This document shows, piece after piece, positions 1 to 64,000 of a stretch of DNA of 64,000 nt. The stretch comes from Thermoplasmatota archaeon. GTDB lineage: Archaea > Thermoplasmatota > E2 > JACPAO01 > JAHFTW01. Position 1 is the stretch's first letter; every line of letters begins with the position of its first letter. The position numbers were made by a program, and so were the translations under genes. The notes under the pieces were generated by a model, which saw only the letters and a list, made by a program, of their open reading frames with translations, was not told the DNA's origin and did not search any database. The stretch is taken from assembly GCA_041659985.1 (NCBI GenBank), contig JBAZXE010000002.1, positions 4,714 to 68,713 on the forward strand, given 5' to 3'.

Positions 1-3000
1 CCTCAGGCAGTTGCGGCATCGCTGGCTGGACTGGATCGATGTCCTGGCCCTGCGGGATGCCCATGCCGCGGCCGCGTCGGCGCCGACGCCTGCGGCGACG
101 GCCCCCGCCTTGTCCATCTTGGCCGGGGTCAACCGCACCCGAGGGGAGCATCGATGGCGCGTCCTCCAGGTCGTCTTCGTCGCCGACGACGGCGCCGTCC
201 TGGAAGGATTGGGGTTGGCGCGGCTGCGCCGGCTCATCGCGAGGATGCGGTTGGCGAGGTCCGCCCTGCGTTGGACCCTGGCCGCGCTGCGGCGCGGGGC
301 CGCGCCCATCCTGGCGTTGCGGCGGCCCGCGGCGGTCGTTGCGGCCCCGGTCGTCGCGCCGGCCGCCACGCCGGTCGTCCCAGCGGCCGCCCTGGCGCCC
401 GCCGTCATGGCGCGAGCCGGCGAAGCGGTTGACCGGCGGCGCCGGGTAGTGCAAGCGAATCTTGCCCAACGTAGACAAGAGGTCGTTGAAGGCGGAGTTG
501 TCGTGCAGCGTGCGTTCGTCGCCGACGAGGATGAAGTTGCGGCGGGCGCGGGTGACGGCGACGTTGAGGCGGCGCTCATCCTCCAAGAAGCCGAGGCGGT
601 GTTGCGGGTTGGAGCGCACCGTCGAGTACAGCACGACATCCCATTCGCGGCCCTGCGCGCCGTCCACCGTGGAGACTTCCATGTCGGGCAGGCGGCGCCG
701 GATGGCCTCGCGCTGCGCCTGGTACGGGGTCAGCACGGCCATCGTCCAGCCACGCTCACGGCACGACGGCGAAATCTTCTGCACGAGGTCAGCGACGCAT
801 TCGACCTCGAAGTCGTTGGAGATGGAGCCGTTGCGGGCGCGGTCGTTCTCGCGTCCCGTGACGTGCTGGAACGCGGCGGCGGGCAAGTCGGCCAAGCCTT
901 CCTGGGCGGCGGCCGCCGGGTCGGTTTGGATGCGGCCCTCGTAGTAGCGCCCGTTGCTGAAGGCGACGATGGGCTCGCGCATGCGGAACTGCGTCTCCAA
1001 CATGCGCGTCCGCTCGCGACCAGTCCGTTCCTCGATGCGCTCGAAGAGGGTGACGTCGAGGCCGGCCTCCTTGGCATCCATCGACACCACCGTCGGGGGA
1101 AGCTGCTTGGGGTCGCCGGCAAGGACGAGGCGGCGTCCGCGCATGACGGCGGCCAGGCTGGACGGCGCAGTGGCCTGCCCGGCCTCGTCGTGGATGACGT
1201 AGTCGAAGATGAACGGCGACAACCCGCCCTTCGGGTCGATGTAGCGGAAGGCACCGTAGTTCGTCGTGGCGACAATGATGCCCTGCTGCGCAGCCCAGCG
1301 CACGAACGGCGGCGCTTCGATGGGGTCGATGCGCGCCGCCTCGGCGGCTTCATCGCGCAGGTTCACGGCGTGGCCGACGCGCACCGCCAGGGATCCGTTG
1401 CGGCGCAATCCGACGACGAGGTTGTCGACGGCGGCGTTGGAGTCGGCGGTGACCAGCACGGAATGGCCGGCGCGCGCCAAGGCCATGGCGAGGTGAACCA
1501 GGGTGTGCGTCTTGCCGGTGCCGGGCGGGCCATGGATGAGACGAACGCGACCGCCGGAGAGGACGGCGTTGATGGCCTCGCGCTGGCTTGCCGTGAGGAT
1601 GCCCCCCGTCAATTCCTGGCGCATGGATGCCGGCGGGTCCGTCTCCCCGAGGAGGCAGGCACGCAGCAGGCCATCCGGGCCGTCGTCGACGGGCGTCGTG
1701 GCGGACAGGGCGCGCTGCGCCCCCATGACCGCGGAATGGTACGCCTCGAAGACCTTGGTGTCGAAGACCAGGTTGACGGTAAGATCGCGCGGCAGGTGGT
1801 GGCGCGGCGCACCGGCCGGGAACTCGACGGTGACGCGGCGGCGCGTGATGCGCCCGACGATGCCGCGGCACAGTTCCTCGCGCCGGCCGGCCTCGACGAT
1901 GGCGACTTCTGAGCCCGGCGCGATGTTGGTGATGGGCAGGCGGCCATCCTTGGACTCGAAGGAGAGAGACTCCGCGCCGCGGTCGGCGATGAACAGGTTC
2001 GGCAGGGCGACGCCTTCGCGGCGGCGCTCCCGTTCGGGCTGGCGGGCATGCATGTCCGCGAGGAAGTCGCGTTCGTGCTCCTCCGCCAAGATGAGGGCCG
2101 AGTTCCATTCCGCCAGGACGTCGGCGGCGGCGCGGCGGTCGCCGGCGGCGATGCGGGTCTTGTCCTCGACCTTGCGGAATTCATTCTCGTCGAGCGGGCC
2201 CTTGAGCTTGTGCTTGGCGCAGTAGGCCGTGCTGGCCTCGAGCAGAGCGGAGCTGGGGAAGACGAAGCGCAGCTCCGGGTAGCGGCCCCAGGCGGTGACG
2301 AGGTCGGCGCCCTTGGCGGCGTTAGCCAAGGCGGCGAAGGCGCGGCCGCGCCAGGCGTGGCGACGCGCGTCGTACAAAGACGGATGCGGCAGGTCGGGAG
2401 CAACCGGGGTGAAGCGCGGATGCGCGATGCGCAGGAGATGGAGGGGGCCGAGTTCGGCGGCGACCAGAAGAGACGCGGCGAGACCGCCGTTGGCACGTGC
2501 GGCAGCCTGGACCCGGTCCGGAGCGATGCTTTCCTTGGCGTGCGCCGCCATGGCGGCCTCCGCGACGATGGGACTCAGGTGGTAGAGCTCCTCGGCCGGG
2601 ATGCCGCGCAGGGCCAAGGCGACACCGACGAGGGACTCGAGGTCCTCCGCCATCATGGCCTGGCCAACATCGGTGGCCAAGAGGAGGCCCGCCGCGACGC
2701 GGTCAATCTGGTTGGCGGCCATGCGCCACGCATCCGACCACGGCGGCTGCTTGCACAAGTCGACGGGGACGGGAAGAACGACGGCGTCCTCGACGAGGCC
2801 GGGGTGCTGCAGCGTCTTGAAGGCCACCGTCGCGAGGCGAAGAATCGCTTTGCCGTCCGCCGTGGGACTGGCGAGGACCCAGCCGGTCGGGGCTTGGTCG
2901 TGACGGTCCGGCAAGTCGGCGAGCTTGAGGGTGGCCGCAGCTCCTGGAACGGCCACACCATCATGGACGATGACGAGGCCCGGCGTCTCCTTCGCGCGTC

Positions 3001-3856
3001 GGATGGCCACGTCACGGGCGCGGCTGCGCACGAACGGACCCGCCTGCAATGCGGGCAACCTGGTGGGAATGTCGGTGGCTTCCCAGGGACCCTCGGGGCC
3101 GAACTCACGGTTGCCTGCTGGCTCGGGCTTGAGCATCTCCACGTGCAGCCTGTACTGGATGCGCGGCAGGATGCCAAGGTCGCGGGCGGCGTCCTCAGTG
3201 CTGCGGAACAAAACGGGGCCGAAGGCGCGGCTCCAGGGTCGCGTCGAAAGCAGGTCGATGGCGGACGGCTGCCGACTGATGCTGAAGCGATGGCGGAACT
3301 GCGATTCCATCAGGTGGGAGCCCAGGCCCGCCGTGACGCCGTCGGCGTCGAGAAGAAGGAGAAGGCCATTGCTGGCGAAGCGGCCCCAGTTGGAGAGGTC
3401 AACCGTCTCGAGCTCCTGCAAATCCGCCACGACGAGACTGCCGTCGTTGCGGGGCTCGAGAAAATGGTGGTCGATGAGCGTGCTCGGGTTCAGGCCAAAC
3501 CGGTTGGCCAGCGTGTCGCGCAGCTCTTGGGATTCACTGGGCGTGCACGCGATGAGAACGTTGGTGGTGGGACTTGCGTTGACAAGCTCCGCCATCACGG
3601 CGAAAGGAAGATCCCCGATCGGTAGCCCCAGGCTGAGGGCGACGAGTCCGGTGCGCCCGCCATCCAACCAGGCCTGGAACGATTCGCGCTGCCAGGCATA
3701 CGGCAAATCGGTGGCCCCGATGCGGCCCAACGTCCCCGATTCGCCACGCGCACGGTTCTGCGCAGCTCGGACCGTGGCGTCATCGAGCGCTTCGAGACGG
3801 CATTGAGAGCACGAAGCGCGCAGATTGCCGTGAGGACAGTAGCGGCTGACCGCCAT
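1..3856 (-). CDS. Upf1/DNA2-like SF1B helicase, multidomain (>1285 aa); C-terminus lies beyond the window edge
   Basis: Absent from the ORF track because there is no stop in the window. The minus frame is open from ATG 3856-3854 to position 1. My translation gives MAVSRYCPHGNLRASCSQC (Cys4 knuckle), LIHGPPGTGKTHTLVHLAMALARAGHSVLVTADSNAAVDNL (~1540-1420), VIHDEAGQA (~1195), RRLNVAVTRAR (~575), then an RG-rich tail. Confidence 0.9.
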   Translation of the reverse strand, partial: MAVSRYCPHGNLRASCSQCRLEALDDATVRAAQNRARGESGTLGRIGATDLPYAWQRESFQAWLDGGRTGLVALSLGLPIGDLPFAVMAELVNASPTTNVLIACTPSESQELRDTLANRFGLNPSTLIDHHFLEPRNDGSLVVADLQELETVDLSNWGRFASNGLLLLLDADGVTAGLGSHLMESQFRHRFSISRQPSAIDLLSTRPWSRAFGPVLFRSTEDAARDLGILPRIQYRLHVEMLKPEPAGNREFGPEGPWEATDIPTRLPALQAGPFVRSRARDVAIRRAKETPGLVIVHDGVAVPGAAATLKLADLPDRHDQAPTGWVLASPTADGKAILRLATVAFKTLQHPGLVEDAVVLPVPVDLCKQPPWSDAWRMAANQIDRVAAGLLLATDVGQAMMAEDLESLVGVALALRGIPAEELYHLSPIVAEAAMAAHAKESIAPDRVQAAARANGGLAASLLVAAELGPLHLLRIAHPRFTPVAPDLPHPSLYDARRHAWRGRAFAALANAAKGADLVTAWGRYPELRFVFPSSALLEASTAYCAKHKLKGPLDENEFRKVEDKTRIAAGDRRAAADVLAEWNSALILAEEHERDFLADMHARQPERERRREGVALPNLFIADRGAESLSFESKDGRLPITNIAPGSEVAIVEAGRREELCRGIVGRITRRRVTVEFPAGAPRHHLPRDLTVNLVFDTKVFEAYHSAVMGAQRALSATTPVDDGPDGLLRACLLGETDPPASMRQELTGGILTASQREAINAVLSGGRVRLIHGPPGTGKTHTLVHLAMALARAGHSVLVTADSNAAVDNLVVGLRRNGSLAVRVGHAVNLRDEAAEAARIDPIEAPPFVRWAAQQGIIVATTNYGAFRYIDPKGGLSPFIFDYVIHDEAGQATAPSSLAAVMRGRRLVLAGDPKQLPPTVVSMDAKEAGLDVTLFERIEERTGRERTRMLETQFRMREPIVAFSNGRYYEGRIQTDPAAAAQEGLADLPAAAFQHVTGRENDRARNGSISNDFEVECVADLVQKISPSCRERGWTMAVLTPYQAQREAIRRRLPDMEVSTVDGAQGREWDVVLYSTVRSNPQHRLGFLEDERRLNVAVTRARRNFILVGDERTLHDNSAFNDLLSTLGKIRLHYPAPPVNRFAGSRHDGGRQGGRWDDRRGGRRDDRGRNDRRGPPQRQDGRGPAPQRGQGPTQGGPRQPHPRDEPAQPRQPQSFQDGAVVGDEDDLEDAPSMLPSGAVDPGQDGQGGGRRRRRRRRRGRGMGIPQGQDIDPVQPAMPQLPE

Positions 3857-3983
3857 TTGGGGCTCCGGTAGGAGAATTGCGAAGGAGTCGCAGGAAAGGG
3901 GGAGCGCAAGGCGCTCGACCCAGGAATGCAAGGGAAAAGGAGAATCCAGACACGATGCGACGCAGCGGTCGCGGCAGCCTGGA

Positions 3984-3994
3984 GTGAAAAAGAG
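3984..3994 (-). terminator. oligo-T tract directly 3' of the 5S rRNA
   Basis: The minus strand reads CTCTTTTTCAC immediately after the 5S terminal helix. Archaeal RNAP terminates at T-runs. Confidence 0.4.
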
Positions 3995-3997
3995 TGG

Positions 3998-4115
3998 TGG
4001 ACAGCGATGACTTTTCCCGTCAGCTCGCGCATGACAGTACAACGGTCAACGTGGATCTGCTTAACTTCCGTGTTCGGGATGAGAACGGGTGAACCAAATC
4101 GCTATGGCCGTCCAA
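3998..4115 (-). rRNA. rrf: 5S rRNA
   Basis: The minus strand reads TGGACGGCCATAGCGATTTGGTTCACCCGTTCTCATCCCGAACACGGAAGTTAAGCAGATCC...GCGAGCTGACGGGAAAAGTCATCGCTGTCCA. The terminal helix is TGGACGGC/GCTGTCCA. Ends are +-3 nt. Confidence 0.85.
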
Positions 4116-4169
4116 CCACAAGTGTGAAGCACCGCCGTCCACGCCGCGCAAGGCGGAACGGACAGCGGC

Positions 4170-4247
4170 GCGATTGCATACGCAGCCTATTGGAAGCAGA
4201 AAACCGAAGTCGATTGAACTCGATTTCGGCATACAGTCATGTCATTG
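4170..4247 (-). other. 3' arm of the pre-23S processing helix
   Basis: 4173-4187 ATTGCATACGCAGCC is the exact reverse complement of 7172-7186 GGCTGCGTATGCAAT. Further complementary blocks (GCAGAAAGCCGAAGTC / GACTTCGGTTTTCTGC) follow. Confidence 0.75.
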
Positions 4248-7120
<2,873 letters not shown>

Positions 7121-7188
7121 TAACTGAAGTCGAACTCGATTTCAATTGACTTCGGCTTTCTGCTTAGTCCAGGCTGCGTATGCAATGT
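7121..7188 (-). other. 5' arm of the pre-23S processing helix
   Basis: Complementary to 4170-4247 (see that feature). Confidence 0.75.
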
Positions 7189-7359
7189 CAGGAATTCTGA
7201 CCGCCATTATCGGCTGCCGGGCACCCAACTGGGGCCGGTCGAATCCTGTGTCTGCCAGGATCGCCTAGGCGTTCCCACAACCAATCCGGTCGGATTGGTT
7301 GCAGATGTTTGTTTTGGCGGACACTCTTGCGAGGTCCAGGCCTTCCCCTTTCGGGGAAG

Positions 7360-7432
7360 TGGACTCGTCGGGATTTGAACCCGAGGCCCCCGCGTTGCAA
7401 ACGCGGTGCTCTACCAACTGAGCTACGAGCCC
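7360..7432 (-). tRNA. tRNA-Ala (UGC) in the 16S-23S spacer
   Basis: The minus strand reads GGGCTCGTAGCTCAGTTGGTAGAGCACCGCGTTTGCAACGCGGGGGCCTCGGGTTCAAATCCCGACGAGTCCA. The anticodon loop is TTTGCAA and the G3:U70 identity pair is present. CCA is not encoded. Confidence 0.92.
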
Positions 7433-7468
7433 GGACCGATGTCCGGATCCGCGCTGTTGGATCCGCCA

Positions 7469-7594
7469 GCACGAGACAGTCTTACTTGCAAATCCGATGA
7501 ACCTAACCGGAATCGTATAGTGCCCGGTCGGCCCGCTGGTTCCTTGGCTGTGTTGCAACCAAGGGACACTCCTGAGAGGAGTGGTACGAAATAT
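7469..7594 (-). other. 3' flank / processing-helix arm of pre-16S
   Basis: 7469-7479 GCACGAGACAG is the reverse complement of 9189-9199 CTGTCTCGTGC. The inner blocks (CCGGTCGGCCCGCTGGTTCC vs GGAATCAGCGGACCGACCAGG) are also complementary. Confidence 0.75.
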
Positions 7595-9064
<1,470 letters not shown>

Positions 9065-9199
9065 TGATCCACCAACACGGTCATGTTGATGGATGATACA
9101 CACGTTGTGCACCATCCTCTTCAGGAATCAGCGGACCGACCAGGAATCACTGGATTCCGGTTCGGTTCACCAAATTTGCATGTCTTTGCTGTCTCGTGC
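9065..9199 (-). other. 5' leader / processing-helix arm of pre-16S
   Basis: Complementary to 7469-7553 (see that feature). Confidence 0.75.
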
Positions 9200-9379
9200 A
9201 TCAGGCGCGTGAGGTCACGTCGCTTGCCGGCCAAGGCCGGGGCGTCGGGTTTCACCGCCCTCATGAATGTCCAGCAGGCTGGATGGACCGCCTCATTGTG
9301 GGCAATGCCCTCTCGAGGTCCAACGTGCCTGCGGGTTCTCGTCGAGGCAAAACCTCGACGGCAGGGATGCTCAGCATCC

Positions 9380-9416
9380 CTGGGTAGGCCGCGGCCAAGC
9401 CGCGACCCTATTTGAT
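9380..9416 (-). promoter_or_regulatory. rRNA promoter-like repeat P1 (TATA-like CAAATAG plus conserved CCTACCCAG)
   Basis: The minus strand reads TCAAATAGGGTCGCGGCTTGGCCGCGGCCTACCCAG. The same TATA-like motif and the same 20-nt spacing to TACCCAG occur in P2. Confidence 0.5.
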
Positions 9417-9535
9417 TCTTGCCCGCCCGAAGCGCCAGAAGGCGCTCTAGAGGAGCAAGATTCGCCGGCCTGAGCGCCAACCCCTTGCGGGGCGACTCGG
9501 CCGGTGTCCGGTGGCCGCCATATCGGCGAAGTCCA

Positions 9536-9572
9536 CTGGGTAGGAATCGCCGAGAGGCGACCCCTATTTGTA
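9536..9572 (-). promoter_or_regulatory. rRNA promoter-like repeat P2
   Basis: The minus strand reads ACAAATAGGGGTCGCCTCTCGGCGATTCCTACCCAGTGG. The offset between CTATTTG and CTGGGTAGG (plus strand) is 28 nt in both P1 and P2. Confidence 0.5.
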
Positions 9573-9682
9573 GGCTCCGGTCGCCACGAATTGTGGCGGT
9601 GCCGAGGCCAGGAAAGATCGTGTCTGCGTCGGTGGCAGACGGTTTCCCTTGCCGCCCGGGAGGGCGGGTCACAGGGTCCCGA

Positions 9683-9720
9683 TGTCGGGAGTTTCGCCCA
9701 AAGGGGACCCCTATATGACC
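9683..9720 (-). promoter_or_regulatory. rRNA promoter-like repeat P3 (weaker)
   Basis: The minus strand reads TCATATAGGGGTCCCC. It shares the ATAGGGGTC core with P1/P2, but the downstream TACCCAG is not conserved. Confidence 0.35.
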
Positions 9721-9820
9721 GTTGGGGCGGCCGGGATCCCTGGTGGACTCTCACTCCGGTGCCTCCTCGGATTGGAGGGCTCGCAAGATAGCCCTTCCTG
9801 CTTGGTTTCTTCCAGGAGGG

Positions 9821-10252
9821 CTACAGGAGAGCGCGCTTGGTGCTGGGACGGCCGCCGTGGACGGCTCGGCGCAAGGCCGCGAGTTCTCCTGGAACCGCCT
9901 CCAGCGTCCTGCTTCGACAGGCGGCTGCCAGACGGCGCCGGCTTTGCACGTCCACTTGGACGCGGTGCTTCAGCTCATCCTCCAGGCGATCCAGGAGGTG
10001 CCCTCCAGTACGGTCCCAGTCCAACAGGAGGACAACGGGTGTGCTGCACTGCACCAGGTCCTCGATGAGGTCGGCTAGCGGCTTGCCTCGATGCAAGGTC
10101 AGATGCGTCCCTCCGATGCCAAGCCAGTCGAGGGCCGCGATGTCCCGCGCGCCTTCGACCACCACGGTCCCCGATTCCGCCGTCTCGCGCAGGCGGTCGA
10201 TGGCGTCCTCGAGCTTTTGCAAGCGCTCTTCGTCGGCAAGCGTCCCGGTCAT
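9821..10252 (-). CDS. Toprim-domain protein (small primase-like / RNase M5-like, COG1658-type)
   Basis: VVVEGARDIAALDWLGIGGTHLTL...VVLLLDWDRTGGHLLDRL matches the Toprim E...DxD pattern. There is a 4-nt overlap with the upstream DUF167 gene. Confidence 0.7.
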   Translation of the reverse strand: MTGTLADEERLQKLEDAIDRLRETAESGTVVVEGARDIAALDWLGIGGTHLTLHRGKPLADLIEDLVQCSTPVVLLLDWDRTGGHLLDRLEDELKHRVQVDVQSRRRLAAACRSRTLEAVPGELAALRRAVHGGRPSTKRALL

Positions 10253-10590
10253 TCGCCGTCTGCCTCCTGGAAATGCGGTGCAAGCGCGGCGAGCACCACA
10301 GCGCGGTCAAGCCCCATCAAACGCACGGATTTGCGACGGTCTGTCATGCCGCTTTCGAGGTGGACTCGTGCCGTTGGATGCTGGAAAAACGCCGCAAGCG
10401 TGCGCACCACGTCCGCGTTCGCTTCGCCGTCCTGCGCCGGCGCGCGCACACGCATGCCGATGCGCTTGCGCCACGGCTCGAAGCCGTCGGGGAAGCGGGC
10501 TTCCTTGGCGCCAGGCGACACGTCAAGGAGCAGCCGCGTGCCGCCAGGCGTCGCCTCCACTGCGTCTTGCCAGGAGGGCACACGCCGCAC
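10249..10590 (-). CDS. DUF167 / YggU-family protein
   Basis: The C-terminal ~100 aa of track ORF 10249..10983 (WQDAVEATPGGTRLLLDVSPGAKEARF...RVRAPAQDGEANADVVRTLAAFF...SGMTDRRKSVRL) look YggU-like. The upstream 130 aa are not protein-like. I moved the start to GTG 10590 (or 10583). Confidence 0.65.
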   Translation of the reverse strand: MRRVPSWQDAVEATPGGTRLLLDVSPGAKEARFPDGFEPWRKRIGMRVRAPAQDGEANADVVRTLAAFFQHPTARVHLESGMTDRRKSVRLMGLDRAVVLAALAPHFQEADGE

Positions 10591-11058
10591 AACAGGAGGG
10601 ACGCAAACAAGTTGGCGGTCCGCGCGCGGGCGCGCCCAACCCGCGCCGCCAGCCTTAACCGCACGGGCGTCAACGCCGACGTGCCCGACCCGAAGGCTCC
10701 CCGAGACCGCAACTGCGGACTGTGAGAGGGAGCGCAATGGCCGGGCGACAGGCGCGGCACGACCTCTGGTCCGCCGCAGTCCAGACCGGTTTTCGCCGGA
10801 ATCCTGGGCCGACGCTCTACCCAGAGCGGCCCTCCCCCGAGACCTCAGACGCGACGTCACTCGATGAGGGGGAGACAACATCGGCCCGGACATCGCCGCG
10901 ACCACGCCACATGGCCGCTGGCGGGATGGCCTCTGCTGCCCCACAATGGGGACGGCCGCCCGCTGGGTCTGCCAGGGAGCCAAGTCAAGGGTCCGACTGT
11001 CCCGTCACCGGGATTGGATGAAGGGCCCCGTTACCTTCCTGGGCAGCGGCGCCCGTTC

Positions 11059-11127
11059 GGATTTCCGGAACTGCCTCGATTGACAGCTTGCCAAATCCGT
11101 CAAATCCTGGGAAAATCCCGCCAATCA
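11059..11127. repeat. GATT/AATC-box dyad element, anchored on the stop codon of the 11125 gene
   Basis: Boxes are GGATTTCCGGAAC 11059, AATCCGTCAAATC 11094 and AATCCCGCCAATC 11114 (20-nt spacing). The coding strand reads TGATTGGCGGGATTT starting at the stop codon. Confidence 0.7.
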
Positions 11128-11571
11128 ACTGGCTTGGGCGCCGGGCCGGTTTCCGTACACGCCGCGCGTCCCCTTGCGGGCATGGTCGCGGCGGGCGACG
11201 GCGTCCTGCATGACGTGGACGAGAATTTGCGGCGTCACGCGGCCCTTGACGAGGTAGCCCATCCCACCGCGGCGCTTGGCGGCTTGCTCCATCTCGTCGT
11301 CGTCCAGACCCGTGAGCACGACGATGGGCACATCGGCGACCGCTTGCACGAGGCGCACGAGCGTGTCGAGACCCTGCGAGTCAGGCAAGCCAAGGTCGAG
11401 GAGCACGAGGTGGATGCCGCCGTCGAGGAGGCGGCGGACGCCCTCGGCAAGGTTGGGCGCGACCTCGAGCCGGTACTCGATGCCGTCGGTCTCGCCGAGA
11501 GCCAAATCGAGCAGGCGGGCGTCCTTGGGATTGTCTTCGACCAGGAGGAGTCGCAGGGAGTGGTCCGCCAT
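11125..11571 (-). CDS. response regulator, receiver domain only (CheY-like)
   Basis: LRLLLVEDNPKDARLL...HLVLLDLGLPDSQGLDTL...PIVVLTGLDD...GYLVKG. Confidence 0.9.
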   Translation of the reverse strand: MADHSLRLLLVEDNPKDARLLDLALGETDGIEYRLEVAPNLAEGVRRLLDGGIHLVLLDLGLPDSQGLDTLVRLVQAVADVPIVVLTGLDDDEMEQAAKRRGGMGYLVKGRVTPQILVHVMQDAVARRDHARKGTRGVYGNRPGAQAS

Positions 11572-11661
11572 TGCGCCACGCCATGGCAGGCCGCCTCTGA
11601 TAAGGGATGCGGCGCGCCACTGTCCTGGTCTGGGGGCGAACGGCGGCAGGGACCGTGCCGG

Positions 11662-13743
11662 TCACGCAGCGGAGGCGCTTGCTGGGGACGAACTCGCCGA
11701 TGCCCCGGAAGAGGGGACGCGGTCGGGAACGGTGAACCAGAACGTCGATCCGACCCCGGGAACGGACTCGACGCCGATGGTGCCGCCGCTGAGTTCGACG
11801 ATGCGCTTGCAGATGGCGAGACCGATGCCGGTGCCGGGGTAATCGTCGCGGCCGTGCAGGCGCTGGAAGATCTGGAAGATGCGCTCGAAGTGCCGCGGCT
11901 CGATGCCGATGCCGTTGTCCTTGACGGAGATGCGCCAGCCGCCAGGGGTGGCCTCGGCGGACAGCTCGACGCGACAGCGGCGCGTCGGGTCGCGGAACTT
12001 CAGGGCGTTGCCGATGAGGTTCTGCAGCAGCTGCTCAGACTGCCGCTCGTGGCCGACGATGGTGGGAAGCGCCGTTGTGACGACGAGGTCGGCGTTGGCC
12101 TCCGTCAGCGCCTGCTTCAAGGTGCCGCGGACGGTCTCGACGACGGCACCAAGGTCGACGGGCACCGGGGGCTCGGGCTTGGACCCGACGCGCGAGTACT
12201 GCAGGAGATCCTGGATGAGGCCTTGCATGCGTTGCGCCCCTTCCACGGCGGAGTCGATGAACTCGTCGGCATCTGCGTCCAGTCGGCCCTTGTAGCGACG
12301 CTGCAGCAGCTGCGTGTAGCTGGCGACGGTGCGTAGCGGTTCCTGCAGGTCGTGGCTGGCAACGTAGGCGAACTCGGCCAGCTCGCGGTTGGAGCGTTCC
12401 AGCTCGCGGCGCGCCTGGTCCTTGCGCGCTTCTTCCTCGAGCATGACGACGTTGAGGTGGCGGCGGCCGACGAAGCCAACGGCGAGGAACGCGACGAAGG
12501 CGATGCCGATCAGGAGGTACACCAGCCCCGCTTCGCCTTCGAGGGGCCACGAGGCCAGCAGCGACAAGCGACCGCTGACGAGCACTCCGAGCGGCAACAG
12601 GAGGTAGACCGCAAGCATCGCCAGGACGACATTCTCCAGGTTGGACGCGGTGGCTGCGAACTCCGGGGTGGCCTGCTGCCGGAACTTGCGCGTGTTGCGG
12701 TAGGCCAGCAGGCCGGCGCCAGCCGGCACGGCCATGACCAGGGCAATGAAGGGGTAGAGCAGCGGCGCCGGGGAGATGGGGGTCGCCGACGTGAAGACGA
12801 TTCGGTACACTCCCGCGCCGTGGGCTGCTGTGGCGTTCCCGGTGAGAACCACCACGTGCACGTCCCCGGCCTCACTCGTGGCCACCAGGTCCTCTTCCAC
12901 GGGCTCACCGCGCGGGCCAACGACATGCGAGAAGAGCAGGTCGTCGGCGACGCGCACGGTGATGCTGATGCGCCCGGCGACTCCGAGGCTTTCGGGGACG
13001 CGGGCGATGACGGTGGTGGCGAAGTGGATGGAGTCGCCTTGCAGGCCGAGGCGCTCGCGTTCGACGTCCGGTGACAGGGGGATGCCGGCCATCTCGATGG
13101 CCGCGTCACGCACCGTGGCCGAGAAGGACTGGCCGACTGCGGGGTTGATGAACGCCTGGCCAAGGGCAGTGCCGCGATCGTGGAACCGCCATGACACCGT
13201 CACGTTCGCCTGTCCAGGGGCCAAGTCAACGACGTAGCTGAACGCCTCGGCACCCAGGTGTTGCAAGTCGGTGGGTTCGTAGTACGGGAACGTCGCGGCC
13301 AGGCTGCCCTGCGGATCGTACACGCGCAGCTCCTGCTCCAGGTTCTTGGTGACCCCGGCGTCGGTGGTCTGCAGGATCACGCGGTCGGCGCTGAAGCGCA
13401 CGACCATCGAGGACGCCCCCGGGGGAACGTCAAGGGTGTAGAGGGCCTCGCCGCACCCGTTCTGGTTCTGCTCTTCGCGGAAGCGGAACCAGTTCTGCGT
13501 GTTGTTGAAGAGGAAATGGTTGGAACCGCAGGTTTGACTGGCCGGAAGGACGGGGACCTGCTGCGCCTGCTCGGCGTCGTAGCGCTCGTCCATGGCGCCC
13601 GTCGGGATGGTGACCTGGAGCCCGTACGTCGATTCGAGCACGCCCGACGCGCCGTCTTGGGCCCGCACCGGCAGGGCCGCCAGAGTCAAGACGGCGACCG
13701 CGACCCCCACGGCCGTCAAGGCCAGGCTGCGGCCCCGTGTCAC
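11662..13743 (-). CDS. sensor histidine kinase with a large extracytoplasmic N-domain
   Basis: Signal/TM MTRGRSLALTAVGVAVAVLTLAALPVRAQ, a ~330-aa outside domain, TM helices, H-box FAYVASHDLQEPLRTV and HATPase motifs NLIGNALKF...DNGIGI...GTGIGLAICKRIV. GTG start. Confidence 0.92.
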   Translation of the reverse strand: MTRGRSLALTAVGVAVAVLTLAALPVRAQDGASGVLESTYGLQVTIPTGAMDERYDAEQAQQVPVLPASQTCGSNHFLFNNTQNWFRFREEQNQNGCGEALYTLDVPPGASSMVVRFSADRVILQTTDAGVTKNLEQELRVYDPQGSLAATFPYYEPTDLQHLGAEAFSYVVDLAPGQANVTVSWRFHDRGTALGQAFINPAVGQSFSATVRDAAIEMAGIPLSPDVERERLGLQGDSIHFATTVIARVPESLGVAGRISITVRVADDLLFSHVVGPRGEPVEEDLVATSEAGDVHVVVLTGNATAAHGAGVYRIVFTSATPISPAPLLYPFIALVMAVPAGAGLLAYRNTRKFRQQATPEFAATASNLENVVLAMLAVYLLLPLGVLVSGRLSLLASWPLEGEAGLVYLLIGIAFVAFLAVGFVGRRHLNVVMLEEEARKDQARRELERSNRELAEFAYVASHDLQEPLRTVASYTQLLQRRYKGRLDADADEFIDSAVEGAQRMQGLIQDLLQYSRVGSKPEPPVPVDLGAVVETVRGTLKQALTEANADLVVTTALPTIVGHERQSEQLLQNLIGNALKFRDPTRRCRVELSAEATPGGWRISVKDNGIGIEPRHFERIFQIFQRLHGRDDYPGTGIGLAICKRIVELSGGTIGVESVPGVGSTFWFTVPDRVPSSGASASSSPASASAA

Positions 13744-14588
13744 TGCGCGTGCACCCCGGGGAGGCTTACCGCCGTGGCATTGACGCGGAACACCGGAAAC
13801 GTCGCGATGATGGGGTCGCCGGGCGGGCAGGCCAACTCATTGATGGGGCCAACGTTGCCGGCCGGCGTGCTGCGCGCGAAAACCGCCATGGCCGTGCCTT
13901 CGCGCAAGTAACAGGTCCCGCCCCCCGCGATGGGCTGCAGGTTGGCGGAATATTCGAGGTAGGCCAGGCCGGCGGGGCCCTGGCGCCAGAAACGCACGGT
14001 CGCGTTGCCCAAGGATACGGGAGCGTCCATGGCGCCGACGAAGAGAGCGCGTTGGCCCTGATTGTCGCGGACCTCGGTGCTGCCGATTGCTGACTGGGTG
14101 GCGACGACTCCAAACGTGATGTTGACGGAAGCCGTGCCTGGGAGGATTGGCCAGTCGGCGCCCGCCAGGACGGAATCCCAGGGTCCGGGGGGAGACACGC
14201 GCTCCACTTCGTAGAAGTTGAAGGCGGCCGGTTCAAGGCCCTCGACCAGGGGCGCTTCGATGAAGATGTCCACCGAGGCGGAGGAGAACGCCAAGCCGTC
14301 GTCGCCCAAGCACTCAAGGACAATGAGAAGGACGCCCGCGCGGCCAAAGGCTGCCGGACTACTGAGGAAGGCCTGCGGGTCGCGGGGATGGAATCCGGGT
14401 GGCAGGTACCGGTCGGTGTCGGCGTACTCCACGAACTGGAAGAGCAAGGCGTTCTCGCATTCGCCGGTGAAAAGCAGCGGCGCCGTCGGGTTCGGTTCAG
14501 GACCAGGGGTGACCGGGCCAGGGCCGCCGCCAAGGCAGCCCGACGCCAAGACAAGCAGGACCGCGATGGCGAAACCCCCCCTTGGCAT
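13740..14588 (-). CDS. lipoprotein of unknown function (paralog family member 1)
   Basis: Trimmed to MPRGGFAIAVLLVLASGCLGG (lipobox LASGC). Its stop overlaps the kinase GTG start (GTGA). It shares the C..LPxGFxP..V.EC pattern with the proteins at 44555 and 49635. Confidence 0.7.
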   Translation of the reverse strand: MPRGGFAIAVLLVLASGCLGGGPGPVTPGPEPNPTAPLLFTGECENALLFQFVEYADTDRYLPPGFHPRDPQAFLSSPAAFGRAGVLLIVLECLGDDGLAFSSASVDIFIEAPLVEGLEPAAFNFYEVERVSPPGPWDSVLAGADWPILPGTASVNITFGVVATQSAIGSTEVRDNQGQRALFVGAMDAPVSLGNATVRFWRQGPAGLAYLEYSANLQPIAGGGTCYLREGTAMAVFARSTPAGNVGPINELACPPGDPIIATFPVFRVNATAVSLPGVHAQ

Positions 14589-14665
14589 ACCCGTTCCACG
14601 TGGACGCCGCAAGAAAGGCTTTGGGGTGCCGGCCCAGGTCCGCCGCGAAAGTCCGGCTCGGCCTG

Positions 14666-15100
14666 CTAGGCCCGAAGGCGGCCATCCGCCCACAAGGTCA
14701 CCAGGTCGTTGGCGAGGGCGACGTAGCCGTCCATCGTCAGCGGCTTGGCCATGTAGGCCGCCGCCTGGTTGCCGCGGGCGCGCTGCACGTCGACCTGGTG
14801 CTGCGATGAACTCAGGATGATGACTGGGAGCCGTTCCAGCAACGGCACGCCGCGCATGCGCTCCAGAAACTCATGGCCGGACGTGCCGGGGAGATTGAGG
14901 TCGAGGAGAATGAGGTTGGGCAGATGCGTCGCCGGCGCCTTGAGCCCCTCTTGCAGGGTCTTCCATGCCTTCTCGGCGTTGAGGCAGTGGATGACCTCGG
15001 GGCGGACCTCCGTCTCGCGGAAAGCCTCCTGCAGAAGGCGGGCGTCCTGGGGGTTGTCCTCGACGAGGAGGAAACGCGCCGTGTTGCCGCCAGGGACCAT
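14666..15100 (-). CDS. response regulator, receiver domain only
   Basis: Trimmed to ATG 15100: MVPGGNTARFLLVEDNPQDARLL...LILLDLNLPGTSGHEFL...PVIILSSS...AYMAKP. Confidence 0.88.
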   Translation of the reverse strand: MVPGGNTARFLLVEDNPQDARLLQEAFRETEVRPEVIHCLNAEKAWKTLQEGLKAPATHLPNLILLDLNLPGTSGHEFLERMRGVPLLERLPVIILSSSQHQVDVQRARGNQAAAYMAKPLTMDGYVALANDLVTLWADGRLRA

Positions 15101-15186
15101 GCCGACGCCACCACGCCCGGGCGGGGCATGAAGGTTGCTGCGCCTGCCGTCGTCAGGCCTTTCTGCCGTCCCCGCCTGGCACGGCC

Positions 15187-15771
15187 ATGCGCATCTGGGT
15201 CGTCGACAACGGGAGCCAATGGACGCACCGGGAGTGGCGCGTCTTGCGGTACCTGAAGCAGGACACCCAGATGATTGACAACAAGACGCCCGTGCAGGAC
15301 CTCCTGTCCGCCGACTTGGACGGAATCCTGCTGTCCGGCGGCGCTCCCCGCGTCGGCATCGACGGCGAACTTGGGGCGTGCGGCGACTACCTCGACACAC
15401 TCAAGATTCCCATCCTGGGCATCTGTGCCGGCCACCAGTTCATGGCGCGGCATTTCGGCGGGGAGGCATCGCCCGGCAAGCGCCCGGAGTTCGGCCAGGT
15501 CGAGATGACCATCGCGGACCCCGATGACATCCTGAAGGACGTCCCCAGCCCGACCATCGTGTGGGCCAGCCACCACGACGAGGTCAGCAAACTCCCGCCC
15601 GACTTCAAGGTCCTGGCCAGCTCCGAAGACTGCCCCGTGCAGGTCATGCGGCACAAGACGCGGCCGCTCTTCGGGATGTCGTACCACCCGGAAGTCGAGC
15701 ACACGCAGGCCGGGGTCACGATGTTCAAAAACTTCATCCGGATTTGCGAAGAGGCGAAGGCCAAGCGCTGA
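15187..15771 (+). CDS. guaAA: GMP synthase, glutamine amidotransferase subunit A
   Basis: MRIWVVDNGSQWTHREWRVL...ILGICAGHQFMARHFGG...YHPEVEHT (class-I GATase Cys-His-Glu), with the archaeal split-subunit size. Confidence 0.9.
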   Translation: MRIWVVDNGSQWTHREWRVLRYLKQDTQMIDNKTPVQDLLSADLDGILLSGGAPRVGIDGELGACGDYLDTLKIPILGICAGHQFMARHFGGEASPGKRPEFGQVEMTIADPDDILKDVPSPTIVWASHHDEVSKLPPDFKVLASSEDCPVQVMRHKTRPLFGMSYHPEVEHTQAGVTMFKNFIRICEEAKAKR

Positions 15772-15805
15772 CGATCCTTCTGGACACTTCGATTTTCCGT
15801 CCCGA

Positions 15806-16966
15806 ATGTTTTCAAGCCCGGCCTGGCTTGGACGGGGCGTGTCCAAGGCGGATGCCCACCGACCGGAGCCCGCCGCGCCGGCACCCAAGCGTCTCCGTCT
15901 GATGCTCCCGACGCAGAGCCAGGTGTTCTTCTTCACCATCCTGGCCCTCATGCTGTTTCTCACGTGGGTCGTGTTCCGCGGCTTCATCATCTACATGGTG
16001 GCCGGCGTCTTCGTGGCGGTCCTGGCGCTGCCCATCGACCGGATGTGGGAGAAACTGTTTCCCAACCGGGTCGCGGCGGTCTTCACCATCTTCACGCTCG
16101 TCCTGATTCTCACCCTGCCGCTGGCGATTCTTGGGTTGTCCTTGTACCAGGACGCCAACGACCTCGTCCGGGCCGTGGACGAAGGGCACCTGCGCGACTA
16201 CGCCAACAGTACCGTGGACATCATGGTGGAGTTCGGCCTGTTGCAGGAGGAGGACCGCAACGTGACGGTGCAGCAGTTCGTGGCCGGAGCCCAGACCTAC
16301 ATCCGGGAAGCCCTGAGCGACCTCGCCGACAGCCTCCTCTCCGGCGTGGGCCGCTTCTTCGTCGCCTTCACCGTCATCCTGTTCGTGGTCTACTATGTCC
16401 TCACCGATGGGCACCGCTTGACGTCGTACCTGCGGCGGGCCACGCCGTTGCCGGCCAAGCAGGTGGACTACCTCATGGGCGAAGCGCACCGCGGCCTCAA
16501 GGCGGTCTTCGTCGGGCAGATCCTCACCAGCGTCATCCAAGGCGCGGTCGGCGGCATCGGGTTCCTGATTGCGGGATTGCCCGGCGTGATCTTGTGGTCC
16601 GCCGTGATGGCCATCCTGAGCCTGCTGCCGGTCGTTGGCGCGTTCTTGGTCTGGGTGCCGGCCGCCATCTTCCTGCTCATCCGCGGCGATTTGTGGCAGG
16701 GCATTTTCCTGCTGGGATGGGGCATCCTCATCGTCAGCCAGGTCGACAACTTCGTGCGCCCCAAGCTCATCGGCGACCGCAGCGGCATCCACCCCTTGTT
16801 CGTCCTCGTCGGCGTGCTGGGCGGCGTCGCGGCCTTCGGCTTCATCGGCCTCTTCCTTGGCCCGCTCCTCGTCGGTGTGACGGTCTCCGTCCTCAAGGTC
16901 TGGGAGACCGACTACCTCGACCCCAAGGTGCTCGAAGCCTCCGAAGAGCCGCCATCCGACGGTTGA
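15806..16966 (+). CDS. AI-2E family transporter (PerM/UPF0118)
   Basis: Multi-TM protein with SQVDNFVRPKLIGDRSGIHPLFVLVGVLGG. The start may instead be the ATG at 15902 (MLPTQSQVFFF). Confidence 0.8.
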   Translation: MFSSPAWLGRGVSKADAHRPEPAAPAPKRLRLMLPTQSQVFFFTILALMLFLTWVVFRGFIIYMVAGVFVAVLALPIDRMWEKLFPNRVAAVFTIFTLVLILTLPLAILGLSLYQDANDLVRAVDEGHLRDYANSTVDIMVEFGLLQEEDRNVTVQQFVAGAQTYIREALSDLADSLLSGVGRFFVAFTVILFVVYYVLTDGHRLTSYLRRATPLPAKQVDYLMGEAHRGLKAVFVGQILTSVIQGAVGGIGFLIAGLPGVILWSAVMAILSLLPVVGAFLVWVPAAIFLLIRGDLWQGIFLLGWGILIVSQVDNFVRPKLIGDRSGIHPLFVLVGVLGGVAAFGFIGLFLGPLLVGVTVSVLKVWETDYLDPKVLEASEEPPSDG

Positions 16967-16969
16967 CAT

Positions 16970-18013
16970 TCAGGCGAGGGCCGATGCCCCGATTCCCCAG
17001 GTGCCCTGCATGATTTCGCCCGGCTGGAGGATGCGAAGGCCCCAATCTGGATGGTTGAACGCATCCGTGGCGCAAGTCATCGGCTCCACCGCGATGGCCT
17101 TGCGGGCGTCCGGTCCCAACGCGTCGCCCGTGTACAGGACAAGGTGCGAAAAGTTGCGGTCCATCCAGACCTCAACATCGCCAACCCGGACGCGCGCAAA
17201 GCCGTCGCCGTCGCGCAACAGGCCCGTGAAACAGTGGTTGAAGCGGACCCCGTCCACGCGACGCGGTTGACGGAAATCGAGGTCCGTGGGGACGTCGATG
17301 ATGCGACCCGTCGGCAGGAGCTGGTCGAACTCGACGAGCTTCGTGGCCGGGGAGCGTAGGATTGCCTGATTCGTTCCCTCAGGCGTGGCAAGGTAGGGAT
17401 GGAACCCGGCCCCGACGGGCGCTGCCGTATCCCCGGCGTTGCGAATCACGAATGCACAGGCGAGTCCTCGGTCCAGCAACTCGTACCCCACCACGACGTC
17501 GAGATCGAACGGGTACCCCGGGTGGTCTCGCTTGGAAATGCGCGTGCGGAATTGCGCTGACGAGTCATCATGCGGCCCTTCCTCCCACGTCTTTGTACGG
17601 ACGAAGCCGTGGATGGCGTTGGGTCCTTCCTTGTCGTTCTTGGCAAGGTCGTGGCGTTTGCCGTCAACGGTGTACGTCCCGCCGGCGATGCGGCCGGGGA
17701 AGGGAATCAGGACGTCGCCTTGGCCGCCCTTCTTGGCGGCCGTGCCCGAGTAGCCCCACAAAATGTCGCGAGGCGGTTGGCCTGCTCGTTCGACCCACAG
17801 GCGGCGAAGCGAGGCGCCGAAGGGTGAGACAGTGGCGCGCAGGTCGCCCGCCGAGAGAAGGCATTCCAGGTGGTCGGTCAAGGCTGCGACTTGCGCTGGT
17901 GGTGTTCGGCCGCACCCTGGGCGAAGGTCAAATTGGTGTAGACCAGCGCAATGAACGAGAGTGCTGCGAACAGGGCTCCCAGCATACCGACGTAGGCGCG
18001 GTCCAGTGGCCAT
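16970..18013 (-). CDS. aldose 1-epimerase family protein
   Basis: ATVSPFGASLRRLW...IPFPGRIAGGTY...NAIHGFVRTKTW...GFHPYL. The track N-terminus overlaps the 17878 gene, so the real start may be TTG 17881. Confidence 0.75.
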   Translation of the reverse strand: MATGPRLRRYAGSPVRSTLVHCAGLHQFDLRPGCGRTPPAQVAALTDHLECLLSAGDLRATVSPFGASLRRLWVERAGQPPRDILWGYSGTAAKKGGQGDVLIPFPGRIAGGTYTVDGKRHDLAKNDKEGPNAIHGFVRTKTWEEGPHDDSSAQFRTRISKRDHPGYPFDLDVVVGYELLDRGLACAFVIRNAGDTAAPVGAGFHPYLATPEGTNQAILRSPATKLVEFDQLLPTGRIIDVPTDLDFRQPRRVDGVRFNHCFTGLLRDGDGFARVRVGDVEVWMDRNFSHLVLYTGDALGPDARKAIAVEPMTCATDAFNHPDWGLRILQPGEIMQGTWGIGASALA

Positions 18014-18171
18014 CCCTCCGTGGCCAACTCGAAGGTCACTAGCGACAATCCCCCCGCAAGCACTAGACCACCCAGGATGAGTGTAACGAGCCGGCGGCGG
18101 CGAAGGTTGGTCAGTGATGCAACCTTCACGAACGCCAGAAACGCCTTCTCGGGTTTTGACGGTTGGTCCAT
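17878..18171 (-). CDS. small two-TM membrane protein, unknown function
   Basis: MDQPSKPEKAFLAFVKV...LILGGLVLAGGLSLVTF...MLGALFAALSFIALVY. Composition is plausible for a real protein. I recognise no family. Confidence 0.45.
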   Translation of the reverse strand: MDQPSKPEKAFLAFVKVASLTNLRRRRLVTLILGGLVLAGGLSLVTFELATEGWPLDRAYVGMLGALFAALSFIALVYTNLTFAQGAAEHHQRKSQP

Positions 18172-18194
18172 GCGGCGGCTACGCTCGCAGGATT

Positions 18195-18240
18195 ACAAAA
18201 ACAAAAGGGAAGGGAAAGGGAAAGAGAGGGAAAGGGGCTT
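18195..18240 (-). terminator. polypyrimidine / oligo-T tract after the r-protein operon
   Basis: The minus strand after the P1 stop reads CCCCTTTCCCTCTCTTTCCCTTTCCCTTCCCTTTTGTTTTTGTAATCC. Confidence 0.5.
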
Positions 18241-18249
18241 ACGAAGCGA

Positions 18250-18552
18250 TTAACCGAAGAGCGCGCCGAGACCGGCAGCGGCTTCTTCCTCGGAGACGCC
18301 CTTCTCCTCGGGCTTCTCCTCGACCTTCGCGGCGGCGGCGCCACCGGAGGGGGCAGCGGCCACGGCGACCGGGGCGGCGCTGGCGTTCTTGATCGCGGCG
18401 GCGATGTCGGCGCCCTCGAGGGCGGCGACGAGGGCCTTCACGCGACCAGAGTCGGCCGGGATTCCGGCGCCCTTGAGGACGGCGGAGACGTTCGCTTCGT
18501 TGACTTCTTTCTTGGCGCTGTGCAGGAGCAGCGCGCTGTAGACGTATTCCAT
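18250..18552 (-). CDS. rpl12: 50S ribosomal stalk protein P1 (L12)
   Basis: [22 protein letters not shown]...[23 protein letters not shown]. Trimmed to the ATG at 18552, which lies 10 nt after AGGAGG. Confidence 0.93.
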
Positions 18553-18568
18553 GGTGTTCATTCCTCCT

Positions 18569-19615
18569 TTAACCAAACAGCGCGCCGAGTCCGGCGGCCG
18601 CTTCTTCTTCGCTGACTCCCTTCTCCTCGGGCTTCTCCTCGGCCGCAGCCGCGGAGCCGCCGGCCGAGCTGGGAGCAGCAACGGCCACTTGGCTGAGGAT
18701 CTTGACGGCGTCGCCGAGGCGGGCCTTCAGCTCGTCGGAGAGGTCGCTCTCCTTCTTGCCGATGGTCGCCAGCAGCTTGGCGTAGTCTTCCGTGACCGTC
18801 TGCTTGACGGCCTCGTCGACTTCCAGGCCCTTCTCGAGGACCAGGGCGATGGCCTGCTTGTAGGCACGGCCGAGGATCGCGTCGGCGGTCTGGGGGGTGA
18901 CCCAGGCCATCTGCAGCGAAACCTCGTTGGCCGTGCGCACGGCGATGCCCATCTGGCTGAAGATGACGGACTCGTCGACGGCCAGGGTTTCCGGCGCGTA
19001 CATCGTGTCCTTCTCGAAGGCGGCCTTGAGGTCGATCTTGAGCTCGACCGGGCGGATCTCCAGCTTGGCCAGCATGGTGGCCAGTTCGGCGGAGACGATG
19101 GCGCCGGCCTTGACCGGGGTCGACTCCTTGGCGATGACGACCTTGCCGGCCTCGATCTTGGCCGAGATGCCGACCTTCTGCAGCTCACCGACGATGGGGC
19201 CGGGGCCGAAGGGCGTGCCGCCCTTGGGGATGACGATGTCGTGCGGGGCGACCTGGCCGCCCTTGAGGGGGGCCATGGAGGCGCCGGCCTTCAGGCTCTT
19301 GAAGAGCTTGAAGGGGTTGTTCTTCGTCGCCAGGATGACGGACTGGCCGTGCAGCTTGTCGGCCAAGGCCTCGAGGCCCGGGCGCTGCTGGGCGGCCTGC
19401 TGGATGGCGATGGCGAGGAGGCGGTTCTTGGAACCGACGACCGCGACGGAGCCGCGCAGCGAGGCGCGCATCTGCTGCATCTGGGGGGCCGGGATGCCGG
19501 AGACCTCAGCGACAGCGACGACGGGGTTGTCGAGCAGAATCTTGGCGAGGCGGTTGACCTCGTCCTTCTTCCAGGGGGCGACGTGCGCGTGGCCCTCGGT
19601 GGTGCCCTTGGACAT
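18569..19615 (-). CDS. rplP0: 50S ribosomal protein P0 (uL10)
   Basis: [38 protein letters not shown]..., with the same acidic C-terminal tail [23 protein letters not shown]. Confidence 0.95.
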
Positions 19616-20268
19616 TAGACCAGCCTCACGGACGGGCCCATGGTGGTCTTGACGAACACGGAGCCCAGGTTCATGCGGCCGTGCTCGAGCTTGGACTCGA
19701 CACGCTTCAGGACCGCCTCGACGTTGTCGGCGATGTCCTCGACGCTCATCGACTCGGCGCCGACGATGCAGTGGAAGACCTTCTTGTCCTTGGAGCGGAC
19801 CTTGACCGTGTTGCGCAGGTTGTTGATCTGCGGCGACGGGTCGGCGCCGGGGGGCAGCGGGCGCGGCATCTTGCCGCGGGGACCGAGCACGACACCGAGC
19901 GTTTTGCCGATGTTGGCCATCAGGGGGGCCTCGGCGAGGAAGTACGTCGTCTCGTTGACGGCGCGCTTGAAGGAGCGCTTGTTCTTCTGGAAGCCCTCGA
20001 ACTCGTCGGGCTGGATGACCAGGTCGGCGACCTTCTTGGCCTTCTGTGCGCCTTCGCCCTGGGCGAAGACCCCGACCTTGGCCGGCTTGCCGCGGCCCTT
20101 GGGCAGGATGATGTCCTCGTCGATGCGGTTCTTGGGAATCGACAAATCGACGTTCTTCAGCAGGATGGCGAGGTCCACGGATTGCGTGAACTTGCGGTCC
20201 TGCGCCTTGGAGGCCTCAAGGGCCTTGGCGACGGCTTCGATGGTGGTCTTTTCGGCGATGGAAATCAC
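19615..20268 (-). CDS. rpl1: 50S ribosomal protein uL1
   Basis: KFTQSVDLAILLKNVDL...LGVVLGPRGKMPRPLPPGADP...VFVKTTMGPSVRL. GTG start. There is a 1-nt overlap with rplP0. Confidence 0.95.
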   Translation of the reverse strand: MISIAEKTTIEAVAKALEASKAQDRKFTQSVDLAILLKNVDLSIPKNRIDEDIILPKGRGKPAKVGVFAQGEGAQKAKKVADLVIQPDEFEGFQKNKRSFKRAVNETTYFLAEAPLMANIGKTLGVVLGPRGKMPRPLPPGADPSPQINNLRNTVKVRSKDKKVFHCIVGAESMSVEDIADNVEAVLKRVESKLEHGRMNLGSVFVKTTMGPSVRLV

Positions 20269-20330
20269 CTAAGGCAGTACGTGCGACGGGGAACCCGTCT
20301 CCTGCCGGCTCTTCGCCGACAGAGGAGTGG

Positions 20331-20340
20331 TATAAAACCA
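20331..20340 (-). promoter_or_regulatory. TATA box of the L1-P0-P1 operon
   Basis: The minus strand reads TGGTTTTATACC about 63 nt upstream of the rpl1 start. It is the only A/T-rich octamer in that spacer. Confidence 0.55.
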
Positions 20341-20391
20341 TTCGTCCAGGCGAAACTGGGGTCCCCGTGGAGGGTAGCCGCCGTTGCCGGC

Positions 20392-22116
20392 CTAGCCGAG
20401 GGGCGGTGCCTCAGGTCCTTCTCCGGAGGGCAGGACGAACCAGAACACGGAGCCTTTGCCGGGACCCCCGCTTTCGACCCCGATGGCGCCACCGTGCGCC
20501 TCGACGATGCCCTTGGCGATGTAGAGACCGAGCCCCGAACCAGCGCGGGTCCGTTGCATCGTGTCGTGGACCTGGCTGAACGGTTGGAACAGCCGCGGGA
20601 TGGCCTCGGAGCGCAGGCCGATGCCGGTATCCACGACGCGCACGGCGACGCCGCCGCTGGCCCGCTGCACGCCCACCACGACGCGACCGCCTGCCGGGGT
20701 GAACTTGAGTGCGTTGGCGATGAGGTTGTCCAGCACTTGCGCGAGACGACGGGCATCGCCGTCGATCCACATTCCTGCCGGGGTGTTGGCCACCAGAGTG
20801 ACATGGGCCTGCGCGGCGACGCCCTCGAGGGCATGGACGGCGTCGTTGACCGCCGCGGACAGGTCCATCTTGGCGCGGTGCAGGGTCAGGTTGCTGGATT
20901 GGAGCCGGGCGCCGTCCAGCAGGTCTTGCACCAGCAGGGTGAGCCGTTGCACGTTGCGGCCAATGACCGCCAGGGCTTTGCTGCGGCGTTGCGGGTCGGC
21001 GTCCACATCTGGTTGACTCAGCAGCCGCAACTCGACTTGGATTGGGGTAAGGGGGGTGCTCAGCTCATGCGCAGCGGTGTTCATGAACTGGGTGCGCAGG
21101 CGGTTGACCTCGCGCAGGTTCTCGATGTCTTGGACCTGGGCTGCAGCGCGGCGGCGTGCCTCCTCGGCCTCGCGCACCTCCGTCACATCCTGCGTCGTTC
21201 CGATGAGGCGGACGACGCGGCCGGCGGCGTCCCGTTCAGCCCGGGCGCGCCAGGAGCCGAGCCGCATCGTGCCGTCTTGACGCATCAGGCGCGCCTCGAA
21301 CTCGAGCGGGCGGCCGTCCGCAAGGGTGGCCTGCGTGGCGGTTTGCACGGCGGCCCGGTCTTCGGCATGGATGAATCCCAGCAGGTCGTCGAGGTCCTTC
21401 GCCTCCGGTTCGGAGGCAAGGGCGAAGATGCGCCGCATTTCCGTGGAGACCGAAATGGGACGCCCTGGTTCCCAGACCCAGGACCCGACGTGGGCGAGTT
21501 CCTGCGCCAGGGCCAGGCCTGCCTCGCTGGCGGTCAGGCGCGCGTTGGCCTGCGCCAGGTCGCGCGATCGGGCGTCGGCGACGCCTTCACTGCGCAGCAC
21601 GGCGGCCTGGAAGAGGAACATGCAGAGCAGGAAGACGGCGAGGCTTGCGGTGAAGATGATGAGCTCCAGTCCTTGGTAAGCCAAGGCGAAGGCCCCGACT
21701 GCGTCGAGACCGACCAGGAGTCCGTCCACGACAACGAGGACGGTGACCCAAAGGCGGGCGATGGCGGGCGTTGCCAGGAAGAAGGCGTAGGGCAGGTAGG
21801 CGAAGGTCCAAAGGTATCCCGTGTGGCCCCACCCGCCAAGGGCGAACTGCGACGAGACGACAAGGGTCCCGACGGCCAGGATGCAGTGGGTGGCCCAGGT
21901 GTAGTTCCCGGTCCGTTGCAAGACGACGTAGTTGACGCTGATGACCGCGAACGAGACCAGATGGACCAGCGCCAGTGCTGGGACGGCGGCGACCTCGTAG
22001 TACAGCCAAGTCGAGGCGGCGCAGTACAAGAGGGCAATGATCGTGTAGACGTTCACGATGGCCCGCTGCGACCGCGCCAGGACCCCGTCGGCCGCGGTTG
22101 CCGCGGCAGGTTGCAT
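20392..22116 (-). CDS. membrane sensor histidine kinase (multi-TM + PAS + HisKA + HATPase)
   Basis: Trimmed to ATG 22116 (MQPAAATAADGVL). About 6 TM helices, a PAS-like region (GSWVWEPGRP...LIGTTQDVTE), H-box AAHELSTPLTPI, and NLIANALKF...DTGIGL...GSGLGLYIAKGIVEAHGG. Confidence 0.9.
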   Translation of the reverse strand: MQPAAATAADGVLARSQRAIVNVYTIIALLYCAASTWLYYEVAAVPALALVHLVSFAVISVNYVVLQRTGNYTWATHCILAVGTLVVSSQFALGGWGHTGYLWTFAYLPYAFFLATPAIARLWVTVLVVVDGLLVGLDAVGAFALAYQGLELIIFTASLAVFLLCMFLFQAAVLRSEGVADARSRDLAQANARLTASEAGLALAQELAHVGSWVWEPGRPISVSTEMRRIFALASEPEAKDLDDLLGFIHAEDRAAVQTATQATLADGRPLEFEARLMRQDGTMRLGSWRARAERDAAGRVVRLIGTTQDVTEVREAEEARRRAAAQVQDIENLREVNRLRTQFMNTAAHELSTPLTPIQVELRLLSQPDVDADPQRRSKALAVIGRNVQRLTLLVQDLLDGARLQSSNLTLHRAKMDLSAAVNDAVHALEGVAAQAHVTLVANTPAGMWIDGDARRLAQVLDNLIANALKFTPAGGRVVVGVQRASGGVAVRVVDTGIGLRSEAIPRLFQPFSQVHDTMQRTRAGSGLGLYIAKGIVEAHGGAIGVESGGPGKGSVFWFVLPSGEGPEAPPLG

Positions 22117-22171
22117 CACCGGGCAATCCACGCCTGGGCCTTCAAAGCGTCGGCGCTGAACGCCCCCGCCG

Positions 22172-22738
22172 TCACTCGACTTTGACCCATCCGCCCGCCG
22201 ACGGCAGGCGCACCAAGTGGCCGACCCGGTCGTCGAGTTCGCGCAGCCCCTCGCACCGCGGACGCAGGCCGTTTTGCGGGCAGGCCTGGCAGGTGCGCTC
22301 GAGGCGGTGGAAGCGGAAGAGCCACAGCGCGTTGAGAGCGCTGAGCGACCCCAGCAGGAGCACGATGCGCACGGCCAGGGGCGCTGGCAGTGCAAGGAGT
22401 CCTACGATGAACGCGCCGAACCCGATGCCCAAGGCGAGCTTGACGGCCACCTGTGCCGGCGCCGATGGGACGCGACCGGCGAAGCTGAACGCCTGCGGAC
22501 TTGCGATGAGCAGGCCGCCAACAGCCCAGGCCCACCAAGGCAGCCCCAATGCGCCACCAAAGAGCACGCCGCCGAGGACCGTGAGGGCAAGAACCGGGTA
22601 GCCGACGTAGCAGGCGATGCAGTAGCGTTTCCCGCCAAGGACAAACACGTCGGCCCGAAAAGGACCGCACAGGGGATGGTGCGACCGGCGGTAGGGGCCC
22701 ATGCGGCGGACCACTTGCCAAAGCTCGCGCGGCCCCAT
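22172..22738 (-). CDS. Cys-rich polytopic membrane protein (DUF2085-like, tentative)
   Basis: HHPLCGPFRADVFVLGGKRYCIACYVGYPV, then 4 TM helices, then a C-terminal CQACPQNGLRPRCEG. The start is uncertain (22738 or 22801). Confidence 0.5.
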   Translation of the reverse strand: MGPRELWQVVRRMGPYRRSHHPLCGPFRADVFVLGGKRYCIACYVGYPVLALTVLGGVLFGGALGLPWWAWAVGGLLIASPQAFSFAGRVPSAPAQVAVKLALGIGFGAFIVGLLALPAPLAVRIVLLLGSLSALNALWLFRFHRLERTCQACPQNGLRPRCEGLRELDDRVGHLVRLPSAGGWVKVE

Positions 22739-22799
22739 CGCGGCTCCATGCCGGCTCGTCAAGGATAAATGCTGCCGTCCCAAGTGGGGGTGGCCGACC

Positions 22800-23150
22800 A
22801 TGGGTGCCTACCGCTGCCCGAACTGCCAGGCGACCGTCAGCGCGGACAACCCGGCCGGCCTGGTGTGCCCACGCTGCGGCTACGGCGGAGCAGGCCCCGG
22901 CGCGGCCCATGCGGCCCCGCCGATGTACCAGGCGACTCAGCCGTTGCCGACGGCGGGCTACATGCAGGGCGCGGGGCCGATGTGCCCGCGCTGCGGCTCG
23001 ACGTACACGCAGAAGGGCGGCATCCCGACGTGGGCCATCGTGAGCGCCATCGTCGGCTTCTTCCTAGTCTGCGTCCTGTCGCTGCTGTTTCTCATCGCCA
23101 AGGACGACAACACCTGCTTCAACTGCGGAATGAAGTGGAAGGCGTCGTAA
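22800..23150 (+). CDS. zinc-ribbon protein with a LITAF-like split zinc knuckle around a hydrophobic hairpin
   Basis: Trimmed to MGAYRCPNCQATV...VCPRCGYGG, followed by a P/A linker and MCPRCGSTYTQKGGIPTWAIVSAIVGFFLVCVLSLLFLIAKDDNTCFNCGMKW. Confidence 0.65.
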   Translation: MGAYRCPNCQATVSADNPAGLVCPRCGYGGAGPGAAHAAPPMYQATQPLPTAGYMQGAGPMCPRCGSTYTQKGGIPTWAIVSAIVGFFLVCVLSLLFLIAKDDNTCFNCGMKWKAS

Positions 23151-24009
23151 GCGCCCGACCCGCTGGCGGACCCAAGCGGGGCATGACGTGCCGTTCCACG
23201 GCATCGCGGTACCGGCGGTTCCACAGCGGCCAAGTGACTGTGGCCACCGCCAGGAGGCCCAAGAAGCCAGTCGCAATCGATAGGCCGAGGGACCCGTCGG
23301 CGTCCAGAGGAACGACGATGGACAGCAGGGCCAACTCGACGGCAGCGGTGTTGTTGGCCGCGTGGATGAACGTGGACGGCAGCGTCGTGGCCAACAGCAG
23401 ACGACGTCCGCCCCCGCCAAGACCGTGCAGCACCAGCATCGACAACCCCGTGGACAACCCATGGAACGCCATGCGTCCATACAGGATGACGTCGTCCTCG
23501 GTCGAGTAGCTCAGCGCATGCTCCAGCAAGCCAAAGCCGGCGCCCACGACCAACGCCACTGGCAGGCGAATGGTCAGCCACCGGACCTTCAGTGCAGCGC
23601 AGGGCAGCAATGCCAGTCCGAGCTTGAACGCCTCCTCGAACAGAGGCGCGCCGATGAGGACCTGCGCAAGGAACGGCATCTGGTTGAGGAAGACGACGAC
23701 GGCGCCCGCGACGAAGAACGCCAGGGCCAGCCGCAAGTCGGTGCGTGACAGGCGGTCGACCAGCGGCTCGTCCGCCACAGTCCACATCCTGGGTCGCGGG
23801 ACATACTGGACGAGCGGTGGGCTGGGCGGAACGGCTTGCCATGGCGGCACCGATGGGATAACCGGAACCGGCGGGCGCGGTGCTGTTGGCGGCGGGCTGG
23901 TTCGGCGTCTTGCCGCACCTTTCGTGGTCACCTTGGCGGGCGCTCGACGCGTCGCTACCGGGGTCTTGCGGGAGGCCGCCTTCTTGGCCTGGCTCGCCGC
24001 CGGACTCAA
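23119..24009 (-). CDS. PrsW-like intramembrane metalloprotease (tentative)
   Basis: APLFEEAFKLG (EExxK), GAGFGLLEHALSY (FGxxE) and FIHAANNTA (HxxxN) on a polytopic core. The TTG start overlaps the upstream stop. An alternative ATG is at 23787. Confidence 0.6.
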   Translation of the reverse strand: MSPAASQAKKAASRKTPVATRRAPAKVTTKGAARRRTSPPPTAPRPPVPVIPSVPPWQAVPPSPPLVQYVPRPRMWTVADEPLVDRLSRTDLRLALAFFVAGAVVVFLNQMPFLAQVLIGAPLFEEAFKLGLALLPCAALKVRWLTIRLPVALVVGAGFGLLEHALSYSTEDDVILYGRMAFHGLSTGLSMLVLHGLGGGGRRLLLATTLPSTFIHAANNTAAVELALLSIVVPLDADGSLGLSIATGFLGLLAVATVTWPLWNRRYRDAVERHVMPRLGPPAGRALTTPSTSFRS

Positions 24010-24731
24010 ACTTCCCAGACCTCGCTCTTCCCCTTCCCCTTGTCACCCTTCTTCACGACCTCGGCGTCGACGACCTTGGGCTTGCCCTTGAGGGTCTCGC
24101 CCTTGGCCTTGGCCTCCTTCGCGGTGACGTAGCCGGCCTTCCTTGCCAACGCCTCGTTCGGGTCGACAGGCTCAGGCTTGGCCTTGCGGTGTTCGGGTGG
24201 AACGAGCGCGCTGCGCTCCTTGGCCAGCTCATCGTCCGCGTCGATGATGTCGCCGGAGCGGCTGAGCTTGCCGCCGCCCAGGGCCCTCGGCTCGGCCGAC
24301 GGACCGCCGCCGCGCCGCGGGGGCAAAGCGGCGTCGTTGGAGTTGTCGACGAGGCTCAACTCTCCCTGGAATTCGAACTTGATTGGTTCCTTGGCGATGC
24401 GCGCGAGGAACAGCTCCGAGGCCGCGACGACTTTCTGCATGTCGAGTTTGCGTTGGCCAACCGGGGCATCGGCGGGGTAGCCACCGAAGTAGACTGTGAG
24501 GAACGCCGACTGCAGCCGGCGCACGAAGATGAGGGTCGACGTGGCCCGGCCCATGGTGAGCTTCACGCCGGCGTTGTGCATGATGAAGCCAGTCTCGCCG
24601 CCGTCCTGGACCTCCCAGCCGTCGAGTCCCATTTCTTTGGCCTGCAAGGGGCCCCACAGGGTCACCTTGGCGTGCTTGGGCACCCGGGCCTCCCATTTGC
24701 TGACGTACACGCCAGCGTCCATGACGTCCAT
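24006..24731 (-). CDS. hypothetical protein with a Lys-rich C-terminal tail
   Basis: MDVMDAGVYVSKWEARVPKH...; C-terminus KAKGETLKGKPKVVDAEVVKKGDKGKGKSEVWEV. I recognise no family. It is translationally coupled to the PrsW-like gene. Confidence 0.55.
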   Translation of the reverse strand: MDVMDAGVYVSKWEARVPKHAKVTLWGPLQAKEMGLDGWEVQDGGETGFIMHNAGVKLTMGRATSTLIFVRRLQSAFLTVYFGGYPADAPVGQRKLDMQKVVAASELFLARIAKEPIKFEFQGELSLVDNSNDAALPPRRGGGPSAEPRALGGGKLSRSGDIIDADDELAKERSALVPPEHRKAKPEPVDPNEALARKAGYVTAKEAKAKGETLKGKPKVVDAEVVKKGDKGKGKSEVWEV

Positions 24732-24895
24732 CCGTCAGCCTCCAACGCTTGCCTTGTTCATGGTCGTCGCATCCTTCCGGCACTTCAGGTCCGGCCCGGG
24801 TCTTCAGGCTTGCCACTTGGACCTAGAATCCACTGCCCGACCGAAGCCAAACGCCAGGGACGCCTGACCGGGAATCAAGAACGCCCGGACAACCA

Positions 24896-25840
24896 CTAGG
24901 GCGTCCGCGCCGCGACGCCCCTAGACGGGGCCCGCGCCGTGGTCACCGTGTCGACAGCCCCTGCGCCTGCCGTGGAGATCGTCCGCCCATTGGCGTCGTC
25001 GACGACCACGAAGTCAAGGTTGACCCCCAGGGCGCGCATGCGGCTTGCGACGACCCGCATGAACTGCAGGGTCTGCCGTGTCCCATGCCGCTCCAGCACC
25101 GGGTTCAGGGAGTCGAGCACCACTTGGCTGCGCACGCCCAGTTCGTCGCACGCCGTCTCGATGGCAATGGCGACGTCGTCAAGGCCCGCCTCGCCGGCCA
25201 GGGCCAGCGGCCCCCGGCGCGTCGCGTCGACGAACACGATGCCCGAGGTCTTCACGCCGGCCCGGTGCAGCCGGTCGCGGACGGCGTCGGCCGGGTCGTT
25301 GAAGCAGGCCAGGACCACCATGCTGCCGGTCTCGCACAGGTTGGCGACGTGGCGGTTGACGGCGCCTTCATGCTCGGCCGGGTGGATGTGCACGAGGCGG
25401 ACGCGGCTCCAGGCGGCTGCGGTCTTCACGGCCGGGCGGCGCCCGTCGCCGAGGCGGATGTGGATGTGTGAGCGGGCGATGCTGTTTCTGACCACGCGCA
25501 CGAGGACCGGCCCGGAGAAGTGGCCCTTGACCAGGTAGTCTTGCGCGCCGTCGTGCAGCGCCTGCACGGCGAGGTCCTGGTCGTCGAACCCGGAGAGGAT
25601 GATGACGGGGACTTCGGGGTCGACCTGCCGGACGGCGTGGAGGGTAGCCAACCCTTGGCTGTCCGGCAGACCGAGGTCGAGCAGGACGGCGTCGAAGCCG
25701 CCGCGGCGCACCAAGGCCAAGCCGCTCTCCAGGGTCGCTGCGCGGGCAGTTTCCCAGCGCGACGACTGCGGAACGTCCTTCAGGGTCTCCAGAAGGAGGC
25801 GCGTCTCCCCGGCATCGTCTTCGATGTGGAGGACCCGCAT
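24896..25840 (-). CDS. response regulator: receiver domain plus a C-terminal RecA/KaiC-like domain lacking a P-loop (tentative)
   Basis: MRVLHIEDDAGETRLL...AVLLDLGLPDSQG...VIILSGFDD...DYLVKG. The C-terminus (VVLACFNDPADAV...IVFVDA...QVVLDSLNPVLE...LDFVVV) has RecA-fold-like strand order, but I see no GxxGxGKT. Confidence 0.6.
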   Translation of the reverse strand: MRVLHIEDDAGETRLLLETLKDVPQSSRWETARAATLESGLALVRRGGFDAVLLDLGLPDSQGLATLHAVRQVDPEVPVIILSGFDDQDLAVQALHDGAQDYLVKGHFSGPVLVRVVRNSIARSHIHIRLGDGRRPAVKTAAAWSRVRLVHIHPAEHEGAVNRHVANLCETGSMVVLACFNDPADAVRDRLHRAGVKTSGIVFVDATRRGPLALAGEAGLDDVAIAIETACDELGVRSQVVLDSLNPVLERHGTRQTLQFMRVVASRMRALGVNLDFVVVDDANGRTISTAGAGAVDTVTTARAPSRGVAARTP

Positions 25841-25905
25841 TCGCCCCGCTCCAACGCGGTCAGCGGCTTAAGAGTTCGTTGCGGGGCCGACGCACCACTG
25901 CGGAA

Positions 25906-26598
25906 TCAGACCCAGGACAGGATCAAGTCGACGGCCGCGTCGAGGTCAGGCACGATGGCGACGTAGGGGACGCCCTTGCGCCGAGCATGAGCTTCCAGGT
26001 TGGCCGCTGAATAGGTGGTGGCGAGCAAGATGGCGGGGATGCCGAACCCGGCTGCGGCCTGCGCATCCTTGAGTTTGTCCCCAATCATGACGGCGCGGGC
26101 CTTGTTGACGAAGCGGCCCTCGGAGGCAAAGGCGGCGGCGCCATCCTCCAGCATGCCGGAGTTGGGTTTGGTGCGGCGGTGGCTGAGGAGCGGATGCGCG
26201 AAGGCGGCCTCGATGTGGTCGAGTCGGCCGCCATGGGCTTCGAGTTCCGCCTTGAACTGGCGGTGCAGGCGGTGGATCATGCCAGGCGTCGCGGTGAGCA
26301 GGCCGACCCAGGGCTGGTTGGTGGCGAGGCTGGTCTGGATGCCGGGTTGGTTGAGGCGGGCGAAGGCCTCGCGGGCGCCGGGAAGCCAGCGCAGGTTGCG
26401 GTAGAACCGCAATCCAAGGAGCGGGTTGACGTTGAAGACGCCGTCGCGGTCGAGGAACACCGTGAACAGGGATTGTCCGGATTCTTTGCGCGATTTGCCG
26501 GATTTCCTCTTCCCTGCGACCGGTTTCGGCTGGGCTTTGCCCGCCGACCCTTCGATCCTCATCTGTGCGGGTCGGCGCGCGGCCTTTTTGGCCATCAC
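25906..26598 (-). CDS. HAD-IIIA phosphatase (GmhB / histidinol-phosphatase-like) with a basic N-terminal tail
   Basis: FLDRDGVFN...ATNQ...RRTKPNSGML...MIGDKLKDAQAA. Its start overlaps the folE2 stop (GTGATG). Confidence 0.8.
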   Translation of the reverse strand: MMAKKAARRPAQMRIEGSAGKAQPKPVAGKRKSGKSRKESGQSLFTVFLDRDGVFNVNPLLGLRFYRNLRWLPGAREAFARLNQPGIQTSLATNQPWVGLLTATPGMIHRLHRQFKAELEAHGGRLDHIEAAFAHPLLSHRRTKPNSGMLEDGAAAFASEGRFVNKARAVMIGDKLKDAQAAAGFGIPAILLATTYSAANLEAHARRKGVPYVAIVPDLDAAVDLILSWV

Positions 26599-27506
26599 AA
26601 ATCACCCAGCGTCGTGGTGCGCTCCGCGTAGGCGTTGTGCTTGTGGATGGATTCCTCGGCCTCGGAGGAGACGAAGACGCGGACCTCCTTGCCAAGGCGA
26701 ATGTACCGGTCCGCCGCCTTGTGCAGGACTTCCCGCACGACGTCCTCGACGAAACGCGGGTTGTTGTGAGCCTGCAGGACGAGGTCGCCCTCGTCGCCGC
26801 GCTTGAGCAACTCGAAGGTCGGCGCCGACAGGGAGTCTTCGCAGATTTGCACAAGGTCGGCCGCCTCGACGTCGGTCTCGCCGGGGACGTCGACGATGAG
26901 GGTGACGCGGTTGCGTTGGTTGTGCGTGATGAACGGCAGGTCCTTGGGTACTTTCGCGCCGAGCTTGTGCCGCACCGTCTCCATGGCGCACGGGCAGGCG
27001 GACATGCCGACGACCTGGACGCCGACGCGCCGCGTGGTGCTGGGTTTGCCCTTGCCCTTGCCGCGGAAAGCCTCGGCTTCCGCCAGAAGGCGATAGTTCT
27101 CCACGCTGGGTTTACCGCCGGGGTTGCGCCGGGTGAGGAAGTAGTCCGCTTCAGCCTTGATGTGGGCATGGCTGGCGTAGTCATGCTTGTCCAGAAGACG
27201 CACCGCCAGGCGGCGGCACAACGATTCCAGGCTCGAGGCCTCCTCGGCGACCTCCTCGTCAAGGATGTCGGCCAGCGCCTCGAGGTTGCGGCTCATGTGC
27301 GTGCCCTTCTGCGTCTTGGGCAGATCGACGAAGAGGTCGAACGCCGCCACGACGCCGCTGGCTTTCTGGCCGGGGCGGTGCACGGTCACCGGTTTCTTGA
27401 CGCCGCGGACGCCGACGCGGGTGAGCCGGTAGGGGCGCGGCGATTCGGCGGCCTGCACGTCGGGCGACTCCGTCCCCATCGCGCGTTTGACTGCAGGTTT
27501 GGCCAC
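26595..27506 (-). CDS. folE2: GTP cyclohydrolase IB family (FolE2 / MptA)
   Basis: QKGTHMSRN...GMSACPCAME...THNQRN...EAEESIHKHNAYA. Confidence 0.88.
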   Translation of the reverse strand: MAKPAVKRAMGTESPDVQAAESPRPYRLTRVGVRGVKKPVTVHRPGQKASGVVAAFDLFVDLPKTQKGTHMSRNLEALADILDEEVAEEASSLESLCRRLAVRLLDKHDYASHAHIKAEADYFLTRRNPGGKPSVENYRLLAEAEAFRGKGKGKPSTTRRVGVQVVGMSACPCAMETVRHKLGAKVPKDLPFITHNQRNRVTLIVDVPGETDVEAADLVQICEDSLSAPTFELLKRGDEGDLVLQAHNNPRFVEDVVREVLHKAADRYIRLGKEVRVFVSSEAEESIHKHNAYAERTTTLGDL

Positions 27507-27539
27507 GATGCTCGCACCGAAGGCCTGGACTTGAAGCTG

Positions 27540-27818
27540 CTACCCCGGCAGGCGGTTCCAGGCGAGGGCAAGGAAGGCGGCGTTGAGGGCCGCGCACGCA
27601 ATGAAGGGCGCAAGAAAACGCACCTTGCGGGTCTTGTGGTGCGCCAGGGAAAAGCCCAGGAATTCACCAGGCCAGCCGCCCAGCAAGGCAAGGGCATGGA
27701 AGACGGCCTCCGGAACACGGCCCTGGCCGCGGCGGGCGCGTCGCTTGTCCACCACGGCGACGGCAAGGCCAATGAGGTTGGCGGCGGCGAGCCACGACCA
27801 CGCCCACGTCGGGAACAC
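27540..27818 (-). CDS. DUF1294 membrane protein
   Basis: VDKRRARRGQGRVPEAVFHALALLGGWPGEFLGFSLAHHKTRKVRF. Trimmed to GTG 27818 because the longer track ORF would overlap queD. Confidence 0.65.
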   Translation of the reverse strand: MFPTWAWSWLAAANLIGLAVAVVDKRRARRGQGRVPEAVFHALALLGGWPGEFLGFSLAHHKTRKVRFLAPFIACAALNAAFLALAWNRLPG

Positions 27819-27897
27819 GAATCGCGATGGCTGCAGGGGCAAAAGGCAGCCGGGCCACAGGGGCAGGGGTTTTCCGCCCCGGATTGGTCGCCATGGC

Positions 27898-28437
27898 GTG
27901 CTCGAACTGAAGATTGACGGCTGGCGCAAGGGTCTGCGGTTCAGCTCGGCCCACATCACGCCGGAGCACAAGAAGTGCGGCCGCCTGCATGGCCACACGT
28001 ATGCCATCCATCTGCGGATGCGCGGCGACCAGGACGAGTGGGGCATCGTCCTCGACTTCGGCATCATCACGGACACGCTGAAGCAGATTGGCGACGAGAT
28101 CGACCACCTCGTCCTCGTTCCGACGGAGAGCAACCACTACTCCGACCTCAAGGTCACCAAGGACACCGTGCAGTTCCGCGTCACCGACCCGTACACCGGG
28201 GAGCCGAAGCGCTTCAACTTCCCGCGCCAGGACTGCGCCATGCTGCCGATTCCCTCGACGACGGCGGAGGACCTGGCGAAATACGTCTACCGCGAGTTCA
28301 TGCGCCGCACCAAGTTCACCACCGACACGGCGTTCGTCGAGGTCGGCGTGGACGAGGGCTACGGCAAAGGCGCCTGGTATGGCGAGGAAAAGGGCGTCAA
28401 GGCAAAGCCCACCAAGGCGAGCCGCAAGAAGCGCTAG
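27898..28437 (+). CDS. queD: 6-carboxytetrahydropterin synthase / PTPS family
   Basis: GTG 27898: MLELKIDGWRKGLRFSSAHITPEHKKCGRLHGHTYAIHL...LDFG. Lys-rich C-terminal tail. Confidence 0.82.
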   Translation: MLELKIDGWRKGLRFSSAHITPEHKKCGRLHGHTYAIHLRMRGDQDEWGIVLDFGIITDTLKQIGDEIDHLVLVPTESNHYSDLKVTKDTVQFRVTDPYTGEPKRFNFPRQDCAMLPIPSTTAEDLAKYVYREFMRRTKFTTDTAFVEVGVDEGYGKGAWYGEEKGVKAKPTKASRKKR

Positions 28438-28467
28438 CGCTGACGAACCGCCGTTTCGGGGGACCTG

Positions 28468-28556
28468 GGATTGAGCGGAGGCTCTTCGGGGATTGCATCG
28501 GCTCGATTGCCACGTGGAAGCTCGTCAAATTGAGCAGAGGTCTGTTCAATCCGTGG
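28468..28556. repeat. degenerate GGATTG / CAATCC box cluster between convergent genes
   Basis: GGGATTGAGCGG 28468, GGGGATTGCATCGG 28488 and CGATTGCC 28504, then CAAATTGAGC 28527 and CAATCCGTGG 28547. Confidence 0.45.
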
Positions 28557-28577
28557 TCCCCCACACTGGAACGATGC

Positions 28578-29177
28578 CTACGAGCCCAATCCAGTCACGT
28601 CGAGGAGGCTGCCGCGTTCGGCCGACAGGGAATCCACCACGACGACCAGGCAGCACAACACGCGCGGGTCGAGGCCAGGTTGGTCGATGTGCAAATCGTA
28701 GGTATCGCCCCAGACCTGGAACGTCCCTTCCACGCGGGCCACAGGCTGCCCCATGGCGTTGCCGACCTGGGCGCGGTACGGGATGAGCCGCGTGAGCATC
28801 CGGCGGGCCAGTCCGCGGCCCGTGGATTCCAGCAGTTCGCCGTGCACGAAACCATCGGGGCCAAGCACCTGCCAGTGGTCCGCCAGGATGCTGGCCCAAC
28901 CCTTGCGACGCAAGGTCCCCAAGAGGACGCCGGCCGCGTCGCGGACCTCCAGGTTGGCCTGGAAATCGAACACCTTGGTGGCCTTGACCTGGAAGCAGAC
29001 GACGGCCTTACTCTCATCGGTGTAGACCGTCCAGGCCTCCTTGATGCGCATCCAGCGCTGCGCCACGTAGGCCAGAAGTCGGCCGTCTCCGCCCTCGATG
29101 CGGTACTGCCGCCCCAACGTGAGCCGGCGTTCGACGATGCGGTAGCGCGGCTGGTCCCACGGCGCGGCCAAGGCCAT
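28578..29177 (-). CDS. LURP-one-related / tubby-C-like (DUF567-type) protein
   Basis: Trimmed to ATG 29177: [56 protein letters not shown]... Confidence 0.6.
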
Positions 29178-29212
29178 GCCGGCGAACCAGGGAACTGGGC
29201 TATCATGTTGCC

Positions 29213-30091
29213 GTGGGCACGCCGGCAGGGAGCCGCCAACTGGTTGGGGCGTGTCCTGCCCCCGACCCATGGCCAACGGTGCATCCTTTTCATCCGCTCC
29301 CTCGTGGCCTGGACGTGGCGCGGACGGCGGCGAAGACCGAAGGCCGGGGCGGCAAGCCGCAGGCCATTCGCAACTCCACACGCGGGCCGGCCTCCCACCC
29401 GAAGACGCGTCGCCCGCGCGCGGTCGTCCTGCTGTCCGGAGGCCTGGACTCCACGACCGCCGCAGCCTGGGCCAAAGCCGAAGGCCACGACATCTATGCC
29501 TTGTCGTTCGACTACGGTCAACGCCACAGGAAGGAGTTGACCCGCGCCAAGGCCGTGGCGAAGGCCCTGGGCGTGAAGGACCACAAGGTTCTCCGGCTCC
29601 CCATCGGCGACCTGGGCCACTCGGCCCTCACCGACCGGTCCATCGCGGTGCCCGACGCCTCCAAGACGGCTGCCATCGGGTCGTCCATCCCATCGACCTA
29701 CGTCCCGGCGCGCAACACCGTGTTCCTGTCGTTTGCCCTGGGGTACGCCGAGGTCGTGGGAGCGTCCGCCATCGTCATCGGCGCCAACGCCCTGGACTAC
29801 TCGGGCTACCCGGACTGCCGCCCGGAATACCTGGCGGCCTTCGAGACCATGGCGAACCTGGCTACCAAGGCTGGCGTGGAAGGCCGGACCGTCAAGGTCT
29901 TGGCCCCATTGTTGCACATGTCAAAGAAGGACATCGTGCTCGCCGCCCGTCGCCTCAAGGCCCCCATCGCGCAGACCTGGAGTTGCTATCGGGGCGGAAG
30001 GGCCCCGTGCGGGACCTGCGAGTCGTGCGTGCTTCGAGCCAAGGGGTTTGCCGAGGCTGGACTGACCGACGCGGCCCTCACGGTGGGTTGA
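29213..30091 (+). CDS. queC: 7-cyano-7-deazaguanine synthase
   Basis: [17 protein letters not shown]...[22 protein letters not shown]...[19 protein letters not shown]. The N-terminal ~75 aa are doubtful. An alternative GTG is at 29315. Confidence 0.9.
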
Positions 30092-30967
30092 ATGCCGTCC
30101 AACGAAGTCCTGCTGGAGGACGCGTCCATCGTGCTCGCGCTCCTCCTGCTGGAGGCCGTCCTGTCCTTCGACAACGCCGCCATCCTGGCGGCGATGGTGC
30201 GCAAGCTGCCCGTGCGGGACCGCCGCAAAGCCCTCCTGTACGGATTGGTGGGCGCCTACGGGTTGCGGTTCGCCGCCATCCTGCTGGCCTCCGTGCTCAT
30301 CGCCAACCCGATCCTCAAGGTCATCGGCGGCGGCTACCTGCTGTTCATCGGCCTTAGGCACTTCATCACGCTGGTGACGCACAAGCCACACGAGCACAAG
30401 GACCACGCCATCAAGACCGGGTTCCTCACCCGACTCGGCGTGCCCGCCCTGGTGGCGGTCATCGTCCAGATTGAACTGATCGACCTTGCTTTCGCCATCG
30501 ACCAGGTCATCGTCGCCGTCGCCTTCACGCCCAAGATCTGGCTCATTGTCATCGCGAGCTTCATCGGCATCCTGTTCCTGCGCCTTGCGGCCGCCTTGAT
30601 CGCCCGCGTCATGGATTGGCTCCCGCTGCTGGAGCACATGGCCTACGTCGCGGTGACCTACGTCGGCCTCAAGCTGGTCCTGCTGTACCCGGTCTCCTTC
30701 ATCAACGACGGCCACGGAATCCACGTGCCGACGCCGCTCAGCATCAGCATCACGATGGCGCTCTTCGTCATCCCCATCCTGGTGAAGCTGGTGTTCAACG
30801 TGCCCCGGAGTGTTCCGCAAGGGTCTCACGTGGCGACGACCGCGCCGGAGTCCCCTGCCCCCAAACCTGAACCCGGGCGCCTGCAGGCGGCCAACACCGA
30901 CGTGAAGGACGCCCCGCGTTACGTGGACGGCGTCCTGCAGCCGCCGCGCCCTCCCCCGGAACCTTGA
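30092..30967 (+). CDS. TerC-family integral membrane protein, copy 1
   Basis: LLLLEAVLSFDNAAILAAMV...GGGYLLFIGLRHF. The ATG directly abuts the queC stop (TGAATG). Confidence 0.8.
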   Translation: MPSNEVLLEDASIVLALLLLEAVLSFDNAAILAAMVRKLPVRDRRKALLYGLVGAYGLRFAAILLASVLIANPILKVIGGGYLLFIGLRHFITLVTHKPHEHKDHAIKTGFLTRLGVPALVAVIVQIELIDLAFAIDQVIVAVAFTPKIWLIVIASFIGILFLRLAAALIARVMDWLPLLEHMAYVAVTYVGLKLVLLYPVSFINDGHGIHVPTPLSISITMALFVIPILVKLVFNVPRSVPQGSHVATTAPESPAPKPEPGRLQAANTDVKDAPRYVDGVLQPPRPPPEP

Positions 30968-30980
30968 AACCCGACCCGCC

Positions 30981-31880
30981 GTGGCCGCAGCAATGGTGGA
31001 CCTGATTGGGGACATCGCCATCGTCGCCACGCTCGTGGTGCTCGAGGCCGTCCTGTCCTTCGACAACGCGGCCATCCTGACCGTCCTGTCGCGCCGCCTG
31101 CATGACCCTGCCCAGCGACGCCGGGCGCTGAACTACGGCTTGGCCATCGCCTACGTCCTGCGCGTCCTGGCCATCTTCGCCGCCGTCTTCCTCGTCCGCC
31201 AGCCTTTGTTCCTCGTTCTCGGCGGCGCATACCTCATCATCCTCGGCATCAAGCACTTCGTGGCGCTGGCCAAGAAGGGCGACGAGCACCTCACCGCCGA
31301 GCACAAACCCCTCCTGGCACGATTCGGGATGACGGCATTCGCCGCCGTCGTCGTGGAGATCGGGGTCATCGACCTCGTCTTCGCCCTCGACCAGGTCGTC
31401 GCCGCCGTCGGCTTCGTGCGCGGCCATGAGCACGCCACGGTCCTCATCGTCATCGCCGCGACGCTTGGCCTGCTCAGCCTGCGGGTTCTGGCGCCCTTCA
31501 TCGGCCGCCTCATGGACTGGCTTCCGCTGCTCGAGCACATGGCGTTCGTCGCCGTGGCGTTCGTGGGCACACTGATGGTGCTGGAGCACACCTCCATCGA
31601 CCACGGCCTGCAGCTTGTCGGCAACCCCGACGCAGAAGGAGCGCCGCATGTCCTGTTCCACCTGGAGAAGATGGTTAAGATTGCCATCACGTTGAGTCTG
31701 TTCCTGGTGCCGGTTGTCGTCAAGCTGGTGTTCAAGGTGCCCAGGAGCCACCCCGGCGTGCATGCCGCCGTCGAGGCGGACTTCGCAGCCGGCGCCCCGC
31801 ACCGCGGCGACGACGTCTTGCAGGGCGACCCGAAGCACCCCGGTCAGATGCTTCACGACGACCCTGGCCGCTCGCCTTAA
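30981..31880 (+). CDS. TerC-family integral membrane protein, copy 2
   Basis: LVVLEAVLSFDNAAILTVLS...GGAYLIILGIKHF. GTG start 13 nt after the copy-1 stop. Confidence 0.8.
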   Translation: MAAAMVDLIGDIAIVATLVVLEAVLSFDNAAILTVLSRRLHDPAQRRRALNYGLAIAYVLRVLAIFAAVFLVRQPLFLVLGGAYLIILGIKHFVALAKKGDEHLTAEHKPLLARFGMTAFAAVVVEIGVIDLVFALDQVVAAVGFVRGHEHATVLIVIAATLGLLSLRVLAPFIGRLMDWLPLLEHMAFVAVAFVGTLMVLEHTSIDHGLQLVGNPDAEGAPHVLFHLEKMVKIAITLSLFLVPVVVKLVFKVPRSHPGVHAAVEADFAAGAPHRGDDVLQGDPKHPGQMLHDDPGRSP

Positions 31881-31904
31881 GGGCTCGTGGCCTGACGGGC
31901 CCTT

Positions 31905-32558
31905 GTGCAGATTACCGAGGTGTTCTACTCGGTGCAGGGCGAGGGCCGCCGCATGGGCGTTCCCACGACGTTCGTGCGCACGACGGGATGCCACCTCCGT
32001 TGCGTCTGGTGCGATGCCGCCTACGCGTTCTACGGCGGCGAGAAGAAAGGCCTCGACGAATTGATGGCCGAGGTGGCCAAGCACCCGACGAAGGAGGTCT
32101 GCTTCACCGGTGGCGAGCCGCTCCTGCAGAAGGACGCGTGGGAGTTCGTCACGCGCCTGCTTGACGACGACTACTCCGTGCTCATCGAGACCTCCGGGAA
32201 CCTGTCCTTCGCGCGGGCCAACGAGTACCCCGTCAAGGTCCGCGACCGCCTGTGCATTAGCATGGACGTCAAGTGCCCCGGCTCCGGCATGGCCAGTAAG
32301 AACGACCTGCTGTTGCTCAAGGACCTGCGCTCGCCGGACCAGCTCAAGTTCGTCATCGCCGACCGCGCGGACTTCGACTTCGCCGCCGATGTCGTGCGCA
32401 AGCATGGCCCGTTCCCCTGCCCGGTCTACTTCAACCCCGTCGGCGGCACCGACCCAAAGGCGCTCACCGAGTGGGTCCTGGCGGAGACCAAGCCGCTCGA
32501 CGTACATGTCGGATTGCAGTTGCACAAGCTGGTGTGGGGCGACGTGCCGGGGCGGTGA
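31905..32558 (+). CDS. queE: 7-carboxy-7-deazaguanine synthase (radical SAM)
   Basis: ITEVFYSVQGEGRRMGVPTTFVRTTGCHLRCVWCDAAYAF...CFTGGEPLLQ. GTG start 24 nt after the TerC-2 stop. Confidence 0.92.
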   Translation: MQITEVFYSVQGEGRRMGVPTTFVRTTGCHLRCVWCDAAYAFYGGEKKGLDELMAEVAKHPTKEVCFTGGEPLLQKDAWEFVTRLLDDDYSVLIETSGNLSFARANEYPVKVRDRLCISMDVKCPGSGMASKNDLLLLKDLRSPDQLKFVIADRADFDFAADVVRKHGPFPCPVYFNPVGGTDPKALTEWVLAETKPLDVHVGLQLHKLVWGDVPGR

Positions 32559-32641
32559 TTACCTGCAGTTGTGCGGCCGCCAATCGATAGGCCAGCGCCT
32601 GGGCGAGTCCGTTGAAATAGGGCGATTAGTGGTCCAAGCCC

Positions 32642-33106
32642 GTGCGCCTGATTCCATTGGTCGCCCTAATGCTGGCCGGCTGCTCTGCATCTCCCGACCC
32701 CGCTCTTCCCCCCGTTGAGGTACTGGGGCCCCCGGCTCGGATTATTGTCTCGTGGGAGAACGTGACCTGGGAGTCCATCTGCACCGTTCCGGCAGGCTCG
32801 ACGTGCGGTGTTAGCAATCATGAATTCAACGAATGGCGATTACAGGACGTTGGATCCGACCTTTGGCTCAACTTCACCTGGGAAGCCAATGACGAAGCAA
32901 ACCGAGAGCTCACCGTGTCATACGGCAGTGGCGAGCAAACGGGTCCATCACCGTTGAGCATCCACGTGGACGAACCCGAGGAGGAAATCACAATCACCGT
33001 GAGTGGGAAAATCACGTCGTATTTTGTGGCGTACGAGGACGCGCCCCCGCAAGAATTCATGGCAACCGCCAGTTACCTTGCGGTTGCTTCTTTTGGCGAC
33101 CCATAA
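32642..33106 (+). CDS. lipoprotein, unknown function, atypical codon usage
   Basis: GTG start; MRLIPLVALMLAGCSASPD (lipobox). It has many A/T-ending codons (att cca ttg cta tct gca gtt aat cat gaa tta...), unlike its neighbours. Confidence 0.6.
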   Translation: MRLIPLVALMLAGCSASPDPALPPVEVLGPPARIIVSWENVTWESICTVPAGSTCGVSNHEFNEWRLQDVGSDLWLNFTWEANDEANRELTVSYGSGEQTGPSPLSIHVDEPEEEITITVSGKITSYFVAYEDAPPQEFMATASYLAVASFGDP

Positions 33107-33122
33107 CCCGGGGCTGGCTCGT

Positions 33123-33632
33123 TTATCCAAAATACTTCAGCGCGCCCTCGAAGAACACGACGACGATGACGAGGATGGCGCACTCGACGATGGCGCCAAG
33201 CACGATCGTGGGCAGCGATTTCTTCATCGGCATTCCCAGGACGTAGGCGGTCAGGCACGCCGTCCAGGTCCCCGCTCCGGGCAACGGCAGCGCGACAATG
33301 GTGAACAGCCCGGCGTGGCCGGCGCGCTCAGCCTTCAGGCTCTTGCGCCGCGTACGCAGCCAAAGCCAATCCAAAGCGCGCGCCATCCAGGTGACATTGC
33401 GGGCGATGCGTTCGGCGCCGATGAGGATCCCAAACGCCAACGGCACGATGAGCAGGCTCGCGAGGAAGGAGACGGCGAAGGTCGGGAACCAATGCCAGTT
33501 GTAGACCAGCATGGCGACGGGGATGCTGGCGCGGACCTCGAGGATTGGCGTGATGGTCAGCAGGACGAGGATGAGCCAATCTGGAAGGCCCAGGCTATCG
33601 AAGCCGGCACGCACGGTTTCAGACAGGCTCAC
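33123..33632 (-). CDS. small multidrug-export-like membrane protein (COG2426 type)
   Basis: LLTITPILEVRASIPVAMLVY...GLFTIVALPLPGAGTWTACL. Confidence 0.65.
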   Translation of the reverse strand: MSLSETVRAGFDSLGLPDWLILVLLTITPILEVRASIPVAMLVYNWHWFPTFAVSFLASLLIVPLAFGILIGAERIARNVTWMARALDWLWLRTRRKSLKAERAGHAGLFTIVALPLPGAGTWTACLTAYVLGMPMKKSLPTIVLGAIVECAILVIVVVFFEGALKYFG

Positions 33633-33671
33633 GTGCCGTCCCAGGGCCCCGCGCTCTTTAGGATGCCGCGG

Positions 33672-34259
33672 TCAAACGCCAGGGGCGTACTGCACCAGCA
33701 TGACGGCAAACACCAGGAGGAGGTCCGCCGAGAGCAGGGTCATGGTAGGCGTGAACCAGCCCCAGCGCTGCGCCCCGTGCGCGACCAGGTTGCTGAAGAC
33801 AAGGACCCAGCCGAAGACGGCCACCACGAAGCCGACGGCGCCCCACACGCCCTGCTCGCCGAGGAAAGTCGCTCCGGCAGACAACCACCACGCATACTGG
33901 AACGGATTGCTGAGCGTCACGGCCCACAAGGCCAAGGGGTGGGCGGGCGGCGGCTTGGCGACGTGGGCGCGGAGGCGGGCAGTGTCCCAGGCCAGGTAGA
34001 GCATGAGCAAGGCGCCGATGCCCGCCAACCAAGGCTTCGCGGGGTCAAGGTCCAGGACCTGCGGCAGCCCGAAAACGATGAGCAGCATGTACACGGTGTC
34101 AAGCGTGGGTGCGGGAAGTCCGGCGCGGATGCCGCCGAGGGCGCCATGGCGACTGGCTTCGCGCACGATGAGGGCATTGACGGGGCCGGGCGGAATGGCG
34201 AGGCTGAGGCCAAGTCCGGCTCCGAGGGCAATGGAGACCAAGGCGGCGAGCATGTCCAT
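33672..34259 (-). CDS. LysE/RhtB family amino-acid exporter
   Basis: GLSLAIPPGPVNALIVREA...TLSNPFQYAWW. Confidence 0.8.
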   Translation of the reverse strand: MDMLAALVSIALGAGLGLSLAIPPGPVNALIVREASRHGALGGIRAGLPAPTLDTVYMLLIVFGLPQVLDLDPAKPWLAGIGALLMLYLAWDTARLRAHVAKPPPAHPLALWAVTLSNPFQYAWWLSAGATFLGEQGVWGAVGFVVAVFGWVLVFSNLVAHGAQRWGWFTPTMTLLSADLLLVFAVMLVQYAPGV

Positions 34260-34266
34260 TCCAACT

Positions 34267-34301
34267 CAATCCGGCGAATCGGTCGTCAATCCGGCGAATC
34301 A
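34267..34301. repeat. two perfect direct copies of the GATTCGCCGGATTGA box (half element)
   Basis: The coding (minus) strand reads TGATTCGCCGGATTGA-CGACC-GATTCGCCGGATTGA-GTTGGA-ATG. The TGA is the stop of the AhpD-like gene and the ATG is the lysE-family start. Confidence 0.85.
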
Positions 34302-34856
34302 GTAATGGTAGTCCCGTTCGCCGTCGGGCTCCAAGTCGGCGCCGAGGCCGAGGCTCAGGCGGTTGACGAAATTGAAGTAGGAGACAATCTCGACGGCCTG
34401 CAGGATGTGCTCGTCGTGGAAGCCGCGCGCCTTGAGGGCGGCGACGGCTTCCTTGCGGCCCTTGGCCGGGTCCTTGGTGAGGCCGATGGCGAAGTGCACG
34501 AGGGCGGCCTCGCGCTCGTTGAGCTTGGCCTTGGCGGGGTCCTTGGCGACGGACTTGACCCATTCGGGGTCGCGGGCGTGGCGGTCGAGGCCCTCGGAGT
34601 GGTGCGTGAGGCAGTACTGGTCGCCGTTGACCGATGAGACGACGACGGCCAGGAGCTCGGCTTCGCGGCGGCTGAGCCCGCCTTTCCCGAACACGGTGGC
34701 CATGTAGAGGTCGAGGTGGGCGCGCAGGGCCTTCGGGTTCAGGCTCTGGACGCGCAGGATGTTGGAGACGCGGCCGCGGTTGCGCTGGATCTCGTCGTAG
34801 ATCTCGAACAGCTTGCCGTCCGCTTCATCTTCCCCGACGACCTTGATGTAAGCCAA
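34299..34856 (-). CDS. AhpD-like / carboxymuconolactone decarboxylase family, peroxidase-related
   Basis: VVSSVNGDQYCLTHHSEGL (the N.C.YC...H pattern) and IVSYFNFVNRL. Confidence 0.85.
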   Translation of the reverse strand: MAYIKVVGEDEADGKLFEIYDEIQRNRGRVSNILRVQSLNPKALRAHLDLYMATVFGKGGLSRREAELLAVVVSSVNGDQYCLTHHSEGLDRHARDPEWVKSVAKDPAKAKLNEREAALVHFAIGLTKDPAKGRKEAVAALKARGFHDEHILQAVEIVSYFNFVNRLSLGLGADLEPDGERDYHY

Positions 34857-34993
34857 ATGCGCACCGTGTTGGGCCTTCGGCGTCCCGGGGCCGCATGGCG
34901 GCCGCCGCTTGCCTAGAGGCTCTGCGAAGTTCCGATGGAGGTCCCGGTCTTAAGCCTGGGCGCGGCCCGGAGGTCGTTTCCAGGAGGGCCGCT

Positions 34994-35197
34994 TTACTTG
35001 CCGCGGCTGCGGCCGATGAAGACCATGATGCCGGCGAAGATGAGCGCGAGGGGGCCAACCATGGACCAGTTGAAAGTCCACCAGGCCATGTTGTCGCCGA
35101 GCCAGGCGACGCCCAGCAGGAGGAAGAACAGGCCGAACCAATTGAAGGAGCTCCAGTCCATCGTCGCTTTGCCGCTCCCCATGTAGGTGTCGTTCAT
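34994..35197 (-). CDS. small Trp-rich two-TM membrane protein
   Basis: WSSFNWFGLFFLLLGVAWLGDNMAWWTFNWSMVGPLALIFAGIMVFIG. Confidence 0.45.
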   Translation of the reverse strand: MNDTYMGSGKATMDWSSFNWFGLFFLLLGVAWLGDNMAWWTFNWSMVGPLALIFAGIMVFIGRSRGK

Positions 35198-35273
35198 CGA
35201 AGGGAAAACCTTGGAAGGGAGGGATAAGGGTGCCTAAATCGACGCGCCGCGGACGGCTTGAGGGTGAACGGGT

Positions 35274-35903
35274 TCACGCCTTGACAGCGGAGTCCCGCCG
35301 GCTCTGCCAGAGAATCCGGCTGGCGACCGAACAATACGGCGACCACGCGGCCTGCCGGCCCTGCATGAAGGCCGCCGTCTTCGGCATCGGGACTTGGTAC
35401 ACCTCGGACACGGCAAGTCGTAGGCCGAGGTCCTCGTGCGGCAGGACATCGGGGCGATGCAGGTGGAACATGAGGAACATCTTGGCGGTCCACGTGCCGA
35501 TGCCCTTGACCGTGGTAAGCTCGAACAGAATGGCTTCGTCCGTCATCGCAGGGAAGCGGTCGAACTCGACGTCGTTGCGGGCCGTCTTGTCGGCGAGGTC
35601 GAGGACGTAGGCCGCTTTGGCACGGCTCAATCCAGCGCCACGCAACTGGTCGGGACTGCGGTTGAGGATGCGGCGCGGCGTGATCTTGCCGCCCAGGAGC
35701 TTGATGAGCCGGCCCTGGATGGTGCGCGCCGCCGCCATGCTGACCTGCTGGTGCACGATGGACAAGACCAGCGTCGAGAAGCCGTCGCTGGTCAACGAGT
35801 GCGGCTCCGCGGGCAGCGGGTTCGCCTTACTCAGGAGAGCGAGGACCTTGTCGGTCTTCTTCCAGTGCCGCGTCGCTTCGGGCTGCAGCGCCTGGAGGGT
35901 CAT
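35274..35903 (-). CDS. HhH-GPD DNA glycosylase (AlkA-like 3-methyladenine glycosylase II)
   Basis: LTTVKGIGTWTAKMFLMFHLHRPDVLPHEDLGLR. Confidence 0.85.
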   Translation of the reverse strand: MTLQALQPEATRHWKKTDKVLALLSKANPLPAEPHSLTSDGFSTLVLSIVHQQVSMAAARTIQGRLIKLLGGKITPRRILNRSPDQLRGAGLSRAKAAYVLDLADKTARNDVEFDRFPAMTDEAILFELTTVKGIGTWTAKMFLMFHLHRPDVLPHEDLGLRLAVSEVYQVPMPKTAAFMQGRQAAWSPYCSVASRILWQSRRDSAVKA

Positions 35904-36424
35904 GCCGTGGACGGGCCGTCGATGTAGGTCGGCCGCCAGGGGATGCGACTCAGCGTCATCAGCAGCGTGAACGTGAAGATGATGAGGGCGTTGAGGACGT
36001 GAAACGACCGTGCCACGCCTTCGAGGCCGATGAAGGCATACTGCACCTCAACCAGGACCAGGATGGCGATGCCGCTCCAGCCCGCCTCCTTGTCCGCGCC
36101 GATGAAGCCGGCCACGGCGATGAGAAGCGGCAGCAGTTCCAGGACGTGCACGAAGAAGATGTGGGCGTTCAGGAACGCCGAGACTCCGGTGATCCAGTAT
36201 TGTTCGTCCCCGAGGAGACCCGCGCCAGCCAGGGCGATTTGCATGACGACGCACCCTAGCATGATGAGGAACAGCCAGGCGACCGCCTTGCGGAAGTTCA
36301 GGCGCCATCCCGGCAGCGGTTGGACGGCGGGCTCGGCCGGCGGAGGGTTTGCAAGACGCTCCGGGGAGTTGAGGGCCGGGGGCACCGGACGGACCGGATT
36401 GGGCTTCAGGGGCGGGCCAGCCAT
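35900..36424 (-). CDS. polytopic membrane protein, unknown function
   Basis: Pro-rich N-terminus followed by 4 TM helices. There is a 4-nt overlap with the glycosylase gene. Confidence 0.5.
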   Translation of the reverse strand: MAGPPLKPNPVRPVPPALNSPERLANPPPAEPAVQPLPGWRLNFRKAVAWLFLIMLGCVVMQIALAGAGLLGDEQYWITGVSAFLNAHIFFVHVLELLPLLIAVAGFIGADKEAGWSGIAILVLVEVQYAFIGLEGVARSFHVLNALIIFTFTLLMTLSRIPWRPTYIDGPSTA

Positions 36425-36496
36425 GCGCCTTGACTCGGCGGGCGGGTTTTCAAGGTGCCGGATTCAGAGAGTGGACGCCGGGGTTTCGGGGCATGG

Positions 36497-38278
36497 CTAA
36501 GCCGCTTTCCATGCGTCGCTGGGCTTGAACTGCGTCTCGTACAATCCGTGGAACAAGGGCTCGAACTTGAGTCGCTGGTCCTTGCCAGTGGCGGTTTTCG
36601 GGATGGCATCGACGAAGCGGACGACTTTGGGGGATTTCTCCCACGGCACGCCCCTGCGCTTGAACCAAGCCTGAACGTTGGCTTCCGTTAGCTCCGCGCC
36701 GGCCGCGTCCGTCTTGCGTTCCAGAACGGCCCCGATTTCCTGGCCGAGCTTCTGCGACTTGAAGCCGTAGGCGAGGGCGTTCTCGACGCCGGGAATCTGG
36801 CGCAGGAGGGCATCAATCTCGAAGGTGCTGAACATCTCGCCGCCGCGCTCGATGAGCTCCTTGATGCGGCCGACGATGAAGAAGAACGGGCGACCCTTGG
36901 CGTCGAGCGCCATGAAGCCCTCGTCGCCGGTCTGCAGGACGCCGAAGGGGAACGTCTTGGCGTTCGCCTCCTCATTGTGGTAGTACTCTTTCATCAGGTT
37001 GCGGCCGGCGACGACGATCTCGCCCCACGATTCATGGCCGACGGGTTGCCCCAGCCGTCCCGGGGGTTTCGCGGCGCCGGTCTTGGGGTCGATGATGCCC
37101 ATCTGGTTGTGTTGAATCGGCACGCCGATGGAGGGGAAACCGTGGAAACTGATGGCGGACCGGTACTCGGAATCAGTCAAATTGGCGGGAAGGAAACAGG
37201 AATAGCACGTCGTCTCCGACATCCCCCAGCCGTGCGCGATGCGCAGGCCGAACTTCGCGGTGAATCCCTCGGCGACGTCGACGTAAAGCTGGCCGGCGCC
37301 GCAGATGACCGTGCGGAAGCGGTCCCGGATACCTGAGTACTGTCGCAGGTCCTCGCCAATGTCGGTGAGCGCTTTGAGCATGGCCGGTACGACGGAGGTG
37401 GCGGAGACGTTCTCGGCGTAGACACGTTGCCAGAACAGTTGCGGCTTCCACTTGCGGTTGAGCACGATGCTTGCGCCGCACCACATCGCGGTCAGGCAGG
37501 TCGTGACGATGGCGTTGACGTGGAACAGCGGCATCGCCGACATGAAGATGTCGTCGGGGCCGAAGCCGTGGTGCATCGCGATGCCGTGCGCGTCGTAGAG
37601 CATCTCGTGCGTCAGGACGACGCCCTTCGGGTGCCCGGTGGTGCCGGAAGTGTAGACGATGAGGGCCTCGGTGCCAAGCTTCTGCGGCGGAAGATCCGCT
37701 TCGCTCTCGACGGAGTACATCATCTCGTCCCATTCGGCGTCGTACACGGTGCGGACGCAGTTCTCGCCGAACGAGATGACCATCTGGGCGCCGGCCTTGC
37801 GGGCGATGGGGCCGACGCGCGGCGCGCAACCGTCGCGCACGAACAGGGCCTTGACCTTCGCGTGGCCGAGGATGTAGGCGAGGCGCTCGTCGTCTTCCTT
37901 CAGATTGAGCGGCGCCACGACCAATCCGGACGCCCACGCCGCGCAAAGCACCACCAGGGTGTCGCTGTGATTGAATTCGTCCGCGGTGGCAATGGCGTCG
38001 CCGGCGACGAGGCCGAGATCGGCCAGGACCTTCGCGGCGCGGCGAACGTCCACGAGAAATTCCTGTCGCGTCCACGAGCTACGGGTGCGACCGTCATCGT
38101 CGTAGAACACGAGGAACGGCTTGTCGGGGGCCTCGCGGGCGCGGCGCTCCAGCAACTCGCCGATGCCGTCGACGCCGAGGTCGAACGAGGGGCGCACGTC
38201 GCCGAAGAGGTCGCGGTGGTCGAGGCGGTGGGCCTGGGCGATGAGCGCCGCGGTGGACGAGACAGCCTTCGACTGCAC
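36497..38278 (-). CDS. AMP-dependent acyl-CoA synthetase/ligase
   Basis: LIVYTSGTTGHPKGVVLTH...GWGMSET...LQTGDEG...GRIKELI. Confidence 0.92.
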   Translation of the reverse strand: MQSKAVSSTAALIAQAHRLDHRDLFGDVRPSFDLGVDGIGELLERRAREAPDKPFLVFYDDDGRTRSSWTRQEFLVDVRRAAKVLADLGLVAGDAIATADEFNHSDTLVVLCAAWASGLVVAPLNLKEDDERLAYILGHAKVKALFVRDGCAPRVGPIARKAGAQMVISFGENCVRTVYDAEWDEMMYSVESEADLPPQKLGTEALIVYTSGTTGHPKGVVLTHEMLYDAHGIAMHHGFGPDDIFMSAMPLFHVNAIVTTCLTAMWCGASIVLNRKWKPQLFWQRVYAENVSATSVVPAMLKALTDIGEDLRQYSGIRDRFRTVICGAGQLYVDVAEGFTAKFGLRIAHGWGMSETTCYSCFLPANLTDSEYRSAISFHGFPSIGVPIQHNQMGIIDPKTGAAKPPGRLGQPVGHESWGEIVVAGRNLMKEYYHNEEANAKTFPFGVLQTGDEGFMALDAKGRPFFFIVGRIKELIERGGEMFSTFEIDALLRQIPGVENALAYGFKSQKLGQEIGAVLERKTDAAGAELTEANVQAWFKRRGVPWEKSPKVVRFVDAIPKTATGKDQRLKFEPLFHGLYETQFKPSDAWKAA

Positions 38279-38372
38279 GCCGCAGCACAGGAGAAGGCCG
38301 CTATGAGCATGACCGACGCTTGCAGGAGACGTCCAACAGGATTAATTTGGGTGGGGCGGGCGTGCGGACCTG

Positions 38373-39407
38373 ATGCCCCTGCGTGTTCTGGTCGCCCTCT
38401 TGTTGGCCGCCGGGGCGTTGGCCGGATGCGCCACGACCAACTCCGGGGTCATGACGTCCCAAGAGGCCATCGCTGCTGCCCGACGGTTGGAACCGGAGGG
38501 CCGCCTCATGGGCGCCTTCGGCGTCGAGGGGCAACTGCCGGCTCGTGACGTGCCGCACCTTGACTTCCGCCACGACGGCCTCGACGACGGCATCTTGGGC
38601 GATGGCCGCCTCAGTTCCTGGGTCGTTGGGTTCGTGGTCGGCGAAACGTACGTGGAGCACCGCATCTATGCCGATGGCCGGGAGCCGGAATCCGCCGCCT
38701 ATGAGCTGTCGAGCGCGGCCATCGACCAGCAAGTCTTCATGGCAATCGGCCAGCCAATGGATTCCGACGAGGCGGCGCGAAGCGCGGCCCCAGTCCTCGG
38801 GCCTGCCCTGCCCGAGGCGCGCGGCTACCTCTACACCTACAGCCTCGTGGAATTGGCCACGCCGAGCGCCTTGGTCATGGACGGCGAACTCCTGGCCGAC
38901 GACGTCGGCCGCTTCGTGCACGCCAACGGGTGGGCCATCACGGCCATCGGCGCGGACGGTGACGGCAACGCAATCGCTGCGGTGGCCGACCTCGACACCG
39001 TCAACGGTACGTTGGCGGGTCCGCGCCAGTTCCGCCTCGTCCGGCAGACGCAAGCATTCTCGGGCCAAATGATCCTGTACGAGCCCGACGGGCCGGAAGC
39101 CCTGGCACCGCCGCCGCATGTGGTGACGTTCGACCTCCCGTCCGACGCGACGCGTATCCTGGGCAATCTCTCCGTCCGGCCGCACGACGCCTTGTACCCC
39201 TACGGCGGCACCGTTAGACTACGCATCCTCGGACCCGACGGCAACGCCGCGCTCGACCAGGATGATGCCCGCGACGTCCCCGTCGCACTCGAACAGGACC
39301 TCACGGCCGGTGCCTGGAGCATCGAGCTCAGCCGCTCCCAACCCAGCCCCGGCGGAAACATCTTCCTCACAGGATGGCTCACCACGACGCACGCCGTCCC
39401 CCTGTAA
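38373..39407 (+). CDS. lipoprotein, unknown function
   Basis: MPLRVLVALLLAAGALAGCATT (lipobox). Confidence 0.65.
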   Translation: MPLRVLVALLLAAGALAGCATTNSGVMTSQEAIAAARRLEPEGRLMGAFGVEGQLPARDVPHLDFRHDGLDDGILGDGRLSSWVVGFVVGETYVEHRIYADGREPESAAYELSSAAIDQQVFMAIGQPMDSDEAARSAAPVLGPALPEARGYLYTYSLVELATPSALVMDGELLADDVGRFVHANGWAITAIGADGDGNAIAAVADLDTVNGTLAGPRQFRLVRQTQAFSGQMILYEPDGPEALAPPPHVVTFDLPSDATRILGNLSVRPHDALYPYGGTVRLRILGPDGNAALDQDDARDVPVALEQDLTAGAWSIELSRSQPSPGGNIFLTGWLTTTHAVPL

Positions 39408-39504
39408 GTTCAAGACGCCCTACGGCCTTGCTGGCCCGTGGCCCAGGCCGCGATGTCATCACGGTAGCCCGTTCCCTCCGGGGGCGGGCTGCAAGTGCCC
39501 CTTT

Positions 39505-39588
39505 GCCGACGTCGCCTAGTCCGGTTGGGCAGCGGTCTTGAAAACCGCCGCGCGCGAGCGTTCCCAGGTTCAAATCCTGGCGTCGGCG
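39505..39588 (+). tRNA. tRNA-Ser (UGA), class II
   Basis: GCCGACG..GCC-TAGTCCGGTTG-GGC-A-GCGGT-CTTGAAA-ACCGC-(15-nt variable arm)-CCAGG-TTCAAAT-CCTGG-CGTCGGC-G. Confidence 0.88.
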
Positions 39589-39696
39589 TCAGGGGCTTCG
39601 CCCCCGACACCCCTGGGGCGGCCCCGCGCTGCTGCGCAGCCGCCCTGCCTCGGCGCGAGCTTCGCGCGCCGGCAAATGCCCGAGATCGGCAGATCT

Positions 39697-40632
39697 ATGG
39701 ATCCGCGGGCGGCTCAATCGTTGTTGGCAGTCCCCGATTTTCAGACCCTGATGCGACCCGTGCTCGAAGTACTAGCTGATGGCAAAGAGCGCAAGAGTGG
39801 CGAGGTTTCGACGATGGTTGGCGACCGTCTGAATCTCTCGGAAGAGGATCGGGCACTTCGCCTGAAAACCGGTCAGACTATCCTTCTAAATCGAGTTGCA
39901 TGGGCCATTTTGTACTTGGTCAAGGCAGGGGCCGTGGAGCGCCCCAGGTATGCACACGTTCGAATCCTGGAACGAGGCCGTAAGCTATTGTCGAGTCCCG
40001 AACCCGTTCGCACCAAGTCCTTGGACAAGTTCGTCGAGTTTACTGCCTGGCGTAGTTCGGAAGCCGGCCCGACGTCGGCCGATGCCGTTGCCCAAACGCT
40101 GGCCACCTCCTCTTCGTCGCCTCAAGAGGATATCGAGCGTGGAATCGCAAGTCTAGAAAAAGTGCTGCAAGAAGACCTCCTCAAGCATTTACTCGAGGCA
40201 GACCCGGCCTTCTTTGAGCAAGTGGTTGTCGACATTCTGGAGGCAATGGGATATGCTGGCACTCGAGGCAGCGCCCAAACCCTCGGACGCACCGGCGACG
40301 GCGGCGTAGACGGTGTCGTGCACCAAGATGCATTGCAGCTGGACTCCGTTTTCGTGCAGGCAAAGCGTTACACGGGATCTGTTGGCGCTCCGGAAGTAAA
40401 CAACTTCATCGGCGCATTGGACCGAAAGCGGGCTGTGAAGGGTGTGCTGATGACGACCGGCACATTTTCGCGGCAAGCGGTCGAAGCCGCGCGTGAATCT
40501 TCACGCAAGGTCGTGCTGGTTGACGGCACCAAGCTGGCTGAACTCATGGTACGCCATGGCGTAGGCGTAAGCACGACGGCCACGTACAAGGTGCAACGCG
40601 TGGACACCGACTACTTTGAACCTGATCAATAG
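39697..40632 (+). CDS. mrr: Mrr-family type IV restriction endonuclease
   Basis: Mrr_N-like PDFQTLMRPVLEVLADGKERKSGEV, and catalytic core GDGGVDGVVHQDALQLDSVFVQAKRY...VKGVLMTTGTFS. Start is ATG 39697 or 39676. Confidence 0.88.
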   Translation: MDPRAAQSLLAVPDFQTLMRPVLEVLADGKERKSGEVSTMVGDRLNLSEEDRALRLKTGQTILLNRVAWAILYLVKAGAVERPRYAHVRILERGRKLLSSPEPVRTKSLDKFVEFTAWRSSEAGPTSADAVAQTLATSSSSPQEDIERGIASLEKVLQEDLLKHLLEADPAFFEQVVVDILEAMGYAGTRGSAQTLGRTGDGGVDGVVHQDALQLDSVFVQAKRYTGSVGAPEVNNFIGALDRKRAVKGVLMTTGTFSRQAVEAARESSRKVVLVDGTKLAELMVRHGVGVSTTATYKVQRVDTDYFEPDQ

Positions 40633-40646
40633 CCGTGGAGGTCGGG

Positions 40647-40660
40647 TCTTTTTTGTTTGC
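40647..40660 (+). terminator. oligo-T tract after mrr
   Basis: GGTCGGGTCTTTTTTGTTTGC lies 10 nt after the stop. Confidence 0.5.
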
Positions 40661-40719
40661 TCGGATTCCTCGATTGCAGAGTTACGAATTCGCTGAATTC
40701 GTTGTCTTCGTTAAATTTT

Positions 40720-41370
40720 CTACTTCTCTTCCTTCCTCGCTCCCTGCCTCTGGCTCGGCGGCCCCGGCACGAAGTTCACCATCGCCACCTGTCCAAACCC
40801 GCCGGAACTCAACCACCCGACGGCGTTGACGCAGCCGTAGTCCTGTGCGAAGCTGAACATCTCCATGTACGGTCGCCCGAGAATTGCCGCCAGGACGCCG
40901 CGGTTCGTTCCTGCATGCGCTCCGACGACCATGGCGCGGCCCTTGTACTCCGCCACGATTTCCTCCAGCGTCGTCTTGACGCGCGCGGCGAAGTCGTTGG
41001 CGGTCTCGCCGCCGGGGGGCGCCGTGTTGGCGGGGTCGTGCTCCCATTGCTTGGCGTGGACGGAGTCCATGGCGAGGATCTCGTCCCAGCTCTTGCCCTC
41101 CCAGGCGCCAAAGTGCATCTCGGCGAGGCCGTTGCGGACGTCGAGCTTGAGGCCCTTGGCGCGGGCCAGGGGCGCAATCGTGTCGAGGGCGCGTTTGCGT
41201 GGGCTGGCCACGATGGCGTCGATGGGCGCCGGCTCCAGATAGGCACGAATGGCCTCCGCCTGGTGGCGACCGAGATCCGAAAGTCCAACGTCGGTGCTGC
41301 CGATGAAGGTGCCCACCCAGGGGGCTTCCACTTCGCCATGCCGGCAGAACCACAGGCGGGTCGCGTCCAC
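40720..41370 (-). CDS. histidine phosphatase family (phosphoglycerate mutase / ribazole phosphatase-like)
   Basis: Trimmed to GTG 41370: VDATRLWFCRHGEVE...LSDLGRHQAE...SPRKRALDT...VVGAHAGTNR. Confidence 0.82.
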   Translation of the reverse strand: MDATRLWFCRHGEVEAPWVGTFIGSTDVGLSDLGRHQAEAIRAYLEPAPIDAIVASPRKRALDTIAPLARAKGLKLDVRNGLAEMHFGAWEGKSWDEILAMDSVHAKQWEHDPANTAPPGGETANDFAARVKTTLEEIVAEYKGRAMVVGAHAGTNRGVLAAILGRPYMEMFSFAQDYGCVNAVGWLSSGGFGQVAMVNFVPGPPSQRQGARKEEK

Positions 41371-41460
41371 GCCGCCGCCAGGCCGTCGCCGCCTTGAGGA
41401 TTCGCCACTGCCCGGCACAGGCAGCCGGACCGTCTCTTTTATCGGCTGGAGCGGACTGTT

Positions 41461-41778
41461 TTGTCCGTGGCCCGCTCCCTCGTCTCCGGCCTCTTCCGGT
41501 ACGGGGAGTCCGAGTTGGACCCGGTCATCCATTCCGAGATCCTCTTGGAGTCAGCGCGCAGCGAGGCGCGCGTGGCCATCCTCATCATCGCCGTGGCGCT
41601 CGGCTTCGCGCTGTACTACCGGTTCCAGGGAACGACGGTGGCGGCGACCAGCCTCTTCGCGCTCATCACCGTCATCCCGCTCCTCTTCGACGCCCAGTTG
41701 CGCCGCGCGGCGGCCAAACGGGTGCGCGGCAAGGGCCCGCAGCTTCCGCCGCGCATGCGCCAGCAAATGCCGCGCTGA
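41461..41778 (+). CDS. small membrane protein, unknown function
   Basis: Two TM helices (VAILIIAVALGFALYY, LFALITVIPLLF). TTG/GTG start. Weak call. Confidence 0.35.
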   Translation: MSVARSLVSGLFRYGESELDPVIHSEILLESARSEARVAILIIAVALGFALYYRFQGTTVAATSLFALITVIPLLFDAQLRRAAAKRVRGKGPQLPPRMRQQMPR

Positions 41779-41784
41779 AGCGCA

Positions 41785-41903
41785 GATTTCACGGATTGCC
41801 CTCCGGGCACTCGCCGCTTTGGATTCCGCAGATTAGGGGAACTCCACAATCTGTGGAATCAGGTCCGCATGACGGCCCGGAGGGAGCGGGAATCTGTGGA
41901 ATC
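41785..41903. repeat. nested inverted repeats, GATTCCGCAGATT variant of the box family
   Basis: GATTTCACGGATT 41785, GCCCTCCGGGC 41798, GATTCCGCAGATT 41822 / AATCTGTGGAATC 41848, CCCGGAGGG 41876, AATCTGTGGAATC 41891. It lies between convergent gene ends. Confidence 0.7.
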
Positions 41904-41908
41904 CGCGC

Positions 41909-42349
41909 TCAGAACGGACCCGACGCCGCGCCCATCAAGGCCAAGCGGCGGCCGTTCTCGCGGCTGACGACGACGGTGAGGCCGGATTTCTGGCACTCCG
42001 ACTGCAGGGTCCGGTCGTTGGTCACGACGACGGCCTTGGCCTTGCGGGCGACCTCGAGCAAGCCGTCGTCGCCGGGGAGCTTGGTCTGCAGAATCTCGCA
42101 ACGCTCGGCGAACTTGAGGGCCATTTTGGCGTGGCGCGCCACGGCGCCCTTGCCCTTGAAGGCCAGCGTGCCGAGTTCGATGAGCACGGTGGACGGTACG
42201 AGCAGTTTGACGCTGCCGAAGAGGTGCGCCAGGTCTTCCTCGACGCGCGTCCCGTGCGCGAAGGGCAGGATGAGCGCGTTGGTGTCGAAGACGACGGGCG
42301 TGGGGGCGTCCGCGTTTGCCGGCTTCGCGTCGCCCGCCATCGTGCTCAC
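41909..42349 (-). CDS. PIN-domain protein (Fcf1/Utp24-like, COG1412 type)
   Basis: VVFDTNALILP...LVPSTVLIEL...VVTNDRTLQ. There is a 4-nt overlap with eif2g. Confidence 0.8.
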   Translation of the reverse strand: MSTMAGDAKPANADAPTPVVFDTNALILPFAHGTRVEEDLAHLFGSVKLLVPSTVLIELGTLAFKGKGAVARHAKMALKFAERCEILQTKLPGDDGLLEVARKAKAVVVTNDRTLQSECQKSGLTVVVSRENGRRLALMGAASGPF

Positions 42350-43650
42350 TTCAGGATGCCGTAGCCGATGAGGCGCCAGCGGCCACCGACGCGGCGGCTG
42401 ATGGCGATGCGCGACGCGCCTTCGCTGGCGATGGGCAGCTTGAGGGCAGCCTCGACGGTGTCGTTGGACGCCTTGAGCACGAGACCGACCGTGGTGGCGG
42501 TGCCGGCATTGAGCATGAGCGGCTCCTTGACCTTGATGGGCTCGACGGCCGCCTCGTCCTCGGCGCCGACGACGCGTTCCAGGAGGGTGACCTGCATGGT
42601 GATGCGGTCGAGGGTCTTGGGGAGCTTGCCCGGGTGGCCCAGCACGCGGCCGACGAGGTTGTCCGCCTTCGTGATGGAGGGGTCAAGCTCGGTGCCGATG
42701 GCGATGAGGCCGCCGGGGCCCGCCTTGTCGACCGCCTGGTCGCCGATGAAGAGGCTGGTGATCTTCGTCCTGAGCGGGACGTAGGTGGCCTTGTCCTCCT
42801 TCTCGACGCGCAGGCCGGGCATGATCTCGATCTCGTCGCCGACGCGCAGGCTGCCCTTGCTTAGGGAGCCGCCGAGGACGCCGCCGCGCAGCTTGTCCGG
42901 GCGGGTGCCGGGGCGGTTGATGTCGAAGGAGCGCGCGACCAAGAGGAGGGGGTCTGCCTTGGGGTCGTGCGTCGGCGTCGGGATGACGCGCTGGATGGCC
43001 TCGATGAGGGCCGAGATGTTGACGTCGTGGTGCGCCGAGATGGGGATGACCGGGGCCTTCTCGGCAACGGTGCCCTTGACGAACGCCTGGATTTCCTTGT
43101 AGTTCTCCATGGCGCGCTTCTCGTCCACGAGGTCAATCTTGTTTTGGACGATAACGATGTTCTTGGCGCCGGCAATCTGCAGCGCCATGAGGTGCTCGCG
43201 CGTCTGCGGCTGCGGGCACTTCTCGTTGGCGGCGACCAAGAGAAGGGCGCCGTCCATGAGGGCCGCGCCGGAGAGCATGGTGGCCATCAGGGTCTCGTGG
43301 CCGGGGGCGTCGACGAACGACACGCGGCGCAACTTGCTCGGCTCGCCAACGAGGCGGGCGTCGTCCTTCTTCGTCGTGAAGAGCGCCTTGCCGTCCTTGT
43401 CCTTGCCGGAGAAGAACGTCGTGTCGGCGTAGCCCAGCTTGATGCTGATGCCGCGCTTGATTTCCTCGGAGTGGACGTCGGTCCAGACGCCGGAGAGCGC
43501 CTTGGTCAAGGTCGTCTTGCCGTGGTCGACGTGGCCGATGAGGCCGATGTTGGCCTCGGGCTGCTCGAAGGCCTCGCCCTTGCCGGCGCCGGCGTCCGCC
43601 TTGGACTTGGGCGCCTGCACGGTCTCGGTCGTTGCCTTCTTTGCCGCCAC
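42346..43650 (-). CDS. eif2g: translation initiation factor aIF-2 gamma
   Basis: NIGLIGHVDHGKTTLTKALSG...FVDAPGHE...VQNKIDL. GTG start. Confidence 0.95.
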   Translation of the reverse strand: MAAKKATTETVQAPKSKADAGAGKGEAFEQPEANIGLIGHVDHGKTTLTKALSGVWTDVHSEEIKRGISIKLGYADTTFFSGKDKDGKALFTTKKDDARLVGEPSKLRRVSFVDAPGHETLMATMLSGAALMDGALLLVAANEKCPQPQTREHLMALQIAGAKNIVIVQNKIDLVDEKRAMENYKEIQAFVKGTVAEKAPVIPISAHHDVNISALIEAIQRVIPTPTHDPKADPLLLVARSFDINRPGTRPDKLRGGVLGGSLSKGSLRVGDEIEIMPGLRVEKEDKATYVPLRTKITSLFIGDQAVDKAGPGGLIAIGTELDPSITKADNLVGRVLGHPGKLPKTLDRITMQVTLLERVVGAEDEAAVEPIKVKEPLMLNAGTATTVGLVLKASNDTVEAALKLPIASEGASRIAISRRVGGRWRLIGYGILK

Positions 43651-43700
43651 GGTTTTCGGCAGGCCGGGCTTCGGTTAAAGGGTTCGCTGCCCTCCTGTAG

Positions 43701-43774
43701 GATTGGCCGGATGGCCAGGATTTGCCGGATGGAGTGGACCCAATCCGCCAAATCGGGCCAAATTCGGCAAATCA
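43701..43774. repeat. four-box GATT/AATC dyad element
   Basis: GATTGGCCGGATG 43701 and GATTTGCCGGATG 43719, then AATCCGCCAAATC 43742 and AATTCGGCAAATC 43761. The last box contains the stop (43772-74) of the 32-codon ORF. Confidence 0.8.
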
Positions 43775-43873
43775 GAGGGCCAGGATGAGTTGCGCAGCGG
43801 CGAGCACGCCGACCATCACGGCGATGGTCAGGGTCAGCTCGCCCCGCGACGGGGCGTCGGCAGAGCGGGGCAT
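43772..43873 (-). CDS. candidate 32-aa single-TM micro-protein
   Basis: Too short for the ORF track. ATG 43873: MPRSADAPSRGELTLTIAVMVGVLAAAQLILAL*. Nearly all codons end in G/C, like real genes here. Confidence 0.35.
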   Translation of the reverse strand: MPRSADAPSRGELTLTIAVMVGVLAAAQLILAL

Positions 43874-43934
43874 GAGCGATGCACGTCAGCCGTGAGTATA
43901 TGGGCGGTTTCGGGCAAGACTCGAACGGACCAGC

Positions 43935-44026
43935 GAATTCGCCGGATTGTTGATTCGATTTGCCGGATTGCCTTGCTGCCGCTAGGTCTTGTCAATCCGT
44001 CGAATCCCGGAAAATCCGGCGAATCC
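43935..44026. repeat. four-box GATT/AATC dyad element
   Basis: AATTCGCCGGATT 43936 and GATTTGCCGGATT 43957, then AATCCGTCGAATC 43994 and AATCCGGCGAATC 44013. It ends 9 nt from the rps6e stop. Confidence 0.8.
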
Positions 44027-44033
44027 GAGGGGC

Positions 44034-44438
44034 TTACTTCTTCTCAGCCGGGGCCAGGCTGGCGAAGTGCTCGCCGACGGGCTTGCTGCCGGCCTTGGCG
44101 ACCTTCAGGTTGACCTGGATAATCTCGGCCGAGACGCGGTTGCCGCGGACGGATTGGCGCTTGCGGCGACCGGGGGCGTTGATCGGGTGGTAGCCGACGC
44201 CCTCGGTGAGGAGCAGGCGGCGGCGGGTGGTGCCCTCGAAGTCGGCGCGCATCGGGAAACCGGCCTTGTCGGAGCCGCCCGTGATCTGCAGCTTGTAGCC
44301 GGGCAGGTTGGCGTTGATGCCGTCGACTTGGTCGCCGATCTTCTTGTTGAGGAAGTTCTGGGCGTGGTGGCCGGTCACTTCGAAGTTGAAGGACTTGCCA
44401 GTCGCGGGGTCGTTGATGACGAGCTTGAAGGTGGCCAT
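44034..44438 (-). CDS. rps6e: 30S ribosomal protein eS6
   Basis: Trimmed to MATFKLVINDPATGKSFNFEV...GYKLQITGGSDKAGFPMR. Confidence 0.92.
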   Translation of the reverse strand: MATFKLVINDPATGKSFNFEVTGHHAQNFLNKKIGDQVDGINANLPGYKLQITGGSDKAGFPMRADFEGTTRRRLLLTEGVGYHPINAPGRRKRQSVRGNRVSAEIIQVNLKVAKAGSKPVGEHFASLAPAEKK

Positions 44439-44554
44439 GGGGTCAACTCGCTCCAGGTATTCCGTAGGTTCGTGAGGGGCCTCGCGGATGCGAAACCCCT
44501 TCGAGCCCACAGTTCACCATAGGCGTCTGGAGCAATCCGTCCGACGAGGGGGTC

Positions 44555-45406
44555 CTATATGATGGTGACGGGCGCCGCAACAGGAGTGTCTTCCTCGACG
44601 GGGCCTAGCGCCTCTCCGGGCCAATGCACCCGTGCCGACGGCAGGTCGTACTGCGCATACTCGAACGTCGCAACACCTTGCGTCGTCCCCAACACTGCGG
44701 CGACCCAGGATTCCGGGCTGACGGTCCACGTGCCGACGCCAGTGGCTGCGGTGCGGTTGACGCGCTCGGAGTCCCAAAGGGCGAAGTCGCGGGCGCCGAC
44801 CGTGATGGTGCGAGCTTCGAAGCCATCGGCGGGTTGCGCATCGCCCGTGAGTCGCCCGGTCAGCGAGAAGGCGCCGACTTGGTCGAGGGCGAATGAACCG
44901 GTCCAGCCTTGCGCCGACGGGCCGACGAAGGAGCCTCCGTCGCGCACGGGAAGGTCCCACGGCTTGGCCAGCAAGCGCCAGGAATCGGAGGCGACGAGGA
45001 GGTCCCATCCGTATTCGTAGTGCGCCGAGAAGCGTTCCTCGCGCAGCGCGGCTGGCGGCAAGACCGGTGTGAAGAGGATGCCCGACTGGAGGGAACGCAG
45101 GACGTTCTCTTCACCGAAACCGTAGGCGCATTCCACGGCGCGGAAGCCGAGAGTCGCGGCGCCAGCGAGGGCCGGGGAGGATTCGGGCGGGCTGGGCTCG
45201 AAGCCGGAGGGAAGGTAGGGTTGCAGCGTGGCGGCCGTGACGGGGACCGACCAGGTGATTGATTCGCAGTCTTCCTGCCCCCAGTCAAGGACCCGCGCGG
45301 GTTGCGCCACGCCTTCCGTTGAAGGCAACGGAGACGGTTCCGGCGCCGTGGGCTGCGCGCAGCCAGCCAGCAAGGCCACGACCAGCAGCATCGCGGCGCG
45401 GCGCAT
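44555..45406 (-). CDS. lipoprotein of unknown function (paralog family member 2)
   Basis: Trimmed to MRRAAMLLVVALLAGCAQP. Motifs EDCESITWSV...YLPSGFEPSPP...GFRAVECAYG. Confidence 0.7.
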   Translation of the reverse strand: MRRAAMLLVVALLAGCAQPTAPEPSPLPSTEGVAQPARVLDWGQEDCESITWSVPVTAATLQPYLPSGFEPSPPESSPALAGAATLGFRAVECAYGFGEENVLRSLQSGILFTPVLPPAALREERFSAHYEYGWDLLVASDSWRLLAKPWDLPVRDGGSFVGPSAQGWTGSFALDQVGAFSLTGRLTGDAQPADGFEARTITVGARDFALWDSERVNRTAATGVGTWTVSPESWVAAVLGTTQGVATFEYAQYDLPSARVHWPGEALGPVEEDTPVAAPVTII

Positions 45407-45467
45407 GGCGTGGCCCAGCCGCGGGACCGACGTAAGCGAATTGCCGGAACCGGCCGGGTGCATGCCG

Positions 45468-46226
45468 TCATCGCCGTTGGCCAGGACTTGACGTTTGTGG
45501 CGGCGACGCGCGGGTCCGCGACTCCCCGAGGGCGCGCGGCCGGCCGGCGGTCTTGGTCGCCGCCGCGGCCACGCCCTGGTGGGCCTCGAGGATGCCGGCG
45601 AAGCGCTGCATGGCGTGCTGCTCGGCCTTGCGCAGGTGCTCCTCGAACGTTGAGCGGGCCAATCCGACCCGCGTGGCCAACTCGCGGGCCTCCACCTTGC
45701 GCGGGACGTCGTAGTATCCGGTGCGGACGGCCAGTTGCAAGGCTTCGAGTTGCCGGCGCGTCAGGCCGGCGGCCAAGTCCGCGACCGGGACCACGGCTCC
45801 GACGGAGTCGTTGGGCACATCGGAGGCCGCCTGCAACAGGGTCGTGCCGAAACGCCCGAGGCGGCGCACGAGGACGCGCAGCCGCGCCTCGGTGGGCGCG
45901 AGGATGGCGTACTGTTCCCAGCCGTCGCGGTAGACGGCGGGCCATAAGATGGTGCAACCCGCCGCCAGGATCGTCGGGATGACGCCAATTGGCGGGTTGC
46001 GCGTGCGTACGAGGGCGGAATTCGCTGTGCGGCCCATGACGTCGAACGGCGTGAGGCCGTCGGATTCGATGTGGCGCACCACGCGTTCGACTTCGGCGGG
46101 TTCGCCTTGCACGAGCACGAGGTCGCATTCCTCATCGGAGGAGACCTGCATGGCGACCGTTCCAGGGCGCAGGCTCGTCATGAGACAGCCGTCGTGCTGG
46201 ACCCGCAGGTCCGCCTTGACCACCAT
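45468..46226 (-). CDS. HTH_10 (Bat-like) transcriptional regulator
   Basis: Trimmed to ATG 46226. C-terminus LTRRQLEALQLAVRTGYYDVPRKVEARELATRVGLARSTFEEHLRKAE. Confidence 0.8.
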   Translation of the reverse strand: MVVKADLRVQHDGCLMTSLRPGTVAMQVSSDEECDLVLVQGEPAEVERVVRHIESDGLTPFDVMGRTANSALVRTRNPPIGVIPTILAAGCTILWPAVYRDGWEQYAILAPTEARLRVLVRRLGRFGTTLLQAASDVPNDSVGAVVPVADLAAGLTRRQLEALQLAVRTGYYDVPRKVEARELATRVGLARSTFEEHLRKAEQHAMQRFAGILEAHQGVAAAATKTAGRPRALGESRTRASPPQTSSPGQRR

Positions 46227-46291
46227 GGCCTGGCTACGCCCGTGCAGGCTTCTTGAGCGCTGTGTTGGACGGACTCGCAGCTGCGCGGCGG

Positions 46292-47143
46292 TCAGGCCGA
46301 GCGTGCCGCGCGGCGGCGACGCAGCATGGGGCGGAGGTACCAGATGGCCATGCCGCCAACGTAGAGCGCCCAGACGGCAAGGTCGAGGACGGCGGGCGTG
46401 GCGCGGTAGCCGAGGACGCCGTAGAGCAGGCCTCCGGCAACACAGTTGACCGTCACGTTGTCGCCGCACTTGTGCGGAAGGAAGCCGCTCCAGTCCCACG
46501 CCTGCGGTGTCTCGGGCACCCAACCGACCTCTTCGCCTTCGTGGGCCGCGTAGCCCAGCATGCCGCCCGCCACCAGGATAAGGAAGACGCCGGTGACGGC
46601 GAAGAATCCCTGGACGCTGAGCTTGACGGTGCCACGGAAGAGCAGGAAGGCCAGCACGGCACTGATGGCGATGCCAACGAGGAGACCCAGCAGGATCTCG
46701 GCGGGCGTCGCTTGGCCGGCCTGGGCGGCGATGAAGACCACGGTTTCAAGACCCTCGCGGACCACGATGACGAAGGCGAGACCGAGGAGGACGGAGGAAC
46801 GGCCGGCAAGGACGGCGTCCTTCGCCTTGGCGTGCAGGGTCCCCATCGCGTGCTGGGTGTGTTTGTACATCCAGACAATCATGTAGGTCAGAATGAGGAC
46901 GGCGAGGGCGCTGGCGGCGGCCTCGAAGGCGGCGCCGAAATCCTCGGAGAGTTGGTCGGCGAGGCGGTAGGTCAGCACGCCCACCGCGATTGACACGGCC
47001 ACACCGAGCAGGCCGCCGATGAGGATGGACCGGCGGGCTTCAGGGTGGCCGAGTTTGACGACGATGCCCGCGAGGATGCCGCAGACCAGCAGGGCCTCGA
47101 GGGATTCGCGCAGGGCGACAATAGCGATGCCAGCGAAGGACAT
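46292..47143 (-). CDS. FTR1/EfeU-family iron permease
   Basis: Trimmed to MSFAGIAIVALRESLEALLV (REXLE 1), with a second motif VVREGLETVVF. Confidence 0.88.
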   Translation of the reverse strand: MSFAGIAIVALRESLEALLVCGILAGIVVKLGHPEARRSILIGGLLGVAVSIAVGVLTYRLADQLSEDFGAAFEAAASALAVLILTYMIVWMYKHTQHAMGTLHAKAKDAVLAGRSSVLLGLAFVIVVREGLETVVFIAAQAGQATPAEILLGLLVGIAISAVLAFLLFRGTVKLSVQGFFAVTGVFLILVAGGMLGYAAHEGEEVGWVPETPQAWDWSGFLPHKCGDNVTVNCVAGGLLYGVLGYRATPAVLDLAVWALYVGGMAIWYLRPMLRRRRAARSA

Positions 47144-47210
47144 TTCGGGGCCTCGAAATCGCCGAGGAGAGAACCCTACTTGAATCTTAGGGGAGCCGAA
47201 ATCAGCATTG

Positions 47211-47307
47211 GATTCGCCGGATTGTTCCTTGATTCGCCGGAACGGTTTTCTCCCTTGGACCGAGCCCCAATTCAATCCGGCCAATCGTTTGGCAATCCGT
47301 TGAATCA
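47211..47307. repeat. four-box GATT/AATC dyad element, stop-codon anchored
   Basis: GATTCGCCGGATT 47211 and GATTCGCCGGAAC 47231, then AATCCGGCCAATC 47274 and AATCCGTTGAATC 47294, both pairs with 20-nt spacing. The coding strand of the DtxR-like gene ends CAC TGA TTCAACGGATT. Confidence 0.85.
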
Positions 47308-47760
47308 GTGGGGGTGAATCTGTTCCCTTACTTTGCGGGTGGTGTCGAACTTGTGGCCGAGGCGTTCGTTGAGGAAGCCTTCACACCACGCCTCCAGTTC
47401 CTTGGGCAGGGTGTGCTCCATGTCGCAGGCGGCCTCGTGCGCGGCCCCGTGGTCCATGCCGCAGACTTCCTGCAGGAACGCCTGCATGATGCGGTGCTTC
47501 TCCAGCGTGCGTTTTCCGACGGCGCGGCCGGAAGCCGTGAGGACCACGCCCTTGTACGGCTCGTATGTGACGTGTCCGGCCTTCTCCAGTTTCTGGATCA
47601 TGTCGGTGACGGACGGTGGCGCGACCTTCAGGTGCTTGGCGATCTCGCCGGTGCGCGCCGGTTCCCCCGCTTCCTCCAGGCGGTAGATGGTCTCCAGGTA
47701 CTCCTGCATCTGCTCGGAGACCGTGTGGTGCGACACCAAGCCCACCGAGGAGTTCGGCAT
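47305..47760 (-). CDS. DtxR/IdeR/MntR-family metal-dependent repressor
   Basis: Trimmed to ATG 47760. YLETIYRLEEAGEPARTGEIAKHLKVAPPSVTDMIQKLEKAGHV...AACDMEH. Confidence 0.9.
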   Translation of the reverse strand: MPNSSVGLVSHHTVSEQMQEYLETIYRLEEAGEPARTGEIAKHLKVAPPSVTDMIQKLEKAGHVTYEPYKGVVLTASGRAVGKRTLEKHRIMQAFLQEVCGMDHGAAHEAACDMEHTLPKELEAWCEGFLNERLGHKFDTTRKVREQIHPH

Positions 47761-47781
47761 ACCTAATCCTGACGCCCTGCG

Positions 47782-47850
47782 GATTCGCCGGAGTTCAGCG
47801 AGATTTGACGGATTCCTCAATCCGCAAATCGATTCAGAATCCGGAAATCA
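47782..47850. repeat. four-box GATT/AATC dyad element, stop-codon anchored
   Basis: GATTCGCCGGAGT 47782 and GATTTGACGGATT 47802, then AATCCGCAAATC 47819 and AATCCGGAAATC 47838. The ACAD coding strand ends CCC TGA TTTCCGGATT. Confidence 0.85.
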
Positions 47851-49005
47851 GGGTGTGGCTGGGAACGTGATGTCCGGCATGACGGCGCGCTTGATCACGT
47901 CGCGCTGCATCTGAGTCGTCTCGCCGACGAACCACAGCGCGCGCGAATCGCGGGCGAAGCGCTCCGTGCCGCCTTCGCGCATGAAGCCGGTGCCGCCCTG
48001 GATGCGGATGGCCTGCCGCGTCATGGGGACCGCCATCTCATTGGCGAACGCCTTGGCGCGGGCAGCCCACAACAGGCCGTCGTCGGCTTCAAGGTGGGCG
48101 GCCGCCGCCAGCGTGAGGGCGAGGCTGGCCTCGACGTTGACGTCGATGAGGGTGATGCCGTCGGAGACCGCCTGGTACGTCCCGATGGGCGAACCGAACT
48201 GGATGCGTGTGGCCGCGAAGGCGGCCGCGGCCGCATAGGCGCCCGCCACGCAGCCCGTGATGGCGGCCGCGGCGGCGACCTGCAACCAGGCGCGCGAGGA
48301 GCGCAGGAGGTCGAATCCTTTGCCGACCTCGCCGAGGCGGTGTGCGTCGGGCACGACGACACCCGAGAAGTAGACGGTGCGGATTCCTGCACCGCGCAAA
48401 CCCATGAGGGGTTCGTTGCGGCCGAGAGAGACACCCGTAGCGTCAGCCGGGACGTACAACAACGTGGGGCCCGATGGGTTGCCCTTGCCGGCCTGCACGT
48501 TGGCAAGGACGACGAAGTGCTTGGCATCCGAGGCGGCGATGCCCCAGACCTTCTGGCCAGTGACCTTGAACCCGACCTTGTCGGGCACGGCCATGGTGCC
48601 GATGCTTCCGGCGTCGGAGCCGTGCGCCTCCTCCGTCGCCAGGACGGCCACCAGTTCGCCTGCGGCGGCCTTGGGGGCCAGTTCGGCGGCGACCGCGGGG
48701 TTGGCGAGAAGGCAGCGCAGGCCGAGGCCGTTGTGGACGGCGAGAATGGCCGCGGTGTTCGGGCAGACCTTGGCGAGTTCGTGGACCGCTAAGGCGTAGG
48801 CCGTCGGGCCCGCGCCGGCTCCGCCAAGCTCGGTGGGGAGTGTGAGGGCGGTGAGCCCGAGACCCGCGGCGGCTTGGATGACGTCGGCGGGGAAGCGGTC
48901 ATTGCGATCGAAGTCGGAGGCCTGCTCGAGCCCGATGGTGGCCGTGGCGAACTCGCTTACGACCTTGCGGATCAACTGCTCATCGTCGGAGAGCGTGTAC
49001 GGCAT
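47848..49005 (-). CDS. acyl-CoA dehydrogenase
   Basis: Full-length ACAD pattern: ...ATEEAHGSDAGS...GQKVWGIA...IQGGTGFMRE...RDSRALWFVGETTQMQ. Confidence 0.9.
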   Translation of the reverse strand: MPYTLSDDEQLIRKVVSEFATATIGLEQASDFDRNDRFPADVIQAAAGLGLTALTLPTELGGAGAGPTAYALAVHELAKVCPNTAAILAVHNGLGLRCLLANPAVAAELAPKAAAGELVAVLATEEAHGSDAGSIGTMAVPDKVGFKVTGQKVWGIAASDAKHFVVLANVQAGKGNPSGPTLLYVPADATGVSLGRNEPLMGLRGAGIRTVYFSGVVVPDAHRLGEVGKGFDLLRSSRAWLQVAAAAAITGCVAGAYAAAAAFAATRIQFGSPIGTYQAVSDGITLIDVNVEASLALTLAAAAHLEADDGLLWAARAKAFANEMAVPMTRQAIRIQGGTGFMREGGTERFARDSRALWFVGETTQMQRDVIKRAVMPDITFPATP

Positions 49006-49161
49006 GCGTTTCGCCAGTCGCTCCTGGGCGCGTCCCAGGCCAGCGTGAACCCATCAATGCCAATCCCCTTAGCCTTTGGGGCCCAACGACCGCGTCGGGG
49101 GGGTTGGGCGGGTCGTTGCATCGACCGCTGGGGCCAAGTGTGGTGGCGTCGCTTGCCTTGC

Positions 49162-49563
49162 GTGCAGAAACCGAACGGTCCCGACGACGCGGCGCTCAAG
49201 GCCCGCCTGTCGCCAATGGAATACCAGGTCACGCAATGCTCTGCGACGGAGCGACCGTTTTCCGGAAAATACTGGGACCACAAAGGCGTCGGCATGTACA
49301 AGTGCGTCGTGTGCGGCGAGGGACTGTTCAAGTCGGACACGAAGTTTGACTCCGGGACGGGTTGGCCGAGTTTCTGGGCCGCCGTCGACCGCTCCAAGGT
49401 CAAGGAAGTGGTGGACCGCGAATACGGCATGGAACGCACGGAGGTTCGCTGCGGCAAATGCGATGCGCACCTCGGCCACCTCTTCGACGACGGCCCCAAC
49501 CCGTCGGGGGAGCGCTACTGCATCAACAGCGCCAGCCTCGACTTCGACGGGAAGGCCAAGTAG
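49162..49563 (+). CDS. msrB: peptide-methionine (R)-S-oxide reductase
   Basis: GTG 49162. GMYKCVVCGEGLFKSDTKFDSGTGWPSFW...RTEVRCGKCDAHLGHLFDDGP...RYCINS. Confidence 0.9.
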   Translation: MQKPNGPDDAALKARLSPMEYQVTQCSATERPFSGKYWDHKGVGMYKCVVCGEGLFKSDTKFDSGTGWPSFWAAVDRSKVKEVVDREYGMERTEVRCGKCDAHLGHLFDDGPNPSGERYCINSASLDFDGKAK

Positions 49564-49634
49564 TCCCGCATCGCCCGCGTCGGTTCGAAACCGTGACCGC
49601 AAAGCCCAATTGGCGCCCGGGCCCGTCCAACGAC

Positions 49635-50483
49635 ATGCGTTTGCTTGCTGCCTTGGCGACCCTCGTCCTGGTTGCGGGGTGCAGCAGCCCTGAACAGCCT
49701 GACCCGCAGATCTCCTCGTCGACCACGGGCGCTGCGACGACAACGACCACCAGTGCGACACCAGCCGCACCCGCCGTGGTAACCCCCGTACTGCCTAGCC
49801 TCGAGTTCACCAGTTGCCGCAACCAAGGCGGCGTCTTCTCCATCCCTCGCGCTGCGGCGCTCGAGGTGCTGCCCGATGGATTCGAACCGCAAGAGGCCAC
49901 GAGCGCAACGTCCCCACCGGACAGCGTCGTCCTTTACGCGATTGCGGTCCACTGCGAAGCGTCCATCGTTGACGGCGTAGCAGGGAGTGCCTTCGACTTC
50001 GCCTACGCGGAGCTGGCCGTGACGCCGTCGCAGGCCTATGCCATCGACGGAATCGACGACTGCACCGTGCCATTGGCCTTCATCGCCACGGACGCCGTCG
50101 TGGGAGCGGCCTTGGCCGACTACGGCCTCGGGGTGGCAGGAGCGGGCTCCCTGGACGAGACGGCCGCGCAGGCCGAAGGCACCGGCTCGGACCTGAAGTC
50201 TTTCAAGCTTGGTGGAGCGTCGCTGGAGTTCATCGTTGGCGAGGCGTCGGCCGACACCTTGACCGTCGGCGAAGGGGCCTTCGTCCTCTATGGCGTCCAG
50301 GATCGCCAGGTCGTCTCGCTCCTCAAGGGCACGGCTCAGGGAGGCTCGGCGCACTATGCCCCGGCCCTGTTCCAGTCCGCCGGCATCCCGGCCCTGGCGG
50401 ACGCGGCGGGCGGCGCTGTCGGGTTTGGCGCCACCGGGTTCAACCTGCGCTTCGAACCCCTGGCCTTGCCCGCCATGGTCTGA
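49635..50483 (+). CDS. lipoprotein of unknown function (paralog family member 3)
   Basis: Trimmed to MRLLAALATLVLVAGCSSPE. S/T-rich linker, then FTSCRNQGG...VLPDGFEPQEA...AIAVHCEAS. Confidence 0.7.
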   Translation: MRLLAALATLVLVAGCSSPEQPDPQISSSTTGAATTTTTSATPAAPAVVTPVLPSLEFTSCRNQGGVFSIPRAAALEVLPDGFEPQEATSATSPPDSVVLYAIAVHCEASIVDGVAGSAFDFAYAELAVTPSQAYAIDGIDDCTVPLAFIATDAVVGAALADYGLGVAGAGSLDETAAQAEGTGSDLKSFKLGGASLEFIVGEASADTLTVGEGAFVLYGVQDRQVVSLLKGTAQGGSAHYAPALFQSAGIPALADAAGGAVGFGATGFNLRFEPLALPAMV

Positions 50484-50651
50484 ACGCCAGGCGACGCGAG
50501 ACGCAACCAACAGGAGGGACGTCCACCGTTTTTTCGAAGTGGTGTGGAGATGGGCTTGGCAAAGTATAACTCACCTCGGCAATCCGTGGCCGCTTTTCCG
50601 TGGTGGTGGCTGGTCGGCCGCGCAAACGGAGGGCAAACTTCGAGTGAGACC

Positions 50652-51296
50652 ATGAACATGAACAGCAAAGCCCTGATTGCCGCGGCCGCCGTTGCCGCCC
50701 TTCTCTTGCCCATCGGAAGCGCTGGCGAAGCCAACGCCGCCAACAAGACCGCCGCCGCCGGAAGCAGCTTCGTGCACCTGGGAACAGCCGTCGCCCCGCT
50801 GCCGCCGACGACCATCCTGGACACTCTCATCAAGGCCGGCGGACCGCAGGACATCGTCATCCAGGTGGCGCTGGAGTGCTCGCTCGTCACCGACGTGTAC
50901 TCGACCACCATCGACGACCACCCCGAGGGCTACACCGCCGTCGGCCGCGCCGAGGCGCACGTCGTCGTGTGGGTTCTCCTTGACGGCTCGCCCGTGACCG
51001 TGGGCGGCGAGGACGCCGACGGCAAGGTCACGTTCTGCGACCGCGTCCACCAGCAGGAGATCCGCGACATCGACGAGGACACCGGCAATTTCACCATCCG
51101 ACAACTGCAGGAGACCATGTCGGCCAACGCCTTCAACTGGGTCGCCCTCGACCTTGGCTCGGGCATCCACACCATCCAAGTGATGGCCAGCATCGAGGCC
51201 GCCAACACGGAGGGCTCGTTCGCCCAGGGCGCCATCGAGAAGCGCACCCTGATTGTCGAGCCAGTGGACTTCGCCCACGGCGCGACCATCGTCTAG
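50652..51296 (+). CDS. secreted protein, unknown function
   Basis: Trimmed to MNMNSKALIAAAAVAALLLPIGSAGEANA (signal peptide). Confidence 0.55.
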   Translation: MNMNSKALIAAAAVAALLLPIGSAGEANAANKTAAAGSSFVHLGTAVAPLPPTTILDTLIKAGGPQDIVIQVALECSLVTDVYSTTIDDHPEGYTAVGRAEAHVVVWVLLDGSPVTVGGEDADGKVTFCDRVHQQEIRDIDEDTGNFTIRQLQETMSANAFNWVALDLGSGIHTIQVMASIEAANTEGSFAQGAIEKRTLIVEPVDFAHGATIV

Positions 51297-51401
51297 GCCG
51301 GCTGCACGTCCCCTTTTCCCCTTCCTCCCAATCCGGTCCTTGGATCCACCCATTCCTCGCGTCGCGGCATAGCGTCGGCCGTGCGCGACCACTGGCCGTA
51401 A

Positions 51402-51848
51402 ATGCCCCTGTGCGGCTCGGGTGGCATGGCGCTCCCACCGTCGGTCGAGGTCATTCAGGCAACCCTGGCCCCGGCGTTTCTGCTGTCGGGCACCAGCGTC
51501 TTCCTCAACTTCGCGCAGAACCGCCTGTTCCGCGTTATGGACCGTGCCCGGGCAAGCCTGGGCCCCGACCACTCGGAATCGTCCAGCCGGCCCCGACTCA
51601 TGCGGCGGGCCCACCTCCTGCGCAACGGCATCGCGCTCGGTGTGGCCACGGTGGGCTTGACCGTCGCCTCCGCAATCCTGGTCATGGCCAGCGAGTTGTT
51701 CAACGCCGGACACCTGGCCGAGTGGGCGCCGTACACGTTCGCCTTGGCGTTGCTGTCGCTGTTCGTGGCCCTGTTGTTCATCTTCTCCGACACCTTGGCG
51801 TCGGTGCGCCTCGTGGAGCGCGACGAGGCGGGGCAGAAGCGCCTGTAG
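51402..51848 (+). CDS. DUF2721-like membrane protein
   Basis: VIQATLAPAFLLSGTSVFLNFAQNRLFRVMDRAR, followed by two C-terminal TM helices. The start may be 51426. Confidence 0.55.
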   Translation: MPLCGSGGMALPPSVEVIQATLAPAFLLSGTSVFLNFAQNRLFRVMDRARASLGPDHSESSSRPRLMRRAHLLRNGIALGVATVGLTVASAILVMASELFNAGHLAEWAPYTFALALLSLFVALLFIFSDTLASVRLVERDEAGQKRL

Positions 51849-51863
51849 CGAGCCTGGCCGATC

Positions 51864-52325
51864 CTATTCGAGGACGGCGGTGACTTCCACTTCGAACGGC
51901 ACGTTGAGCGGCAGCTCCGCCATGCCGATGGAGGTTCGGGCGTGCTTGCCCTTGTCCCCGAAGGCCAAGACGAAGAGCTCGGAGGCTCCGTTGGCGGCGA
52001 GGTGGATGTCGGTGAACCCCGGGGCACAGTTGGCGTAGTTCTGCGTGCGCAGGAGCCGGACCTTGTCGAGTTGCCCGCCGCTGGCCTCTTTGAGGGCCGC
52101 GATGGCGTTGAGGGCGCAGAGGCGCGCCATCTCCTGCGCCTGCGCGAGGGTGAGTTCCTGGCCGCACTTGCCGGTCATCACGGGCTTGCCATCCTTCGTG
52201 GGGATCTGCCCAGCGACGAAGAGGAGGTTGCCGGCGCGCGTCCACGGGATGTAGGCTGCCGCAGGCTTCGGGGCGGAAGGCAAGGCATGGCCGGCCGCGG
52301 ACAGGCGCTTCTCGATGTCGCTCAT
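51864..52325 (-). CDS. RidA/YjgF family protein
   Basis: YIPWTRAGNLLFVAGQIP...ARTSIGMAELPLNVPFEVEV. Confidence 0.85.
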   Translation of the reverse strand: MSDIEKRLSAAGHALPSAPKPAAAYIPWTRAGNLLFVAGQIPTKDGKPVMTGKCGQELTLAQAQEMARLCALNAIAALKEASGGQLDKVRLLRTQNYANCAPGFTDIHLAANGASELFVLAFGDKGKHARTSIGMAELPLNVPFEVEVTAVLE

Positions 52326-52431
52326 GCGCGGTGGACCCGGTGCGCCCGGGATGAAGGCTTCGCCGCACGGCTATCGACCCGCGCCACGGGCCGTAATTTC
52401 AAGCCGATGCTTTGCAAGGGCCAAGCCCTGA

Positions 52432-52737
52432 CTAGGATTTGTCGCCTATGTTTCGGAAGTAGAAGACGACGACAGCGCCGGTGAGGCTGCCAAAGACGGC
52501 CCCTACCGCGTTGAGCAGCGAAACCGCATCGGTCCCGACGGTGCGTCCTTGCAGGAGGCCCCAGAGTGCCACGGCCACGGTCGCGACAATGCACAACACG
52601 AAGGCTGTAACAATCAGATACGCGAGCACAGACTGCGTGCGAGGGGACGGCCCCCGGTATTCGTTGGTGCGCTCATCGACTTCTTCCCGCCAGTCAACGG
52701 ATGCGGGTTCGGCATCAGATTTGGGTTTGGATACCAT
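52432..52737 (-). CDS. small two-TM membrane protein
   Basis: VLAYLIVTAFVLCIVATVAVALWGLL and AVGAVFGSLTGAVVVFYF. Lower-GC codons. Confidence 0.45.
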   Translation of the reverse strand: MVSKPKSDAEPASVDWREEVDERTNEYRGPSPRTQSVLAYLIVTAFVLCIVATVAVALWGLLQGRTVGTDAVSLLNAVGAVFGSLTGAVVVFYFRNIGDKS

Positions 52738-52832
52738 GCGATCACCATTGGAAGAAGGAGGAGGCGGGTTTCAGCCGAAACACCAGATGGACAGGTCAAA
52801 TCGCTGAAGACCCCGTAGGTCGTTGTCCGCTC

Positions 52833-53099
52833 CTACATGATAACGTGCAATTCTTTGCCGTCGGGCTTGTTGCCTTGAATTACAATCTCTTTTGAGCCTT
52901 TCAAGGCGCGAGCCAGTAGGAGTTCGCGTGCAATTGCACGGCGAACCGCTTCGGACGTTGTGGAGGCGCCAAGGAGGAGTCGCAATTCCTCGAGGTCCTC
53001 CACAAAGGCCTCCGATGCGGGGACTTTGATTACTGAAGTCAAAATAAACACCACAATACGAAGCGAAATCCTTGACGGCCGCCGAGCGCGATGACTCAA
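52833..53099 (-). CDS. ribbon-helix-helix (CopG/Arc-like) protein, tentative
   Basis: VIKVPASEAFVEDLEELRLLLGASTTSEAVRRAIAREL fits the strand-helix-helix pattern. The start is uncertain (a GTG/TTG inside the ORF is possible). Low-GC region. Confidence 0.45.
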   Translation of the reverse strand: MSHRARRPSRISLRIVVFILTSVIKVPASEAFVEDLEELRLLLGASTTSEAVRRAIARELLLARALKGSKEIVIQGNKPDGKELHVIM

Positions 53100-53213
53100 G
53101 GTGGGTTTGTCGGGCCGTCATGAATTTCACGTTCTAGCCGACGACTCGTAGTCGAGTTCGGTCAGGTATTGTGCGGGTGTGTCGGGTTGCCATGTGTGTC
53201 AGGTCTCCAGAAA

Positions 53214-53285
53214 GGCACATTTCTGTGCCAAATCCGTATTGTCTTCTGGCCTTATTAAGGCTATCTAATGGCCATTTATTGGCCA
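53214..53285. promoter_or_regulatory. operator-like palindrome plus A/T-rich boxes upstream of etfB
   Basis: GGCACA-TTTC-TGTGCC at 53214-53229, then GGCCTTATTAAGGC / ATGGCCATTTATTGGCC (53247-53285), 60-130 nt upstream of the etfB ATG. Confidence 0.4.
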
Positions 53286-53344
53286 AAAGCGCTGTGCAAT
53301 GGCCCTTCAGCGTTTTCAACCAAAGCCCCGTCGCAGCCACGCCC

Positions 53345-54112
53345 ATGACCAAGATTGCCGTCCTAGTCAAGATGGCTCCCGACGTGAGCCAGCTCAAGAT
53401 CGACCCGGCCACGCAGGCGCCGAAGATGGATGGTCTGCCGTGGAAGGTCTCCGACTTCGACAAGAACGCCATCGAGGCTGCAGTCAAGCTGAAGGAGAAG
53501 GGCCAGGCGACGAAGATCACGGCCTACACCTTCAATGGCGGCCCCAACGTCCTCAACCTCATCAAGGAGCCGCTGGCCATGGGCTGCGACGAAGCCGTCG
53601 TCCTGTCCGGCCCCGACACCGACGGCGCCGGCATCGCCCGGGTCCTCGCCGAAGCCATCAAGAAGAACGGTGCCGACCTCGTCTTCGCCGGCGAAGTCTC
53701 CATCGACCGCGTGGCCGGCGAAATCGGCCCCCGCGTCGCTGCCCTCCTCGGCATGCCGAGCCTGGTCAACACGCAGGAAATCCACGGCATCGAGAACGGC
53801 GCCCTCAAGGCCACCCGCGACGGCGAACCCGGCGAGACGGTTCTGGTTCCGATGCCATGCGCGGCGACGTTCAACGACGAGGCCAACCACCCGCGCCTGC
53901 CCGCCCTCATGGCCATCCTGCAAGCCGGCAAGAAGCCCATCCGCCAAGTCAAAACCGCCGACCTCGGCATCGCCGACGCCACCCTCGCCCGCCGCATGGC
54001 GATGACCGGCAACAAGGCCCCCAAGCAGGAACGCAAGGGTATCCTCTTCTCCGGCGCCGACGCCGCGGAGCAACTCGTGGCGGCGCTTCGCAAGGAGGGG
54101 GTCGCGCAATGA
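53345..54112 (+). CDS. etfB: electron transfer flavoprotein beta subunit
   Basis: Trimmed to MTKIAVLVKMAPDVSQLKID...DLVFAGEVSIDRVAGEIGPRVAALLGMP. Confidence 0.9.
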   Translation: MTKIAVLVKMAPDVSQLKIDPATQAPKMDGLPWKVSDFDKNAIEAAVKLKEKGQATKITAYTFNGGPNVLNLIKEPLAMGCDEAVVLSGPDTDGAGIARVLAEAIKKNGADLVFAGEVSIDRVAGEIGPRVAALLGMPSLVNTQEIHGIENGALKATRDGEPGETVLVPMPCAATFNDEANHPRLPALMAILQAGKKPIRQVKTADLGIADATLARRMAMTGNKAPKQERKGILFSGADAAEQLVAALRKEGVAQ

Positions 54113-54954
54113 CGACGATTCTCGTTTGGTCGGACGACGCCCGCACGCTCGGCGAGCTCACGGCCAAGGCCGCCACGTTCGGCACCGCGCAATCCTTCGA
54201 CTCCGCTGGTCTGCCCGACCAAGACTCCGCTACGTTGGCCCTCGGCCTGGCCGACGCCGCCAAACAATGCGGCGCCGCGCTGGTTCTAGTGGGCGCCACG
54301 AAGAAGGGCAAGGACGTCGGCCCACGCACCGCGGCCCACCTCGACTGGCCCTTCGCCTCGGAATGCCAGGCCATCGCTCAGTCCAACGGCTGGACCGTCG
54401 AGCGCATGGTCCTGTCGGGGAACTCGAAGGCGACCTACACGATGGGCGCCAACGCGGTCTGCACCGTCATGGGCAAGACCTTCGAAGGCTCCGCACAACC
54501 CGCCGGCAAGGTCTCCGGCTCCGCCGCAGCGAGCAAGGTCAACGTCGTCGGCAAGAAGGAAGAGAAGCACTCGGACTTCGACCTCGGCTCCGCCCTCGTC
54601 GTGGTCGGCGTCGGTCGCGGCTTCAAGCAGAAGGCCGACATCAAGCTCGCCGAGGACTTGGCCAAGGCGTTCCCCGGCGGCGCCGTCGGCTGCAGCCGCC
54701 CCGTCGCGGCGGACCTGAAGTGGCTCGGCGAAGAACACTGGATCGGCCTGTCCGGCCACGCCATCAAACCCAAGGCCTACATCGCCTGCGGCGTGTCAGG
54801 CCAAATCCAGCACATCGCCGGCATCCGCGGCTCCAAGCTCATCGTCGCCATCAACACGAACAAGGACGCCCCCATCTTCGGCGTCGCAGACTACGGCATC
54901 ATCGGCGACCTCTACCAGGTCCTGCCCAAGATGACGCAGCTGCTCAAGCCGTAG
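54109..54954 (+). CDS. etfA: electron transfer flavoprotein alpha subunit
   Basis: The ATG overlaps the etfB stop (ATGA). VVVGVGRGF...GCSRPVAADLKWLGEEHWIGLSGHAIKPKAYIACGVSGQIQHIAGI. Confidence 0.9.
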   Translation: MTTILVWSDDARTLGELTAKAATFGTAQSFDSAGLPDQDSATLALGLADAAKQCGAALVLVGATKKGKDVGPRTAAHLDWPFASECQAIAQSNGWTVERMVLSGNSKATYTMGANAVCTVMGKTFEGSAQPAGKVSGSAAASKVNVVGKKEEKHSDFDLGSALVVVGVGRGFKQKADIKLAEDLAKAFPGGAVGCSRPVAADLKWLGEEHWIGLSGHAIKPKAYIACGVSGQIQHIAGIRGSKLIVAINTNKDAPIFGVADYGIIGDLYQVLPKMTQLLKP

Positions 54955-55007
54955 CCTCACCGGTAGCACGGTTCAACGACCCGCTCACAAGCACTAAACG
55001 CCCCGGC

Positions 55008-55802
55008 GTGCAATCCTGTGCTGTGCGAGCGTGGACTGTTGCCGTGGCCGGGCTTTGTTTGGCCCTTGCGTCGAGCGGGTGTCTTGGCTCCGGCGGCGGC
55101 CTGTTCGGCGACCAGCCAGGCCCGCGTGATTTCGTCTCCAGTGCCGACTACACCAAGTGGGTCATCGAAGTGGACTTCGTCCAGGGCCAGGCCCCACCTG
55201 CAGGCGTCCTCGATTTCGTGAAGGGACGCCTGGCTGCGGTCGTCGACAAGCCGGACGGGATCGAGGTGCGCATCGACGAGACGCTCCCCACCCGCGGCGG
55301 GACATGGACGCAGAACGACCTGTTGGACCTCAGTGACGCGCACTTCCAGGCCGACACGTCGGGGAAAACGGCCGCCATCCACCTGCTGTTTGTGGACGGC
55401 TCCTACGACCAGGCCAACGTCCTGGGCGCTACCTTCAGCCGGGAGAGTGCCACCGGCCAAGTGGTCTCGACTGGCCCCATCGTCATTTTCTCGCAAGCCA
55501 TCCGCGACGGCTGCGGCCCAATCTGCCTTAGCGGCACGACGCCGGCGTTCCGCTCGGTCATCGTCCATGAATTCGGCCATGCCATCGGCCTCGTCGACAA
55601 CGGCATCGCCATGGTGCGCCCGCATGAGGCATCCACTTGCGGGAATCCGCCCCGGCCCGACGAGGGACACTCCTCGAACAGCGAATCCGTGATGAATTGC
55701 GACGTCGAGACCAGCGGCATTTTCAACCTGGCCAATGAGCCACCGACGGAGTTCGACTCCAATGACAAGGCCGACTTGTGCGCCGCCGGCGGTCGCTGCT
55801 GA
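55008..55802 (+). CDS. lipoprotein with a metzincin-type zinc site (HEFGHAIGLVD)
   Basis: GTG 55008/55023. Signal VAVAGLCLALASSGC. HEFGHAIGLVDNG = HExxHxxGxxD (snapalysin-like third ligand). Several Cys. Confidence 0.65.
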   Translation: MQSCAVRAWTVAVAGLCLALASSGCLGSGGGLFGDQPGPRDFVSSADYTKWVIEVDFVQGQAPPAGVLDFVKGRLAAVVDKPDGIEVRIDETLPTRGGTWTQNDLLDLSDAHFQADTSGKTAAIHLLFVDGSYDQANVLGATFSRESATGQVVSTGPIVIFSQAIRDGCGPICLSGTTPAFRSVIVHEFGHAIGLVDNGIAMVRPHEASTCGNPPRPDEGHSSNSESVMNCDVETSGIFNLANEPPTEFDSNDKADLCAAGGRC

Positions 55803-55897
55803 TTCGCCGGATTCGCCGAGGATTTGGCGGATAATGGAGCAGTCTTGGCCAACCGACGCAGCCGAATCCCTCGAATCGAGTTGAAATCCGGCAAATC
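55800..55897. repeat. four-box GATT/AATC dyad element, stop-codon anchored (plus-strand gene)
   Basis: TGATTCGCCGGATT, where TGA 55800-02 is the metzincin stop. Boxes at 55801 and 55821, then AATCCCTCGAATC 55865 and AATCCGGCAAATC 55885, with 20-nt spacings. It ends 12 nt before the next GTG start. Confidence 0.85.
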
Positions 55898-55909
55898 GTT
55901 CGCCGCCTT

Positions 55910-58249
55910 GTGGCGAACGAGTGCCCGAACTACCCAGACCAGCCGTGCCGGGTCAACCTGGACCTCATGCCCGGGGACACGGCGTTGTGGATGTACCTCC
56001 TCACCGCCGTCGCGTTCGCCGTCTTCCTCTACGGATTCTATGAGATGGTCAAGGTCTGGCACCTCGGCAAGCCGTTCAAGCCGGTGTCGTGGAAGGTCGG
56101 CCTCCCCCGCCTCGTGACGGCGCTGGCCACCCACCGCAAGTTCCAGCAGCAGCCCCGCCCCGGAACGATGCACGCCTGGGTGTTCTTCGGCTTCGTCGTC
56201 CTGTTCATCGGCACTGCAATCGTCGCCATTGACGCCGACCTCTTCGAGCACTTCCTCAAAGCGAAGCTGCTCTTCGGCAAGCCCTACCTCGTCTACGAAT
56301 TGGTCCTCGACGCCTTCGGCGTGGTGTTCCTCCTTGGTGTGGCCTTCCTCTTCATGCGACGCTACGGTGAGAAGCCGCCGCAACTGCACGCCTGGCCGCG
56401 CCCGGAGGCCCCGAAGTGGCTGCGCCTCGGCGGCGACTCGTACGCCCTGGTGTTCCTCTTCGGAATCGGTGTGACGGGCTTCCTGCTCGAGGCGATGCGC
56501 CTGCGCTACCAGGTCATGCATGACGGCATCACGTACGCGTCGTGGAGCTTCGTCGGCAACGCCATCGGCCTCGCCATGTCCGGCGCCAACGAGACCCAAC
56601 TCTTGGCGGTCTACCCAGTGGTTTGGTGGACCCACTTCGCTTTGTGGTCGTCCGTCCTCGCCGTGCTGCCGTGGACGAAGTTCAAGCACATCGTCACGTC
56701 GAGCCTCAACATCTACTTCCATGACCCGGCGCGGCAGAGCCGCCCCGAGTTGCCGACGCCGTTCAACCTGCCCAAGATGATGGCGGACAACGTGACCGAC
56801 TTCCCCGCCGTCGGCGTTGCGACGATTCGCGACTTCACCTGGAAGGACCGCCTGAGCTTCGACGCCTGCACCAACTGCGGCCGCTGCGAATCGATGTGCC
56901 CCGCCTCGGCAGCCGGCCGCCCCCTCTCGCCGCGCAAGCTCATCCAGGACCTCAAGGCGGAGATGTGGCGCGACTACCGCCAACATGGCTCCGCCGTCAA
57001 GACCGACCCGCGAGCGGGCGCCGGCAACGTACCGCACATGGTTGGCACCGCCAACGCCGGCGCGGCCGACAACACCGGTCCTGCAACCGGGCCACGCAAA
57101 CTCATGTCGGCCGACGGCATCGGCACGGCCCTGCAGGAAGCCACGCTGTGGAGCTGCACGACCTGCCGCGCCTGCGTCGAGGCGTGCCCCGTCGACATCG
57201 AGCACGTCGACCTCATCGTCAGCATGCGCCGCGCGCTCGTGATGGAATCGAAGCTGGACGAGAACCAGCAGCGCCTCCTGGTGAATCTCACCAACTCCGG
57301 CAACCCGTACGGCTTCCCCGCCTCGGACCGCGCCAACTGGACGGCCAAACTGCCCGATGGTGTTTTCGTTCCGACGGCGGCGGAGAAGCAGGCGAAGGGC
57401 GAGAAGGCCGAGTACCTGTGGTGGATTGGTTGCTCCGGCTCCTTCGACCCGCGCAACCAGCAGGTGACGCGCGCCGTGGCGACGCTGCTCAACGCCGCAA
57501 AGGTGGATTTCGCCATCCTGGGCAACGAGGAGCGCTGCAACGGTGACCCGGCGCGCCGCATGGGCGAGGAGGGCCGCTTCCAGCAATCCGTCATGGAGAA
57601 CCTCGTCACGTTCCAGCAATACCAGAAGACGTTCGGCCCCGAGGGCGCCGAGGCGCCGACGATGAAGATCATCGCGCAGTGCCCCCACTGCTTCAACACG
57701 CTGGGCAACGAGTACAAGGAGTTCGGGGCCAACTTCGAGGTCGTCCACCACACGCAACTCTTGGAGCGCCTCATCGACGAGAAGCGCATCCCTCTCAAGG
57801 CTGGCGCCGAGCTCAAGATCACCTACCACGACTCCTGCTACCTCATGCGGCACAACGGGGTCGCCGACGCGCCGCGCAACGTGCTGCGCAAGGCCAACAA
57901 CGGGCTGCCCGTGCTGGAAATGGCGCAGAACAAGAAAGACGGCCTGTGCTGCGGCGCGGGGGGCGCCAACATGTGGTACGAGGTCAAGCCCGAGGGCGAA
58001 CGCATCAACGTCATCCGCGCCAAGCAAGCGGCGGACACCGGCGCCGAGACGGTGGCGACGGCGTGCCCCTTCTGCCTCACCATGATGACGGACGGCCTCA
58101 ACCTCACCGGGCAGGAAGGCAAGATGCAGGCGCGCGATTTGGCGGAGATCCTGCTCGACCACCTCGACTGGACGCCGCCGGCTCCCCCGGCGCCGCCGGT
58201 GACGGAGGCTCCTCCCGAGGTCGGCGGGGGCGGCGGCTGGTCGGGATAG
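55910..58249 (+). CDS. membrane Fe-S oxidoreductase: NarI/DsrM-like b-type membrane domain fused to an HdrD/GlpC-like 2x[4Fe-4S] + 2xCCG domain
   Basis: N-terminus has 5-6 TM helices with conserved His. CTNCGRCESMCP and CTTCRACVEACP. CCG repeats: IGCSGSF...CNGDP and HDSCYL...CCGAGG...CPFC. Confidence 0.85.
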   Translation: MANECPNYPDQPCRVNLDLMPGDTALWMYLLTAVAFAVFLYGFYEMVKVWHLGKPFKPVSWKVGLPRLVTALATHRKFQQQPRPGTMHAWVFFGFVVLFIGTAIVAIDADLFEHFLKAKLLFGKPYLVYELVLDAFGVVFLLGVAFLFMRRYGEKPPQLHAWPRPEAPKWLRLGGDSYALVFLFGIGVTGFLLEAMRLRYQVMHDGITYASWSFVGNAIGLAMSGANETQLLAVYPVVWWTHFALWSSVLAVLPWTKFKHIVTSSLNIYFHDPARQSRPELPTPFNLPKMMADNVTDFPAVGVATIRDFTWKDRLSFDACTNCGRCESMCPASAAGRPLSPRKLIQDLKAEMWRDYRQHGSAVKTDPRAGAGNVPHMVGTANAGAADNTGPATGPRKLMSADGIGTALQEATLWSCTTCRACVEACPVDIEHVDLIVSMRRALVMESKLDENQQRLLVNLTNSGNPYGFPASDRANWTAKLPDGVFVPTAAEKQAKGEKAEYLWWIGCSGSFDPRNQQVTRAVATLLNAAKVDFAILGNEERCNGDPARRMGEEGRFQQSVMENLVTFQQYQKTFGPEGAEAPTMKIIAQCPHCFNTLGNEYKEFGANFEVVHHTQLLERLIDEKRIPLKAGAELKITYHDSCYLMRHNGVADAPRNVLRKANNGLPVLEMAQNKKDGLCCGAGGANMWYEVKPEGERINVIRAKQAADTGAETVATACPFCLTMMTDGLNLTGQEGKMQARDLAEILLDHLDWTPPAPPAPPVTEAPPEVGGGGGWSG

Positions 58250-58418
58250 GCGACGTTCGTCTCCAAACTCGGCGCAGAGCAAACGCTTCCTGGCTCCTCC
58301 AACAATCATCCGGTCGTCGGATAATTCCGAACCATCTCCTCACGTTTATCCAGTAAAGGCCCAACATTTCGCTGCAATGACCGGTGGGGTTAAGCCCAAG
58401 GAGAGGCACGAAGGGTCG

Positions 58419-59741
58419 ATGAACGTCCGGGTCAGCCTGACTCTGCTGGTCGCCGCCCTCTTCATGGTGGCGGTGCCGGTGCAAGCGCAGCTTTCGAATC
58501 CCCAGCAGTCGACGCCGACGAAGCTGTACTTCCACATCTTTGACACGTTCAACGCATTCCCCATCAACACGCAGCCGATGGACGTCGAGTTCTTCGAGGT
58601 CGGCGGCACCAACTTCCCCACCGCGTCCAACACCATCGTGTCCCAGCAGATTGGCGACTACGACTTCAACACCATCCGCGGCTTCTCAACTTCCGGTCCC
58701 GTCGAGTACGACTTCATCGAGAACGGCCGCCCGCGCTTCCACCCGGAACGCGGCATCGCCGCCGATGTCCAAGTGGATTCCGCCGTGCAACCCGTCGTCT
58801 ACCTCTACATGGATGTCCGTGACCTGTTCAGCACGGATGCCAGCGATCCGCAGGTCGGGTTGCCCCAGGCCCTGCCTTCCTTCACGTTCCGCGTCACCAT
58901 GCGCACCGGCAACGACATCGGTCCCGACTCCGACCTCGACGCCGGGAAACTGCTGATGTCGGGCCAGAAAACGGCGCACGTCGTCGACACGCACGCCGCC
59001 GGACAGAACAGCATTTTCGCTGGCCAGAACGCCCCCGATGGCACGCCCATCTTCGTCCCCGACGAGTCCGGCGTCGTCGAGTTCGCCATCCCGCTCACCG
59101 TGGATGACCCGGTCATCCCCAAGGCCGACGCCTACAACATCCGCATCGACTGGTACCAGAACCCGAGCAACGACCCGGCCCAGGACGACACCATGGCGGA
59201 AGGCTGGATGCGCCTCGTATCCGACGCCGCTCACCTGCCCCGCATGGAGCTGGCCATCACCAACCCGGTGTACATCGAGTACATCCACCCCGAGGTCGCC
59301 GCCGGCATCCTCCTGATCCACTCCTGCGTCAACTCGCCATGGGGCACGTACGACGTCGATGTCGCCAACATCACCGTCGCCGTCCAAGGCCCCAGCACGC
59401 CGCAGACGCTGCAGCAGGTCATCTCGCAGAACTCTCACGTGCACGGTCTGCACGACAAGTGCGCCGAGGTCACCTACCTGTGGCGCTTCCGCGACGAGGA
59501 CGCCAAGAACGGCCAATACGACATCACGCTGGACGTGCCCAACGTCGGCAAGCTGGCCGTCGCAAGCGGCCAGGCCGGCTTCACCGTTGAGGGCAAGAAG
59601 GCCTTCGGCATCGACGAGGGCGGCGAGGTCGTCGAACCCACCGTCACCGAGGGCGACAAGAAATCGCCCCTACCTGTCGCGCCCGCCATCGCCCTCCTGA
59701 TCGTCGCCTTGGCGGCCTTCGCCCGGAGGCGTTCGTCGTGA
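58419..59741 (+). CDS. secreted protein with a C-terminal TM/basic anchor, unknown function
   Basis: Trimmed to MNVRVSLTLLVAALFMVAVPVQAQ. C-terminus KKSPLPVAPAIALLIVALAAFARRRSS. Confidence 0.65.
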   Translation: MNVRVSLTLLVAALFMVAVPVQAQLSNPQQSTPTKLYFHIFDTFNAFPINTQPMDVEFFEVGGTNFPTASNTIVSQQIGDYDFNTIRGFSTSGPVEYDFIENGRPRFHPERGIAADVQVDSAVQPVVYLYMDVRDLFSTDASDPQVGLPQALPSFTFRVTMRTGNDIGPDSDLDAGKLLMSGQKTAHVVDTHAAGQNSIFAGQNAPDGTPIFVPDESGVVEFAIPLTVDDPVIPKADAYNIRIDWYQNPSNDPAQDDTMAEGWMRLVSDAAHLPRMELAITNPVYIEYIHPEVAAGILLIHSCVNSPWGTYDVDVANITVAVQGPSTPQTLQQVISQNSHVHGLHDKCAEVTYLWRFRDEDAKNGQYDITLDVPNVGKLAVASGQAGFTVEGKKAFGIDEGGEVVEPTVTEGDKKSPLPVAPAIALLIVALAAFARRRSS

Positions 59742-60685
59742 AGGCCTTCCTCGCGGTCGCCCTCCTGTCCAGCCTGGCCTTGGCCGGCTGCTCGGGCGGC
59801 GGCGACGGAGACGGCCCGTCGTCCAGTAGCACCAGCACAACTGGACCCCTCAAGTCGGGCAAGGGCGCCATCAGCGGCCTCCTCATCAACGACGTCTTCC
59901 GCCCCGTCCCCGGCGGCCTCGTCCTCATCCAGGAACTTGGTCTCACGGCGACGTCGGATGCCTCCGGCCAATTTGCCTTCCTCGACCTCGAACCCGGCTC
60001 CTATCTGCTGCGCGTGCAAGCGGATGGTCACGAAGCGGCGCCGCAGACCGTCGACGTGAACGAGGGCGAATACACGGAAACCGAACTCATGGCGCGCCGC
60101 GTCTTCAACGAAGGCGGCCGCATCGTGACGACTGAGTACTCCGTGTTCGTTCCGTGCGCTGCCAGCGTTCCAGTGGCATCAAGCACGGTCGATTGCACCT
60201 TCGACCAGTCGGGCGACTCCTTCCGCGCCGGCTTCACCAGCAACTTCACTGCAGGCTACTCCGGCATCACCTATCTGATCACCGAGATGAAGGCGAACAA
60301 GCCGGCCAGCCCCACCAGCGGCGCGTACAAGATTGTGGTGCGCGAGGAGGGCGACGGCGACTACTGGGCCAGCGCGTTCACCATCGACTCCGACTACATC
60401 CGGGTCACGATGCGCTTGGGCAACATCTCAACCGACGACACCGAAAACGGCCGCAACGTGGCCTGGGAGAACAACAAGCCCATGGAGACTGCGTTCTTCC
60501 CGCAAGGCCAGTTCAAGGGTGAGACCCAGATGGGCTACGATACCCTCTGCACGGTTCCTGAAGCTTGCCTGTTCGGGGAGTCCCGCGGCGTGGGTGGCCA
60601 AGTCGGCGTCCGCGCCAAGTTCGTCCAGAGCCTCTTCCTCGGCGAGCCCGAGGTCGACATCACGACCTACTGCGTGCTGTGTTGA
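59738..60685 (+). CDS. lipoprotein with a carboxypeptidase-regulatory-like domain, tandem paralog A
   Basis: The GTG overlaps the upstream stop (GTGA). LALAGCSGG...GAISGLLINDVFRPVPGGLVLIQELGLTATSDASGQFAFLDLEPGSYLLRV...YCVLC*. Confidence 0.75.
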   Translation: MKAFLAVALLSSLALAGCSGGGDGDGPSSSSTSTTGPLKSGKGAISGLLINDVFRPVPGGLVLIQELGLTATSDASGQFAFLDLEPGSYLLRVQADGHEAAPQTVDVNEGEYTETELMARRVFNEGGRIVTTEYSVFVPCAASVPVASSTVDCTFDQSGDSFRAGFTSNFTAGYSGITYLITEMKANKPASPTSGAYKIVVREEGDGDYWASAFTIDSDYIRVTMRLGNISTDDTENGRNVAWENNKPMETAFFPQGQFKGETQMGYDTLCTVPEACLFGESRGVGGQVGVRAKFVQSLFLGEPEVDITTYCVLC

Positions 60686-60686
60686 C

Positions 60687-61592
60687 ATGCGTCCCTTCGC
60701 CCTCTTTGCAGCCACCAGTCTTCTGGCCGTCCTGCTGGCTGGTTGCTCAAGTGGCGGCGACAATCCATCTGCGACGACGAGCACCACGGGCCCCCTGAAA
60801 TCGGGCAAGGGCGCCATCAGCGGCCTGCTCATCAACGACGTCTTCCGCCCCGTCCCCGGCGGCCTCATCCTCATCCAAGAACTGGGATTGACCGCGACGT
60901 CGGACTCGTCGGGCCAGTTCTCGTTCCTGGATCTCGAGCCGGGTTCCTACATGCTGCGCGTGCAAGCGGATGGTCACGAAGCGGCGCCGCAGACCGTCGA
61001 CGTGAAGGAAGGCGAATACACCGAAACCGAACTCGTGGCGCGCCGCGTCTTCAACGAAGGCGGCCGCATCATCACGAACGAGTACAGCATTTTCATGACC
61101 TGTACCATGGAGGCGGTCGTCGTCTCGGGCAACGGCTTGAACTGCCTCATGGATCAATCGGGCGAATCGGAACGAACGTCGTTTGAGAGCGACCTGCGCG
61201 GAATCGCGGGGATCACGTATCTGGTCACGGAGATCCGATTCAACAAGGTCGACGACTACGATTTCGTGTTGGCCGTTGACGACGACGGGGACGGCGTTCT
61301 CGATCGCTATTGGGCCGAAGCAACCGTCGACAACGGGGACTACGCGCGGATTGTCCTGGAAAACGGGACTGCCAACACCGAGCACGATGTCGGTCGCAAC
61401 ATCGCGTGGAAGCCGGATGTCGATGTCCTGCACACGACGGTGTTCCCGCACGGCGAACTCTACACCGAGCTCAGCGAAAATGCCGGAACGTATGGTGCCG
61501 GCGTTGATTTCGGGGTGCGCGGCAAGATTGTGGAAACGGTCTTCATCGGCGAGCCCGAGGTCGACATCGCAAGCTACTGCGTGCTGTGCTGA
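60687..61592 (+). CDS. lipoprotein with a carboxypeptidase-regulatory-like domain, tandem paralog B
   Basis: ATG 1 nt after the paralog A stop. VLLAGCSSGG...GAISGLLINDVFRPVPGGLILIQELGLTATSDSSGQFSFLDLEPGSYMLRV...YCVLC*. Confidence 0.75.
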   Translation: MRPFALFAATSLLAVLLAGCSSGGDNPSATTSTTGPLKSGKGAISGLLINDVFRPVPGGLILIQELGLTATSDSSGQFSFLDLEPGSYMLRVQADGHEAAPQTVDVKEGEYTETELVARRVFNEGGRIITNEYSIFMTCTMEAVVVSGNGLNCLMDQSGESERTSFESDLRGIAGITYLVTEIRFNKVDDYDFVLAVDDDGDGVLDRYWAEATVDNGDYARIVLENGTANTEHDVGRNIAWKPDVDVLHTTVFPHGELYTELSENAGTYGAGVDFGVRGKIVETVFIGEPEVDIASYCVLC

Positions 61593-61597
61593 ACGGG

Positions 61598-62305
61598 TCA
61601 GGCCACCAGGACTTTTGCAGTGATTCCAACGGCGAATCCGAACACGGCACCCAGCGCCGGAGCCCAATGTCCATCCCGATGGGCAAGGGGCGCAATGTCT
61701 TGCACGAGGATGTAGAGGATTCCTCCCGCTGCAACGAGAAAGAGGCCCGCCACGAACGCTGGATGGCCACCGAGCCAAAGGTATCCCACGGCCGCCACAA
61801 GGGGACCCAGGAGACTCGTGAGCGTCAGCACGCCGAACGTGCCTGCCCGCGACAGCCCGGCCTCGTTCAGTTCCCGGTAGCCGTTGAACCCCTCCGGCAG
61901 ATTCTGCAACGCCACGAGCACAACGAGGGCCGGCGCGGCGGCCCCCCCGGCGGCAAAGGCCGCTCCCAGGCCGAGGGACGTCGGCACGGAGTCCAACGTG
62001 TTGGCCAAGACTTGCGAGACACGGTCGCCGCGTTGCGCCAACCCCTTGTCAAGCAGGAGGAAGAACACCGCCCCCCCGACGAAGAAAGACAGGGCAGGCC
62101 CGAGGGGTAACCCGCGCAGGCCTTCGGGCACCAGCACAAGGGCCACGGCGGCAAACAACAGGCCTCCCCCCACGGCGACGATGGTGCGCAGGAGGCTTTG
62201 GCCGAAGCGGCCTTTGGTCTGGCCGAGTTGCAACGCGAAGGCGCCTCCCAGGGGGGTTGCCAGCGCCGCTAGGAGTGTGACGCCGACGACCGCCCCCAGG
62301 TCCAT
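61598..62305 (-). CDS. ZIP-family metal transporter (ZupT-like)
   Basis: Polytopic, with VALQNLPEGFNGY and LVQDIAPLAHRDGH. Start is ATG 62305 or 62323. Confidence 0.7.
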   Translation of the reverse strand: MDLGAVVGVTLLAALATPLGGAFALQLGQTKGRFGQSLLRTIVAVGGGLLFAAVALVLVPEGLRGLPLGPALSFFVGGAVFFLLLDKGLAQRGDRVSQVLANTLDSVPTSLGLGAAFAAGGAAAPALVVLVALQNLPEGFNGYRELNEAGLSRAGTFGVLTLTSLLGPLVAAVGYLWLGGHPAFVAGLFLVAAGGILYILVQDIAPLAHRDGHWAPALGAVFGFAVGITAKVLVA

Positions 62306-62383
62306 GCGGCATCCGAGCGGCACGATGGCTTAAGAACGGGCCCGGAGTCGCCGCGATTGGACCCCGGACCGGGAAGGCGCCGC

Positions 62384-62456
62384 GGGGAGATACCAAAGTG
62401 GCTATGGGCGGGACTGCAGATCCCGTTTTACGGGGGTTCGAATCCCTCTCTCCCCT
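62384..62456 (+). tRNA. tRNA-Cys (GCA)
   Basis: GGGGAGA..CGGGA-CTGCAGA-TCCCG..GGGGG-TTCGAAT-CCCTC-TCTCCCC-T. Anticodon GCA and the U73 discriminator typical of tRNA-Cys. The D-arm is slightly irregular. Confidence 0.75.
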
Positions 62457-62459
62457 CTC

Positions 62460-63287
62460 ATGCTTGCACAATGCAGGACGCATGGATACTACCGCGGCGA
62501 GCAGTGCCCGCTGTGTGACGAACCCGGCCGCTTCGTGATGAAGGACCACGAAGTCGACCGCATCGGACGCATGATGGCCCTCATCCTGCGCCACCAGCCC
62601 GAGAAGTTTGGCCTCACCATGGACGGCCGCGGCTGGGTCGACCTGGACGGCTTCGTGCAGGCCATCTGCGACGCCCGCCAGAACTATGCTCGCTGGCTGC
62701 GCAAGCAGCACATCGTCGCTCTCGTGGAGACGGACGAGAAGGGCCGCTACCAGATCGACGGCGGCATGGTCCGCGCCACCTACGCCCACTCCGTCAACGT
62801 CAACCTCGACGACCTCCCCGAGGCCCAAGTCGACACGCTGTACTTCCCGGTCAGCGAAGAGGAACAGGACATGGTGCTCGAGGCGGGCCTGCGCCCGTCG
62901 GACCGCAACAAGATCCACCTCTCGGCAACGCCGGAGAAGGCGTACTCGGCCGGCCGCGTCCACATCGCCGACCCGCTCCTCCTGCAAATCGACGTCAAGA
63001 AGGCCAGCGACGCGGGCAACTTCATCTTCCGCGCCGGCAAATCGGTCTACATCACTGACGCCGTCGAGCCGGAGCACCTGTCGAAGTTCGAGGACGCCGA
63101 CGCCATGGAGCAGCTCAAGGCGACGCACGGCAGCAGCGCCTCCGACGCTGAGCAGAAGGCCGCGGACGACAAGGCCGCCGCCGAGCGCGCCGCGGCGCAG
63201 CCGGCGGACGAAGCCGGCGAAGCCGCGGGCGGCGACGGCGAATCCGAAGGCGGCTCCAAGGTCACTTCGGACGACTCGGACGAGTAG
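62460..63287 (+). CDS. kptA: RNA 2'-phosphotransferase (Tpt1/KptA) with an N-terminal Cys4 knuckle and an acidic C-terminal tail
   Basis: CRTHGYYRGEQCPLC...RIGRMMALILRHQPEKFGLTMDGRGWVDL...GRYQIDGGMVRATYAHS...IHLSATPEKA. Confidence 0.88.
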   Translation: MLAQCRTHGYYRGEQCPLCDEPGRFVMKDHEVDRIGRMMALILRHQPEKFGLTMDGRGWVDLDGFVQAICDARQNYARWLRKQHIVALVETDEKGRYQIDGGMVRATYAHSVNVNLDDLPEAQVDTLYFPVSEEEQDMVLEAGLRPSDRNKIHLSATPEKAYSAGRVHIADPLLLQIDVKKASDAGNFIFRAGKSVYITDAVEPEHLSKFEDADAMEQLKATHGSSASDAEQKAADDKAAAERAAAQPADEAGEAAGGDGESEGGSKVTSDDSDE

Positions 63288-63310
63288 CCGCAACGCAGCG
63301 GCCGATGACT

Positions 63311-63380
63311 CCCAAACAGGGATTGCGGGAAGAATGGGGAATTTGCAGTCGTCCCCGGGGCTCCCCGTAATCCCTGTTTG
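63311..63380. repeat. long imperfect hairpin between convergent genes
   Basis: CCAAACAGGGATT 63311-63323 is the exact reverse complement of AATCCCTGTTTGG 63367-63379. Further pairing (CGGG, GGGGA) follows toward a ~11-nt loop. Confidence 0.7.
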
Positions 63381-63394
63381 GTCGTCGTTCCGCG

Positions 63395-64000
63395 CTAGGC
63401 CTTGCGGCGCAAGACGACCACGACCAGCGCGAGCGCTGCCACAACCGCGACCACCGGCAAACCAGGAACCGCCTGTCCAGGCTCGTCGGACGTTGTCGGC
63501 GTCGGCATGATGGATTCGTCCGGGACGTCGTACTGCGCGAAGAGCCCCTTGCCCGTCGCCTGGCGCAGGATCACGCCCCACGAGTCGCGCGAGTCCTCGC
63601 CTTTGGGGGGCTCGCCGGTTCCGTTGGCCCAGGCGAAGTAGCTGGCGGCGCATTGCTTGGTGCAGCCGTCGGCGAGGGCGATGTGCAGGCGGCCCTGCGA
63701 GTCCATGTCCATGTCGTTGAAGTCGAGGAGGTTCCGGCAGTCCTGGCCGCCGCCGCCGTTCCAGATGGCGCCAATTTGCACCGGGTCTTCCCACAATCGG
63801 CTCGTCGTCCATGTCGCGCCGCCGTCGAAGGACTGTGAGAGGTAGTAGTGCCAGATGTTGCCGTCGGATTCGTCGGAGCAGACGCTGTTGGGGGCTTCCG
63901 GGGAGAAGGGCTCCTCGGCGTCCGGGTTCGTGGTGCCCAAGAACGCCAGGGCGACGCGGTCGTCGTCTCCGGCCTCGAGGTCGGGGAACGCACCGTAGAC
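63395..64000 (-). CDS. BNR/Asp-box repeat surface protein with a C-terminal anchor (N-terminus beyond the window)
   Basis: The frame stays open to position 64000 (the track 'M' at 63940 is a TTG Leu). Asp-box SQSFDGGATWT. C-terminus PGLPVVAVVAALALVVVVLRRKA. Confidence 0.75.
   Translation of the reverse strand, partial: VYGAFPDLEAGDDDRVALAFLGTTNPDAEEPFSPEAPNSVCSDESDGNIWHYYLSQSFDGGATWTTSRLWEDPVQIGAIWNGGGGQDCRNLLDFNDMDMDSQGRLHIALADGCTKQCAASYFAWANGTGEPPKGEDSRDSWGVILRQATGKGLFAQYDVPDESIMPTPTTSDEPGQAVPGLPVVAVVAALALVVVVLRRKA

Follow-up and report, generated by a model that had tools for sequence, protein, structure and literature searches.

A box-array element fused to the stop codon of a zincin-like gene in a Thermoplasmatota archaeon is probably an old, gene-less copy from a GxxExxY nuclease cassette

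The 97 bases that separate a zincin-like gene from the Fe-S oxidoreductase gene downstream of it (positions 55801-55897 of the window, the 64,000-nt stretch of DNA that was analysed) are, with a probability that we put at roughly 70%, an old palindromic box-array element without a gene, a copy derived from a GxxExxY nuclease cassette. The element supplies the stop codon of the upstream gene, and it is probably selfish DNA and not a dedicated regulatory signal. Alignment with congeners shows the copy to be old, as judged from an orthologous site that is occupied in four species; other congeners have an empty site.

Two genes of electron transfer flavoprotein type lie upstream on the plus strand: an etfB-like gene (53279..54112; ETF domain, Pfam PF01012, E = 2.5e-28) and an etfA-like gene (54109..54954; ETF and ETF_alpha domains, PF00766, E = 4.4e-28, plus PF01012). 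They are followed on the same strand by a gene for a putative lipoprotein (55008..55802) whose translation contains the zincin-like motif HEFGHAIGL and which the preliminary description of this DNA had called a metzincin. Its start is uncertain (GTG at 55008 would give a signal peptide with a LASSGC lipobox), and its product gave only sub-threshold Pfam matches (Peptidase_M10, E = 0.013). The 3' end of the gene reads ...GGT CGC TGC TGA, and the GA of this plus-strand stop codon (55800..55802) also provides bases 1 and 2 of box 1 (GATTCGCCGGATT, 55801..55813, plus strand), the outer box of the left arm and a perfect match to the consensus. The plus-strand spacer cgccgag (55814..55820), which is unconserved among copies, separates it from the inner box 2 (GATTTGGCGGATA, 55821..55833, plus strand), which departs from the consensus at two positions. 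A 31-nt loop (55834..55864), unalignable with the loops found at the same site in two congeners (G009 and G012), leads to the right arm. This arm consists of the inner box 3 (AATCCCTCGAATC, 55865..55877; minus-strand reading GATTCGAGGGATT, one departure from the consensus), the spacer gagttga (55878..55884, plus strand), which is identical in G009, and the outer box 4 (AATCCGGCAAATC, 55885..55897), a perfect consensus match on the minus strand. Twelve plus-strand nucleotides (gttcgccgcctt, 55898..55909), nine of which are the same in the G009 counterpart gttcgccaccgc, remain before the Fe-S oxidoreductase gene (55910..58249, plus strand; 4Fe-4S dicluster and two CCG domains in Pfam), whose GTG start at 55910 is conserved in an alignment of the starts in relatives. 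The geometry that had been proposed for this site, with TGA overlapping box 1, boxes at 55801, 55821, 55865 and 55885, box starts 20 nt apart in both arms and the last box 12 nt from the GTG, can be read directly from the DNA.

The genome from which the window was taken (G000; 2.35 Mb, 66.6% G+C, 151 contigs, only 87.8% complete; the window is C2:4714-68713) contains many such boxes. The consensus GATT[CTG]G[AC]CGGATT (GATTYGMCGGATT) describes a 13-mer that is itself a direct repeat, GATT-N5-GATT. There are 19 matches within the window against 0.33 expected and, with one mismatch allowed, 268 boxes in 118 clusters across the genome. In the usual form, a loop of 2-53 nt separates two direct boxes, 19-21 nt apart, from two inverted ones. 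Thirty-seven full copies have the order '++--' and none has the order '--++'; half elements also persist in the genome. GATT recurs at offsets 0, 9, 20 and 29 of each arm, about one per helical turn, and each arm is an array of four CGGATT-type units phased at 9/11/9 nt, the two arms being mutually inverted. Arm spacers were unique in 97 of 100 cases, with pairwise identity equal to the expectation from composition, and loops were unrelated from copy to copy. Since no two copies in this genome have common spacers or loops, the ~100 copies were not made by simple recent copy-and-paste of whole elements. Some copies lie in frame inside genes (uvrA and a PKS/FAS-like gene), and others adjoin gene starts. 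A literature search with the sequence word AATCTGCG returned primers only.

Only in G000, the genome with the cassette described below, are members of the family numerous; they are sparse in G006, G009 and G012. The closest relative, G003, has a shifted box consensus (GATTCAGC[CG]GATT), and the family is nearly confined to one species. The copies that do occur in relatives lie at sites orthologous to G000 copies in at least 10 of 20 cases, which indicates that much of the family was inherited, and the in-frame arm within uvrA is common to G000 and G012. Several boxes are decaying at the zincin/Fe-S site and at other orthologous sites. These alignments point to a box family that is mostly old and inherited, not newly inserted.

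The history of the zincin/Fe-S site can be followed within the genus. The Fe-S protein is present in 12 of 13 genus genomes (an exact-match protein look-up of it returned no match), and in 10 of these 12 congeners its gene is immediately preceded by a zincin-like gene, with etfA upstream of the zincin-like gene wherever the congener locus extends far enough. The protease gene had been described as an insertion into the etf cluster. The order etfB-etfA-zincin-FeS in 10 of the 12 Fe-S-carrying congeners contradicts this, since a position held so widely marks the zincin-like gene as a stable member of the cluster and not a recent insert. A comparison of etf clusters in relatives had also been proposed, to see whether the element travels with the protease gene. 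It does not: seven congeners have the protease gene without the element here, and four species (G000, G003, G009 and G012) have both. Where the element is absent, the stop-to-start gap is either 38-52 nt, with no boxes and a CTTAAG-like motif ~27 nt before the start (G005, G006, G007 and G011), or longer (G001, G002 and G008).

Among the occupied sites, G009 has the TGA fusion, G003 has boxes of its own variant GATTCAGCCGATT, and G012 has the junction TAG-gcg-GATT and keeps a CTTATAG promoter motif downstream. In the flush junction of G000, G009 and G003, the G of the terminus CG-GATT is a T, and the TGA is built with the GA of the box. The encoded proteins of all four element-bearing species have a C terminus of the form ...C-x5-C in common, suggesting that these species probably form one clade. 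The comparison indicates that the element came after the protease gene, once, at the gene end, and that the junction has since been altered by a few bases between species. No target-site duplication was apparent when filled and empty sites were compared, and the CG found on either flank more plausibly belongs to the CGGATT unit itself. We also compared two regions between G003 and G000. One was unalignable; in the other, the G003 element directly follows an unchanged stop codon, and G000 has a stretch of similar length without recognisable boxes.

At its other end, the element reaches into the space where the promoter of the Fe-S gene would be expected. Aligned start codons across the genome show an A+T peak at -29 to -25 and smaller peaks at -34/-33 and -10, a pattern that indicates leaderless transcripts with a TATA box near -27. 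No Shine-Dalgarno-like sequence was found before the GTG at 55910. In both G000 and G009, the heptamer TTGAAAT (55881-55887), which joins the end of the conserved spacer to the opening bases of box 4, occupies -29 to -23 of the Fe-S start and is likely a TATA-like element, a candidate with putative promoter function. The right arm thus likely overlaps a leaderless promoter of the Fe-S gene. On this reading, the element inserted between the zincin-like stop and the Fe-S promoter; the original promoter stretch has been lost, and the right arm now covers the expected leaderless-promoter position.

A copy that carries a gene was found by seeking '++' and '--' arms separated by more than a loop. 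At C13:21236-21732, a plus-strand gene has its TGA flush with a '++' arm; between this arm and a '--' arm, which lies 10 nt before the next gene, are 429 nt at 58% G+C, and the arms consist of four perfect boxes. The insert encodes a 128-aa protein of the PD-(D/E)XK fold that matches PF13366 (E = 2.7e-34) and TIGR04256, 'GxxExxY protein' (E = 1.2e-36). The gene is intact and its product has all invariant residues of the family, including D69, E79 and K81; no solved structure was detectable by sequence. G000 also encodes three paralogues of this nuclease (48-51% identity). Their frames are built of other unit types, for which the genome likewise contains gene-less copies (77 CACGGAW, 21 CCGCGGA and 11 CAGATT pairs). 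Homologues with 80% and 83% identity, at the same locus in two independent metagenomes, have arms of the same box family; a homologue with 59% identity has AATTTGCCGAATT arms, and CACAGATT units flank one with 53% identity that occupies the same locus in G006. Protein identity was correlated with arm-unit similarity across 100 loci (Mantel r = 0.37, p <= 0.0005), a value to which common ancestry of the loci contributes. These sequence comparisons indicate that nuclease and arms co-diverge. We found no cassette with CGGATT arms in G009 or G012, nor in G006. The recognisable boxes of G009 and G012 would need either a cassette missing from the assembly, selection on the boxes, or slow decay.

The gene 3' end beside the C13 cassette, in a ksgA-like neighbourhood, has different occupants in different species. 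It is followed by the CGGATT cassette in G000, by a CACAGATT cassette in G006 and by a CAGATG cassette in the opposite orientation in G012, by gene-less arrays in G005, G002 and G001, and by an empty 52-nt gap in G010. The gene end thus has three different cassettes, those of G006 and G012 encoding proteins 44-53% identical to the G000 nuclease. The occupants look like independent insertions at a conserved gene end.

The same design extends well beyond this family. PF13366 genes are present in 13 of 13 genus genomes, in one to eight copies each. Almost all of these copies are bracketed by inverted arrays in which two or three units repeat every 9-10 nt, each paralogue having its own unit. With a four-sequence alignment as query, we found 80 loci with the same framing design in many bacterial and archaeal phyla, including Bacteroidota, Planctomycetota, Chloroflexota, Acidobacteriota, Verrucomicrobiota, Cyanobacteriota and an Asgard archaeon. 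The commonest form of the frame is [C(G/A)CAGATT]x3 - gene - [AATCTG(C/T)G]x3. A strict framing test, in which one 6-mer had to recur every 8-11 nt upstream and its complement had to recur downstream, was passed by 33 of 112 PF13366 loci and by 5 of 2041 G000 genes. A looser measure (a 6-mer at least three times in the flanks) was dropped because its background reached 51% in this GC-rich genome. We found no published description of a GxxExxY (PF13366) box-array element class. The zincin/Fe-S element has four features of the class, namely phased inverted arms, a PF13366 gene with the same unit in the genome, co-divergence of nuclease and arms, and filled versus empty sites.

We then related the boxes to gene ends, using genes from a rough codon-usage caller (2286 genes, 88% coding). 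A TGA overlaps a sense-oriented box in 33 genes, where ~0.1 would be expected for 268 boxes placed at random among 2165 stops, and in ~22 further genes a box lies 2-12 nt after the stop; antisense boxes beside stops are rare. Full copies between tandem genes have the upstream stop within 8 nt in 16 of 18 cases. Of 58 arms facing a gene 3' end, 47 are no more than 12 nt from the stop, compared to 10 of 40 arms facing a 5' end, the latter clustering either 42-47 nt or 2-16 nt from the start; the longer of these distances leaves space for a promoter. The preliminary description had held that anchoring follows the coding strand and not the chromosome strand, and would have given this up had other genomic copies shown no consistent orientation. 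Genome-wide the orientation is consistent, and the 33 flush and ~22 near genes, together with the difference between 3'- and 5'-facing arms, uphold the claim. Where it calls this the sole full copy on a plus-strand gene, it is right for the window only, the genome containing 10 full copies between plus-strand gene pairs, each at most 4 nt from the upstream stop. Since the element is a near-palindrome, 'orientation' really denotes which end abuts the stop codon.

The bases at the junction suggest how the fusion is built. CG-GATT is the intrinsic outer terminus, as the arms that face a 5' end show: 70% of them have C at -2 and 58% have G at -1. In arms facing a 3' end, T takes the place of the terminal G in 31 of 58, and in 26 of those the T belongs to an in-frame stop; other junction types are stop+CG+GATT, or a TAG whose G is common to the box. 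The sister family CACGGAW in G000 lies 5-30 nt after stops and is not flush with them, which argues that general intergenic shrinkage is insufficient to produce flush junctions. The extreme excess of stop-flush junctions goes beyond what the cassette model alone explains. Orthologous junctions differ both at the zincin site (TAG-gcg-GATT in G012, TGATT in the others) and at a second site, where TAG-cg-GATT in G000 (C73) corresponds to two extra codons and TGATT in G009 (C11), suggesting that flush junctions can arise or vanish after insertion. Possible sources of the flush junctions are GA microhomology at insertion, a deletion ratchet that preserves the stop, or a real link to translation termination.

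This anchoring, strong on both strands, is also what would be expected if the boxes were gene-end punctuation of the host, bound as DNA or at the mRNA 3' end by a host factor or a domesticated GxxExxY protein so as to mark or end transcription units. The boxes would then be under purifying selection, and fusion to the stop would reflect a need to sit at the terminating ribosome or transcript end. The boxes and their 19-21-nt spacing are kept while spacers and loops are randomised, both among copies and among species at orthologous sites. Another end signal must exist in this genome, because oligo-T terminators are lacking (T runs of at least 5 follow only 3.5% of genes), and in E. coli an effect on translation has been reported for REPs lying at most 15 nt from a stop (PMC12306157). 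A punctuation signal would, however, be expected at more than the ~55 of 2165 gene ends that bear an element. Nor does it accord with a family so nearly restricted to one species, whose closest relative has drifted to another consensus, with copies in frame inside genes such as uvrA and beside gene starts, with the absence of the element from seven congeners that have the same gene pair, or with the decay of several boxes at orthologous sites. We consider this explanation unlikely, with a small but appreciable share of the probability.

Far less probable is a classical REP/REPIN or an IS-derived MITE, moved by a RAYT or other transposase that is missing from the assembly, with the GxxExxY gene as an unrelated passenger. 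The extragenic palindromic doublet, the drift of the consensus between G000 and G003, which is species specific as in REP families, and the incompleteness of the genome would all suit such an origin. However, a transposase search, which covered the Y1 type, gave no Y1_Tnp (PF01797) match in the 13 genus genomes (incomplete MAGs), while control genomes were matched; the 13-nt box is not self-palindromic and has no GTAG or CGTC tag; no target-site duplication was evident; and co-divergence of nuclease and arms is not expected of a passenger gene.

The remaining alternative is that selection acts on the RNA, the element being simply a hairpin that terminates transcription intrinsically or stabilises the mRNA. 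Full copies are located at 3' ends and as a class fold well (median z = -4.15), although inverted boxes alone account for a good class-wide fold. The copy at 55801-55897 is among the weakest, with z = -1.07 when folded with its flanks against dinucleotide shuffles and z = -1.77 in the class-wide folding. Covariation of paired boxes at the two variable positions was absent, with 27 matches against 28.6 expected from shuffled partners for outer/outer pairs and 30 against 32.3 for inner/inner pairs; boxes of the same arm, in contrast, were alike (75 vs. 59.7 expected, p = 0.003). Neither the element nor any of 20 cassette loci matched an Rfam family. Uncompensated changes in G009 have left the outer helix of the zincin/Fe-S site with 8 of 13 pairs by hand count. 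No T run occurs in or after the 55801-55897 element, and T runs of at least 5 were present at 1 of 48 element-bearing ends versus 3.5% of other ends, a comparison that is uninformative as to whether the element replaces oligo-T, the genome being almost without T runs at any gene end. With weak folding here, no compensatory changes, half elements that persist and no U tract after elements, selection for a hairpin is very improbable. The proposal that the coding-strand anchoring reflects a dedicated function in transcription or translation of the upstream gene is not supported either: a near-palindrome presents the same box orientation to both sides, the paired boxes do not covary, this copy folds poorly (z = -1.07), and the family traces to a nuclease cassette.

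For a gene-less copy from a GxxExxY cassette, the reading that we prefer, we envisage that a multimer of the nuclease recognises the phased units and brings about the spread or maintenance of the arms in a manner like that of REP/RAYT or Ssn/NTS systems. Gene-less copies would persist passively, and any effects on neighbours (an mRNA 3' hairpin, insulation, promoter supply) would be secondary and putative. A 128-aa PD-(D/E)XK nuclease alone cannot be sufficient for transposition. More speculatively, GxxExxY proteins might be the sequence-reading nucleases of a so far undescribed cross-domain class of tiny mobile or self-maintaining elements with phased-array ends. One family of the class would have been absorbed here into gene architecture, where it provides the TGA for ~33 genes and lies over leaderless promoters, and its boxes might have stayed recognisable across species because a cognate nuclease or the host still reads them. 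We offer this wider proposal tentatively, as one that is more doubtful than probable.

GxxExxY/PF13366 is a very large protein family without an assigned function, and our results provide a hypothesis for it: each nuclease would recognise the 9-11-nt phased units on either side of its gene, and copies of those arms without a gene would come to occupy gene ends. They also show that dozens of archaeal genes can have REP-like 'junk' as their physical stop codon and that such elements can fill the whole space from a stop codon to a likely leaderless promoter, which is relevant to gene calling, operon prediction and the reading of intergenic conservation. Two ideas about this site, a recent protease insertion and a repeat that serves as a dedicated signal for the upstream gene, are corrected.

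Several known systems invite comparison. The first are REP/BIME/REPIN elements and their RAYT transposases (PMC3733652, PMC2817692). Like these, the box-array elements are inverted doublets of small size that occur outside genes in high copy number (118 clusters, of which 37 are full copies), and many lie near stop codons. As in REP/RAYT systems, the consensus is species specific and one protein gene is framed by the repeats on which it presumably acts. In contrast to REPs, the arms are phased arrays of direct units, the unit being neither a palindrome in itself nor tagged with GTAG/CGTC; the framed gene encodes a PD-(D/E)XK-fold GxxExxY protein and not a Y1 transposase, for which PF01797 was not found in the genus; spacers and loops are not copied between members; and the host is an archaeon. 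The Ssn GIY-YIG single-strand nucleases, which are framed by NTS/SRM repeats (PMC11893778), offer a second parallel. There, as here, a hairpin-forming repeat that is dispersed in many copies around other genes is statistically associated with a small nuclease gene and brackets it, and repeat variants track nuclease variants. The two differ in the nuclease fold (GIY-YIG in Ssn, PD-(D/E)XK here) and in the repeat, which is a single hairpin in NTS and has phased multi-unit arms here; Ssn/NTS systems are described in bacteria only, and the role of GxxExxY here is putative.

Other resemblances are more partial. The IR/DR ends of Sleeping Beauty-type Tc1/mariner elements and the ends of Tn7 and Mu contain several phased binding sites per arm. 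The box-array element likewise has at least two direct repeats in each of two inverted arms, those of the transposons being protein-binding, but it is far smaller, contains no transposase and shows no target-site duplication. Rickettsia palindromic elements can lie in frame within coding sequences and be read through, as can the box-array arms within uvrA and the PKS/FAS-like gene; to our knowledge, they have neither an associated nuclease gene nor phased unit arrays, both of which the box-array family has. Having the defining features of neither REP/RAYT nor Ssn/NTS, the element is best classed as a gene-less offshoot of a GxxExxY-nuclease cassette, one that would act in the manner of these systems.

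The zincin-like gene upstream of the studied copy (window 55008-55802, plus strand) belongs to the etfB-etfA-FeS cluster and is conserved there across this genus. Its product carries an HEFGHAIGL motif and a lipoprotein-type signal, LASSGC; searched against Pfam and NCBIfam, it gave no match that passed the threshold. In the element-bearing clade, the protein has also gained two cysteines, which form a C-terminal C-x5-C.

The boxes themselves differ between species. In the closest relative, G003, every copy (loci L002 and L028-L032) has a shifted box consensus, GATTCAGC[CG]GATT, and the copy at the orthologous site between the zincin-like and Fe-S oxidoreductase genes is built of these boxes as well. 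Since all of the copies in this relative share the shift, we conclude that the box family evolves in concert within a species.

Arms or entire elements are also read through in frame within protein-coding genes of the source genome, at window 26471-26504 (C2:31184-31217), C49:3706-3739, C24:25879-25915, C24:27648-27757, and C7:16005-16078. A 231-aa protein of the window acquires KSGKSRKESGQS close to its N-terminus from an in-frame arm, and UvrA contains QSGKSAKESGKS, with an arm at the identical place in the UvrA of G012, another member of the genus. A full element lies in frame in a linker of a 1686-aa PKS/FAS-like protein, and another encodes the final ~30 residues of a 288-aa protein.

Across the upstream regions of 1428 genes, genome-wide, A+T content peaks between -29 and -25 from the start codon, with lesser peaks at -34/-33 and -10; the majority of transcripts therefore appear to be leaderless and to have a CTTAAG-type sequence as their TATA-like box. 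In 3′ flanks over the whole genome, oligo-T is scarce (T runs of at least 5 in 3.5%), and the sense strand is C-rich (35-45% C) over ~20 nt past the stop codon.

A conserved 194-aa gene adjoining a ksgA-like methyltransferase gene (C13:20653-22657; loci L158-L169) has at its 3′ end a hot spot for cassettes, in which a GxxExxY nuclease gene is framed by inverted unit arrays. Depending on the species within the genus, this gene end is occupied by one of three different GxxExxY cassettes (one of them inverted) or by gene-less arrays, or is an empty 52-nt gap. Genome-wide, the source genome holds three repeat families built on other units, CACGGAW (77 pairs), CCGCGGA (21 pairs), and CAGATT (11 pairs), with an example site at C19:16446. 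In the window, a copy at 41785-41903 consists of GATT-N5-GATT boxes of the types CACAGATT, CGCAGATT, and CACGGATT. CACGGAW pairs have a conserved terminal module, AACAAGGA, and lie 5-30 nt past stop codons rather than flush with them. Each of the three families is similar to the arms that frame a different GxxExxY paralogue.
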